Below are positions 1-64,000 of a stretch of DNA of 64,000 nt, in pieces (position 1 is the first letter of the stretch; each line of letters opens with the position of its first letter). Location of the stretch: assembly GCA_964057225.1 (NCBI GenBank), contig OZ059900.1, positions 10,664,001 through 10,728,000 on the forward strand. The letters are read 5' to 3'. Source of the stretch: Auanema rhodensis (lineage: Eukaryota; Animalia; Nematoda). The translations under genes and the position numbers were made by a program. The notes beneath the pieces are model-generated. The model searched no databases and had not been told where the DNA came from. It saw only the letters and a program-made list of their open reading frames with translations.

Positions 1-2157
1 GCTCATTTGAAAGAAATTAGAAAAAACGAAACAATAATTTTGAAAACTAGAAAGGCAAAGTTCAATGTGGAAATCGACAACACGAAGACAACAACGTAGA
101 ACAACGACTTACTTTGAATTCGAATCAAGCGGCAAAACAGTATTGTGTTAATGACTAGAATAACGAAAAAGTTGATTAAAAATTCAAACTCATTTTAGTG
201 TGTCTGCATTTGTTTATTATACTAAAATTCTGCTGATCAGAATTTTGAAAAATCATATAGCTTTTTTTAAATTCCACCTTTTCTCCAGATAATTTACATA
301 TATTTTGCTTTATAACTTTATGATTAAACCATTAAACCGATATTCATATATAAATGGTTAATAGTGGGTTGTAATATCAACAAAAATTTTAATAAAATGA
401 ATGGTAAGCGGAAAATCTAAGAAGGATTAAAGCATATCAAGATTTAGAGGAATAATTAGATGACAGCATATGGTCATATCATAAAATTGAAAATCAGACA
501 AGCACATAAGGGGCCAACGATATATCATTAACCTCTTCCTGATTTTATGTGTCTCTCGATCGTTAATTAATGATAATCGATTAATTATGAATCTTTTCAC
601 CTTAGTTCTGCATTTATTACAGCATGAGCAAACATGAATATAAATAATTTTTTTATAAAATGCGTTTCATCTATGATTTAAGAAAAATACTCAAATCATT
701 AACAATATAAGTGTTCACAAGCAATTGAGCAATTATTGATACACATAGTATACATATTCATTCTATAAATTTCCACCTTGTAATTTGAGGGTCTTAATAG
801 TTTCACTGAATGTGCAGCGGAGTTTTCTGTTGCAAACTTTTCATGCAGAAATTGTAGTAGAAATTACATCAAGAATAGCATATGAACGTATTGAATTGGA
901 CATAAATTAAAGGAAAGGGATTCAAAGCTAATAGCTGTAAATATAATATTACATAGTAAATATTCTTCTGTTTACGTATTTAAATCTTGAAGTAATTGAG
1001 ATATATTTAGTTTTAACTGTTTCCTTTGTGTGAATTCCAATTCCTCATGCACAATTGGATGAGTGAAATCAGTGAGGGAACCTTTGAATAGAAAATATTC
1101 AGCTTTTCTGATACACAAAACGTCAATAAATAGCTTATTTGTGCTTTTTCATGTTATTACATTCACCTTTGTTTCTTATTTCATTTTTTAATTAATTGTA
1201 TCGAGTATATTATGAAAAAAAAGAAAATTTGACTATATGTTTCTATATTCATAAAATCAATAAAAACTGTAAGAGGGAAATAAAGATAGTTCAGAGGATA
1301 AGATAGTTTAAATGAGACAAACATAGGGAATTAGAGAAGAGTGAGGGTAGGATGAAGTAGATAGTTATGAATGGGAGAGATGAGAAATGGTATTGCAATA
1401 ACCTTGAGAATATTCAATTCATTTTCTTGTTTCTTCATATCTCATCTAAGATGTGTATCGCTTGTAATGTACTTTTCTCAAGAAAGTGAACTTGAAGGTT
1501 GAATACACAACTATGTATAGCAATTAATCCTAAAATTGGTATTGTCTGACAATATTTCTGTTACAATCTAGTAGAACTTCAAAATTAAGCTCATATTTTT
1601 CTTATTATGCATTGTATATGATCGCTTTTCTTTCGTTTATAAAGAAAAACAATATGCTAGAATTGCATCAAACTCTGATTTTTAGATTTTATAAATAGCT
1701 TTAGAATGAAAAAGCTTCAACTTCAATTTTCTTCTTAATCCTTTCACGACTATATGTATATTCATTTTCAGTTTAATTATTCTATCAATTGTCTTCGATT
1801 CGTTCTAATTAAACAAGGATGAAAGAAAACAACAGAATAAGAACAAGAGAGAAAGAGAAAGAGACAGAGAGGAAGAAACTTACAATGAACAAGCTATCTC
1901 GTTAATAACATTGAAATTTTAATTATAAATAATCATATTAACTGCCAGTCATACTGTAGCGATGACAACTAGAAAAAAGACTAAAGTTTATTCAAATGAA
2001 TGACAACGATATTTCTAATTCAGTACCCATTGTCTCATGATAGAGTTGAAAGAAAGATATAAATATGATTTGGTTATTTGAGCGATTGCTTCTACGAATA
2101 TAAAACTGCTTTATTAATGTCATATTTACATTGTATAGATCTTCATCGAAATTCATT

Positions 2158-5100
2158 TTAATGCCTATGTTCTGTTCGTTTTCGACCAAAAAGCTGCTCA
2201 ACTCCTGTCAATATGGTATTCAGGCTTAAAGGATCTTCTGGATTTGTGCAACGAGCCCCCAATATGTTGTCCTAAACGTAATATGTAATGTTCATATGTT
2301 GAACTAACTGACCTTAGTTTGCTGATAGCCACACAAACAATGGCAAAATCCGAAAGTACATTTTGAGAAGTTGGGACACTGTGATGTGGACATACATCGT
2401 TCACCAAGTTTGGCTTTGCGTAAGCAGCGATCACTGGATGAAATCTCATTCAAACTGTCACATATCTTTTGACAGGTTGGAAACCGTGCATCGTTTGACT
2501 GAAGATATAAATTATATAACATATAGATAAATGATCACGTTTTCAACTAGACGATTGTATAAATTATACTATTTTTTAACGTAAAATGATTAAATTTCAC
2601 ATGACAGGCTGACAGACTGAATGATTGACATATCAAGCCGCAATGAATAAAATAAATTTAAATTGTATGCTCGTTTTTGAGAGATATATGCAGTTCAAAA
2701 ATACTTTTTCTGATGTTTCTCCGGAAAATGGGTATATATATATCTGTTCAGGGTAAAGGGGGCTAAAAAAAGAAAAGTAAGAATAATTTTCCAAGGCGCA
2801 TCAAATTCACAAAACTCTGTTGGCAAAATTTGACGTCATGCAACAGAGTGCACATGAAGTATGTAAACTAAATTAAACTAACTTTTTCAAATCCGATTTG
2901 ACATTGGCAAGAACCGGCTATACAGCTCATTGTTATACCACCCTCACACTATAAATATCCATATTATTGTTTTATTTTGATTGTATTGCTAAAAATTAAT
3001 TAAAACATTGTAAAGACACCTGCTGATCAATTTGGCATGGATCGTCCCTATGTGCAATTGATAGACATTGTCCATTTACATACAACGGAGTTGGATCTCT
3101 ACATGGACGTGGACAGCATAACGATGATTTCCATCTAAAGCAAAAAAAATATAAAAAATAGCTCGCGAAATGATTTTGAGCAATGATTAAATGACACTTT
3201 TTTGCAAATGCTAGCACAAAATGTAATGTTTTTCATGAAAAAAAAAGTTGTTACCCTGGTTCACTGATACTATAACAGAAATGAGTCAGTGGCCGACATT
3301 TTGATTCAGATGAAGATCCAGAATCGCATGATTGCCTGCAGAAAAAAAGAATACAAAGTATTTAAATGATATTGTAAAATGACAAATGACAAGTGAAATT
3401 ACTCTGATATCATCGAACACTTTCAAAACGCTAATTTAAGTTATAGGAAGAAAACAAGTGACATTTTTCACTGTTATTTCTATGTTTTTTTTTGGCAAGA
3501 TATATCTATACTTTAAAAAATTAACAGAGAAGATGATTCCCTACGATTTTTATTTTCTTTTTGAAAAATACTAAAGCTCAACTAATTTTATAATCTTCTT
3601 TCTCAGTATCTAATAAGTTATGCATGAGTTATATTTACAGACATATGTGCTAGTTGTTCGACCATACATAACTAATTTAAACAATTCATTCCAACTAACT
3701 AGTTAAATTATGTATATAATGGTTAATGAAATATATTTCGATCATTTCATTCTATTTATATAACCATTATATATTGATTTTATTGATTGTAAATAGTGCA
3801 ATAAATTTTTAAAACGAACCCAAGGTCTGGCTCGCCATATGGACAACGAAGACGGCAACAATGACCAATGTAGGGACTGCCATAGGTCACGCAGCGATAT
3901 CCCAATGGACAACTGTCAGTATTTGCTGCGCTTTCTAATAAATCAATATCATTGATGAAAAGTCGTCGACAAGATTGCTGAGCATGCATACCATCGGGAC
4001 ATACTAGAATAAATGAAACATATTATATATTGTGTGAAAAAACTCAAAAAAAAATCTTAAAAAAAGAGAGATTGAGAAAACCAGATATAGGTATACAATA
4101 CTAACCTGCGAAACATATTCCACGCATCAGATCACGTGTGGTTCCTGGAGAGCACTGGCAAGAGCCAGATATACATGAATTAAATGGATCGACACATTGA
4201 CTATCCTAAGCAGTTACATAAACTTTGAAATACTTTTTATATTTATATATTATAGCATTATGACTAAAAGATGTTTTATTAGATTGATTGGTTAAAGTCG
4301 TTTAAAACGAGAACTTTGATCGTTAGATAATAGAGTTAAAGAAATAGAAATAAATATTAAAACCTTTTCGCAGTATTGGCCATAATGTGCTACTCGCTGA
4401 CATTCCACACCATACAGCTGTTGTCCTGCCGGGCAAGCTTCAAAATTTTACATATTATCTTATAAAATGACGTCTTTTGTTTTCATAATTTTAAAACTTG
4501 AATAAGCATATCATACTATAATACATAATTATTGAGTATTTTTCACTATCTCATATAAAGTTCAATAATTTGCATAGCTATGTTTTTTAATTCATAACAC
4601 TAGTTTAAACTAAAATGTTTGTTAATATTTTAATATAAAGATTTAGTTTGTATATTTTATATAATTTATTATAATTATTTTACTAACATTTCAATCGTTT
4701 CATTTATTTTTAATTTCAGTTTAGTTTCCGTTTTTCTTTGAATATTAAAACATTTTGAGGTTTACTAATCATATCATGTCTGAACGACTATTTGAGTCAC
4801 TATTAGTTTTAAATATTATGTTTGATGAATAATTGAAAAAACACAAACCTACTGAACATTCTCCATTTATGATTGATCCACCAAAACATTCACAACGCCC
4901 ATCTCTACAAAGAAGAGGAGGCTTGCAATCTCGCTGACACGAATCTCCTATTTTTGATGGAGCTGTAAAAAGTGAACAATTTTGTTTAAAACAATCCAAT
5001 TCCGTTTTCTGTATACATGTCATAATACAAGACAATATAAATTTTTACCTAAGCGACAAATCGAGGTTTTATCATCTAAATCAAATTCTTCAAAATTTGT

Positions 5101-5572
5101 TGGGCATGTGCAGCGTTCTTTTCGACAAACGGTGTTTAATCCGTAACATTCTTCGTCATATTGGCAGATACTGCCTATCAATTTCTCTATAATTAAATAT
5201 ATGATCAGTGTAAAACGGTCATATATTTATATTTATATATTGTTTTTAAAATTTTTTTATATTTCACAAAAAAGAAAAATGATTTAGTTCATGACTCTTT
5301 CAGGTTACAACTATAGTATGAGCAATACGTAAAGTTTTATTGTTCAAATTTTCAAAAGAAATAGAATAGAATAACTTATTCTCTTAGAGAATGAGTAATG
5401 ACCAGAACTTTTTTCATCTTTGTTAAAATTCTTTGTGAAATATATATGAATTATGAAAAATAAGAATACAACTAATTGTTGAAAATTGAATACATGACTT
5501 ACGTGTACATGGAACATCGAAACAATTGAATAATTCTAAAGATGTAACTATAGTTAGAATGATGAGATGCAT
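2158..5572 (-). CDS. Secreted cysteine-rich EB-module / WR1-like protein, multi-exon
   Basis: Manual splice: ATG 5572 gives signal-like MHLIILTIVTSLELFNC. Later exons read QKLIGSICQYDEECYGLNTVCRKERCTCP, APSKIGDSCQRDCKPPLLCRDGRCEC, DSCPLGYRCVTYGSPYIGHCCRL and AKLGERCMSTSQCPNFSKCTFGFCHCLCGY, ending LTGVEQLFGRKRTEHRH* (TAA 2160-2158). GT-AG introns; Cys spacing typical of nematode EB modules. Confidence 0.85.
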
Positions 5573-8500
5573 GTTAAAGAATATATTTAATGGAAAATTG
5601 ATGAAATGACGAATTTTGAAAAGGTAGATTTGGTCAACATTAAGAAATGTTGTGAGAATAGGTAGTTACAACGAGAGAGTGAGGAGTAGTGTGTCTTTGA
5701 AAGATAGAGAATATGGTCTGAAGAGAGAACTAAAATAGGTCAAGTCCAAAACGAAATGAACGATCCTGATGATGACAAGATCATCAGCAATGATGCCTTG
5801 AGAATAGGATCGTCGGAGAAAGAGGGGGAAGAATGAGAAGAAGAAAGAAAGAGAGAGAGATATTTGTGAATTCTGATGCAACTGTTAATTTATTAGATTA
5901 AACTGTTTTTGAAATATTAGCACTCATACTTGTATGTATATTTCAGCAACATCTTTTAGTTAAATTCAGTGCTATTTTCTTTTCCAACTGAATAAGTAGT
6001 ATGAAAATTATGTTCAATGAAGATTACTTTATTGGTAGCCCGTGGTGCAATCTTTTTCATGTTTAAAATAAAACTAAAAACAGGATTTTTTAAAAGAAAT
6101 GTATTAAGCGCTCCATTGATTTTAAAATTTAATTTTTCTAATGATTTAATATAACTAGTAATTATAATTATATAAATATTTTTGATCATATATGCTAAAA
6201 TATGTGTGAGCAGCCTGAATAAATCATTTTCAAACTTTCATATAAATAGTCAATCAACATTTGTTTATTATATATCTGAATATGTTGATTTGTTCTAGCA
6301 TCATGTGGTTATTTTCTTTATTTTAGAACACGTGGATTATTTCTTCGGTGCGATGTTTTCTATGCATTGCCAATAGTTCGTTTTGTAGTTTGGAAAGGAA
6401 GTTATTCTTTTTTTTGCTGTAGAAAACTAACTTAACTGATTATGGCATGTTTCGCTTTGTTAAATGGTCTTTTTACTTTTGCTAGTTTCTTAGTTTTACA
6501 CTGCAGGGTTCTCTGGCTCTAGGTAAACTTTTATCTCACCATTTTGTTGTATTCTGCAGCTTTAACGTTATATATTCGTTTGTTCCTTATTGTGATTGAA
6601 TAAGGTAGCGATGACAACGTTGACCAATACTACTACTTTGACTGCTACAGCTGTCACTACGTGCTGCTATGGCTGGAAATTAACGAAATACAATAACGCA
6701 TTAGAGAGATTCCAGAGATGCAGAGTTGAAGAGAGGACGGAAAATGAGTAGAGAAAGAAAGGACAGATTCTCGCGTCACTAGTGCTATTGGTAATAGTGC
6801 TGCTACTACTGCCTGGTTCTGTTCCCTGCTATTACTATTGCTCCGACACTATGACAAGAGACACAGCTGAAATGAGAGATTGAGCGAGACACTGAGGACA
6901 CCAGCAAAAGAACTTGAACAGAACAGAGAGAAAAAGATGGAAAGAAAGCGAAAGAGTGAGGACCCCGGGGGCCTCTGAGGACGCTGCGCGATATCGACTC
7001 GGCTCTCTGAGTGCTAGGCTGTTCGAACGAAGGGCTCTGTCCGACATCGTTTGGCCCTCTCCGTCTGTTGTTTCTTCAACAACTGAAGGCTGGTGTAGCC
7101 GATTGTCATAGGCCGCCGGACGTTGGATGATGGAGCTATGTGTTTTGAGTCTGTTTTTTGTTACTCTTCATTTCTACAGCTATTATTTCATTCATCATTC
7201 TGCATTCTTATCTAATTTTTTCGTTTCATCATCCGCTCACGTTATTCGGCTGTCAATAATCATCTTAATAGGTTTAAACTAACAATATCGTAAACAATAT
7301 AGTTGGAACTGAACAAGCTTCTTAACTAGTAGATTTCAATTAGCCGCATAATCAATAATGAGCTGAAGGTCTGTCAATCATCATTATTTTTAAAGGAAAT
7401 TAAATGCTGAAAAAAGAAAAATGCTGAGAGAAAAATGAAAAATGATTTTTCGTAAATCCCACTCACACACCCATATACTAGATAAGGATGATGACATCCG
7501 CCTACATTTTTTCAAATTCCATTCAGCTGTATTGTATCACATAATGCTATATTTGAATAACTAACCATATATATTTATTTATTGGCCCTACTTCCAAAGA
7601 TAATTGACAATTTACTATTGCAAATGGTTTTTTATCTTCTCTCTCTCTTACGAATTGTCTATTTATCTATTTTTTTTAATTTGGCATTATGAAAAGGCTT
7701 TTTCACGTTAGTTTTATAATATTTCAAACAAAATTTTTATTACATATGTAGTTATTAATGCAATTCTGCTATTCAATATATTGCACCATTTTTGTTTCTA
7801 TGTTTCATCTTTAATACTATACTCTCTCTTTCTCTGTCTCTTTCCTTCATTTCATTCAGATTAAAGGATAAAAACACATGGAGATCTTGATATTTAACCT
7901 CTTCCAGCATGAAATGCAAAAAATTGAATTTGAGAAATGTCAAACTTCACTGTACTGTTCGTTGCTCACGATGAAAACCAATGATACAATAAGACTCATA
8001 GCACTGATCTGAATAATCTTTCGGTTACTTCTTTTTTATATTATCTTTGTCTCAGCAGACCTGTGAGGATTACTCATCGACATTTATTTTTACTTTTTTT
8101 TTTTGAATTCATTGCACTTGGCGCCACTGTACGTCATATATATTTGGTCATCTTCATTTTCTTATTCACTTATTCTTGTGCCCGCTCGTTTTCTCGTCTA
8201 TACGCACTCCAATAGCCGAGCATGTGAATATGATGAACGAATGAGAGCGATAAACAAATGAATAGCAGTTTCTGTACGTGTAGCTTATTTTGTTCCTCTT
8301 GCTGACTAACGGATATTCATTGTTCTCATATCATCTTTTCTACGCAACAGAATACATTCACTGATTTTATACTTGCACATAAACAAATGATACAGGTTTC
8401 TCGTATTTTTTCGTTAAATTCTAAACAATTGAAAATATACGAGAAGAAATATTGGTCAGTTCAGGCAGGATGTGTCTGTATATCCGTTCTGTTAGTTTAT

Positions 8501-11459
8501 CGGTCATCATAATCATGATCGCTAACATTCTTGTCTTTTACCTTACTTGCCTTTTCAATCATATTTCTATCTTCTTTGAAATTTCCATTATTTCAATCAA
8601 AGGTGCAGAATGAAATAAATTGTCTCATACATCATCTTCGCCATCACTATCCTGATCACCACCCTTTAAATGAACTTGATGACTCTAACCCATTCTTGAT
8701 GAACTAGAAGTCAGTTCTTAACCCCTCCTCCTATCTTTCATCCTCGGCCAACCATCCAGACCACTTCTTGTTTCAATGTTGGGGCATTCTTTTTTTCAAT
8801 TGAATACTGCTCTTTCTTGTAATCGAATTTTATTCTCAGTTTATCCTTCTCTTCATTCCACATAGTATTACTATCTAACCATTTCGATTTTCTATGATTC
8901 TTTGTTTCTTATTAATTTTTTTCACAATCGCTATTTTTCCTCCTCTCTCAACCCTCTCTCTCTCTATATCAGTTTTTGTTTTGATTTTTTAGTTTAGTCA
9001 TATCAGTTCTGGAGAATTGCTTTAGTCCGTCCAGACTGAAGTCACTTCAATTGTTCATTTATATCATGAAAATGAAATGAATCGCTTGCTCATACAAACC
9101 AGTTGAACTTTGTAATATTCTTCTTAGTTTTTGGTCTTATTTTTGATTTACTCTCACACACTTCTCTTTCTTTTTAGTTTGAAAAATTTCGCTCTTAGCC
9201 CCAGATTACAAAATTTTAGGCTTACTTTTCATCTTTGTTAACTGTGAGTCCACATTTCGCACAATTGTTTGAACAAACGCTGTGAAATAATCTCATAGTC
9301 AAACGGTATGATTGATTGGCTCAGCTTCTGCATACATAACTTTGATTTCATATATGATATAACTACGAACAAAGAATTTCCCTTCTCATTCATCAAGTAC
9401 CGCTTACTGAGTTTTCAAATTTTCTTTATCAGCTTGTTTCTTGTTAAATCAGAATATAAGCATGAGTCATATAATTGTTTCAAGATATTTTGATATTTAT
9501 ATTTGCCATTGCTTTTCCTCTGAGTATTAATTCGTTCAGTTTTTTTCATCTGTTGTCTATTTGTTATCGTATTCGAGAAAAAGGAAATGAAAGTGAAATA
9601 AGAAAATCAAATTTTGAACAGTTTAGAACTCTAAATATGTATATAAAAATCATTAAAAAATTATCATTAGTGCTAGCTCGTGTTAGCCTTCGAATTAACC
9701 AAAAAGCTTTTTATTTATAATTAATTTTTGATTTCTAATTAATATAATGTGATTATATCTCAAGAGAAGTTAAATAAAGAAAATTCTACGAGAAGAAGGG
9801 ATGAATGATAGCGAAAATGAAATGAATCGCGATAGAATAAATCGTTTATACACACACGTGGATATAAATATTTACGTGTATATAATTTACATATATGAAA
9901 TTATATATGAATGAAAAAGTAATTTGAAATATGAAAAAAAGATTCTATGAAAGTTTAAGAGATAAAAAAGTTTAAAAAAAGAGAGAAAAAGTTAGACTGA
10001 AAGATATGAAACTATATAGAATCAACGATAGAGATAACAAGATTGTAGAGAACTATGAAAAGTAAAGAGAAATGTAAACGTACGAAAGAAAAAAGAGAAG
10101 GTAGAGAGACAACGAGAGAAAATGATACCAAAAGTATATGAAGGAAATAAGAGATTGAGGTAATAATATATGAAACGGGAGAGAATGGAAAATGAAAGAG
10201 TAACAAAGAGAAAACACATACAGATAGGAAGAAAGTAGAAAGATAGTGCTGTTCAGCTTTTTCATTTCATTAGTGTATAATGTGTTTTGATATTCATATA
10301 TTCGTTTATTATTTTCAGATAATGTTTCTTGTACAATTTGGATTAATTTGTATAAAGTATATAAATAGCTGTGCTCTATAAATGTTTCATTGTCTCTTTG
10401 TCTTGCTACAGCACGGCTCTCTCTCTCTCTTCCATTCTTTATCTCTCTCTCCTTATATCTTCAATATAATTCTCTTCTTTTCCATTCTCCTTTTGTCTAT
10501 GCCTCGTTTTCCCTTACTCTTTCTCAATCTTCTCAGTTCAATATATTCTTATTTTCCGCTCTCTTCAACTTTTTCTTTGTTTTGGTTTCTGGAAAGATAT
10601 CTTGATATATGTTTTTATCCATTTGCTTCTAATCAACTAGTATAAAGCAATCTTAATTCATACATCGCATATATATATGTTCTTATTCGAATCTATTTAT
10701 ACTAAATAATTGTGTAAATATGAGCAGATTGTTGAAAAATTCTATTTCAGATTGATTAATAAATTGAAATTAATATTTTTGGAATTCGTTTTTGCCAAAC
10801 ATGTCTAAGTCAGCAAAACTAATTCGAATTCCCGAAGTTAATCAAATAAGCTGAAAAAAAAATATTAGAAAAAATTAATACTATGATTCCAAAATTCTAT
10901 TGAAGAGTTTTTAAATTTAAATTTATTTTTTGAAAAACTTATTTCATTTTCAAAGACTGTTTAGACTCATCAGTATTATTATGTTGGATTGGCTTTATGT
11001 TATACCGCAATGCTTCAAAGAGTTATATGTGGCTTCAGAAATATTACTAGAAATTATGATATTTTTACACACATACATTTTTTTTACAAATAATATATTA
11101 TTTCGGAGTTGAAGATATGAGCAATGTTGAAGCTTTCAAAACTGCTTTCAAATTTTGCTGTAAATGTTAATTCCGTTTATTGGCCTCATTTACTCATCTT
11201 ATTTATGAACTTTTGTTATATTTGGTTTTAACAATCTAATTACATAGTTTGGAAATTTTATTTTCCTTTTCTTGGAATTATAATCATGAAATATATATAT
11301 ATTAGCATCATAAGTATTATTTAAAAAAAAGTAATAAACTTTAATTTTGAAACCAAATTTCTGAAACTATGCCTTTATTTGCAATACGATTTGAATATAT
11401 TCTAAATAATTGTTCAATTCACTGTTTTCTCAATTCTCTTCTCTCTTTCTCTTTCTCTT

Positions 11460-11460
<1 letters not shown>

Positions 11461-11504
<44 letters not shown>

Positions 11505-11518
11505 TTTTTCTCTCTCTA
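11461..11518. repeat. (CT)n microsatellite
   Basis: Directly visible. Confidence 0.9.
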
Positions 11519-14209
11519 TCAATCTTTCTCACTTTATCTCTATCATGCTTTCACTCCTTTACTCTCTTTTCTCTTTCTACACTTAGCGCACCGTTTTCTA
11601 ATTCTCTTTTTCTTTCATTTTCTCCTATTCTTAATATTGTCTCTGTTTGGTACCTACTAAAACTAGCTATCTGTCTTGCAATCTGTCTATCTATCATCCG
11701 TTTCTACTTTGTGCTATAAACTTGGCAAACATTTGAGTGCAATAGCATACATTCGAGATTTTTCAGACCTCACAGTCGATCAAAACGCCCACCACGTGAA
11801 CGAAATTAATTACGTCTATTTAGTCCAACGTTTTGATTTTGATACGTAGCATATTTGTTAAGCGACCTATAGTCGACGATCTGCGCAAAGACGTATGAGA
11901 AGTAATAGTTAAAGATGAAAAAATGAGAAAAGAAAGAAAACAGATAGAAGAATTGAAAAGAAGATTGTTAAGTCGTTTGTACTGTACTGCTTGTGAGATG
12001 CATCATCATTTTTAGTCTTTATCGGCAGTTACTATATCATCTTTTGTCATCACTCGTAGAATGACTATAGTGCTTGACGTAGTGTGGTTTTCAACCTCTT
12101 TTCGCCCAGCATTTCTTCGTCACAGGTTTTGTCATTTTTTCGGCTTCTCAGTGTATGAGTACCTGTATATTCTTCCTTCTTGGTATTTCTTTTTTGCTTT
12201 TTTTCTACTCCAGATTTTTTGTTGCATTCCACCTTTTTCTTCAAACTTCTGTCAGTATTTTAACTTTTCTCTCTACTCAGTTTTGGTTTTCTGATATAGC
12301 TGTCTTTATTAAGAATCCAATGCAGTATGCGCCATGCAATATATAAGATGTATTTTTTCTATTATCCTTTTTCACACCCTCTTTTCTCATCTGTTTCTGC
12401 CAAACTCGTCCATCTTTTTCACATGTGTTGTGCAAGAAACTTTATTGAACAGATCATATTCGCCATTCTTTCCAGAAAAAAGAAGAAAAAGACAGCCTTC
12501 TGATATATAGAATAGAAGAAAAGGCAAAGGACAACATATATGCTATGTGTACTGATCCATGTGGTCCGAATGGTTTTGCAATATCAAAAGATAAAAGCGT
12601 GAGCCGCTTTCGGCAGCAATCAAAAAACTACAGTTGTATGGCTATTGAAGCAGAACTAGCTGACATTTATTGTACATCCACTTTATACGCCTCATTAACG
12701 GCATATCTCATGGCGTTGTGGTCCTGATTGTTCTTATGATAACTTTGACAACCTTTGCCCGCGCGACAGGCTCATTACTATCAAGCTTAATCGAACAAGA
12801 ATAGGAAAGGGTGGGGGTGTGAAAAAATTGAGAAAGAGAAGGTTAAAGGAAATAAGAAAAATTGAGAGATAGAGAGCGAGATATGAAGAAAGAGCGAACG
12901 AGAGAGAGAAAGACAATGCAAAACAAAATGAAAGAGAGAAAGAAATAGAAAAAGTAAGAAGAGACGAGACAATTACAAACTGCAGGCTTTTTATTTCTAA
13001 AATTTGCGGAAGACATTAAAAGATATCTGGCAAATACAACATTACGCAACAATAACATGCTTTTACTATATTTTTGTTAATTTTTTTCTGTAAACATCTG
13101 ATATTACAAATGGATATTGCGTGGTAGCACAAAATCCATTAGATAAAATATCTTAAGCAATGTTTTAAAACATAGTCGGCAATATGGACATACTCAAAGC
13201 ATGTAATACACAAAACATCCCACGATCCTCCTCCGCATTATGATTTTGAAAGTTTTCGTAGATGAATTGTATCCATTAAAGTTTCTCAGATGACAGTGAT
13301 GCAATTTTACATTGCAGTTTTATTTCGTTTTTGTATTCGAATTAATTGATTCATAGCCGTCCACCCATCATCCTAATGGCATTGATCATTGTTACTGTAT
13401 GACATATACATTTCGTTGCCTCTTTTTCTTCTCTAATGCATATTCGATAATATTTCATTTTTTTCTTTTTTTCCACTTCTTCACACTTATAATATTTTTG
13501 TCTGGAACCGAACCTAATTACTATTTCATTCAAGAATCCAAAACTTTAGTTTTACGCCACGAAATTTCTTATTAATCCAAGCCTTTTTAAAGAAAATAAT
13601 ATTCTAATGAATTGAAAAATTCTTCAACATGTATAATTGTGCATACTTTTTCCGTAATTTTGTCTTTGACTACATTGTATTTTTCAAAAAAAATTTGTTA
13701 ACCTTGCTCCCTTTTTTCGGAATTCTCTATGACACTTTCTATGCATTTTGATAATATTAGATTGATTCATTTGTGTCTTTATTTTGTTTCTCTCTCCAGG
13801 TCTTCAACCTTATATCAACATATTCGTAATATTTTAAATACTTTATAGTCTTCCTCTTTAAAAACTAATCCTCTTTTCAAGCTTATTCTCAGATTAGTTT
13901 GTTAATCTATCATGCTATCATTTAATGTTTCGAACAATTTCTTCATCGCAATTTTGTATAGCATAAGTTTTTTGAAAAAAAATTAATAAAAGAAAATGCT
14001 TTACTATTGATAGAATAAACTTGTAGTATATGAGTACCACTAATAAGTGAAACATAGAATCAAATGAGCTTCTATTTTATATCCTAAAAAAACATTTCAT
14101 ATCATATAGCTGTATTTCTTATCACAAATTTTTTTAACCATTTCTAATTTTTCTTTGAAAATTTAACGTTTCTATATCGTAAATCAAATATTCGTTCTTC
14201 TTGCAGGTC

Positions 14210-17200
14210 ATGCCAAACAGACGGGAACAAGACGATGAATATGCACAAGATGGCAACTTACGGGATATGGAACCGGAATTAGGATTTTCGAATATGACTT
14301 TAGCACATTCAGGTATCTTTAAAATGATTATGAATGAAAAATAAAAATTGATTATGCATAATATTAATTATTCTTATGGAAACAAAAAATTACAAATGGA
14401 GAAAAAAAATTTTTACTCTTGAACGGAAGTTCAGAAAAACCTTTAATTACAAAAAATTTAAATCACCTCATTTACCTAAAATTTGCATAATTTTAAAATT
14501 ATCTAATTTTCAAGATAATTTTTTCGAAATATTTCTTCTCTGGCCTGAGATTGAATATTTGCACTTTGGTATCTCTTCTCATATTTTGAAAAGATTAGAA
14601 AATCTTCGATAAATTCATAATTTTGGTTTGGGACTATCAATCACATTAGTATTCTAAAGTACGTAAATTATATGAATTGCGTGCCCTGCTCTTCCTCTCG
14701 TGTTCAGTGGTGGGACCCTTATCACAATTAGCGTTGGAGGCAGATAACAATTTTCCGTTGTCTCTTTCATGTGAGTGTCACTGAATTTAAGCTGTCACTC
14801 TATCTTTATTTCTCTGTTTCTCTTCACATTTAAACGATCTTACCAACACATTACGCTCGGTTCTCATCTATAGCTTTCTGTCTCCATACACGCAGTTACT
14901 ATCCGCACCGCCGCAATCATTCTAGTGTCCGATTGCCACCCAGCTTAACCATAGACTTCACTCGTTTCACGGAATAGTTTCAAGCCTTCTCACCTCATAT
15001 GCAACATAAAAATGAGGCAACTATGAATATTATCAGATAGTTTAAAATAACTTTTTCCTAATCGTTTTTTTTGTTACTTTTCTTCGCTCATTCATCATTC
15101 TAGAAACGATTCGGCTTAAGATCCTGACATGATGACCTTGTAAACCCTGCATCTCCTTTTTAGAATTGAAGTCTTTTCATGTAATCTGTCATCTTCATTT
15201 TCACACCTTTTGGTTTAACAAACTACGAAAAGATCGTTGATTCTCCACATTCTATATTATCTATGTTGATGGCTATTTCTTTTATTTGAAGCTTTGCAGC
15301 TTACATTTTAATTTAAGGAATGGACGAAGTTGTTGATCAGATGTTACCAGTCGCTCCTGATGGTGGATATGGATGGGTTATTGTTTTCGCGGCATTTATG
15401 TCAAATTTGATTGTTGACGGTATCTGTAATGCATTTGGAGAATTAAAAGGAGCCTTCAAACAAAAATTCGGAGTATTGTCATAATGTTTTTCTCATTCAA
15501 GTTACTGAGTTATAGGCAAACGATGCTGTAACAGCTCTTATAGGATCTCTTTTGATTGGAGTTTATTTATTAGTTGGTATGCATTATCAGCTCTTAATGA
15601 CAGATACTAAACGTATTCTATTTTTTAAGGTCCTTTGGTTGGTGGCCTTGTTAATAAGTATGGTGCACGTAAAACTGTCATTCTTGGAGCAGTAATCGGT
15701 GGAACCGGCCTACTACTATCTGCAGCCGCACCAAATATTTCCATTTTCTTAATATTATATGGAGTAGTTGGTGGTATCGGATTTGGAATGATTTATCTTC
15801 CAGCCATTGTTATTGTCGGTTTTTATTTCGAAAGCAAAAGGTATGTTATGAGAGAAAATAAGTAAAAAATCTTCAAACAACATGAAGAATCAATTCTCCA
15901 ACAACGCAATAAAAATCTTGCTTACAGCTAAATTTTTATCCAAAAAAAGTTAAAAATGTGAACTTTTTAGAGCTGTCGCTACTGGTGTTGCAGTCGCAGG
16001 TTCAGGTGTAGGAACTATTGTTATACCTATGTTATCTGAGTATTGCTTAAAAGGTATGGAGAATTTTAATTGATAAGAGTAAAAGCCTCGAAAAGGTTAT
16101 CTATATCAATTCTTAATACAAACACTGATATTTGCAGAATTTGGATTGGTCAAAACTTTGTTCACTCTCGCTGCTCTTCTTTTCTCCTGTGCTCTGTATG
16201 GAATACTCTACCGACCATTAACTACTGAAACACCAACTGATAAGGATGTTGAAATGAATTTATTGAAGAATGAAGAGGTCAGTGATTAAATATACAAAAA
16301 AAATGAAAAAGGTTTAAGCAAACGTTAATTTTTTCCAAGTTAGAGTCTGTTACAATATAAATAGAAATAAATTTAGGATAAACTTGATGCTATATCTGCT
16401 CAATCACCAAAAGGAGATGATGGACGTTCCAGGTTGCATACATTTTTTTCTTTACATTAAGCATTAAACTTTATAGCCGTAATGGAAGCACTTCACAACG
16501 TAAACCTACTCTCACCAGGTAATACGCCACGTTTTTAATCTGTAAAAACAATAGTATTTTAAGCCTTCCCATGGGAGCAATTTCTTCCACAGCATTGAAC
16601 ACATCAAGATGCAATTTAGAAGGAAATGCTTTTAGTCGTGTTTCTGCCAAAAATTTGGCTCAATCCATGAGTGGTCTTAATCAGTCCAATTTGAGCATCG
16701 CTCTGAGCGTATGAACCAATAGCTTATTTTAACGACATTGAGAAACATGTTTAGGGGGTTGATCCACAGGAGTTCTCCAGACCATTGAACCGATCCGACA
16801 TTTTCTTTACCGGTTCTATTAAAAACTTAAAGGAGTTTAAGCAAGAAGGATCCAATCTTCAACAATATCGTGCTTCCGTGCTCTCTATTCCTCGTTCAAC
16901 TCTCGCTGCGGGGCTAGGAAGTGGAGATTTGCATCCAGGAGATCAAGAAGATTACGACGATGGGTGAGTTAATATATGTTTTTTTTTTTCGAATTAAGCA
17001 ACCAATACAGGAACTCAAAATAATCAAGAATCATGTTTTGTTTTAGAAAATGTAAATGTCTGCCTCTTTCTGTCCGCAATACTTTCAATGAAATGATTGA
17101 TTTGGAAATGCTCAAGGAGCCTATTATGATCTGTTTATGCTTATCTAATCTGTTGGGAATGATGGGTTTCTACATTCCTATTCTTTTCATGAAAGATTTG

Positions 17201-19512
17201 GCTAACGCTGCTGGAGTTTCTGCCGAATTGAGCAAATTCCTCATTCCCTTATTTGGAGTGACCAACACCGTTGGTATGTTTTTGTAATGTGAAAAATCAC
17301 TTATTTGAGTGACTAACACTGTTGGTAAAAAATTGTTATAACTATTAACGTTATAGGCAGGGTTGTCTTTGGATGGGTGGCTGATCAAGGATATATGAGC
17401 GCTTTGAACATCAACAATTTATCTCTCTTGAGTTGTGGAGTTCTGACTATTATTTCTCCATTACTTACTTCTTTTAATCAACTCATGGTTTACTCCGCTG
17501 TTTTTGGATTTATCATTTGTAGAGAAATTTCACATGTGTACAAATAAGCAAACATTTTTCAGCCGCTTACATTAGTTTAACATCTATTGTTTTGACTGAT
17601 CTGTTGGGATTAGACAGATTAACCAATTCCTTTGGAATTCTTGTTGTAGCCAGAGGTATTGCATCTCTTGCTGGTGCACCTTTTGCTGGTATGTTAAGCA
17701 AAATCAAATATTTTCTTGTCAATGCAAATTTTTTTAGGTGTTGTTTATGAAATGACTAATTCTTATCCTGCCGCTTTTGCTTTCGCTGGAGTTCTCATTA
17801 TTCTTTCTGGAATCATCTCATGCTTAGTACCATGCGTATCTAAGAAAGGAAAGAATAAGCAAGGAGTATCAGGTATGAGTGAAATTCAGAATTAATACCA
17901 AATGAAGTTAATAATAGAGAAGGAGTCGAAAATGTGTCAAATAGTTTATTAATATATTCTCTTCAACAAAAAAACGCATTTTGTTTCCAGCTGCGCAGCA
18001 ACACTATTACTTCGCCATTCCTTTAAATATAATTTTTATTTCAAGCAAAACTAAATATTGAAAGCGCTGCTAAATTCTTATATTATAAAACATCTAAAAA
18101 TATTCACAGCTGGTTTTATATTCAAAAGTTAAGAGAGAAAGTTTATTCAGGAAAAAAACAAAAAAGTGAAGATGAATTATCTGGCAAACTCTCCGTCGTA
18201 TCTGAACGCTCGGAAGAGAATTTAACCGATTATCAGCGCACTTTACAAAGCTTACGTCAACAAAGCGCATTATTAAAAGGTAGACTCGGTGGATGTGTCG
18301 TGTTTGTGCATGAGCCTTTATGCTATGTTAGTAGTTTTATTCTAGCTGTTTCTCTTTTTTATTTCTGCTTGTTTACGTGAATAGTTATAGTTATGATTTA
18401 CTTTCTGTTTATAATGTATTACGATAATGCAGTATAGACAGCTATCATTTTGCGCAGAGATTTAAAACACAAAATATGAAATTATAATGTATGCATTTCA
18501 TCACATTCTGTTTCATATTATGTATATATCGAATTCTTACATACATATCTGTGGTTATGTTATAATTCCAGAAATCACGTTCTATTTCCAAATTTACTTC
18601 GCCTCACTACTTTTCATTTAAATGCTCTATTTGACATAATTGAGCATAATTTGCGGGTCATTTGAGAAAAAGTTATAAAAAAGTGCAAGATTCAACAAAA
18701 TTCATTTTGTTCAAAACAGCCTACTCTTGTTGGGATTTTCCCCTTCTTTCAGTTTTTTTATAATGCTTTAGGCAGATAACTTTTAGCTTTCTCTGCCTTT
18801 GCGGCTAAATTCTTACTTCCGATATCATTTTCCGGTCCTCGATGTCCTAATGATATTCGTTTAAGCTGGCTGTCTTGACTTTTTTATTTGCTCCTCGGAA
18901 AAAAGATTTCTGTCAAAGCAATTCAATTTCTTTCTATGTTGGAAAACTTGTGTTGCATGGCATCTCAAGGGACTTCTTTCTAAACAAATTTCTCAGTGCT
19001 TCACGTATAGCTTCAAAATAAAAATTTAATATTCCGATTTCAAAGTTTGAACAATGGAACATAGCTTTGTGATACAAATTTTATTCCTATAATTTTTGCC
19101 AAAACTGAGAGTTTTAGTAATTTGTTGGAGATTACTTACATTTGTAGTTCACGTAATCTTTTGCCATTTTATTCTTTTCAACTTTCATATTTGTTCACAT
19201 GAACAAAGGCAATGATTATGATCTTCAGTTAATGAAACGTTTAGTTGCAGTTGAATTTCAAGACTAAACTTGTTTTAAAAAATATAAGCGATTGGTAAAA
19301 TTAGAATAGATTGTGGTGTGCTTCCCTGCAACCAGTGAAACTTAAATATATTTTATTTTTTTATTCTCATTACAATATACATATATATATATATGTGTGT
19401 GTATGTGTGTATATATAGAATATATTTTTCAGAAATTGAAAAGCAGAAAAATAGCGATGGCAAATTGTTGGAAAAAACTGATGATCATCAGGCAGAGAAA
19501 TCTGAAAACTAA
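14210..19512 (+). CDS. Monocarboxylate transporter (SLC16/MCT family, MFS), multi-exon
   Basis: SLC16 signature APDGGYGWVIVFAAF in the exon from 15318, then GPLVGGLVNKYGARK, GIGFGMIYLPAIVIVGFYFESKR, LNRSDIFFTGSIKNL and GRVVFGWVAD. ATG 14210 follows the acceptor ttgcag; last exon ends TAA 19510-19512. The N-terminus is uncertain. Confidence 0.92.
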
Positions 19513-21622
19513 TAAAATTATATGATTACAGATTGCTATTTTTTAAAAATATTGTTTTTATTCCAGTTTAATTATATATTATTTTAGTTCAATTTTTTTT
19601 TCAATTGAAAAAAAAACTCGCTCTTGTTTCCTTTACTCCATCATTCTCACATTTTTCGCAATAGCTTAGGTATTTCTCACCGTTTAAAGCAGAATATCAT
19701 TAAATAGTTTGGAAAATGAGAAAGGTATCCGCGTATTCGGAACGGGTGAGACCTACTTCAACTGTACTATCTGTTCTACCGATTGTGTTTTGTTTTCTGT
19801 TTTATAGCCTTCTTTATCTTCCATACGAACCTTTCTCTTCATCTTTCTCTCTGTTTTTTGTTCTCTTACTCCTTTTCTAAGATGATATTTTTTTGTGAAA
19901 CTGATCACTATGTGACATGCCATTTGTTTTCTATAGCTTTTTATCATGTTTTTTTTTTAGTTTTCACTGCATTAGTTGTCGCTGATAGTTAAACAAAATA
20001 AATTTTCGTTTTCACTGTGATATAAATACTAAGGGCAGAGCACATATTATTTGGAAATAGTGAGTATAATACATATTCTTTAGAAATAGGCAGTTTATAT
20101 CAAAGTCCTTCAAGACAAATGCACACTTTCAAAGTTTTAATATAGGAATTGTGCAAGTTTTATAGCTCTTTGTCAACAATCAAGCTGAGTGCCAAAAAAA
20201 TGGAGGGAAAGCTTTAAATGAACTTTCTCTTCATTGCATTCATATTCTTAAATAAGCATGCACACATTCATACTTACATAGACATATATATGTATACACT
20301 CATGTAAGTAGACTTTTACATTCCAACCTAAAAAGTTTGAGTAGAATGCATTCTACATTGAAGCGTCATGAGTGAGTGGCGGTTTGTTGAGATGAAAAAA
20401 TTGAGTTGGTCAGCAAACGCTGAACCAGCAGCAACTCTATAAGGCAAAGAACGAGTAAGAAAGCAAAATGAGCTAAAAGAGCACAAAATGCGGTTCCTGA
20501 ACTCAGATCATTGAGCATCCGAGGGGGAGCAGGAAAGCCGTCATTCTTGACACTGCTGACGTTATAAAACAAGAACTATAGGTTGGTCTTTGTCGTTGGC
20601 GCCTTGATCTAGTAATCAGTTGCAGCTCAATCATCTTGCCGTTCTTATTTTCTGTCTTTTTTGGAGATAGCCAACGTTGTTGCCGCAGTTTTCGTGAAAG
20701 TCGCCATTGGAATAAGCTAGAAAAGTGTAGAGAAGTGTAGCGAGTAGAGAGCCAATCATGAGCACAATTGTTCTCACTTCTGTTCCCCTTCATTGCATTA
20801 GGCCATAGCTGAATGCAGCAATTATCCACTCCTTTCAGATGATTTCGTTTGGAAAAGATCTTCTTTTCGTTCAGGAAACACGGAGAAGAAGAAGCATTGC
20901 ATGGGGCATGCCTTTAGCAAATTGTCTCCATTTTCTGCCGGCATGCTTTATCTGTTTTCTCATTCATTTCACAATCTTTCCCAGTTTCTGCATCTATTTC
21001 AAAAATTCTTTTCATTTCACCATTTTAAGCTCTTCTCTTATCTTTGTATCTATTTCTAAATATCCTTTCTTTGTTCAGCAACCACTTTGTTTCGGTTTTT
21101 TCTTCATCTCAGTTTTCCTCAATTCTTCGCAACATTTAGTATCTTCGTGTTCTTTTAAATTTTACTTCCACTCTCGTTATTCTTTCAATTATACATTAAA
21201 ATCTCTCTTTTTTACATTGAAACCTCATTTCTGAACCTTCAATCCATTTCTACTTTAATTCTCTGTGCTCAATGTTTTTTCTTTGTCCCCTCTTTTCATC
21301 ATCTTCTTTTGTTGCGTCATGTATTCATTTTTGCTTTTTTCCAAGCAACCCTCTCGGTATCATTCATCAGTTTACGATCAAAATTTTTCAATTATTTTTT
21401 TAGAGTTTTGTTAGTCATAAAGTTTGCAATCTATTAAATTGTCTAAACTTAAAAATAAGCTTTCTATAACTTGCATATATTATACATGAAAGTTAAAAAA
21501 CTGCCTGTATTCCTTAACGATACTTCAATGACGTAATCTTCGTCTCTTATAATTTTTTAAACTGTCTTATTTCAGCTTTATCCTTTTTTATATATTCTAG
21601 TCATGATTCTTTTTTTCTCCCA

Positions 21623-21624
<2 letters not shown>

Positions 21625-21655
<31 letters not shown>
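21625..21655. repeat. (CT)n microsatellite
   Basis: Directly visible. Confidence 0.9.
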
Positions 21656-21659
<4 letters not shown>

Positions 21660-23970
21660 CTCCTCCTTGTCATTCACTTTCTTTTTCTTTTTCACTACTT
21701 CATGCATTCCATCTATATCTTTCTCTAATTCTATTCTTTTACGCCTTCTCTTCCTCTTTCATTCTCATAACTTGTTCTTTCATCGCTGCAGGATAATTTT
21801 GCGTTCTCTATCTCCTTTTTCTTCGTATCACTCTCATCACACTTATTTATCTCTCACTTCTCTTTCTTGCTGCTCTACTCTCTCAAGTGCTCATAATCTC
21901 TCTAACTCTTTATGTGCCATTTTCTTTTTCCTTTTCTCTGCATTCTAACATTTTTGTGCTCCTCCTGTTCAATTAATCTATAATATTGAAATTTATGAAG
22001 CATAGTAGCCATTACCACTGTTTTTTTAAATCTTTCTCTTGACTATCTGCATATACACCACAGCAATTGAATTCTCTATTCACAATTGCATTTCTACGCT
22101 CGCTTCATCTCTATCTTCTTACTGCTTCAATTACATACGCTTTGGCAATTCCAATTATATTAGTTCCGCGAAAGAGTGCTTTTTGCACTCAATCTTGAGT
22201 CTGTCCACTGCCATCTGCCTATATGTTGTGCATTTTTATTCATGTAGGGTATATTCGTTTCAACTTGTTTTTTTATTAATTCATAAAAAAGTTAATATGT
22301 CATAATGCATTGCCACTAAAGCTCAATTTTTTTACTACATTTTTACATTCAAAGCTATGAAAATATGAAAAGAAATACGAATATACTTGACCTCTCTTCG
22401 CTTCAGTTCTCATTACGTCACATAATAGAATGCAAAACAAAAAGAAAAAAGCTGAAAATACTCATTCTCATGGTAACAATTTATTTTTAATTTTATTAAA
22501 TTATTATCTTTTCTGATAAAAATGTGTAAAAGAGCTTAGCACAGTTAGGTTTTCCTGCCTAATCCCAGAGAATCAGTTGTGATTTTATCTCATTTTTCGT
22601 AATTCAAATCGAAAAAAGAGGCGTTTGAAACAACAGAGATGAAAACAAGCGTTGATTTTTTCTTTCCTTTTTATTCGTAATATAAATATTTGTCATTCCA
22701 TTTTGAGCTTAAATTGATAATACAACCCGTAAATTAAAATATTTATATCCGCGTACTTCTTTTAAATAGCAATTTTTTATACATCAATTTTTATGTGAAA
22801 TAGAGAGCTATGTTGAGAGGAATCGTGATATTCAAGGAAGAGAGAAATCTGAATAGATAGAAAGAAAGTGGCAGAGTGACGGAGGTATAACTAGAAATAG
22901 GAAATGCTTTATAATCTTTCTTTTTTCCTCTCACCTATCATTACATATTTTAAGAGCTAAGTAGTTAGCTAATCGATTTTATGATTATGCTTCTCCTCTT
23001 ACATCATCATTCTCATGCACATCATCGTCATCTTTTTTCATCTTCGGCTTTATTTTTTATACGTTTGCTTCGTTTTCTTTTTTTCTTATACATATATTCA
23101 TTGCTCTCGATTTTCTTAATAATCCAAAACCACCATCGTTATAATAACTCGTTTTCGTTTAAAGCATGTAATCCCATTTCCGCTTAACAAGATAACAGCT
23201 TATTAAATATTTCTCTTAATACTAAATATTTCTAGCGAGCAGCTTCATTTCTCACTGATGCCTAACGAGCCTTTCAAAGAATATTTTTTTTGTGTTCAAT
23301 GATAAAAATCATATTTTCGGCCTATTACAGCTTTAGCTTTTTCTTTCATTTCGGCCATCATCTCTAAATCTCTCTGATCTCTTTCTTTTTTCTTTCAACC
23401 TATTTTTCTCACACTATCTATGCCTCCTTTCTCTCTTGTACTCTCGTTACCTCATTTCCCCTTCAGTCGCTTTTTTTTCGTTTGTGTAGTGTTAAAAACG
23501 TTTTCAGCACAAAAACTTATAAAAAGAATACTACAACGAAAACGAAAACTAGTGCGAAGCTAAGAACAGCTCTAAACGAACAGCGCTGGCTTCTGGTTTC
23601 AATCATAGATACACAAGTAGAATTGAATACAGAAAACCTGGGGTTCATGTTCTTGTTGCTCTGTCTCGATGTCTAGCTCGTCTTCATTAACTTGTTTTTA
23701 TTCTCTTATTTTTCTTTTTTTCTTGCTTTTCATACTAGAACAACAGAAATAATTTTTTTCTTTTTTTTTGTTGCAATTTTGCTGTTTGCTCGCTTGTGGA
23801 TAAAACTTTGTCTCTGAAGCCATTAAAACATTTTTCCAGCTGAATATATTTAAATATGAACTTAATACTCCCACCTCAATTTCTATATCTATATGTATGA
23901 GTAGTGAGTATGATGCAGCTGTGCTTTCGTCAAGAAAATGTATATTATTTTTAAAAGTATAGCGATAGGA

Positions 23971-23971
<1 letters not shown>

Positions 23972-24009
<38 letters not shown>
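23972..24009. repeat. (TA)n microsatellite
   Basis: Directly visible. Confidence 0.9.
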
Positions 24010-24016
<7 letters not shown>

Positions 24017-25870
24017 TGTTTACTAAATCTATGCATGTATTTATTTCTTGGATATTTTTTTTAGTATATATAAATACTATATAAACATATGATTATTAGT
24101 ATAAAAACTTATTTTATAATCATTGTTACGCCATACTATGGATTACATATTGCTATCTGGTCTTCTATATCCACATGTGCAATAACTATATCTTTATTAA
24201 TTATTCAACTATATGTATAGATACATGTATAAAGCTTATATTTTAGAAACGAACTATTATAAATAAAAAAAATTTCACGATTAAAATAGTTTATATAAGT
24301 CGGCATAAATATGCATATGTGCTTAGATAAGTTACCTGATAACGACAAATCTTTACATTAGGCTATAATCCATTAAGCTTATATAATCGTTTGAGTCTGT
24401 GTCAATAAATTAAAGATTAACAAGATTTTTTGACATAACGTCTCAAGAAGGAAAAGAAGAAAATTTGAAGAGAAAAAAGAAAAACGAAAGATATAAAGAT
24501 ATGCACATGAGATGCTTGGAGACGGCTAAGTTAATGCGCATACGCTAGAAAATGAGATGAGATGTGAGACAGATAGAGAATGAGAAAGATATTGAGTGAA
24601 CCCATCGTCTTTTAAACTTCCCAGTTAATTGCTGCTCTTCGTATGAGAAAGATGCATATAAGATATGTTTCAGGCATATTCTTGAAATTATACAAGATGC
24701 AATGCATATTTCTTTCTTTAACGCTAGGTTTCTACAAGTTTGAGTTTGTTTATTATTGACACAACTTATGACAGATGTGTATATATTGCAGCTTATGTTT
24801 TTTATTATTTTTCAATTATTCTTAAATTTGCTTAGTTGGAATATTTGATTTCAATTTTCATATTGTTTTTTTTTGTTAACTAGAAATTGAACTAAACTGT
24901 ATTAGAGTTGTGTAGATTTAAAAACATTCCGATTTTCCAAATATTGTGAAAATATTCACACAAAAATTAAGAGCAGCATGAAACTAAGTGATGATAAAGG
25001 ATCAATAAAAAAGAATGAGAAAGAGCATGAGAGTAAAAGACAAGTGATTGAGGACAACTCAATTTTTTCTCATATTCAAACCCAATTGCATATTTCGTTC
25101 TCCTCAACTATAATTCAGTGTTCATTTTTCCCAATCTCATTAGAAATTCGCATTTCCGTTTTTAAAATATTTCTTTATAAATTACTATCTCAATATGTTC
25201 TTGGAAAGGTTCAAAAAAATAATTTGTATATATTCTCTCTCTCTTTTTTCTTTTCTTTGTCTCTATAACTCTCTCTTTATCTCTTTCCCTGCAATCCGTA
25301 TAATTCTTGAATTCGTTGTGTCCACTCATTTTCTTTTGCCAACTGCATTCTTCAATCACCATCTACCCTTTCGATCCCGTTCTCAGCAACACCATCCTCA
25401 TTCATTTATTATTCCTGAATAAAAAGAGTAGACATAGGCAAGCTATTTCCTTCTTCTTTTATTTTTTCTCGCAAATTTCTTCGTTCATCGCAGCATTTTA
25501 TACCCAGTTTGTATGTTTTTTTCGTTTAGACAAGCTTTCAAAATCTCAGTACTGCTTTGGCTGTTTCTCCATCTTTGTGCTCGACTCTGTTTTGTTAGTC
25601 GTTTGAACGACGTCAACATGATCTTTCGTTAATATTATCGAGGATATTCCATCACCAGATCTATCAGCATCTTATCCCAATACGAAAGCAGTGTCTGGGG
25701 TGTGTGTGTGTGTTTCTGTGAGAGTGAGTGACGTGTGTGTGTGTGTGTGAGTGCAAGAGTGTCAGTGTGTGAGTCAGATAGTGATTGGTTCAAGACTAGT
25801 ACAGAGCCAGTGGTTGATCCATAACAAAGAATAGCTACAATTAAACAGCAAGGCAGTGTTTTTATGCAAC

Positions 25871-28800
25871 ATGATTAATCTTGGATTATCATTGAGTATC
25901 ACATCCGGACCACACAATGTGTCTACATTGGAATCTAACCTGTTAGCTAGCGGCTCATTAGCCCCATGTCTGGCTGTTTTCGACGTTTTTATAGCATTTT
26001 TTCTAGTAAGTCGTTAATCTTCTAAGACAAAAAAAATCATTTTAATCTGTGTTATCCTTGATAGAAATTTTAAACTATTTTCAACCCTGCCTCATTAATC
26101 TATTTGAACTATCTTTATGGTCAAGCCACTTTGAAGAAAACAAAAAAAACTACGTCATTACTTTCCAAATTTTTTTGCTTTTTTTCTCATTTAATCTTGT
26201 TTTTAGGTCATGCTCATTCTACTCACAATTGTTGGTAATGTCCTTATTGTACTTTCGGTTGTAGTTTATAAACGAATGCGAACGTTCACTAACCTACTGC
26301 TGACGTCACTGGCTACAGCAGGTAAAAATCCATCTCACATATATAAATTTTTTTTAAAATTCTGCAGAACACAATGAAATAATATAATTTGAAAAAAAAA
26401 GTGTAATGAAATAATGAAAAGTAGTTATGTTATATACAATTTTAAATGATACAAAAAAATGAATATTCTTTGTTCTTTCATACAATTATTGTTAATTAGA
26501 GGATTTATTTTTACTAGAAACACTGAATCAGACTTTATCACAATTTACTAAAAACTTTTTTTTTCAATTTTGCTTTTTTACTATTTAGCTTGAATGTTAA
26601 CTAGTGCCATAAAAAATAATATTCAATATTGAATAAATAATACACAAGCAGAATTCATTAACATCTTTCAATACAATTATCATCAGATTTGTTGGTTGGA
26701 TTAATAGTTATGCCGCTGTCATTATTAGATCTACTATATGAACATCGTTGGCCACTAGGTAATATCACTATATTAATTAATAATATAATCATAAAAAAAT
26801 ATAAGAGGATGTTGTATATAATAATTATATATATTGCAATTTTTGGAATAATTCCTCCACAACAATTTTCGAAAATAGTATTTTGTTATGATTTAATTGC
26901 TTTAAGGAAAAGTGCTTTGTGGTGTTTGGGCTACTTCGGATGTATTGCTGTGTACAGCTAGTATTCTCAATTTATGCGCGATAAGCTTAGATCGCTATAT
27001 GGCTATAACATCACCGTTAAAATATACTCGAACGAGGCAAGTTATCTCAAATATAATCTGCATATATGAATGAAGAGAAAGAAGAAGATGAGAGAGAAGA
27101 ATGGAGACGCTATCTTATTTTCTCTATCTTTTTTCAACGTTTGTATTCTAATTTCTTATATTTATTTTGCGATCAGCTTATCTTTGTCTTTTTTTCAAAG
27201 CTTCAAATCAAAGATAGCCCTATCTGCTAAACCTTCCCTTCAAATGCAGACAACAAAAGCTTTTCTCTTTCGATTCTTTAGAGAAGAACAGGAAGTCGTG
27301 GGAAATAAGAAAAAGAAGGGGCGATTATGAATATATAAACACGGAACAGAAATTTTGCTGCAAGTCAAAAGTAAAAGGAGAGAGAATGAAAATTAAGTGG
27401 ATACTGCGATGGAAAAAATTGAAATAACTGAATTATATTTGAATTTATTTAGATCTCGGGGAATGGCAATTGGTCTTTTATCTTCAGTTTGGATATTGTC
27501 GTTCATTGTTTGTACTCCACCATGGATTGTTCCCGGATGGAACATTTTTGAGCAAAGCAAACAAGTATGTATCTATTCTATATATTCATGAGATAGGAAG
27601 AAAAGTTATTGTTAAAATTAGAAATACTAAATAACTTCGTCGTTCAAATTTAAAAAAAAAAAAACAAAAAAAATCAACTTCACAACATTTACATATTTTT
27701 AGTTTTGAAAAAAGAAAAAAGATCTTTCCTGTTATTCGTTCACTTTTCAGCAGCTTCTCTTGCAAAACAAAACCGAACAAATGACAGATGGCTTCCAATG
27801 TGCCTATTCTTTATCAGTTCCGTATCGGATATATAGCGCTTTAGGAAGTTTCTATATACCACTAATGGTATGTGTGAAGAATACAAACTAAAAATTCATT
27901 GTATCCTTTAGGTTATGCTATCAGTTTACTTTAAAATTTTTCGTGTAGCGTCAGAACGAGAAAATTTGATGCGGAATTCAGTGGGAATATGGAGATTGAG
28001 CAAACGTGCCAAATCAGCGCAGAATAATAATTATAATTATATAAGGTTTCAAATTAATTTGAATATATCAATTTTTTTATGTATTACTTAGAACTTCGAG
28101 TGCGCCACATTCGCATATTCGCAATCGTCAACCCGATTCAATAAGTAGGCACCAGGGAGGATCTAAACGACCATTTACATATAGAAGGTAATTCAATTAA
28201 TTACATTATCTTATGAGTTAAGAAAGAAACAAACTAAAAAAATATTTTTGTAGTCCAACGACGACATATCCAGATCGAGCTAACGAAGAAATGGGAAGCA
28301 TGCTGTATATTGAACTGCAGGGAGAAAGTTTCTCTAGGGATAACGAAATAACAGATGTATAAGTGGTATATCATAAAAATTCATTTATATGTCATTTCAG
28401 ACATCAATTACTGACAGTTCACCTAATCTTAATGGCGCAAAATCTCTGAAAAGAGAGTATCATTCATTAGCTGATATAGCTCATCATGTAAAACTTAAAA
28501 TCTTATTCACCATAAGTAGTTTGAAAAAAATATACAATACACTTTATAGGATGTAACGGTAATAAAAAAAACTGAAAGTCCGCCTGATGCGTTACCAAGT
28601 GACTGTATGGAAGATGGCAATAAAACCAGGTTCACACCAAATAATCTTCTCCAAAAAGTAGTAAATGACACAAAACAATATGAATCTGGAACTTTTTAGG
28701 CGTATGATCATTATCAGATGAATGGACCTGGGAAAGCATCCAGAGGTTCAAAAGAGAAAATGGTTTATCTTCGAGAACGTAAAGCTTTGAAAACAATTGG

Positions 28801-29185
28801 AATTGTTGTCTTAGGTTTGTTTCTCAAAACCTTTATGAGTTTTAATCAAATTCATTATAGGATTTGTTATATGTTGGATGCCTTTCTTTGTTCTCTATTT
28901 AATAGAAGTGTTTGCATCATCAATCAATACATCTCGATGGTTTTCAATAATAAACGAAGTATTTTTGTGGTTGGGTTATTCAAATTCGGTAATATTCATT
29001 TTTTTTGAAATTGAAACTGAATATTTATTTTACTTGTATTGCAGGTGTTAAATCCAATTATTTATACTATGTATAATAGTGATTTCCGACGTTGCTTTCG
29101 TGATCTTCTATCATTTGGTTGCATGAACAATCATCGACGAACAATGAGTGTCAAAAAACTACATCAACAGAGTACAATGTTTTAA
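25871..29185 (+). CDS. ser-3: Biogenic-amine (octopamine-type) class A GPCR, SER-3-like
   Basis: Spliced product has [58 protein letters not shown] (TM3 Asp plus DRY), [48 protein letters not shown] and ends KLHQQSTMF*. The ser-3 assignment rests on my recollection of TM2-TM6 motifs versus the other nematode amine receptors. Confidence 0.85.
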
Positions 29186-29291
29186 ACTTTTGAACAAAAA
29201 GAATATAACACTGAAGAGCTAATATATTTGTTGTTTTTCTTAATTTCTTTAATCCTGAATCACATATAATATTTATTTGTGATTAACATCC

Positions 29292-29294
<3 letters not shown>

Positions 29295-29332
<38 letters not shown>
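29295..29332. repeat. (AT)n microsatellite downstream of the GPCR stop
   Basis: Directly visible. Confidence 0.9.
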
Positions 29333-29335
<3 letters not shown>

Positions 29336-29624
29336 CGTGTGCAATTTCACATTGAGAAAAAATAAAATAATAATAACAAGAATGAAATTTTTTTTAAACA
29401 CATTTTTCCACTTCTTCACTTTATCCGTGTTTTCTTTCCTTCTAATAATAAATTCAAATATTGCATACTATATCAAAAATTAAAATTCTTATTTTGATTA
29501 TGAAGAAAGATTCTTATTTTTTTTTCATTATTGTTACGAAATCAAGAAAATATTTAGTCGAATTTGCTTTTTCTATTGTCTTCAGAGAAGTATATTGAGT
29601 ATGAAGAAAATGTTTGTATAATCT

Positions 29625-29988
29625 ATGCGTGTTCTTTCATATGAAATACCAAAGATTGTATAGTTACTACTAATTGCCTTAAATATTGTTCACAAAATAA
29701 TCATTTGTCACTTTGATAGCAATAAATATAACTGAATACGAATTCCCATTTGTAGATATAAACCAAAAAATTGAGAAGATCCGCAGAAGTGATGTCGCTC
29801 CAGTAAGTTGGAAATTTGTGAACTCCGTTGTTGGTCTCATTCACTACCAGTCTGAGCATATTGGACGTGATGAACAAGATCCAGAATTCGAATGGTGTTG
29901 GAGAGTTTCCAATCCTAGATTTACTAGGTTTAATGCTGTTCGCGGTAAACTTAAAGCAGTCGTTCTTGAACAAAGTACGGATGAGTAG
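29625..29988 (+). CDS. Short protein of unknown function (putative two-exon gene)
   Basis: The open frame 29713-29988 has protein-like composition (EYEFPFVDINQKIEKIRRSDVAPVSWKFVN...FEWCWRVSNPRF) and higher GC than its flanks. Acceptor tgatag at ~29719. A possible micro-exon ATG-C at 29625-29628 would give MPINITEY; the start is uncertain. Confidence 0.45.
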
Positions 29989-30868
29989 TCTTAATAATTG
30001 AATGAGAAAAAATAAATATTTGAATAAGTGAAACTAAAAGACGAGAGAAATTTGAAGACTGGAAATAAAACAGTTAAAAAATTCGTAAATGTAAAAAGTG
30101 AATTGAAAACTAAATAATAGAGAAAACCCAGGTAAAATACATAAAAGTATCGAAATTAAAAAAAAATAGCCGACACAGTGCTGATGGCTGAAACTCATGT
30201 TATAAATTATAAAATAATATGTGACGATATCGCATATTTGAGATGGCATAACATTAAAAATAATAGAATCTATTACTCAAAATTTTAGGCATGTGAAGAG
30301 TGATATCTTTTCTTTCGTTCAACTTGATATTTAATTACAGTAAGTTTTATTTTAAACGTACAGCATACTTTAAACATAAATAAATTATGTTTAAAATATG
30401 TTGTACGTTCAAAATTGAAAAAAAAACCTTTCTTAGATTGTTTCCGTGTAGTTTATCTATGTAATATGGAAAGTAACACGTAAAATCGATTAAAATTTTT
30501 TTTTGAACATAATTAACCAACCGTGACCCTGCATTGGATCACGTCCTCTTGAATGTGTTGATCTCCAACATTATGTGGCCGATAATAACTGTTTAATATA
30601 CAATATATATAAGTATGTAAACTCAGTATTTATGAAATTGTAAGCAGATACTTGCCAATTATTAAAACACAGTCGTAATAGTAGAGATTCAATAATTTGA
30701 AGTATGAACAAAAATATGACAGAATCAGATAGTACTGATAGAAATAAAGTATAAAAGCAATGCCAGTGACCCAGTTTTGTTTTCCATACACATATTATGA
30801 GAAAAGGATATCTTATGATACGAGTAAATATAAAAAAACATATGAACGACACATCCGAAACAATCTGC

Positions 30869-33323
30869 TCAAAACGCTTCTTTTATCTGCTCAAATGGCT
30901 TTAACGCCAAGTCAACGGGTACGCATACATTATATTTATGCAAACTTTCAAATAATGAATTGAGTTCATCACATCCTATAATTATATATTTTTACGGTGC
31001 TTGGTAATACTCACTCATACCTGTACGTGCTACATAGCTATAAGTGTAATAACAGTTTTCAACAATCTGCCGTGTGCGAAACATAATTCTGAACCAACAA
31101 ACGTTATATTAGGAGATATTTGTTCTACAAACCTAATCCATGATGGCAATTTTTTTAAATTCAATGCAGCTGATATGAATGCTTTCCACTGTGAATCTTT
31201 TGACCTTCTAAGTTTTGTGTGGGTGGAAATTATCTCTTCAATTGTTGCTAGTAACTGCTGCAAAATTAAAAAAGTTACACCAAAAGTTAAAAAATATATT
31301 GTCAAACTTCTTTCGATGTCATTGATCTGCCAGCTATAATATCCAGTCCAAACGTTTGGGACAGTCTCGGAACTGCGCCAATACGATCATCTCCATTATT
31401 CAACTCGTAAAAATAGGTTATAACATCCCATACATGTTTCAAATCAGTTGGTTTTGCTAAATCTGTATAAATTGTTTAAATGATAATTTTGTATCATTTG
31501 AGTCATACTTTGTTTTCGATTCCGAGATGAGAAGCATCCAAATGCTGAATTCGAGCCAGGAATCAGACAAACGGGTCTCATTCCGTGTTCTAGCAAAGCT
31601 TTCAAAGTAGGAGCTAGTCGTTTACGTACAATTGCTACCACTTCTTCTTGAGATTGTTTGAAAATGCTCTGAAATTTGAATGCAATATTTATTTATTTAA
31701 TCGTATATTGAATAAGAATCAGTCAACAAAAAAAAGAAACAAAGTTGCATCAAGTTACCTCATCATTAGAAGATGTTAACTGCTCTTCGTCGTTTAGGGG
31801 ATTTTCGATAATTAACAGTGTGTATTTTTCAAGAACTTTTTCATAATCATGAACAGCTAGCTCGAGATGAGCTCTCTCATCCCTTAAAAAAATTATTTTT
31901 AAAATTCAAGTCATTTTTCAATTTTTTTATTATTAAGCATTGAATTAGGACGTGTTTCTCAATGATTTCGTTATAACTAACTTTTCAATGCAATAACATG
32001 AATGGTAAAAAATAAGAATTTATCAGAATATACCTAGTTTGCTCATTTTCAAATATTTAAAACATTCAAAAACCATATTACTTTTGTCATTTTTTATTCA
32101 AGTTGTTTAAAACACTTACCCATAATGATTGTAGCCTGAGCTGTGTTTCAATTGATTTTTCTGAAATTTCTTAGAGCCAAAAGGACCAAATCCAAATAAA
32201 GTCGACTGTTTTTTTTCAGGCGAATAATTGTATTTGAAACTTTTCGCCTGAAAATTTTTTAAATAGACATAATCTGCGTATAATATTATTACTGGTGAAG
32301 AACCATTTGTTTCAGATATATTGTTCAATGCCTCATTTTGTAAAACATTGACAAACCGTTCCAAATCCACGATTTGAATTTGTAATTGTTCTACAAGTTC
32401 CTGTTTTTCTTTGAATGGATTCATAAACTATAATATAATACGGTCACATATTCTTATTTCGAAACTGCCTGATACTTCACGTATTGCTTCATCAGCATGC
32501 ATTTGAATTTCCGAGCTGCTCAAATCACTGATTTCCAAGCTTAGTTTCATTTTTTCATTCAATTTTTCTAATGCACTTTTCTATAAGTTCATAATAAAAC
32601 GTTAGGTTATCTAGTTAATAATTCACCTGCTTTTTGATTATATTTCTATTATTCGTTTTACCTTCCTGTTCAGCTTGTTTTTCCAGTTCTTCTAATTTAT
32701 CTCTCATACTATTGATCAGCGTACTTTGCCTGTAATAATATACTATTAAAATTTAATCAAAAGGGCTAATAAAAATAAAAATACATAGCAAATTCTGAAA
32801 ACATGATTAATACCTTTCTAAAATTTTTCTACTTTTGGCTCCATCTTCCTCTTTTTGCATTTGTTCAAATTCGTTAACTCCTTTAAATGCATAATCGTGT
32901 AAATCTTGAAGCAAATCCTGAAATAATAGGATAATATGTGTAATATTATATAAGAATTACTTCTTTAGTTTTTCCATCTGAGTTGGCAATTTGACGCAAT
33001 CGAAACTGTACTTGGGCGAATTGTGAAGATAAAAGTAAAAGGGAATTATTTAGACTTTGATGTTCCTCTTGAAGTTCTTTCAATGGATTATATCTATAAT
33101 TTTAAGATTACTTAATCTTAAAAAAAACACTTATTTCATATATTAATTCAGATTATATTTTAAAACTTCAATACTAACCTACAGGAAAGAATATCTTCTA
33201 ATGGCATTTCATCTTCTTCATTACTAGCTTAAAAAAGTGCGTATTTATACAAACAAAATTACATTGCAAACCTTCTAAATAAGTATCATGATCTTGTTCT
33301 ATTGATTCTTCCTCAAAAGACAT
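30869..33323 (-). CDS. rund-1: RUN domain-containing protein 1 (RUNDC1/RUND-1; RAB-2 effector)
   Basis: Exons give LLLLSSQFAQVQFRLRQIAN, NPFKEKQELVEQLQIQIVDLERFV, VRKRLAPTLKALLEHGM, WKAFISAALNLKKLPSWIR and YSYVARTG. The C-terminus VPVDLALKPFEQIKEAF* matches the RUNDC1 family ending. ATG 33323, TGA 30871-30869. Confidence 0.9.
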
Positions 33324-34371
33324 TAGGAATACTAATACCTATGAGAGAAATTATATATATTTATAAGTAATTAATACAAGGGCATGTGATTTATGGTTAA
33401 AAAGGCAACTGAAAAACTATAAGAACAAAATATCGAATACTTATGAATATACTATATATGAATGCACCGAGCTACACATGCCAGCTCAGGCCAATCGATA
33501 CAGCGCTTTGCGGCACACTGCAGCATTGATTATTTCTCCTTTAATGTCTCTAGCCAGTCTATGCAGCTCTGAACTAAAAGAGCTACACAAATACTAATGT
33601 CTTAAACAGTACTAATAAAACATTATGTATTCATAAAACATTATTGAGTATATTAGTTAGAGGTATTTATATTTTTTCAGCATAAAATTGTTTAAATCTA
33701 AAGTTGCACATAGAATAAGAAGGTTATACATGCCATTAATTCATGGCTACATTAGTTTCATTTATGAAACGTGCACAAATATACTTTAATGATTTATGAT
33801 ATATCTTAGAACAATCTTTAAACTTCTTTAATAATAGATGCAATGAATGCATATTGCTAAACTTTAAACAACAGCGGAAAAAATTAGAAACTTGTCGAGA
33901 GTTTTCGTTAGATTGAACAAAATGCTTTTCTTATTACATGAATACTGAATATTGTCTATTTCAGAATAACAACTGGAAGCCTAAATAATGTTTTGAAATA
34001 AAATGTCTTTAATAAAGCTTCAAAACATTCAATTTATCAATTCAGTAATTATGTCCATAATTTGGATAGATTCTCATTTTATTTGGATAGAGAAAATATT
34101 TTTAGAAACCACAACGCGTCTCATTATACCATTAAGAAACGTTCTTATTTGGTATTAATGAAATCAAGAAGCAGTTTATCTAATTTGAACAATTTTGCGA
34201 ATTATAATTATAGAACTTCGTTTAATTTCAATTATTTATTTTTAGATACAATGAATAATAATTACATTTATAAAAATAAAGTTTTGATACAAATCTTCAC
34301 TGCTTTTAGAAGTGAAAAATTATCAAACGTTGTTATCGTCAACAGTTTTTGTTATATATAGATTATTCTTT

Positions 34372-35166
34372 TCATAGATTATTGCGGGGAACTTTACGGG
34401 CACGTAAGCCGGACTGATTGCAGAGCATGATCTGGTCCCATTTCGCTAAACAGACAACAAGATCCTTTCGCAAGCTTTTCACTCCCCAGAATCGGCGAGG
34501 ATTAGACTAAAGTTTTGTATGAATGGTTGAATATTATTTAATGCAATTACTTGTGGTTGACACATTTCCAAGCACTGAGCTCCAATATCAGCTATTCCGT
34601 TGGATCTACAGCATTCTGTATTGTCATGAGTTTGTGCAGCGCAGTGTACAATAGAAGGTAAATACTTATAAAGTCGGCAACGTGAGGGTTGAATGGCATG
34701 CATCAGCTAAAAAAATTAATTGATGAGAAGTAGAGCTATGTAACGAAATACAAAACAAATCTTGATACAACTTACCACAACACGCGATTCTATAGGATTT
34801 GTTTCATAAGCGCAAAGACCACGACACTCAGGTGGCACAAATCTTTCACAGCATGAAGCAAACACCTACAAAAATTATTTCTATCAAATTATATCTTTAT
34901 TTCTAAATGCAGACCTGATCAGCAACTTTGCGTTCAATACATGGTTTCCATTTTGTATTTTCTGTTCCACAATTCTAAAAGTTGTTGTATAGAAAATGTT
35001 GTTAAAAAGCAAATATGGATATTTTACTAGAACAAGTAAACAAGAAGCAAAAAAATATTTAATTATAGTATGAAAAGCATAAACCTACTCCTGGGTTATC
35101 AAATTCTGGGGTTGTTTCTTGTGCGTAACATAGTCCTATTACTACGATTATAAAAAAATAGAACAT
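34372..35166 (-). CDS. Secreted DB-module cysteine-rich protein
   Basis: Signal peptide MFYFFIIVVIGLCYA. Exons NCGTENTKWKPCIERKVADQ / VFASCCERFVPPECRGLCAYE / CAAQTHDNTECCRSNGI..CLEMCQP / CLAKWDQIMLCNQSGL. The DNTxCC motif is typical of DB modules. Confidence 0.88.
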
Positions 35167-35384
35167 TTCTGAAAATACTGTAGTTGAATTTTAGAATATT
35201 CTTATTAAGGCATTGATGTGAACAAAAAGTTGGACAAGAAAAGCTTGATGAATAAAATAGGCAACTATAGAAACAAAGAAGCAGAAAGATGAAACAGGAA
35301 GACTGAAAATGTGCGACTTTCTATTCTTTCTCTCAGTTCTTCATCAACATCATCTTCATACTATCCCTGTCTTTATTGTCCACT

Positions 35385-35499
35385 TCTTTTTCTCCTCTTT
35401 CTCCTCCTCGTTCTGCTTCTTCTTTTTCTTCTCCTCCTCGTTCTTCTTCTTATTCTTCTTCTTCTTCTTCTTCTTCTCCTCCTCCTCCTCCTCCTTCTT

Positions 35500-35530
<31 letters not shown>

Positions 35531-35635
35531 TTCTTCTTCTACTTCTTCTTCTTTTTCTTTTTCTTTTTCTTTTTCTTCTTCTTTTTCTTTTTCTTCTTCT
35601 TCTTCTTCTTCTTCTTCTTCTTCTTCTTCTTCTCC
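35385..35635. repeat. Compound (TCT)n/(CCT)n/(TTTTTC)n pyrimidine-rich simple repeat
   Basis: Directly visible ~250-bp polypyrimidine trinucleotide/hexanucleotide tract. Confidence 0.95.
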
Positions 35636-36315
35636 TTATTCGTCTTCTGATTCTACTGGCCGATTAGACATGTAACTAATGATACGTGGAACAAGCCGTT
35701 AAAGATAGAGAAACAGAAAGACCGACATGGACGATTCGTATGAACCGGATTGCAGTCAAAGTCACTTTGCAAAAGAGAAAAAGAAAGGACTCAATACAGA
35801 GAATGTGAATGCATGAGAAATAGAGATCTAAGACCTATGCAGAGAGAGAAGTACAGAGGTACAACAGATAGCAAGACAATCGACAATACAAATCTTTCGG
35901 AATCAAAAACAGGATATCCCAGGACAATATAAAGATTTAGTGAATTGTCATCGATAGACAACATTGATTAGAAAAATTGGTCATAAAAAGAGAAAATATG
36001 TATTTACCATTGATTAAGTTGATAATATTAGAGGAATAAATGAGAGATAAACGGTAAATGTAGCTCGAATTAAAAATTATGATAGAAAAAGTAATGTTAA
36101 TGCATGTTATATAAAAAAATAAATAATTTTCTTCAAACTTTCTCTTCAAACGAAAATTTGTTATTTTTCAAAACTTCACACAATAGTATTTGAATCAGAA
36201 TTTATTGAAAAATATAAAAATTTATTTTAACTGATTATTACAATATTTCTTTTATACAATGGAAATATGATAACAATTCAAGTAAATGCAATAATACTAT
36301 AAAACATAATAAACA

Positions 36316-37044
36316 CTAAACAATTTTGTTCTGGCATCCAACATGATCAATTATGATAACTTCATTGGATTCATGATACATCCATTGTCCGATTTTGAAG
36401 TTGCATGTTAGAGCAATTCTAGAATTCGTCCCATTCTTGCCGAAAACCTGTAAACAGTATAATAATGCATAATAGATAAAAAGCAAAAATGAGTTTATTT
36501 TGAAAATTATAGAAAACAAACAAAACTTGGCTTCTTGTTCACTAAATCTTTTTAATACATACCTTATTATTGCCATTTACAGTTATGACAGTTGTAAGCA
36601 AACTTCCTGGCTCGGACACGCTACAAATAAAAAGTGCCTGTTGTGGGCAATCACGTAACTCCGGATCGAATACAGCATGTCCTTCACTTGTATTATCCAA
36701 AATATTTATTGGGCAACATGATTCTTGAAGCAGAAAAAAATTATAAAAAATTAAGAATTTAAAAAAAATGATAAGCTAGTTCAGTAGTTCCACAAAGATC
36801 CGTTTATCATCTCAATGCATAGTATATATAGTACATAGTAATGCTTTATACTTTGAAAAGATAGTATGAGTTTCATTTATGATTTCAAAGTAATAAAGAA
36901 GGAAAAGTATTTGAGCAGTATTGGTGTTTTAAAACTATGAAAATATTCACCTTTATTATCAATTGGTGGCGTACTTATTGTAGGAACACATGGAATCGCA
37001 CTAGGAACAACGAACAGAATGAGAAATATGAATAAGTTTAACAT
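36316..37044 (-). CDS. Small secreted C6-domain-like protein, 3 exons
   Basis: Signal peptide MLNLFIFLILFVVPSAIP-CVPT. Exon 2 reads ESCCPINILDNTSEGHAVFDPELRDCPQQALFICS; exon 3 reads IALTCNFKIGQWMY...IDHVGC. The Cys/Trp pattern resembles the nematode C6 domain. Confidence 0.75.
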
Positions 37045-38184
37045 ATTGTTCACTTGAACAAGATGAATTAACTATATTTCAATCTTTTCTTTATATACTA
37101 ATTTTAATTGAATTATATATTCCTGCATTTCGTTTTTAGTTCAAAATGCAATTTCAAATAACTATCCCAACCAATTAGATGATAATTACAACATTTAAAT
37201 ATAGTTTCTCCTTCTTATAATTCATAGGAAATTAACACCACTAGTTCTTCCATTAGTTCATATTATAACTGTTAAAGCTATTATTTTATGACTATTAACA
37301 AGAATGACGACAAAAAAAAGTTGAAAACCCTCTTTGTGACGCAATAAAGTATATTTTAAAAGCAAGAAAACGCTTTGATCTTAATTTTAATTAGATATTA
37401 AATGAGCTTTAAATTTAAAATTGTACATCAAAAATCGTTTTTATTTTTTTTTAAATCAAATCTTTGTACGCAATAGGAAAAATAAGTTTGCTATATTGCA
37501 TATAAAGTTTACCTGAATTTTCCACATACACTATAACTATATTTTCCAATTACATTGTTCTAAAGCCTTTCCGTTCATATTAAAAATGGAATTTCAAAAT
37601 TCGTAATATTCTTTTTTGAATTGGAAACAGGACAAATTATTTTCTTTCAAAAGATCTTGTATATCTTCTTCCACTGTCTTCCACTTTTTATGTTTGAGCT
37701 CATCAGGTATTCTTAGGATCCTTAGTGAGTAAGTCTAGCATATATATCTCAATCACATGTAAAACAGAAAAAAAGAACAAGAAACATTTTTTTGAACTTA
37801 AAAACTCATATTAGAGTTATGATTCTATCAAATTATGAGCTTTAAAATACATATTATGTTGTGTTTTTGCAGATGTGTTGACAGAGGTCTGCTTTTTATT
37901 ATTTGTTTTTTTGAAAATGTTGAATCTTTTAATGTATCAATGGCCGTTACTTCTGCTAATCATCCATATTTTATTAACATAATGTACTTTATTAGAATAC
38001 TTTTTTTGACTTCGCTTAAGTAGGGACTGTGTACAAGATTTTGAAAAAGGTTGCTAATTGTTTTAGGAATATATTTGTATATAAAAGCAACAAAAAGTAC
38101 ATTTGGCATACATATTATTTTAAAATATAAATCAGTCGTGTAGTTACAATTTGTTCTTTGAGTCCTGCGTCTGTTTTCATTTGG

Positions 38185-39053
38185 TTAGCCAACACGTGCC
38201 ATATACATAAATGCTCGCTTGCCCACGCGAGCAACAAACAGTCGCTTTGCCCGATCGTTATCGCCTATACTCTCGGATTCTAATTTCCTGAAAAAATCAG
38301 TTTTGATAATAGCAGCTAACACATACGGAAAGATACTTTTTGAAACTACACAAAATTCATTTCAATATTAGCCCCAGGATTCGATAACAATTTTTTTTGA
38401 ATGAAAACAATTCCAGTTTTTTTTGCTACTTGGAACCAAAAAGTTTTCTTTACTAGATTAAGGTTTTACACTATATGAATCAATAATAAACTATACAAAA
38501 GTATGTTGTGTTAATCTGTATTCAATTCTATATTATGCTTTTAATAACAATTTCAATAGATTCAATCAAAAACCATTTAACGACTATTTAATATATAATA
38601 AAAGAATATTAGTCAAACATGTAAGTATATGTATTTATATATAAAAATACTTTTTTCATGAATAGGTTGTAGAAGTAAGTGTGAACACAACTAATTGCCC
38701 CCCCCCCCCTCTTTAGAGTGTTGTTTTCAACAGAAATATATGTGATCAGTTGAATCACTTTTTGAATTTATAAGCACAAATAGCAATTTTCACATTTTTC
38801 ATAATATTTGGGGATACTGTTTATTTTAAAACTTTATTTACCTGGTTGGAAATGATCGCTTGCCAACACGAGGGTATGGAACCAACAATGCAGCTTGAGG
38901 AGCTGTTCGAACAATTCGTTGATAATGAATTTCTGAATTGTCGATAAGAAAAATATGAAGTATATTAGATGCATTAAATTAATTTTAGCGCTTACCGCTG
39001 GAAATGCACGTTGCACAGACGAAGAAAATGCAGAATATTAGAAGTCGGTTCAT
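38185..39053 (-). CDS. capa-1: CAPA/PRXamide neuropeptide precursor (NLP-44/CAPA-1), 3 exons, 83 aa
   Basis: Exons 39053-38996, 38932-38842 and 38287-38185 splice in frame (252 nt): MNRLLIFCIFFVCATCISSEIHYQRIVRTAPQAALLVPYPRVGKRSFPTRKLESESIGDNDRAKRLFVARVGKRAFMYMARVG*. ALLVPYPRVG and LxxARVG match the C. elegans NLP-44 peptides; signal peptide and G-KR amidation sites are present. Confidence 0.93.
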
Positions 39054-39781
39054 CTTTTTATAAAAAAATTAACCGATTTGGTGTGAGCAAAATTCTATAT
39101 GGCAGCTTTTTAAAACTCAAATTTTTCTCGATTTGTTCAATGTTTGAATGGAATTCTTTCCTCCGCCCCTGGTAATTTCCGGTTTTATCAACTTCGCCCA
39201 AAGCCGTTTTGCCTCGTTGAGGAAATAAGATATCAAAAAAGCATATGAGCTCACTGACTAAAACCATGAGATTCCTATATTGCATATCCGGCATTTTACC
39301 TGAAACTGCCATTACATCATCAAAATTCTTATTAAACTAATCGATCTTTTTTCGATAGAACCGTTGGGACGGAAATGGAATAAGCGTGAGAAAACAATGA
39401 ACAGAGAGCTGAAAGTTATTAAAAGGAAGATTGATTGACGTAATATTACATGCCAATATAATGAAAACAATAAAAAATGAACTTCAAAATCTGAAACGAA
39501 TTTATTTCTTTGATTTGACAACAATACCATAGTCTTTCAAGTTTTTATCTCAAAAAGTACTGTTTGGTCGTGCTATTATGAAAGAAAAGGAAATATACTG
39601 CAACCTCAATTTTCGCGCAAAAGAACTGCTTTCGATTATAAAATTGAGTATAAGAGAAACATCGATTCACTAAAATGCAGATAACTGGCAAAAACTGATA
39701 ATCTGACCTACTTAAGAAACTTTCTTTATTATGTACATGATCTTATTCTCACGAAGCTGGTAACAGTAGTGATTATTCATT

Positions 39782-41582
39782 ATGGAACTTTTTTCACATC
39801 CTTTTTTTCTGAAACTATTATTTGTTTCTTGCATTGCCGCATCTATCCGCGAAACAGTAAATGGTGATTGCTTTTCAACGTTATCAATTTTTTGTAAAGT
39901 TAAATTGTAATTTAGCTGAGAATTATTATGGATTACCATTAGGCATAATACATGATGATATATTTGGCATCTCTGCAGACGTATATATAGCTGACCCACA
40001 TACTATTGTTCTTGCTAATTACGAGCAAGACAAGCATATTGACGGTATTTGCATAACATTTTTCATATTTAATGAACAAGATCTATTAAAGAATTTTCGG
40101 ATGTATCGCTAATGCTGTGGAAGGGTGAACCTGATGAGAACACTCAAGTATATTATATAAATTGCATATTTTATTTGTAAACTATAACAGAAACGAATCT
40201 AATGTTTCTATGTTCTTTATTCTCTTCGTTTTTTGTGAGCAAAATTTCATATTCAGGGTCGAGACCAGGGTGTTCTGCTATTACAAACAGATTGGGATGT
40301 ACCAGAGCGCATTAGAAAGATTAAACGAAGGTACAATATTCATCAAAATAGTTATAATTTCTTCATTGATTTGAATTAAGCGTACCAAGTGCCTCATTAG
40401 AAAAGGTTAATTCCACACAACTTAACAACGTGAGTATATTTAACTTATGGTTTTTCACATATTTGTATTTAAAGGAGCCAGCAAGAGAAAAAAACCAAAA
40501 TAAAAAAATTGTTTTGAACCAAGGGAACAGTAAAAGTCAAGGCAATTGATTTAAATTTTCTTCTCAGCAAATAATCAATTCAGCTATTTCCAGAAAAAAA
40601 AATTCAAATAAAAAGAAAGATCATATATATAAAGCAAGTTTATAATTTTCCTTATCACTTTTTGGTATATTAATCTTACAAACTTAAGAAAACAAAGAGC
40701 ATTTCTTAACAAAACTTCAACGGAAATCAAACAGTTGAACGTATGTCGTGTGCAGAACAAACAAAAACAAATATCAGTTTAGAGAAAAAAAAACCATAAT
40801 GTTCATATGCCAGACGAACGCGCTCCTGCTCTAACTACACTTCGGCGAGAAGGTGAGCAAAGAAATGTTTTTGTTCCCGATAAGCATATACAATATTTAA
40901 CAAAGTTGTTTTATTTTAGGAAATCTCTCTCCTATTTTCATCACCCCTCTTGAGAAAAAGACAATTGTGTTACTAGTACCAACTGAAAACAAAATTGAAG
41001 ACTATAACTGGCTGGGAATTTGGGAAGATAATTCGCAGGTTTTATTTCTATTGTGGTCGCATTCCTCATTCATTAATTAAATTAACAGAAATTTTATCCT
41101 CATATAAATGTAACTGGCATTGAAACGCCTAATGAAGAAGAAATAGGCCAATTACAATCCAAAGCAGATATAACTGGAACTGTTAGAATTTTGAATTGCA
41201 ACACGATACTTGTTCAAAACTTCTATTTCAACCCTAAATTTAATGAAAGTAAGAAAGGTTCAAAAATATTAATAAAAAGTAAAAACTTGCAATAGAAATG
41301 CGATTTTATGTCGGAGTGGGAGAAGAGCCTACTATATCAGCAAATCTGCGCTGTCACATACTAGGAATTACGAAGTAAGTTTTTAATTGAGAATGAATAA
41401 AAAAAACTACATTTTACAGCTCACAGTACATTGAACAAGCCAATGGAACCGATTTACTCATTCTACTCCCAGATACTCTTCGTACATTTGATATTGACTT
41501 CATGTATCTTGTTGACGAACTAACAAGAAGAATTCAAGCTTTTATACAAATTCCCAATGTATTAGTTCCTCCATGTGATTGA
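39782..41582 (+). CDS. Secreted DM13-domain protein (two DM13-like repeats), multi-exon
   Basis: Signal-like MELFSHPFFLKLLFVSCIAA, then ENYYGLPLGIIHDDIFGISADVYIADPHTIVL, IEDYNWLGIW, ITGTVRILNCNTILVQNFYF, MRFYVGVG and LLPDTLRTFDIDF, ending IPNVLVPPCD*. Middle exons are less certain. Confidence 0.78.
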
Positions 41583-41873
41583 GAAAACAACTGTGATTAT
41601 TCATTATGTAATATTTTTCCCTCGATATAAATTGTTATTTTAAATTTACGAGAGATTGCATGCATAATGCACATAAAGACTTATCTGATAAAACGGGAAA
41701 TATCTATGTTTAGAATATTTAACATCTCAGCTTTTATTGATCTCTTTCAAATTGCAACATCAAATAACGACAACACGATGGTGAGAATTTGTTTCAATAG
41801 GTGTTCGTAAGACATAAGAAAACAGGGCAGACATCAATTAGAATTGAACAATTTTCTTTTACAATGATTACTT

Positions 41874-42270
41874 CTATTTTCTACCGCCTGGAATGAAATG
41901 GAAATTGTCCCCGCCTTGAGGTGATGCCATGTATTCAGCTAACGAAAGTCCCATTGAAGCTGGAATGAAAAAATAAATTATTTTCCATGATTCTTGCATA
42001 ATGAGCATGACCAATAGCATTTCAAATTTTGAAAAAAAAAACGTACGACTTCGCTTCGCTTTTAACATGACCATTCTATAAACTCTCGATAGCACAGGTT
42101 CAAGGTTTTCATATTCAGACTGAAAAAAAATTTTTTGAACTAAATTCTTTGACATAAAATGAAATAGTTATAGATCGAATCATATTGAAAATATTATTTA
42201 CTTCAGTCCAAGAATAAACGTTGACTAAGCACGCCAATAAAACGAGAGACATCAACAGCCGGTTCTGCAT
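41874..42270 (-). CDS. nlp-49: NLP-49 neuropeptide precursor (SEB-3 ligand), 3 exons, 75 aa
   Basis: Exons 42270-42202, 42119-42047 and 41959-41874 splice in frame (228 nt): MQNRLLMSLVLLACLVNVYSWTESEYENLEPVLSRVYRMVMLKAKR-SPSMGLSLAEYMASPQGGDNFHFIPGG-RK*. The mature peptide is nearly identical to the C. elegans NLP-49 peptide SPSMGLSLAEYMASPQGGDNFHFMPS-amide as I recall it. Confidence 0.92.
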
Positions 42271-42790
42271 GTTTCAAAATAAACGATTACCTGCAATATA
42301 GTAATGCAAATTTAAAAGTTGAATTCGAGATTGAATATTCTAGAAAAGAAGAGAAAAATTTGTAATTGAAAAAGAATTTTTATTTTGACAATCATATTTC
42401 CAGCTGGCTATTTATACTAAGACAGTCCACGTCATACTTCTAATAAAAACCATATGGGACCTTTGTATGTTAATATCCTTCTTGAAAGAAGAAATAATTC
42501 AATTGAATTTCTAGCTTTGATTAATTTGAGGATTACTAACCAAATAATGAGAATATTGTTTTTAGACGAAAATATGATCGGTTTTGAATACATTATAGTG
42601 ATATAGTTGAACTATTCTACTATCCCGTTTCAAAATTAACAACTTTAAAACCATGTCGATACTTTAATTTTGCATATCTCTAACTACATTTTTTCATATA
42701 CGGGGACAATATAGTAATGTAATGTTCATAACTACTTTTTACTCAAGCAATACAATAGTGTTCATAACCAAACAGACAAACACGAAATTC

Positions 42791-42819
42791 CTTTGGTTCA
42801 GGCTCAGCCTTTGATAACA
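42791..42819. other. Candidate programmed-DNA-elimination break / telomere-addition motif (SFE-like palindrome)
   Basis: CTTTGGTTC-AGGC-TCA-GCCT-TT-GAT-AACA: an AGGC-N3-GCCT palindrome centred at 42805, ~35 bp before the first satellite monomer. TCAGGC (42798-42803) is a 5/6 match to the nematode telomere repeat TTAGGC. Confidence 0.55.
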
Positions 42820-42849
42820 TTGAATTTTTCAAATACCGAAAATTGATGC

Positions 42850-45800
42850 ACATTGAAAAGTATAGTTCAAAATCAATACAAGGGTATTCAGAACATTTAT
42901 GCAACCTGAATAATGTGAACACTTATTAATATGTTTCTTTGTGTTTTTTTGAACTTGCATAATGCTTATGCATAGAAAGGTGCTATAGCACCGTGCTACG
43001 GCATGAACATTGAAAAGTATAGTTCAAAATCAATACAAGGGTATTCAGAAAATTTATGCAACCTGAATAGTGTGAACACTTATTAATATGTTTCTTTGTG
43101 TTTTTTTGAACTTGCATACGTTGTATCCTCTCAATACTTATGCATGGGAAGGCGGCACCGTGCTTGAGCACCGTGCTGTTTCTTTGTGTTTTTTGAACTT
43201 GCAGAATGCTTATGCATAGAAAGGTGCTATAGCACCGTGCTACGGCATGAACATTGAAAAGTATAGTTCAAAATCAATACAAGGGTATTCAGAACATTTA
43301 TGCAACCTGAATAATGTGAACACTTATTAATATGTTTCTTTGTGTTTTTTTGAACTTGCATACGTTGTATCCTCTCAATACTTATGCATGGGAAGGCGGC
43401 ACCGTGCTTGAGCACCGTGCTGTTTCTTTGTGTTTTTTGAACTTGCAGAATGCTTATGCATAGAAAGGTGCTATAGCACCGTGCTACGGCATGAACATTG
43501 AAAAGTATAGTTCAAAATCAATACAAGGGTATTCAGAATATTTATGCAACCTGAATAATGTGAACACTTATTAATATGTTTCTTTGTGTTTTTTTGAACT
43601 TGCATACGTTGTATCCTCTCAATACTTATGCATGGGAAGGCGGCACCGTGCTTGAGCACCGTGCTGTTTCTTTGTGTTTTTTGAACTTGCAGAATGCTTA
43701 TGCATAGAAAGGTGCTATAGCACCGTGCTACGGCATGAACATTGAAAAGCATAGTTCAAAATCAATACAAGGGTATTCAGAACATTTATGCAACCTGAAT
43801 AATGTGAACACTTATTAAAATATTTCTTTGTGTTTTTTTTGGAACTTGCATACATTGTATCCTTAGAATGCTTATGCATGGGAAGGTGGCACCGTGCTTG
43901 AGCACCGTGCTGTTTCTTTGTGTTTTTTGAACTTGCAGAATGCTTATGCATAGAAAGGTGCTATAGCACCGTGCTACGGCATGAACATTGAAAAGTATAG
44001 TTCAAAATCAATACAAGGGTATTCAGAACATTTATGCAACCTGAATAATGTGAACACTTATTAAAATATTTCTTTGTGTTTTTTTTGGAACTTGCATACA
44101 TTGTATCCTTAGAATGCTTATGCATGGGAAGGTGGCACCGTGCTACGGCTTGAACATTGAAAAGTATAGTTCAAAATCAATACAAGGGTATTCAGAACAT
44201 TTATGCAACCTGAATAATGTGAACACTTATTAATATGTTTCTTTGTGTTTTTTTGAACTTGCAGAATGCTTATGCATAGAAAGGTGCTATAGCACCGTGC
44301 TACGGCATGAACATTGAAAAGTATAGTTCAAAATCAATACAAGGGTATTCAGAAAATTTATGCAACCTGAATAGTGTGAACACTTATTAATATGTTTCTT
44401 TGTGTTTTTTTGAACTTGCATACGTTGTATCCTCTCAATACTTATGCATGGGAAGGCGGCACCGTGCTTGAGCACCGTGCTGTTTCTTTGTGTTTTTTGA
44501 ACTTGCAGAATGCTTATGCATAGAAAGGTGCTATAGCACCGTGCTACGGCATGAACATTGAAAAGTATAGTTCAAAATCAATACAAGGGTATTCAGAACA
44601 TTTATGCAACCTGAATAATGTGAACACTTATTAATATGTTTCTTTGTGTTTTTTTGAACTTGCATACGTTGTATCCTCTCAATACTTATGCATGGGAAGG
44701 CGGCACCGTGCTTGAGCACCGTGCTGTTTCTTTGTGTTTTTTGAACTTGCAGAATGCTTATGCATAGAAAGGTGCTATAGCACCGTGCTACGGCATGAAC
44801 ATTGAAAAGTATAGTTCAAAATCAATACAAGGGTATTCAGAATATTTATGCAACCTGAATAATGTGAACACTTATTAATATGTTTCTTTGTGTTTTTTTG
44901 AACTTGCATACGTTGTATCCTCTCAATACTTATGCATGGGAAGGCGGCACCGTGCTTGAGCACCGTGCTGTTTCTTTGTGTTTTTTGAACTTGCAGAATG
45001 CTTATGCATAGAAAGGTGCTATAGCACCGTGCTACGGCATGAACATTGAAAAGCATAGTTCAAAATCAATACAAGGGTATTCAGAATATTTATGCAACCT
45101 GAATAGTGTGAACACTTATTAATATGTTTCTTTGTGTTTTTTTGAACTTGCATACGTTGTATCCTCTCAATACTTATGCATGGGAAGGCGGCACCGTGCT
45201 TGAGCACCGTGCTGTTTCTTTGTGTTTTTTGAACTTGCAGAATGCTTATGCATAGAAAGGTGCTATAGCACCGTGCTACGGCATGAACATTGAAAAGTAT
45301 AGTTCAAAATCAATACAAGGGTATTCAGAACATTTATGCAACCTGAATAATGTGAACACTTATTAAAATATTTCTTTGTGTTTTTTTTGGAACTTGCATA
45401 CATTGTATCCTTAGAATGCTTATGCATGGGAAGGTGGCACCGTGCTACGGCTTGAACATTGAAAAGTATAGTTCAAAATCAATACAAGGGTATTCAGAAC
45501 ATTTATGCAACCTGAATAATGTGAACACTTATTAATATGTTTCTTTGTGTTTTTTTGAACTTGCAGAATGCTTATGCATAGAAAGGTGCTATAGCACCGT
45601 GCTACGGCATGAACATTGAAAAGTATAGTTCAAAATCAATACAAGGGTATTCAGAACATTTATGCAACCTGAATAATGTGAACACTTATTAATATGTTTC
45701 TTTGTGTTTTTTTGAACTTGCAGAATGCTTATGCATAGGGAGGTGCTATAGCACCGTGCTACGGCATGAACATTGAAAAGTATAGTTCAAAATCAATACA

Positions 45801-48800
45801 AGGGTATTCAGAACATTTATGCAACCTGAATAATGTGAACACTTATTAATATGTTTCTTTGTGTTTTTTTGAACTTGCAGAATGCTTATGCATAGGGAGG
45901 TGCTATAGCACCGTGCTACGGCATGAACATTGAAAAGTATAGTTCAAAATCAATACAAGGGTATTCAGAACATTTATGCAACCTGAATAATGTGAACACT
46001 TATTAATATGTTTCTTTGTGTTTTTTTGAACTTGCATACGTTGTATCCTCTCAATACTTATGCATGGGAAGGCGGCACCGTGCTTGAGCACCGTGCTGTT
46101 TCTTTGTGTTTTTTGAACTTGCAGAATGCTTATGCATAGAAAGGTGCTATAGCACCGTGCTACGGCATGAACATTGAAAAGTATAGTTCAAAATCAATAC
46201 AAGGGTATTCAGAACATTTATGCAACCTGAATAATGTGAACACTTATTAATATGTTTCTTTGTGTTTTTTTGAACTTGCATACGTTGTATCCTCTCAATA
46301 CTTATGCATGGGAAGGCGGCACCGTGCTTGAGCACCGTGCTGTTTCTTTGTGTTTTTTGAACTTGCAGAATGCTTATGCATAGAAAGGTGCTATAGCACC
46401 GTGCTACGGCATGAACATTGAAAAGTATAGTTCAAAATCAATACAAGGGTATTCAGAATATTTATGCAACCTGAATAATGTGAACACTTATTAATATGTT
46501 TCTTTGTGTTTTTTTGAACTTGCATACGTTGTATCCTCTCAATACTTATGCATGGGAAGGCGGCACCGTGCTTGAGCACCGTGCTGTTTCTTTGTGTTTT
46601 TTGAACTTGCAGAATGCTTATGCATAGAAAGGTGCTATAGCACCGTGCTACGGCATGAACATTGAAAAGCATAGTTCAAAATCAATACAAGGGTATTCAG
46701 AATATTTATGCAACCTGAATAGTGTGAACACTTATTAATATGTTTCTTTGTGTTTTTTTGAACTTGCATACGTTGTATCCTCTCAATACTTATGCATGGG
46801 AAGGCGGCACCGTGCTTGAGCACCGTGCTGTTTCTTTGTGTTTTTTGAACTTGCAGAATGCTTATGCATAGAAAGGTGCTATAGCACCGTGCTACGGCAT
46901 GAACATTGAAAAGTATAGTTCAAAATCAATACAAGGGTATTCAGAACATTTATGCAACCTGAATAATGTGAACACTTATTAAAATATTTCTTTGTGTTTT
47001 TTTTGGAACTTGCATACATTGTATCCTTAGAATGCTTATGCATGGGAAGGTGGCACCGTGCTACGGCTTGAACATTGAAAAGTATAGTTCAAAATCAATA
47101 CAAGGGTATTCAGAACATTTATGCAACCTGAATAATGTGAACAATTATTAATATGTTTCTTTGTGTTTTTTTGAACTTGCAGAATGCTTATGCATAGGGA
47201 GGTGCTATAGCACCGTGCTACGGCATGAACATTGAAAAGTATAGTACAAAATCAATACAAGGGTATTCAGAACATTTATGCAACCTGAATAATGTGAACA
47301 CTTATTAATATGTTTCTTTGTGTTTTTTTGAACTTGCAGAATGCTTATGCATAGGGAGGTGCTATAGCACCGTGCTACGGCATGAACATTGAAAAGTATA
47401 GTTCAAAATCAATACAAGGGTATTCAGAACATTTATGCAACCTGAATAATGTGAACACTTATTAAAATATTTCTTTGTGTTTTTTTTGGAACTTGCATAC
47501 ATTGTATCCTTAGAATGCTTATGCATGGGAAGGTGGCACCGTGCTACGGCTTGAACATTGAAAAGTATAGTTCAAAATCAATACAAGGGTATTCAGAACA
47601 TTTATGCAACCTGAATAATGTGAACACTTATTAATATGTTTCTTTGTGTTTTTTTGAACTTGCAGAATGCTTATGCATAGGGAGGTGCTATAGCACCGTG
47701 CTACGGCATGAACATTGAAAAGTATAGTTCAAAATCAATACAAGGGTATTCAGAACATTTATGCAACCTGAATAATGTGAACACTTATTAATATGTTTCT
47801 TTGTGTTTTTTTGAACTTGCAGAATGCTTATGCATAGGGAGGTGCTATAGCACCGTGCTACGGCATGAACATTGAAAAGTATAGTTCAAAATCAATACAA
47901 GGGTATTCAGAACATTTATGCAACCTGAATAATGTGAACACTTATTAATATGTTTCTTTGTGTTTTTTTGAACTTGCATACGTTGTATCCTCTCAATACT
48001 TATGCATGGGAAGGCGGCACCGTGCTTGAGCACCGTGCTGTTTCTTTGTGTTTTTTGAACTTGCAGAATGCTTATGCATAGAAAGGTGCTATAGCACCGT
48101 GCTACGGCATGAACATTGAAAAGTATAGTTCAAAATCAATACAAGGGTATTCAGAACATTTATGCAACCTGAATAATGTGAACACTTATTAATATGTTTC
48201 TTTGTGTTTTTTTGAACTTGCATACGTTGTATCCTCTCAATACTTATGCATGGGAAGGCGGCACCGTGCTTGAGCACCGTGCTGTTTCTTTGTGTTTTTT
48301 GAACTTGCAGAATGCTTATGCATAGAAAGGTGCTATAGCACCGTGCTACGGCATGAACATTGAAAAGTATAGTTCAAAATCAATACAAGGGTATTCAGAA
48401 TATTTATGCAACCTGAATAATGTGAACACTTATTAATATGTTTCTTTGTGTTTTTTTGAACTTGCATACGTTGTATCCTCTCAATACTTATGCATGGGAA
48501 GGCGGCACCGTGCTTGAGCACCGTGCTGTTTCTTTGTGTTTTTTGAACTTGCAGAATGCTTATGCATAGAAAGGTGCTATAGCACCGTGCTACGGCATGA
48601 ACATTGAAAAGTATAGTTCAAAATCAATACAAGGGTATTCAGAATATTTATGCAACCTGAATAGTGTGAACACTTATTAATATGTTTCTTTGTGTTTTTT
48701 TGAACTTGCATACGTTGTATCCTCTCAATACTTATGCATGGGAAGGCGGCACCGTGCTTGAGCACCGTGCTGTTTCTTTGTGTTTTTTGAACTTGCAGAA

Positions 48801-51800
48801 TGCTTATGCATAGAAAGGTGCTATAGCACCGTGCTACGGCATGAACATTGAAAAGTATAGTTCAAAATCAATACAAGGGTATTCAGAACATTTATGCAAC
48901 CTGAATAATGTGAACACTTATTAAAATATTTCTTTGTGTTTTTTTTGGAACTTGCATACATTGTATCCTTAGAATGCTTATGCATGGGAAGGTGGCACCG
49001 TGCTACGGCTTGAACATTGAAAAGTATAGTTCAAAATCAATACAAGGGTATTCAGAACATTTATGCAACCTGAATAATGTGAACACTTATTAATATGTTT
49101 CTTTGTGTTTTTTTGAACTTGCAGAATGCTTATGCATAGAAAGGTGCTATAGCACCGTGCTACGGCATGAACATTGAAAAGTATAGTTCAAAATCAATAC
49201 AAGGGTATTCAGAAAATTTATGCAACCTGAATAATGTGAACACTTATTAATATGTTTCTTTGTGTTTTTTTGAACTTGCAGAATGCTTATGCATAGGGAG
49301 GTGCTATAGCACCGTGCTACGGCATGAACATTGAAAAGTATAGTTCAAAATCAATACAAGGGTATTCAGAACATTTATGCAACCTGAATAATGTGAACAC
49401 TTATTAATATGTTTCTTTGTGTTTTTTTGAACTTGCAGAATGCTTATGCATAGAAAGGTGCTATAGCACCGTGCTACGGCATGAACATTGAAAAGTATAG
49501 TTCAAAATCAATACAAGGGTATTCAGAAAATTTATGCAACCTGAATAATGTGAACACTTATTAATATGTTTCTTTGTGTTTTTTTGAACTTGCAGAATGC
49601 TTATGCATAGAAAGGTGCTATAGCACCGTGCTACGGCATGAACATTGAAAAGTATAGTTCAAAATCAATACAAGGGTATTCAGAAAATTTATGCAACCTG
49701 AATAGTGTGAACACTTATTAATATGTTTCTTTGTGTTTTTTTGAACTTGCATACGTTGTATCCTCTCAATACTTATGCATGGGAAGGCGGCACCGTGCTT
49801 GAGCACCGTGCTGTTTCTTTGTGTTTTTTGAACTTGCAGAATGCTTATGCATAGAAAGGTGCTATAGCACCGTGCTACGGCATGAACATTGAAAAGTATA
49901 GTTCAAAATCAATACAAGGGTATTCAGAACATTTATGCAACCTGAATAATGTGAACACTTATTAAAATATTTCTTAGTGTTTTTTTTGGAACTTGCATAC
50001 ATTGTATCCTCGGAATGCTTATGCATGGGAAGGTGGCACCGTGCTACGGCTTGAACATTGAAAAGTATAGTTCAAAATCAATACAAGGGTATTCAGAACA
50101 TTTATGCAACCTGAATAATGTGAACACTTATTAATATGTTTCTTTGTGTTTTTTTGAACTTGCAGAATGCTTATGCATAGAAAGGTGCTATAGCACCGTG
50201 CTACGGCATGAACATTGAAAAGTATAGTTCAAAATCAATACAAGGGTATTCAGAACATTTATGCAACCTGAATAATGTGAACACTTATTAATATGTTTCT
50301 TTGTGTTTTTTTGAACTTGCAGAATGCTTATGCATAGAAAGGTGCTATAGCACCGTGCTACGGCATGAACATTGAAAAGTATAGTTCAAAATCAATACAA
50401 GGGTATTCAGAATATTTATGCAACCTGAATAGTGTGAACACTTATTAATATGTTTCTTTGTGTTTTTTTGAACTTGCATACGTTGTATCCTCTCAATACT
50501 TATGCATGGGAAGGCGGCACCGTGCTTGAGCACCGTGCTGTTTCTTTGTGTTTTTTGAACTTGCAGAATGCTTATGCATAGAAAGGTGCTATAGCACCGT
50601 GCTACGGCATGAACATTGAAAAGTATAGTTCAAAATCAATACAAGGGTATTCAGAACATTTATGCAACCTGAATAATGTGAACACTTATTAAAATATTTC
50701 TTTGTGTTTTTTTTGGAACTTGCATACATTGTATCCTTAGAATGCTTATGCATGGGAAGGTGGCACCGTGCTACGGCTTGAACATTGAAAAGTATAGTTC
50801 AAAATCAATACAAGGGTATTCAGAACATTTATGCAACCTGAATAATGTGAACACTTATTAATATGTTTCTTTGTGTTTTTTTGAACTTGCAGAATGCTTA
50901 TGCATAGAAAGGTGCTATAGCACCGTGCTACGGCATGAACATTGAAAAGTATAGTTCAAAATCAATACAAGGGTATTCAGAAAATTTATGCAACCTGAAT
51001 AATGTGAACACTTATTAATATGTTTCTTTGTGTTTTTTTGAACTTGCAGAATGCTTATGCATAGGGAGGTGCTATAGCACCGTGCTACGGCATGAACATT
51101 GAAAAGTATAGTTCAAAATCAATACAAGGGTATTCAGAACATTTATGCAACCTGAATAATGTGAACACTTATTAATATGTTTCTTTGTGTTTTTTTGAAC
51201 TTGCAGAATGCTTATGCATAGAAAGGTGCTATAGCACCGTGCTACGGCATGAACATTGAAAAGTATAGTTCAAAATCAATACAAGGGTATTCAGAAAATT
51301 TATGCAACCTGAATAATGTGAACACTTATTAATATGTTTCTTTGTGTTTTTTTGAACTTGCAGAATGCTTATGCATAGAAAGGTGCTATAGCACCGTGCT
51401 ACGGCATGAACATTGAAAAGTATAGTTCAAAATCAATACAAGGGTATTCAGAAAATTTATGCAACCTGAATAGTGTGAACACTTATTAATATGTTTCTTT
51501 GTGTTTTTTTGAACTTGCATACGTTGTATCCTCTCAATACTTATGCATGGGAAGGCGGCACCGTGCTTGAGCACCGTGCTGTTTCTTTGTGTTTTTTGAA
51601 CTTGCAGAATGCTTATGCATAGAAAGGTGCTATAGCACCGTGCTACGGCATGAACATTGAAAAGTATAGTTCAAAATCAATACAAGGGTATTCAGAACAT
51701 TTATGCAACCTGATTAATGTGAACACTTATTAATATGTTTCTTTGTGTTTTTTTGAACTTGCAGAATGCTTATGCATAGAAAGGTGCTATAGCACCGTGC

Positions 51801-54800
51801 TACGGCATGAACATTGAAAAGTATAGTTCAAAATCAATACAAGGGTATTCAGAACATTTATGCAACCTGAATAATGTGAACACTTATTAATATGTTTCTT
51901 TGTGTTTTTTTGAACTTGCAGAATGCTTATGCATAGGGAGGTGCTATAGCACCGTGCTACGGCATGAACATTGAAAAGTATAGTTCAAAATCAATACAAG
52001 GGTATTCAGAACATTTATGCAACCTGAATAATGTGAACACTTATTAATATGTTTCTTTGTGTTTTTTTGAACTTGCAGAATGCTTATGCATAGAAAGGTG
52101 CTATAGCACCGTGCTACGGCATGAACATTGAAAAGTATAGTTCAAAATCAATACAAGGGTATTCAGAACATTTATGCAACCTGAATAATGTGAACACTTA
52201 TTAATATGTTTCTTTGTGTTTTTTTGAACTTGCAGAATGCTTATGCATAGAAAGGTGCTATAGCACCGTGCTACGGCATGAACATTGAAAAGTATAGTTC
52301 AAAATCAATACAAGGGTATTCAGAAAATTTATGCAACCTGAATAGTGTGAACACTTATTAATATGTTTCTTTGTGTTTTTTTGAACTTGCATACGTTGTA
52401 TCCTCTCAATACTTATGCATGGGAAGGCGGCACCGTGCTTGAGCACCGTGCTGTTTCTTTGTGTTTTTTGAACTTGCAGAATGCTTATGCATAGAAAGGT
52501 GCTATAGCACCGTGCTACGGCATGAACATTGAAAAGTATAGTTCAAAATCAATACAAGGGTATTCAGAACATTTATGCAACCTGAATAATGTGAACACTT
52601 ATTAAAATATTTCTTTGTGTTTTTTTTGGAACTTGCATACATTGTATCCTTAGAATGCTTATGCATGGGAAGGTGGCACCGTGCTACGGCTTGAACATTG
52701 AAAAGTATAGTTCAAAATCAATACAAGGGTATTCAGAACATTTATGCAACCTGATTAATGTGAACACTTATTAATATGTTTCTTTGTGTTTTTTTGAACT
52801 TGCAGAATGCTTATGCATAGAAAGGTGCTATAGCACCGTGCTACGGCATGAACATTGAAAAGTATAGTTCAAAATCAATACAAGGGTATTCAGAACATTT
52901 ATGCAACCTGAATAATGTGAACACTTATTAATATGTTTCTTTGTGTTTTTTTGAACTTGCAGAATGCTTATGCATAGGGAGGTGCTATAGCACCGTGCTA
53001 CGGCATGAACATTGAAAAGTATAGTTCAAAATCAATACAAGGGTATTCAGAACATTTATGCAACCTGAATAATGTGAACACTTATTAATATGTTTCTTTG
53101 TGTTTTTTTGAACTTGCAGAATGCTTATGCATAGGGAGGTGCTATAGCACCGTGCTACGGCATGAACATTGAAAAGTATAGTTCAAAATCAATACAAGGG
53201 TATTCAGAACATTTATGCAACCTGAATAATGTGAACACTTATTAATATGTTTCTTTGTGTTTTTTTGAACTTGCAGAATGCTTATGCATAGGGAGGTGCT
53301 ATAGCACCGTGCTACGGCATGAACATTGAAAAGTATAGTTCAAAATCAATACAAGGGTATTCAGAACATTTATGCAACCTGAATAATGTGAACACTTATT
53401 AATATGTTTCTCTGTGTTTTTTTTTGAACTTGCAGAATGCTTATGCATAGGGAGGTGCTATAGCACCGTGCTACGGCATGAACATTGAAAAGTATAGTTC
53501 AAAATCAATACAAGGGTATTCAGAACATTTATGCAACCTGAATAATGTGAACACTTATTAATATGTTTCTTTGTGTTTTTTTGAACTTGCAGAATGCTTA
53601 TGCATAGAAAGGTGCTATAGCACCGTGCTACGGCATGAACATTGAAAAGTATAGTTCAAAATCAATACAAGGGTATTCAGAAAATTTATGCAACCTGAAT
53701 AGTGTGAACACTTATTAATATGTTTCTTTGTGTTTTTTTGAACTTGCATACGTTGTATCCTCTCAATACTTATGCATGGGAAGGCGGCACCGTGCTTGAG
53801 CACCGTGCTGTTTCTTTGTGTTTTTTGAACTTGCAGAATGCTTATGCATAGAAAGGTGCTATAGCACCGTGCTACGGCATGAACATTGAAAAGTATAGTT
53901 CAAAATCAATACAAGGGTATTCAGAACATTTATGCAACCTGAATAATGTGAACACTTATTAATATGTTTCTTTGTGTTTTTTTGAACTTGCATACGTTGT
54001 ATCCTCTCAATACTTATGCATGGGAAGGCGGCACCGTGCTTGAGCACCGTGCTGTTTCTTTGTGTTTTTTGAACTTGCAGAATGCTTATGCATAGAAAGG
54101 TGCTATAGCACCGTGCTACGGCATGAACATTGAAAAGTATAGTTCAAAATCAATACAAGGGTATTCAGAACATTTATGCAACCTGAATAATGTGAACACT
54201 TATTAATATGTTTCTTTGTGTTTTTTTGAACTTGCATACGTTGTATCCTCTCAATACTTATGCATGGGAAGGCGGCACCGTGCTTGAGCACCGTGCTGTT
54301 TCTTTGTGTTTTTTGAACTTGCAGAATGCTTATGCATAGAAAGGTGCTATAGCACCGTGCTACGGCATGAACATTGAAAAGTATAGTTCAAAATCAATAC
54401 AAGGGTATTCAGAACATTTATGCAACCTGAATAATGTGAACACTTATTAATATGTTTCTTTGTGTTTTTTTGAACTTGCAGAATGCTTATGCATAGGGAG
54501 GTGCTATAGCACCGTGCTACGGCATGAACATTGAAAAGTATAGTTCAAAATCAATACAAGGGTATTCAGAACATTTATGCAACCTGAATAATGTGAACAC
54601 TTATTAATATGTTTCTTTGTGTTTTTTTGAACTTGCAGAATGCTTATGCATAGGGAGGTGCTATAGCACCGTGCTACGGCATGAACATTGAAAAGTATAG
54701 TTCAAAATCAATACAAGGGTATTCAGAACATTTATGCAACCTGAATAATGTGAACACTTATTAATATGTTTCTTTGTGTTTTTTTGAACTTGCAGAATGC

Positions 54801-57800
54801 TTATGCATAGGGAGGTGCTATAGCACCGTGCTACGGCATGAACATTGAAAAGTATAGTTCAAAATCAATACAAGGGTATTCAGAACATTTATGCAACCTG
54901 AATAATGTGAACACTTATTAATATGTTTCTCTGTGTTTTTTTTTGAACTTGCAAAATGCTTATGCATAGGGAGGTGCTATAGCACCGTGCTACGGCATGA
55001 ACATTGAAAAGTATAGTTCAAAATCAATACAAGGGTATTCAGAACATTTATGCAACCTGAATAATGTGAACACTTATTAATATGTTTCTTTGTGTTTTTT
55101 TGAACTTGCAGAATGCTTATGCATAGAAAGGTGCTATAGCACCGTGCTACGGCATGAACATTGAAAAGTATAGTTCAAAATCAATACAAGGGTATTCAGA
55201 AAATTTATGCAACCTGAATAGTGTGAACACTTATTAATATGTTTCTTTGTGTTTTTTTGAACTTGCATACGTTGTATCCTCTCAATACTTATACATGGGA
55301 AGGCGGCACCGTGCTTGAGCACCGTGCTGTTTCTTTGTGTTTTTTGAACTTGCAGAATGCTTATGCATAGAAAGGTGCTATAGCACCGTGCTACGGCATG
55401 AACATTGAAAAGTATAGTTCAAAATCAATACAAGGGTATTCAGAACATTTATGCAACCTGAATAATGTGAACACTTATTAATATGTTTCTTTGTGTTTTT
55501 TTGAACTTGCATACGTTGTATCCTCTCAATACTTATGCATGGGAAGGCGGCACCGTGCTTGAGCACCGTGCTGTTTCTTTGTGTTTTTTGAACTTGCAGA
55601 ATGCTTATGCATAGAAAGGTGCTATAGCACCGTGCTACGGCATGAACATTGAAAAGTATAGTTCAAAATCAATACAAGGGTATTCAGAATATTTATGCAA
55701 CCTGAATAATGTGAACACTTATTAATATGTTTCTTTGTGTTTTTTTGAACTTGCATACGTTGTATCCTCTCAATACTTATGCATGGGAAGGCGGCACCGT
55801 GCTTGAGCACCGTGCTGTTTCTTTGTGTTTTTTGAACTTGCAGAATGCTTATGCATAGAAAGGTGCTATAGCACCGTGCTACGGCATGAACATTGAAAAG
55901 TATAGTTCAAAATCAATACAAGGGTATTCAGAATATTTATGCAACCTGAATAATGTGAACACTTATTAAAATATTTCTTTGTGTTTTTTTTGGAACTTGC
56001 ATACATTGTATCCTTAGAATGCTTATGCATGGGAAGGTGGCACCGTGCTACGGCTTGAACATTGAAAAGTATAGTTCAAAATCAATACAAGGGTATTCAG
56101 AACATTTATGCAACCTGAATAATGTGAACACTTATTAATATGTTTCTTTGTGTTTTTTTGAACTTGCAGAATGCTTATGCATAGGGAGGTGCTATAGCAC
56201 CGTGCTACGGCATGAACATTGAAAAGTATAGTTCAAAATCAATACAAGGGTATTCAGAACATTTATGCAACCTGAATAATGTGAACACTTATTAATATGT
56301 TTCTTTGTGTTTTTTTGAACTTGCAGAATGCTTATGCATAGGGAGGTGCTATAGCACCGTGCTACGGCATGAACATTGAAAAGTATAGTTCAAAATCAAT
56401 ACAAGGGTATTCAGAACATTTATGCAACCTGAATAATGTGAACACTTATTAATATGTTTCTTTGTGTTTTTTTGAACTTGCAGAATGCTTATGCATAGGG
56501 AGGTGCTATAGCACCGTGCTACGGCATGAACATTGAAAAGTATAGTTCAAAATCAATACAAGGGTATTCAGAACATTTATGCGACCTGAATAATGTGAAC
56601 ACTTATTAATATGTTTCTCTGTGTTTTTTTTTGAACTTGCAGAATGCTTATGCATAGGGAGGTGCTATAGCACCGTGCTACGGCATGAACATTGAAAAGT
56701 ATAGTTCAAAATCAATACAAGGGTATTCAGAACATTTATGCAACCTGAATAATGTGAACACTTATTAATATGTTTCTCTGTGTTTTTTTTTGAACTTGCA
56801 GAATGCTTCTGCATAGAAAGGTGCTATAGCACCGTGCTACGGCATGAACATTGAAAAGTATAGTTCAAAATCAATACAAGGGTATTCAGAACATTTATGC
56901 AACCTGAATAATGTGAACACTTATTAATATGTTTCTTTGTGTTTTTTTGAACTTGCAGAATGCTTATGCATAGAAAGGTGCTATAGCACCGTGCTACGGC
57001 ATGAACATTGAAAAGTATAGTTCAAAATCAATACAAGGGTATTCAGAACATTTATGCAACCTGAATAATGTGAACACTTATTAATATGTTTCTTTGTGTT
57101 TTTTTGAACTTGCAGAATGCTTATGCATAGGGAGGTGCTATAGCACCGTGCTACGGCATGAACATTGAAAAGTATAGTTCAAAATCAATACAAGGGTATT
57201 CAGAACATTTATGCAACCTGAATAATGTGAACACTTATTAATATGTTTCTTTGTGTTTTTTTGAACTTGCAGAATGCTTATGCATAGGGAGGTGCTATAG
57301 CACCGTGCTACGGCATGAACATTGAAAAGTATAGTTCAAAATCAATACAAGGGTATTCAGAACATTTATGCAACCTGAATAATGTGAACACTTATTAATA
57401 TGTTTCTTTGTGTTTTTTTGAACTTGCAGAATGCTTATGCATAGGGAGGTGCTATAGCACCGTGCTACGGCATGAACATTGAAAAGTATAGTTCAAAATC
57501 AATACAAGGGTATTCAGAACATTTATGCGACCTGAATAATGTGAACACTTATTAATATGTTTCTCTGTGTTTTTTTTTGAACTTGCAGAATGCTTATGCA
57601 TAGGGAGGTGCTATAGCACCGTGCTACGGCATGAACATTGAAAAGTATAGTTCAAAATCAATACAAGGGTATTCAGAACATTTATGCAACCTGAATAATG
57701 TGAACACTTATTAATATGTTTCTCTGTGTTTTTTTTTGAACTTGCAGAATGCTTCTGCATAGAAAGGTGCTATAGCACCGTGCTACGGCATGAACATTGA

Positions 57801-60800
57801 AAAGTATAGTTCAAAATCAATACAAGGGTATTCAGAACATTTATGCAACCTGAATAATGTGAACACTTATTAATATGTTTCTTTGTGTTTTTTTGAACTT
57901 GCAGAATGCTTATGCATAGAAAGGTGCTATAGCACCGTGCTACGGCATGAACATTGAAAAGTATAGTTCAAAATCAATACAAGGGTATTCAGAACATTTA
58001 TGCAACCTGAATAATGTGAACACTTATTAATATGTTTCTTTGTGTTTTTTTGAACTTGCAGAATGCTTATGCATAGAAAGGTGCTATAGCACCGTGCTAC
58101 GGCATGAACATTGAAAAGTATAGTTCAAAATCAATACAAGGGTATTCAGAACATTTATGCAACCTGAATAATGTGAACACTTATTAATATGTTTCTTAGT
58201 GTTTTTTTGAACTTGCAGAATGCTTATGCATAGAAAGGTGCTATAGCACCGTGCTACGGCATGAACATTGAAAAGTATAGTTCAAAATCAATACAAGGGT
58301 ATTCAGAACATTTATGCAACCTGAATAATGTGAACACTTATTAATATGTTTCTTTGTGTTTTTTTGAACTTGCAGAATGCTTATGCATAGGGAGGTGCTA
58401 TAGCACCGTGCTACGGCATGAACATTGAAAAGTATAGTTCAAAATCAATACAAGGGTATTCAGAACATTTATGCAACCTGAATAATGTGAACACTTATTA
58501 ATATGTTTCTTTGTGTTTTTTTGAACTTGCAGAATGCTTATGCATAGGGAGGTGCTATAGCACCGTGCTACGGCATGAACATTGAAAAGTATAGTTCAAA
58601 ATCAATACAAGGGTATTCAGAACATTTATGCGACCTGAATAATGTGAACACTTATTAATATGTTTCTCTGTGTTTTTTTTTGAACTTGCAGAATGCTTAT
58701 GCATAGGGAGGTGCTATAGCACCGTGCTACGGCATGAACATTGAAAAGTATAGTTCAAAATCAATACAAGGGTATTCAGAACATTTATGCAACCTGAATA
58801 ATGTGAACACTTATTAATATGTTTCTCTGTGTTTTTTTTTGAACTTGCAGAATGCTTCTGCATAGAAAGGTGCTATAGCACCGTGCTACGGCATGAACAT
58901 TGAAAAGTATAGTTCAAAATCAATACAAGGGTATTCAGAACATTTATGCAACCTGAATAATGTGAACACTTATTAATATGTTTCTTTGTGTTTTTTTGAA
59001 CTTGCAGAATGCTTATGCATAGAAAGGTGCTATAGCACCGTGCTACGGCATGAACATTGAAAAGTATAGTTCAAAATCAATACAAGGGTATTCAGAACAT
59101 TTATGCAACCTGAATAATGTGAACACTTATTAATATGTTTCTTTGTGTTTTTTTGAACTTGCAGAATGCTTATGCATAGAAAGGTGCTATAGCACCGTGC
59201 TACGGCATGAACATTGAAAAGTATAGTTCAAAATCAATACAAGGGTATTCAGAACATTTATGCAACCTGAATAATGTGAACACTTATTAATATGTTTCTT
59301 TGTGTTTTTTTGAACTTGCAGAATGCTTATGCATAGGGAGGTGCTATAGCACCGTGCTACGGCATGAACATTGAAAAGTATAGTTCAAAATCAATACAAG
59401 GGTATTCAGAACATTTATGCAACCTGAATAATGTGAACACTTATTAATATGTTTCTCTGTGTTTTTTTTTGAACTTGCAGAATGCTTCTGCATAGAAAGG
59501 TGCTATAGCACCGTGCTACGGCATGAACATTGAAAAGTATAGTTCAAAATCAATACAAGGGTATTCAGAACATTTATGCAACCTGAATAATGTGAACACT
59601 TATTAATATGTTTCTTTGTGTTTTTTTGAACTTGCAGAATGCTTATGCATAGAAAGGTGCTATAGCACCGTGCTACGGCATGAACATTGAAAAGTATAGT
59701 TCAAAATCAATACAAGGGTATTCAGAACATTTATGCAACCTGAATAATGTGAACACTTATTAATATGTTTCTTTGTGTTTTTTTGAACTTGCAGAATGCT
59801 TATGCATAGAAAGGTGCTATAGCACCGTGCTACGGCATGAACATTGAAAAGTATAGTTCAAAATCAATACAAGGGTATTCAGAACATTTATGCAACCTGA
59901 ATAATGTGAACACTTATTAATATGTTTCTTTGTGTTTTTTTGAACTTGCAGAATGCTTATGCATAGAAAGGTGCTATAGCACCGTGCTACGGCATGAACA
60001 TTGAAAAGTATAGTTCAAAATCAATACAAGGGTATTCAGAACATTTATGCAACCTGAATAATGTGAACACTTATTAATATGTTTCTTTGTGTTTTTTTGA
60101 ACTTGCAGAATGCTTATGCATAGAAAGGTGCTATAGCACCGTGCTACGGCATGAACATTGAAAAGTATAGTTCAAAATCAATACAAGGGTATTCAGAACA
60201 TTTATGCAACCTGAATAATGTGAACACTTATTAATATGTTTCTTTGTGTTTTTTTGAACTTGCATACGTTGTATCCTCTCAATACTTATGCATGGGAAGG
60301 CGGCACCGTGCTTGAGCACCGTGCTGTTTCTTTGTGTTTTTTGAACTTGCAGAATGCTTATGCATAGAAAGGTGCTATAGCACCGTGCTACGGCATGAAC
60401 ATTGAAAAGTATAGTTCAAAATCAATACAAGGGTATTCAGAACATTTATGCAACCTGAATAATGTGAACACTTATTAATATGTTTCTTTGTGTTTTTTTG
60501 AACTTGCAGAATGCTTATGCATAGAAAGGTGCTATAGCACCGTGCTACGGCATGAACATTGAAAAGTATAGTTCAAAATCAATACAAGGGTATTCAGAAC
60601 ATTTATGCAACCTGAATAATGTGAACACTTATTAATATGTTTCTTTGTGTTTTTTTGAACTTGCAGAATGCTTATGCATAGAAAGGTGCTATAGCACCGA
60701 GCTACGGCATGAACATTGAAAAGTATAGTTCAAAATCAATACAAGGGTATTCAGAACATTTATGCAACCTGAATAATGTGAACACTTATTAATATGTTTC

Positions 60801-61025
60801 TTTGTGTTTTTTTGAATTTGCATACGTTGTATCCTCTCAATACTTATGCATGGGAAGGCGGCACCGTGCTTGAGCACCGTGCTGTTTCTTTGTGTTTTTT
60901 GAACTTGCAGAATGCTTATGCATAGGAAAGTGCTATAGCACCGTGCTATGGCATGAACATTGAAAAGTATAGTTCAGAATCAATACAATAGTATTTAGAG
61001 AATTTATGCAAAATTATGTGAACGT
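42850..61025 (+). repeat. Homogeneous tandem satellite array, roughly 100 monomers of 157 bp (A), 244 bp (B) and 169 bp (C)
   Basis: Periods measured from landmarks: 58241 to 58398 = 157; 42983 to 43227 = 244; 43966 to 44135 = 169. Copies are near-identical and share the core GGTGCTATAGCACCGTGCTACGGCATGAACATTGAAAAG. Confidence 0.98.
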
Positions 61026-61029
61026 ATGT

Positions 61030-61972
61030 CGTAGCATGGTGCTCTAGCACGTTGCTCTAGCGCGGTGCTATAGCACGTTTCCATGCATAAGTATTATGAG
61101 GATACAACGTATGCAAGTTCAAAAAAAACACAAAGAAACATTTTAAAAAGTGTTCACGTAATTCATGTTGTATAAGTTCTCTAAATACCCTTGTATTGAT
61201 TTTTAACTATACTTTTCAATGTTCAAGCTGTAGCATGGTGCTCTAGCACGGTGCCATACCACCTTCCCATGCATAAGCTCGATCACTAAAATACTCGGTA
61301 TATCTTCTAATAAAGAACTTGACTTGTTCATGATTCCGATAAAGATAACAAACAATCAAATCAGTTATAGAAAAGAAATTTACTCAGTCAACTGCATTCA
61401 ATATTCGACCCTATTGGGTAGTCAGCCTCTATACTTTTACCACTCAAACTTATAATGCGAGAAATTATAAATACTAAACTATCAAGGGACCAACCTATTA
61501 AGTCAAACAGTATCAAACAATGGGAAGAACACTTAACTCAAATCAACCACAATCAGTTGACCATGAACAGATATTTTCCATTCGTGGACCATGAAACGTA
61601 ATTATATGTTTTTGCTGACGCAATCAAGCCATGGCCGCTTGTTTATACTTTCAAACAAAACAGAAGGTTCAAGCCCGTTCGGTCAACAAGTGATAAACAC
61701 GTTCTGACCGTGTGACTTATGTCTATAGGTTTATCGGAATCATGAACGAGTCAAGTTCTTTATTAGAGGATATACCGAGTATTTTAGTGATCGAGCTTAT
61801 GCTTGGGAAGGTGGTATGGCACCGTGCGCGAGCACTGTGCTACGGCATGAACATTGAAAAGTATAGTTCAAAATCAATACAAGGGTATTTAGAGAATTTA
61901 TACAACATGAATTACGTGAACACTTTTCAAAATGTTTCTTTGTGTTTTTTTTGAAATTGCATACATTGTATC
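61030..61972. repeat. Large inverted repeat (arms ~61030-61343 and 61730-~61972, 386-bp spacer)
   Basis: gcataagctcgatcactaaaatactcggtatatcttctaataaagaacttgacttgttcatgattccgataaa (61271-61343) is mirrored by tttatcggaatcatgaacgagtc...gatcgagcttatgc (61730-61802). The flanking satellite monomers point in opposite directions. Confidence 0.92.
61282..61670 (+). mobile_element. Decayed BEL/Pao LTR-retrotransposon pol fragment (RT end / Peptidase_A17-RNase H region)
   Basis: Manual translation across frameshifts and stops: ITKILGISSNKELDLFMIPI / KRNLLSQLHSIFDPIG*SASILLPLKLIMREII..LSRDQPI...KQWEEHL / RYFPF...*LYVFADA / QAMAACLYF. These follow the KxLG, KR.LS....FDP.G and L.VFADAS..A.AAC.Y motifs of Pao elements in the correct order. 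Confidence 0.85.
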
Positions 61973-62819
61973 CTTACAATCCTTATGAATGGGAAGGTGT
62001 TACCTCACTCTGCTATTGCACCGCTCTAGAGCGACGTGCTAGAGCACCATGCTACAGCACCATGCTACGGCATGAACATTGTAAAGTATAGTTCAAGATC
62101 GATACAATAGTATTTAGAGAAATTATGCAGCATGAATTACGTGAATACTTTTTAGAATGTTTCTTTGTGTTTTTTTTGAACTTGCGTACGTTGTATCCTC
62201 ACAATACTTATGCATGGAACCGTGCTACAGCACCGCGCTAGAGCAACGTGCTAGAGCACCATGCTACGGCATGAACATTGAAAAGTATAGTTCAAAATCA
62301 ATACAGGGATATTTAGAGAACTTATACAACATGAATTAGGTGAATACTTATTAAAATATTTCTTTGTGTTTTTTTCAACTTGCATACATTGTATACTTAC
62401 AATCCTTATGAATGGGAAGGTGTTACCTCACTCTGCTATAGCACCGCGCTAGAGCAACGTGCTAGAGCACCATGCTACGGCATGAACAGTGAAAAGTATA
62501 GTTCAAAATCAATACAAGGGTATTTAGAGAACTTATACAACATGAATTACGTGAACACTTTTTAAAATGTTTCTTTGTGTTTTTTTTGAGCTTGCATACG
62601 TTGTATCCTCATAATACTTATGCATGGAAACGTGCTATAGCACCGCGCTAGGGCAACGTGCTAGAGCACCATGCTACGGCATGAACATTGTAAAGTATAG
62701 TTCAAGATCGATACAACGATATTAAGAGAACTTATGCAGCATGAATTACGTGAATACTTCTTAAAATGTTTCTCTGTGTTTTTTTTTGAACTTGCATACA
62801 TTGTATCCTTACAATCGTA
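61796..62819 (+). repeat. Diverged (older) monomers of the same satellite family, ~5 copies of ~185-210 bp
   Basis: Same GAACATTGAAAAGTATAGTTCAAAATCAATACAAGGG core with many substitutions and the variant palindromic block GCACCGCGCTAGAGCAACGTGCTAGAGCACC. Confidence 0.93.
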
Positions 62820-62880
62820 TAAAAAATAAATAAAATGATAGTTTGAATGGAGCATCCGTTGTGATAAAAAACCAAATTAA

Positions 62881-62962
62881 CGATCAGGATGAGATTCGAA
62901 CTCACGCGGGGAAACCCCAATGGATTAGCAGTCCATCGCCTTAACCACTCGGCCACCTGATC
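62881..62962 (-). tRNA. tRNA-Ser (anticodon GCT), copy 1
   Basis: GATCAGGTGGCCGAGTGGTTAAGGCGATGGACTGCTAATCCATTGGGGTTTCCCCGCGTGAGTTCGAATCTCATCCTGATCG: 82 nt, A and B boxes, long variable arm, intact stems, downstream T-run. Confidence 0.97.
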
Positions 62963-63128
62963 ACAGGGTTTTTCCAAGAATACTCTTACTTAAACAAAGA
63001 AATTATTGTGAGAATAAATAACGTCAACAAATGAATAATAAAGTCTTTCTATTAAATCAGGTGGCTTGGCTTTATTTAGAAATTGATAGTTTGAATGGAG
63101 CATCCGTTGTCATAAAAAACAAAATTAA

Positions 63129-63210
63129 CGATCAGGATGAGATTCGAACTCACGCGGGGAAACCCCAATGGATTAGCAGTCCATCGCCTTAACCACTCGG
63201 CCACCTGATC
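63129..63210 (-). tRNA. tRNA-Ser (anticodon GCT), copy 2
   Basis: Identical to copy 1. Confidence 0.97.
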
Positions 63211-63376
63211 ACAGGGTTTTTCCAAGAATACTCTTACTTAAACAAAGAAATTATTGTGAGAATAAATAATTTCAACAAATAAATAATAAATTCTTCCTAT
63301 TAAATCGGGTGGCTTGGCTTTATTTAGAAAATGATAGTTTGAATGGAGCATCCGTTGTCATAAAAAACAAAATTAA

Positions 63377-63458
63377 CGATCAGGATGAGATTCGAACTCA
63401 CGCGGGGAAACCCCAATGGATTAGCAGTCCATCGCCTTAACCACTCGGCCACCTGATC
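63377..63458 (-). tRNA. tRNA-Ser (anticodon GCT), copy 3
   Basis: Identical to copy 1. Confidence 0.97.
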
Positions 63459-63575
63459 ACAGGGTTTTTCCAAGAATACTCTTACTTAAACAAAGAAATT
63501 ATTGTGACAACAAATATCGTCAGCAAACAAATAAGAAAGTCTTCCTATTGAATCAGTTGTCTTGGCTTTATTTAG

Positions 63576-64000
63576 TGTTACATACATATCTCAAAGGAAA
63601 GCAGCTGACCATGGCAGCTGCTATTATTAAACTAATGCAGATAGTTTTTAAGCAATTCTGAGAATATTCTAGATGCACTTTTTATAAGCTTTGTAACAAT
63701 TTGTGTAAACTGAGTAGGAGTTGTATGGATATATAAACCTGAGTCCTCAAGACTCAGGCATCTCATTATCTCATTATCTTACTTTCTCTTTATCTTCTTT
63801 ATATTCTCTTTCTTAACTCTAGCTTTAATCTTTGTATAATTATATTATAATGCGAACAATAAACCTTTATATATTTCATCTCTTGTTTCTTATTTCACCT
63901 TACATTACACACTTATATTTAAAATCATACTCATCTTCTCATAGTCTGTTTGGATCTCTCAACTTGGAACCATTGAGAATCTAAATGGAACGTGGAGGTT
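63576..64000 (+). mobile_element. Probable LTR start interrupting the tRNA repeat (likely runs off the window)
   Basis: The third tRNA unit breaks after ...ggctttatttag and new sequence starts TGTTAC. It contains TATATAAA (~63730), a pyrimidine-rich tract and AATAAA (~63858), an LTR-like layout. No second LTR or PBS is visible. Confidence 0.45.

Follow-up and report, generated by a model that had tools for sequence, protein, structure and literature searches.

The closest described system is that of Auanema rhodense itself, in which, according to the accessible text of a preprint, ~61% of a 180.9-Mb assembly is eliminated from the soma, the elimination taking place at the 12-cell stage (Gonzalez de la Rosa et al., bioRxiv 10.64898/2026.08.27.747507). 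The same text gives 28 internal sites of telomere addition, and at each of them there is an overlapping 29-base palindrome, the Sequence For Elimination (SFE), that has a variable central base and four conserved bases on each side, with telomere addition between positions 14 and 15; on the X chromosome, two sites bracket a small central eliminated region, and five identical motifs are spaced 3.5 kb apart. In Oscheius tipulae, telomerase primes on GGC/GCC, and non-complementary conserved positions have been noted in the SFE (bioRxiv 10.1101/2022.08.19.504554; PMC13060919).

Here, we analyse a 64-kb stretch of the germline genome of A. rhodense (C8:10,664,001-10,728,000, contig OZ059900.1; hereafter the window, to which all positions given without a contig name refer). 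The 29-mer at 42791-42819 (~C8:10,706,805) is, with high confidence, a functional SFE on the A. rhodense X chromosome. It is a member of an already known elimination system, published in 2026, and the preliminary description of this DNA, in which the 29-mer had been put forward as a candidate break site, was correct in that call. Judging from the text of the preprint, the site very probably belongs to the 28 that have been published. Thus, SFE sites are findable by a reader using the sequence alone.

The palindrome and its relatives in the genome

The sequence of 42791-42819 is CTTTGGTTCAGGCT-C-AGCCTTTGATAACA, that is, two 14-base arms separated by a central C at 42805. The AGGC-N3-GCCT palindrome claimed to be centred on this position is present as AGGCTCAGCCT at 42800-42810, with TTGAT following at 42811-42815, and the core at 42801-42809, GGCTCAGCC, is identical to that of the published chr5 site. 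The printed coordinate of the latter, chr5:16,502,174, corresponds to the T of GGCT in GTTTAGTTCAGGCT-C-AGCCAAAACAGAAA on contig C6, and the two sites have the 14-mer GTTCAGGCTCAGCC in common. The two arms are unequally preserved. The retained-side arm (42791-42804, plus strand; 16.6 bits) ends in the GGCT telomere seed and matches all conserved positions of the arm consensus TTTnGyTyAGGCT, whereas the eliminated-side arm (42806-42819, plus strand; 8.3 bits) combines an intact AGCC core with a degenerate flank and is palindromic with the left arm at 7 of the 14 positions. The preliminary description had the right half fitting fully, which is the reverse of what the arm scores indicate. Nor do the flanking ATC/GAT that it gave for such sites appear in the consensus of the recovered sites, approximately TTTnGyTyAGGCT-N-AGCCTrArCnAAA; the GGC-N3-GCC core that it also gave does occur at the 42805 site and in O. 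tipulae, but the core conserved in this genome is GGCT-N-AGCC.

Within the window, AGGC-N3-GCCT and GGC-N3-GCC each occur once, at the site centred on 42805, so that the former is indeed as solitary as it had appeared by eye; telomere repeats are absent from the 64 kb searched, as expected of the germline sequence. The site marks the transition from genes to repeats, with an nlp-49 orthologue on the left and the first satellite monomer ~35-40 bp to the right, in agreement with the gene/satellite boundary recognized earlier; the satellite, retroelement debris and tandem tRNAs reported on the right also match the surroundings. The nlp-49 orthologue, already named as the last gene to the left of the break, is encoded on the minus strand, and its first two coding exons (41874-42270) are supported by open reading frames and by a peptide string that also occurs in the Caenorhabditis elegans nlp-49 paper (PMC6158228). 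The peptide exon spans 41874-42155, and the ATG of the signal-peptide exon is located at 42270, ~535 bp from 42805. The distance from the start codon of nlp-49 to the new telomere upstream of it is consequently only ~535 bp, a detail which may be new, and the somatic regulatory region of the gene on that side is very short.

The 11-mer on its own is no more than chance would provide: AGGC-N3-GCCT is expected 0.14 times per window, is matched once or more in 13 of 100 shuffles and is found at 256 sites genome-wide versus 285 for the reversed control. The full 29-mer, by contrast, is specific, and its significance comes from the longer arm rather than from the 11-mer. The 14-mer GTTCAGGCTNAGCC has eight exact sites in 181 Mb, against ~0.9 expected from our own base-composition estimate, and the other seven fall where the four block boundaries per autosome are expected (C1, for instance, has one on the plus strand at 10.909 Mb and one on the minus strand at 13.336 Mb); the looser pattern TNNGNNNAGGCTNAGCC yields 49 sites genome-wide versus 4 for the control. 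A 29-column matrix, which is our own and not the published one, was built from 20 other sites of this kind with 42791-42819 left out; it assigns 28.5 bits to the latter, the leave-one-out range of the 20 matrix sites being 22.1-36.4 bits. This matrix was run over 264 kb, consisting of the window and every second 10-kb block to its right, and gave scores above 12 bits at only two places, namely, 42791-42819 and a motif on the opposite strand at C8:10,913,780 (29.5 bits); the next-best unrelated match reaches 11.4 bits.

On the eliminated side of 42805, there is no second SFE-like motif within 21 kb, and such a lack of a back-up copy is not stated in the accessible text of the A. rhodense preprint. 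Several autosomal SFE sites, unlike the one at 42805, occur as twins 100-700 bp apart. A genome-wide family search with a local 24-mer (up to 3 mismatches) recovered only the 42791-42819 site itself, and a strict O. tipulae-style full palindrome, rebuilt from the text of the paper, had no matches in this genome; the half-site TTTGGT-N3-GGC-N3-GCC, with four genome matches, was uninformative. Separately, the monomer of a 199-bp satellite at C1:13,836,828-13,849,975 (>60 repeats) includes GTTCAGGCTGAGCA, in which an SFE arm is perfect but the far core is broken (GCA for GCC); given its position to the right of the 13.336-Mb site on C1, this satellite may be located in retained DNA.

The telomere junction and contig depth

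The read evidence comes from Logan contigs of four public runs (X4, X5, X8 and X9), representing three studies, which were compared with 40300-43000; these are assembled contigs rather than raw reads, and one of the studies may be the source of the assembly itself. In all four runs, the contig of the unique left flank follows the reference as far as 42811, with two mismatches, before continuing with 10-11 loose letters, AGGCTTAGGC(T). TTAGGC repeats added after GGCT at 42804 would supply TAGGCTT as the next seven letters, which differs from the CAGCCTT of the reference at exactly two places, and the loose letters continue in phase. Accordingly, the contigs read GGCT and then about three TTAGGC repeats, where they stop. 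The telomere addition point is thus observed at 42804..42805 on the plus strand, with genomic sequence extending no further than 42804 and non-genomic sequence beginning at 42805, and the 5' to 3' polarity of the G-rich strand is towards the new end, in keeping with a telomere. The preliminary description had predicted a somatic end at ~42803 with TTAGGC following GGC, and the turn to telomeric sequence after GGCT at 42804 bears this out in each of the four runs.

The uninterrupted germline junction is missing from the same contigs. Depth arithmetic on the bin 42757-42847, in which the depth equals the share of the left contig plus two bases of the satellite contig in each run, shows that 42812-42845 is covered by no contig in any of the four runs. 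Because contigs drop rare variants, this gap indicates that the germline junction is a minority form rather than absent. Among the contigs of the four runs, none that is capped by GCCTAA starts on the right side of 42805; the missing healed end on the eliminated side is, however, no evidence against transient healing.

The satellite next to the junction is under-represented. Relative to the unique flank, the word depth of the satellite contig, with contig depth being a rough measure, is 1.4-3.4x in X4, X5 and X8 and 12-15x in X9, the last of which is close to the coverage ratio of 29 to 236 given in the A. rhodense preprint. For ~100 satellite copies, a depth of 1.4-15x would place the array in a few per cent to ~15% of genomes, an estimate that is rough and is counted as supportive only; the depth is 7- to 70-fold below the expectation from copy number. 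Collectively, the junction, the gap and the depth indicate that the gene side on the left is kept and the right side eliminated. The suggestion that the DNA on the right is germline-restricted agrees with the junction gap and the low satellite depth, but the loss probably covers only ~207 kb, to C8:10,913,780.

The putative eliminated segment of the X chromosome

To the right of the site, a 157-bp satellite with 244/314/473-bp higher-order variants extends over 42838-60822 on the plus strand; TRF delimits the array at 42932-60822, the satellite contigs match from 42846, and the start is at ~42838. With up to 2 mismatches allowed, a satellite 32-mer is present 104 times genome-wide, and all 100 among the matches listed lie in C8:10,707,000-10,725,875; the copy number was taken from this pattern count, as BLAST of the monomer against the genome skips common words and returns diverged copies only. 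The satellite is private to this single locus, runs on one strand and displays nested periods of 157, 244, 314, 473 and 488. Each 157-bp monomer also holds short inverted repeats that are rich in GC, of the form GCACCGTGCTA/TAGCACGGTGC. Beyond the main array, diverged copies with periods of 199-410 bp, detected by TRF and BLAST, occupy 61819-62816 (plus strand) and are succeeded at 62832-63575 (minus strand) by the start of 248-bp tRNA-Ser(GCT) tandem arrays, recognized by TRF and by tRNA genes, with three tandem tRNA-Ser(GCT) genes at 62880-63459. The 13 blocks of 10 kb sampled further to the right contribute another 143 copies, bringing the count to at least 146 in the sampled parts. Two full blocks (10.868-10.878 and 10.888-10.898 Mb), along with a further array reaching ~10.911 Mb, suggest a single array of more than 40 kb. 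The tRNA-Ser(GCT) genes look intact, and their 248-bp arrays are found on both strands across C8:10.748-10.911 Mb, all of them inside the putative eliminated interval.

The published FISH probes AT-1, XR-1, XT-1 and XT-2 are absent from the window and from the sampled blocks of the interval, and therefore the 157-bp satellite is none of these four repeats; it may correspond to the minor 'XC' repeat named in the A. rhodense preprint. The eliminated central X segment would consist mostly of a private 157-bp satellite and hundreds of tRNA-Ser genes.

The second strong motif, at C8:10,913,766-10,913,794 (centre 10,913,780), is in the opposite orientation, with its good arm, AATTTGTTCAGGCT, facing right. 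The retained-side arm and half-core are perfect, and the core on the eliminated, left side is mutated (GCCT instead of GGCT). The motif sits 2.5 kb past the end of a long tRNA-Ser array, and to its right unique DNA is succeeded by an array of 18S-5.8S-28S rDNA whose period is ~6.57 kb. On the strength of its sequence and orientation, the motif at C8:10,913,780 probably delimits, on the right, a ~207-kb eliminated central X segment, and the pair that it forms with the 42805 site fits the small central eliminated X region of the preprint. The X-linked rDNA array (C8:10.988-11.118 Mb) begins ~75 kb to the right of this putative partner, on the presumably retained side. Contig C8 is 26.93 Mb long, has telomere repeats near its right end and contains, at 14.217-14.235 Mb, six copies of the motif at intervals of 3,495 bp, which fit the five published X motifs at 3.5 kb and thereby identify C8 as the X chromosome.

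Alternative readings, mechanism and known systems

Might the palindrome lie beside the satellite by chance, with no break at all? The 11-mer, being unenriched by any of the three counts given above, would allow it, and, according to the A. rhodense preprint, four motifs in retained DNA score highly but have no telomere added at them (bioRxiv 10.64898/2026.08.27.747507). Coincidence is nevertheless extremely improbable, since telomere repeats join exactly at the centre of the motif in four runs from three studies, its matrix score is typical of real sites, and its position falls exactly on the gene/satellite boundary. The junction itself could be read differently, as an interstitial telomere insertion or a strain polymorphism, with every cell of the sequenced worms carrying (TTAGGC)n between nlp-49 and the satellite. 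That the same junction recurs in three studies, in the phase and at the position which the published mechanism predicts, makes this very unlikely, as do the 7- to 70-fold deficit of the satellite and the uninterrupted germline junction in the long-read reference, even though the contigs end after about three repeats, with the sequence beyond not visible, and several interstitial telomere arrays exist on C8 near 26.3-26.9 Mb.

It is also conceivable that the break is healed on both sides and that both are kept, the site serving only to fragment the X and the satellite side surviving as the end of another somatic chromosome. Precedents of a sort are available: two X-derived somatic chromosomes retain large tandem-repeat blocks, according to the accessible text of the preprint (bioRxiv 10.64898/2026.08.27.747507), and O. 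tipulae transiently heals both ends (bioRxiv 10.1101/2022.08.19.504554; PMC13060919). Yet no GCCTAA-capped contig is seen on the right side, a retained array of 104 copies would require a depth far above that of the satellite, the XR-1 probe for retained repeats matches neither the window nor the sampled interval, and a strong motif in the opposite orientation 207 kb away brackets the interval; there is, accordingly, next to no likelihood that both sides persist.

For the preferred reading, namely, breakage at an SFE with loss of the right side, we take the break machinery and the timing from the literature. A break factor would recognize the palindrome, and pre-somatic cells of the early embryo would cut its centre, producing a double-strand break. 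The broken end would then be resected, and the 3' end finishing in GGCT would pair with the telomerase template, whereupon TTAGGC repeats would be added. The gene side on the left, ending with nlp-49, would become the right end of one X-derived somatic chromosome, whereas the right side, with its 18-kb 157-bp satellite, tRNA-Ser arrays and retroelements, would be lost, over a length that we infer to be probably ~207 kb, to C8:10,913,780. The acentric or unprotected segment would disappear in micronucleus-like bodies from the 12-cell stage. With the junction described here, independent public data confirm one of the two breaks by which the A. rhodense X is divided into two somatic chromosomes.

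The inequality of the arms extends beyond this site. The retained-side arm outscores the eliminated-side arm in 16 of 18 sites on C1, C3, C5, C6, C7 and C8 (Wilcoxon p = 0.00014), where the retained side was deduced from the order of sites along the chromosomes, the search patterns needed one good arm, irrespective of its side, and the sites recovered are fewer than all 28. Position 6 is G in all 18 retained arms versus 12 of the 18 eliminated arms. The asymmetry of the retained arm is not stated in the accessible text of the A. rhodense preprint and may be new. Considered alongside the poor eliminated arm at 42805 and the mutated GCCT core in the putative partner, it prompts the tentative and rather doubtful suggestion that the SFE is functionally asymmetric, with selection acting on the retained arm and the GGCT core only, such that a half-site could suffice for cutting and healing. 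If this were the case, the site would not be recognized by a simple symmetric dimer, and the arms on the eliminated side would be free to decay. A better-conserved retained arm bears on how the breakage machinery reads the site.

Among the systems known from other nematodes, the one of Ascaris is alike in its somatic breakage, de novo TTAGGC telomeres and satellite loss, but differs in that the breaks occur anywhere within 3-6-kb regions and without a sequence motif (PMC13370393). The SFEs of Caenorhabditis (C. auriculariae and C. monodelphis, as well as C. parvicauda) come closer, with precise addition sites marked by motifs, internal breaks that fragment chromosomes and satellites common in the eliminated DNA; their motifs are, however, bipartite or non-palindromic, located upstream of the addition site and with no resemblance in sequence to the O. 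tipulae type (PMC13370393). Like the site at 42805, the O. tipulae SFE is a degenerate palindrome of 29 bp in which a 3-bp spacer separates GGC at positions 11-13 from GCC at 17-19 (bioRxiv 10.1101/2022.08.19.504554; PMC13060919). The T-rich outer arm with G6 and T7 is likewise shared, positions 1-7 of the O. tipulae consensus being TTTAGGT. The two systems differ in that O. tipulae cuts chromosome ends only and loses 0.6% of its genome, whereas the cut at 42805 is internal and splits the X chromosome. With the SFEs of A. rhodense, finally, the site shares the genome itself, the GGCT-N-AGCC core, the AT-rich flanks, the addition point and the location at a gene/repeat boundary, and nothing essential differs.
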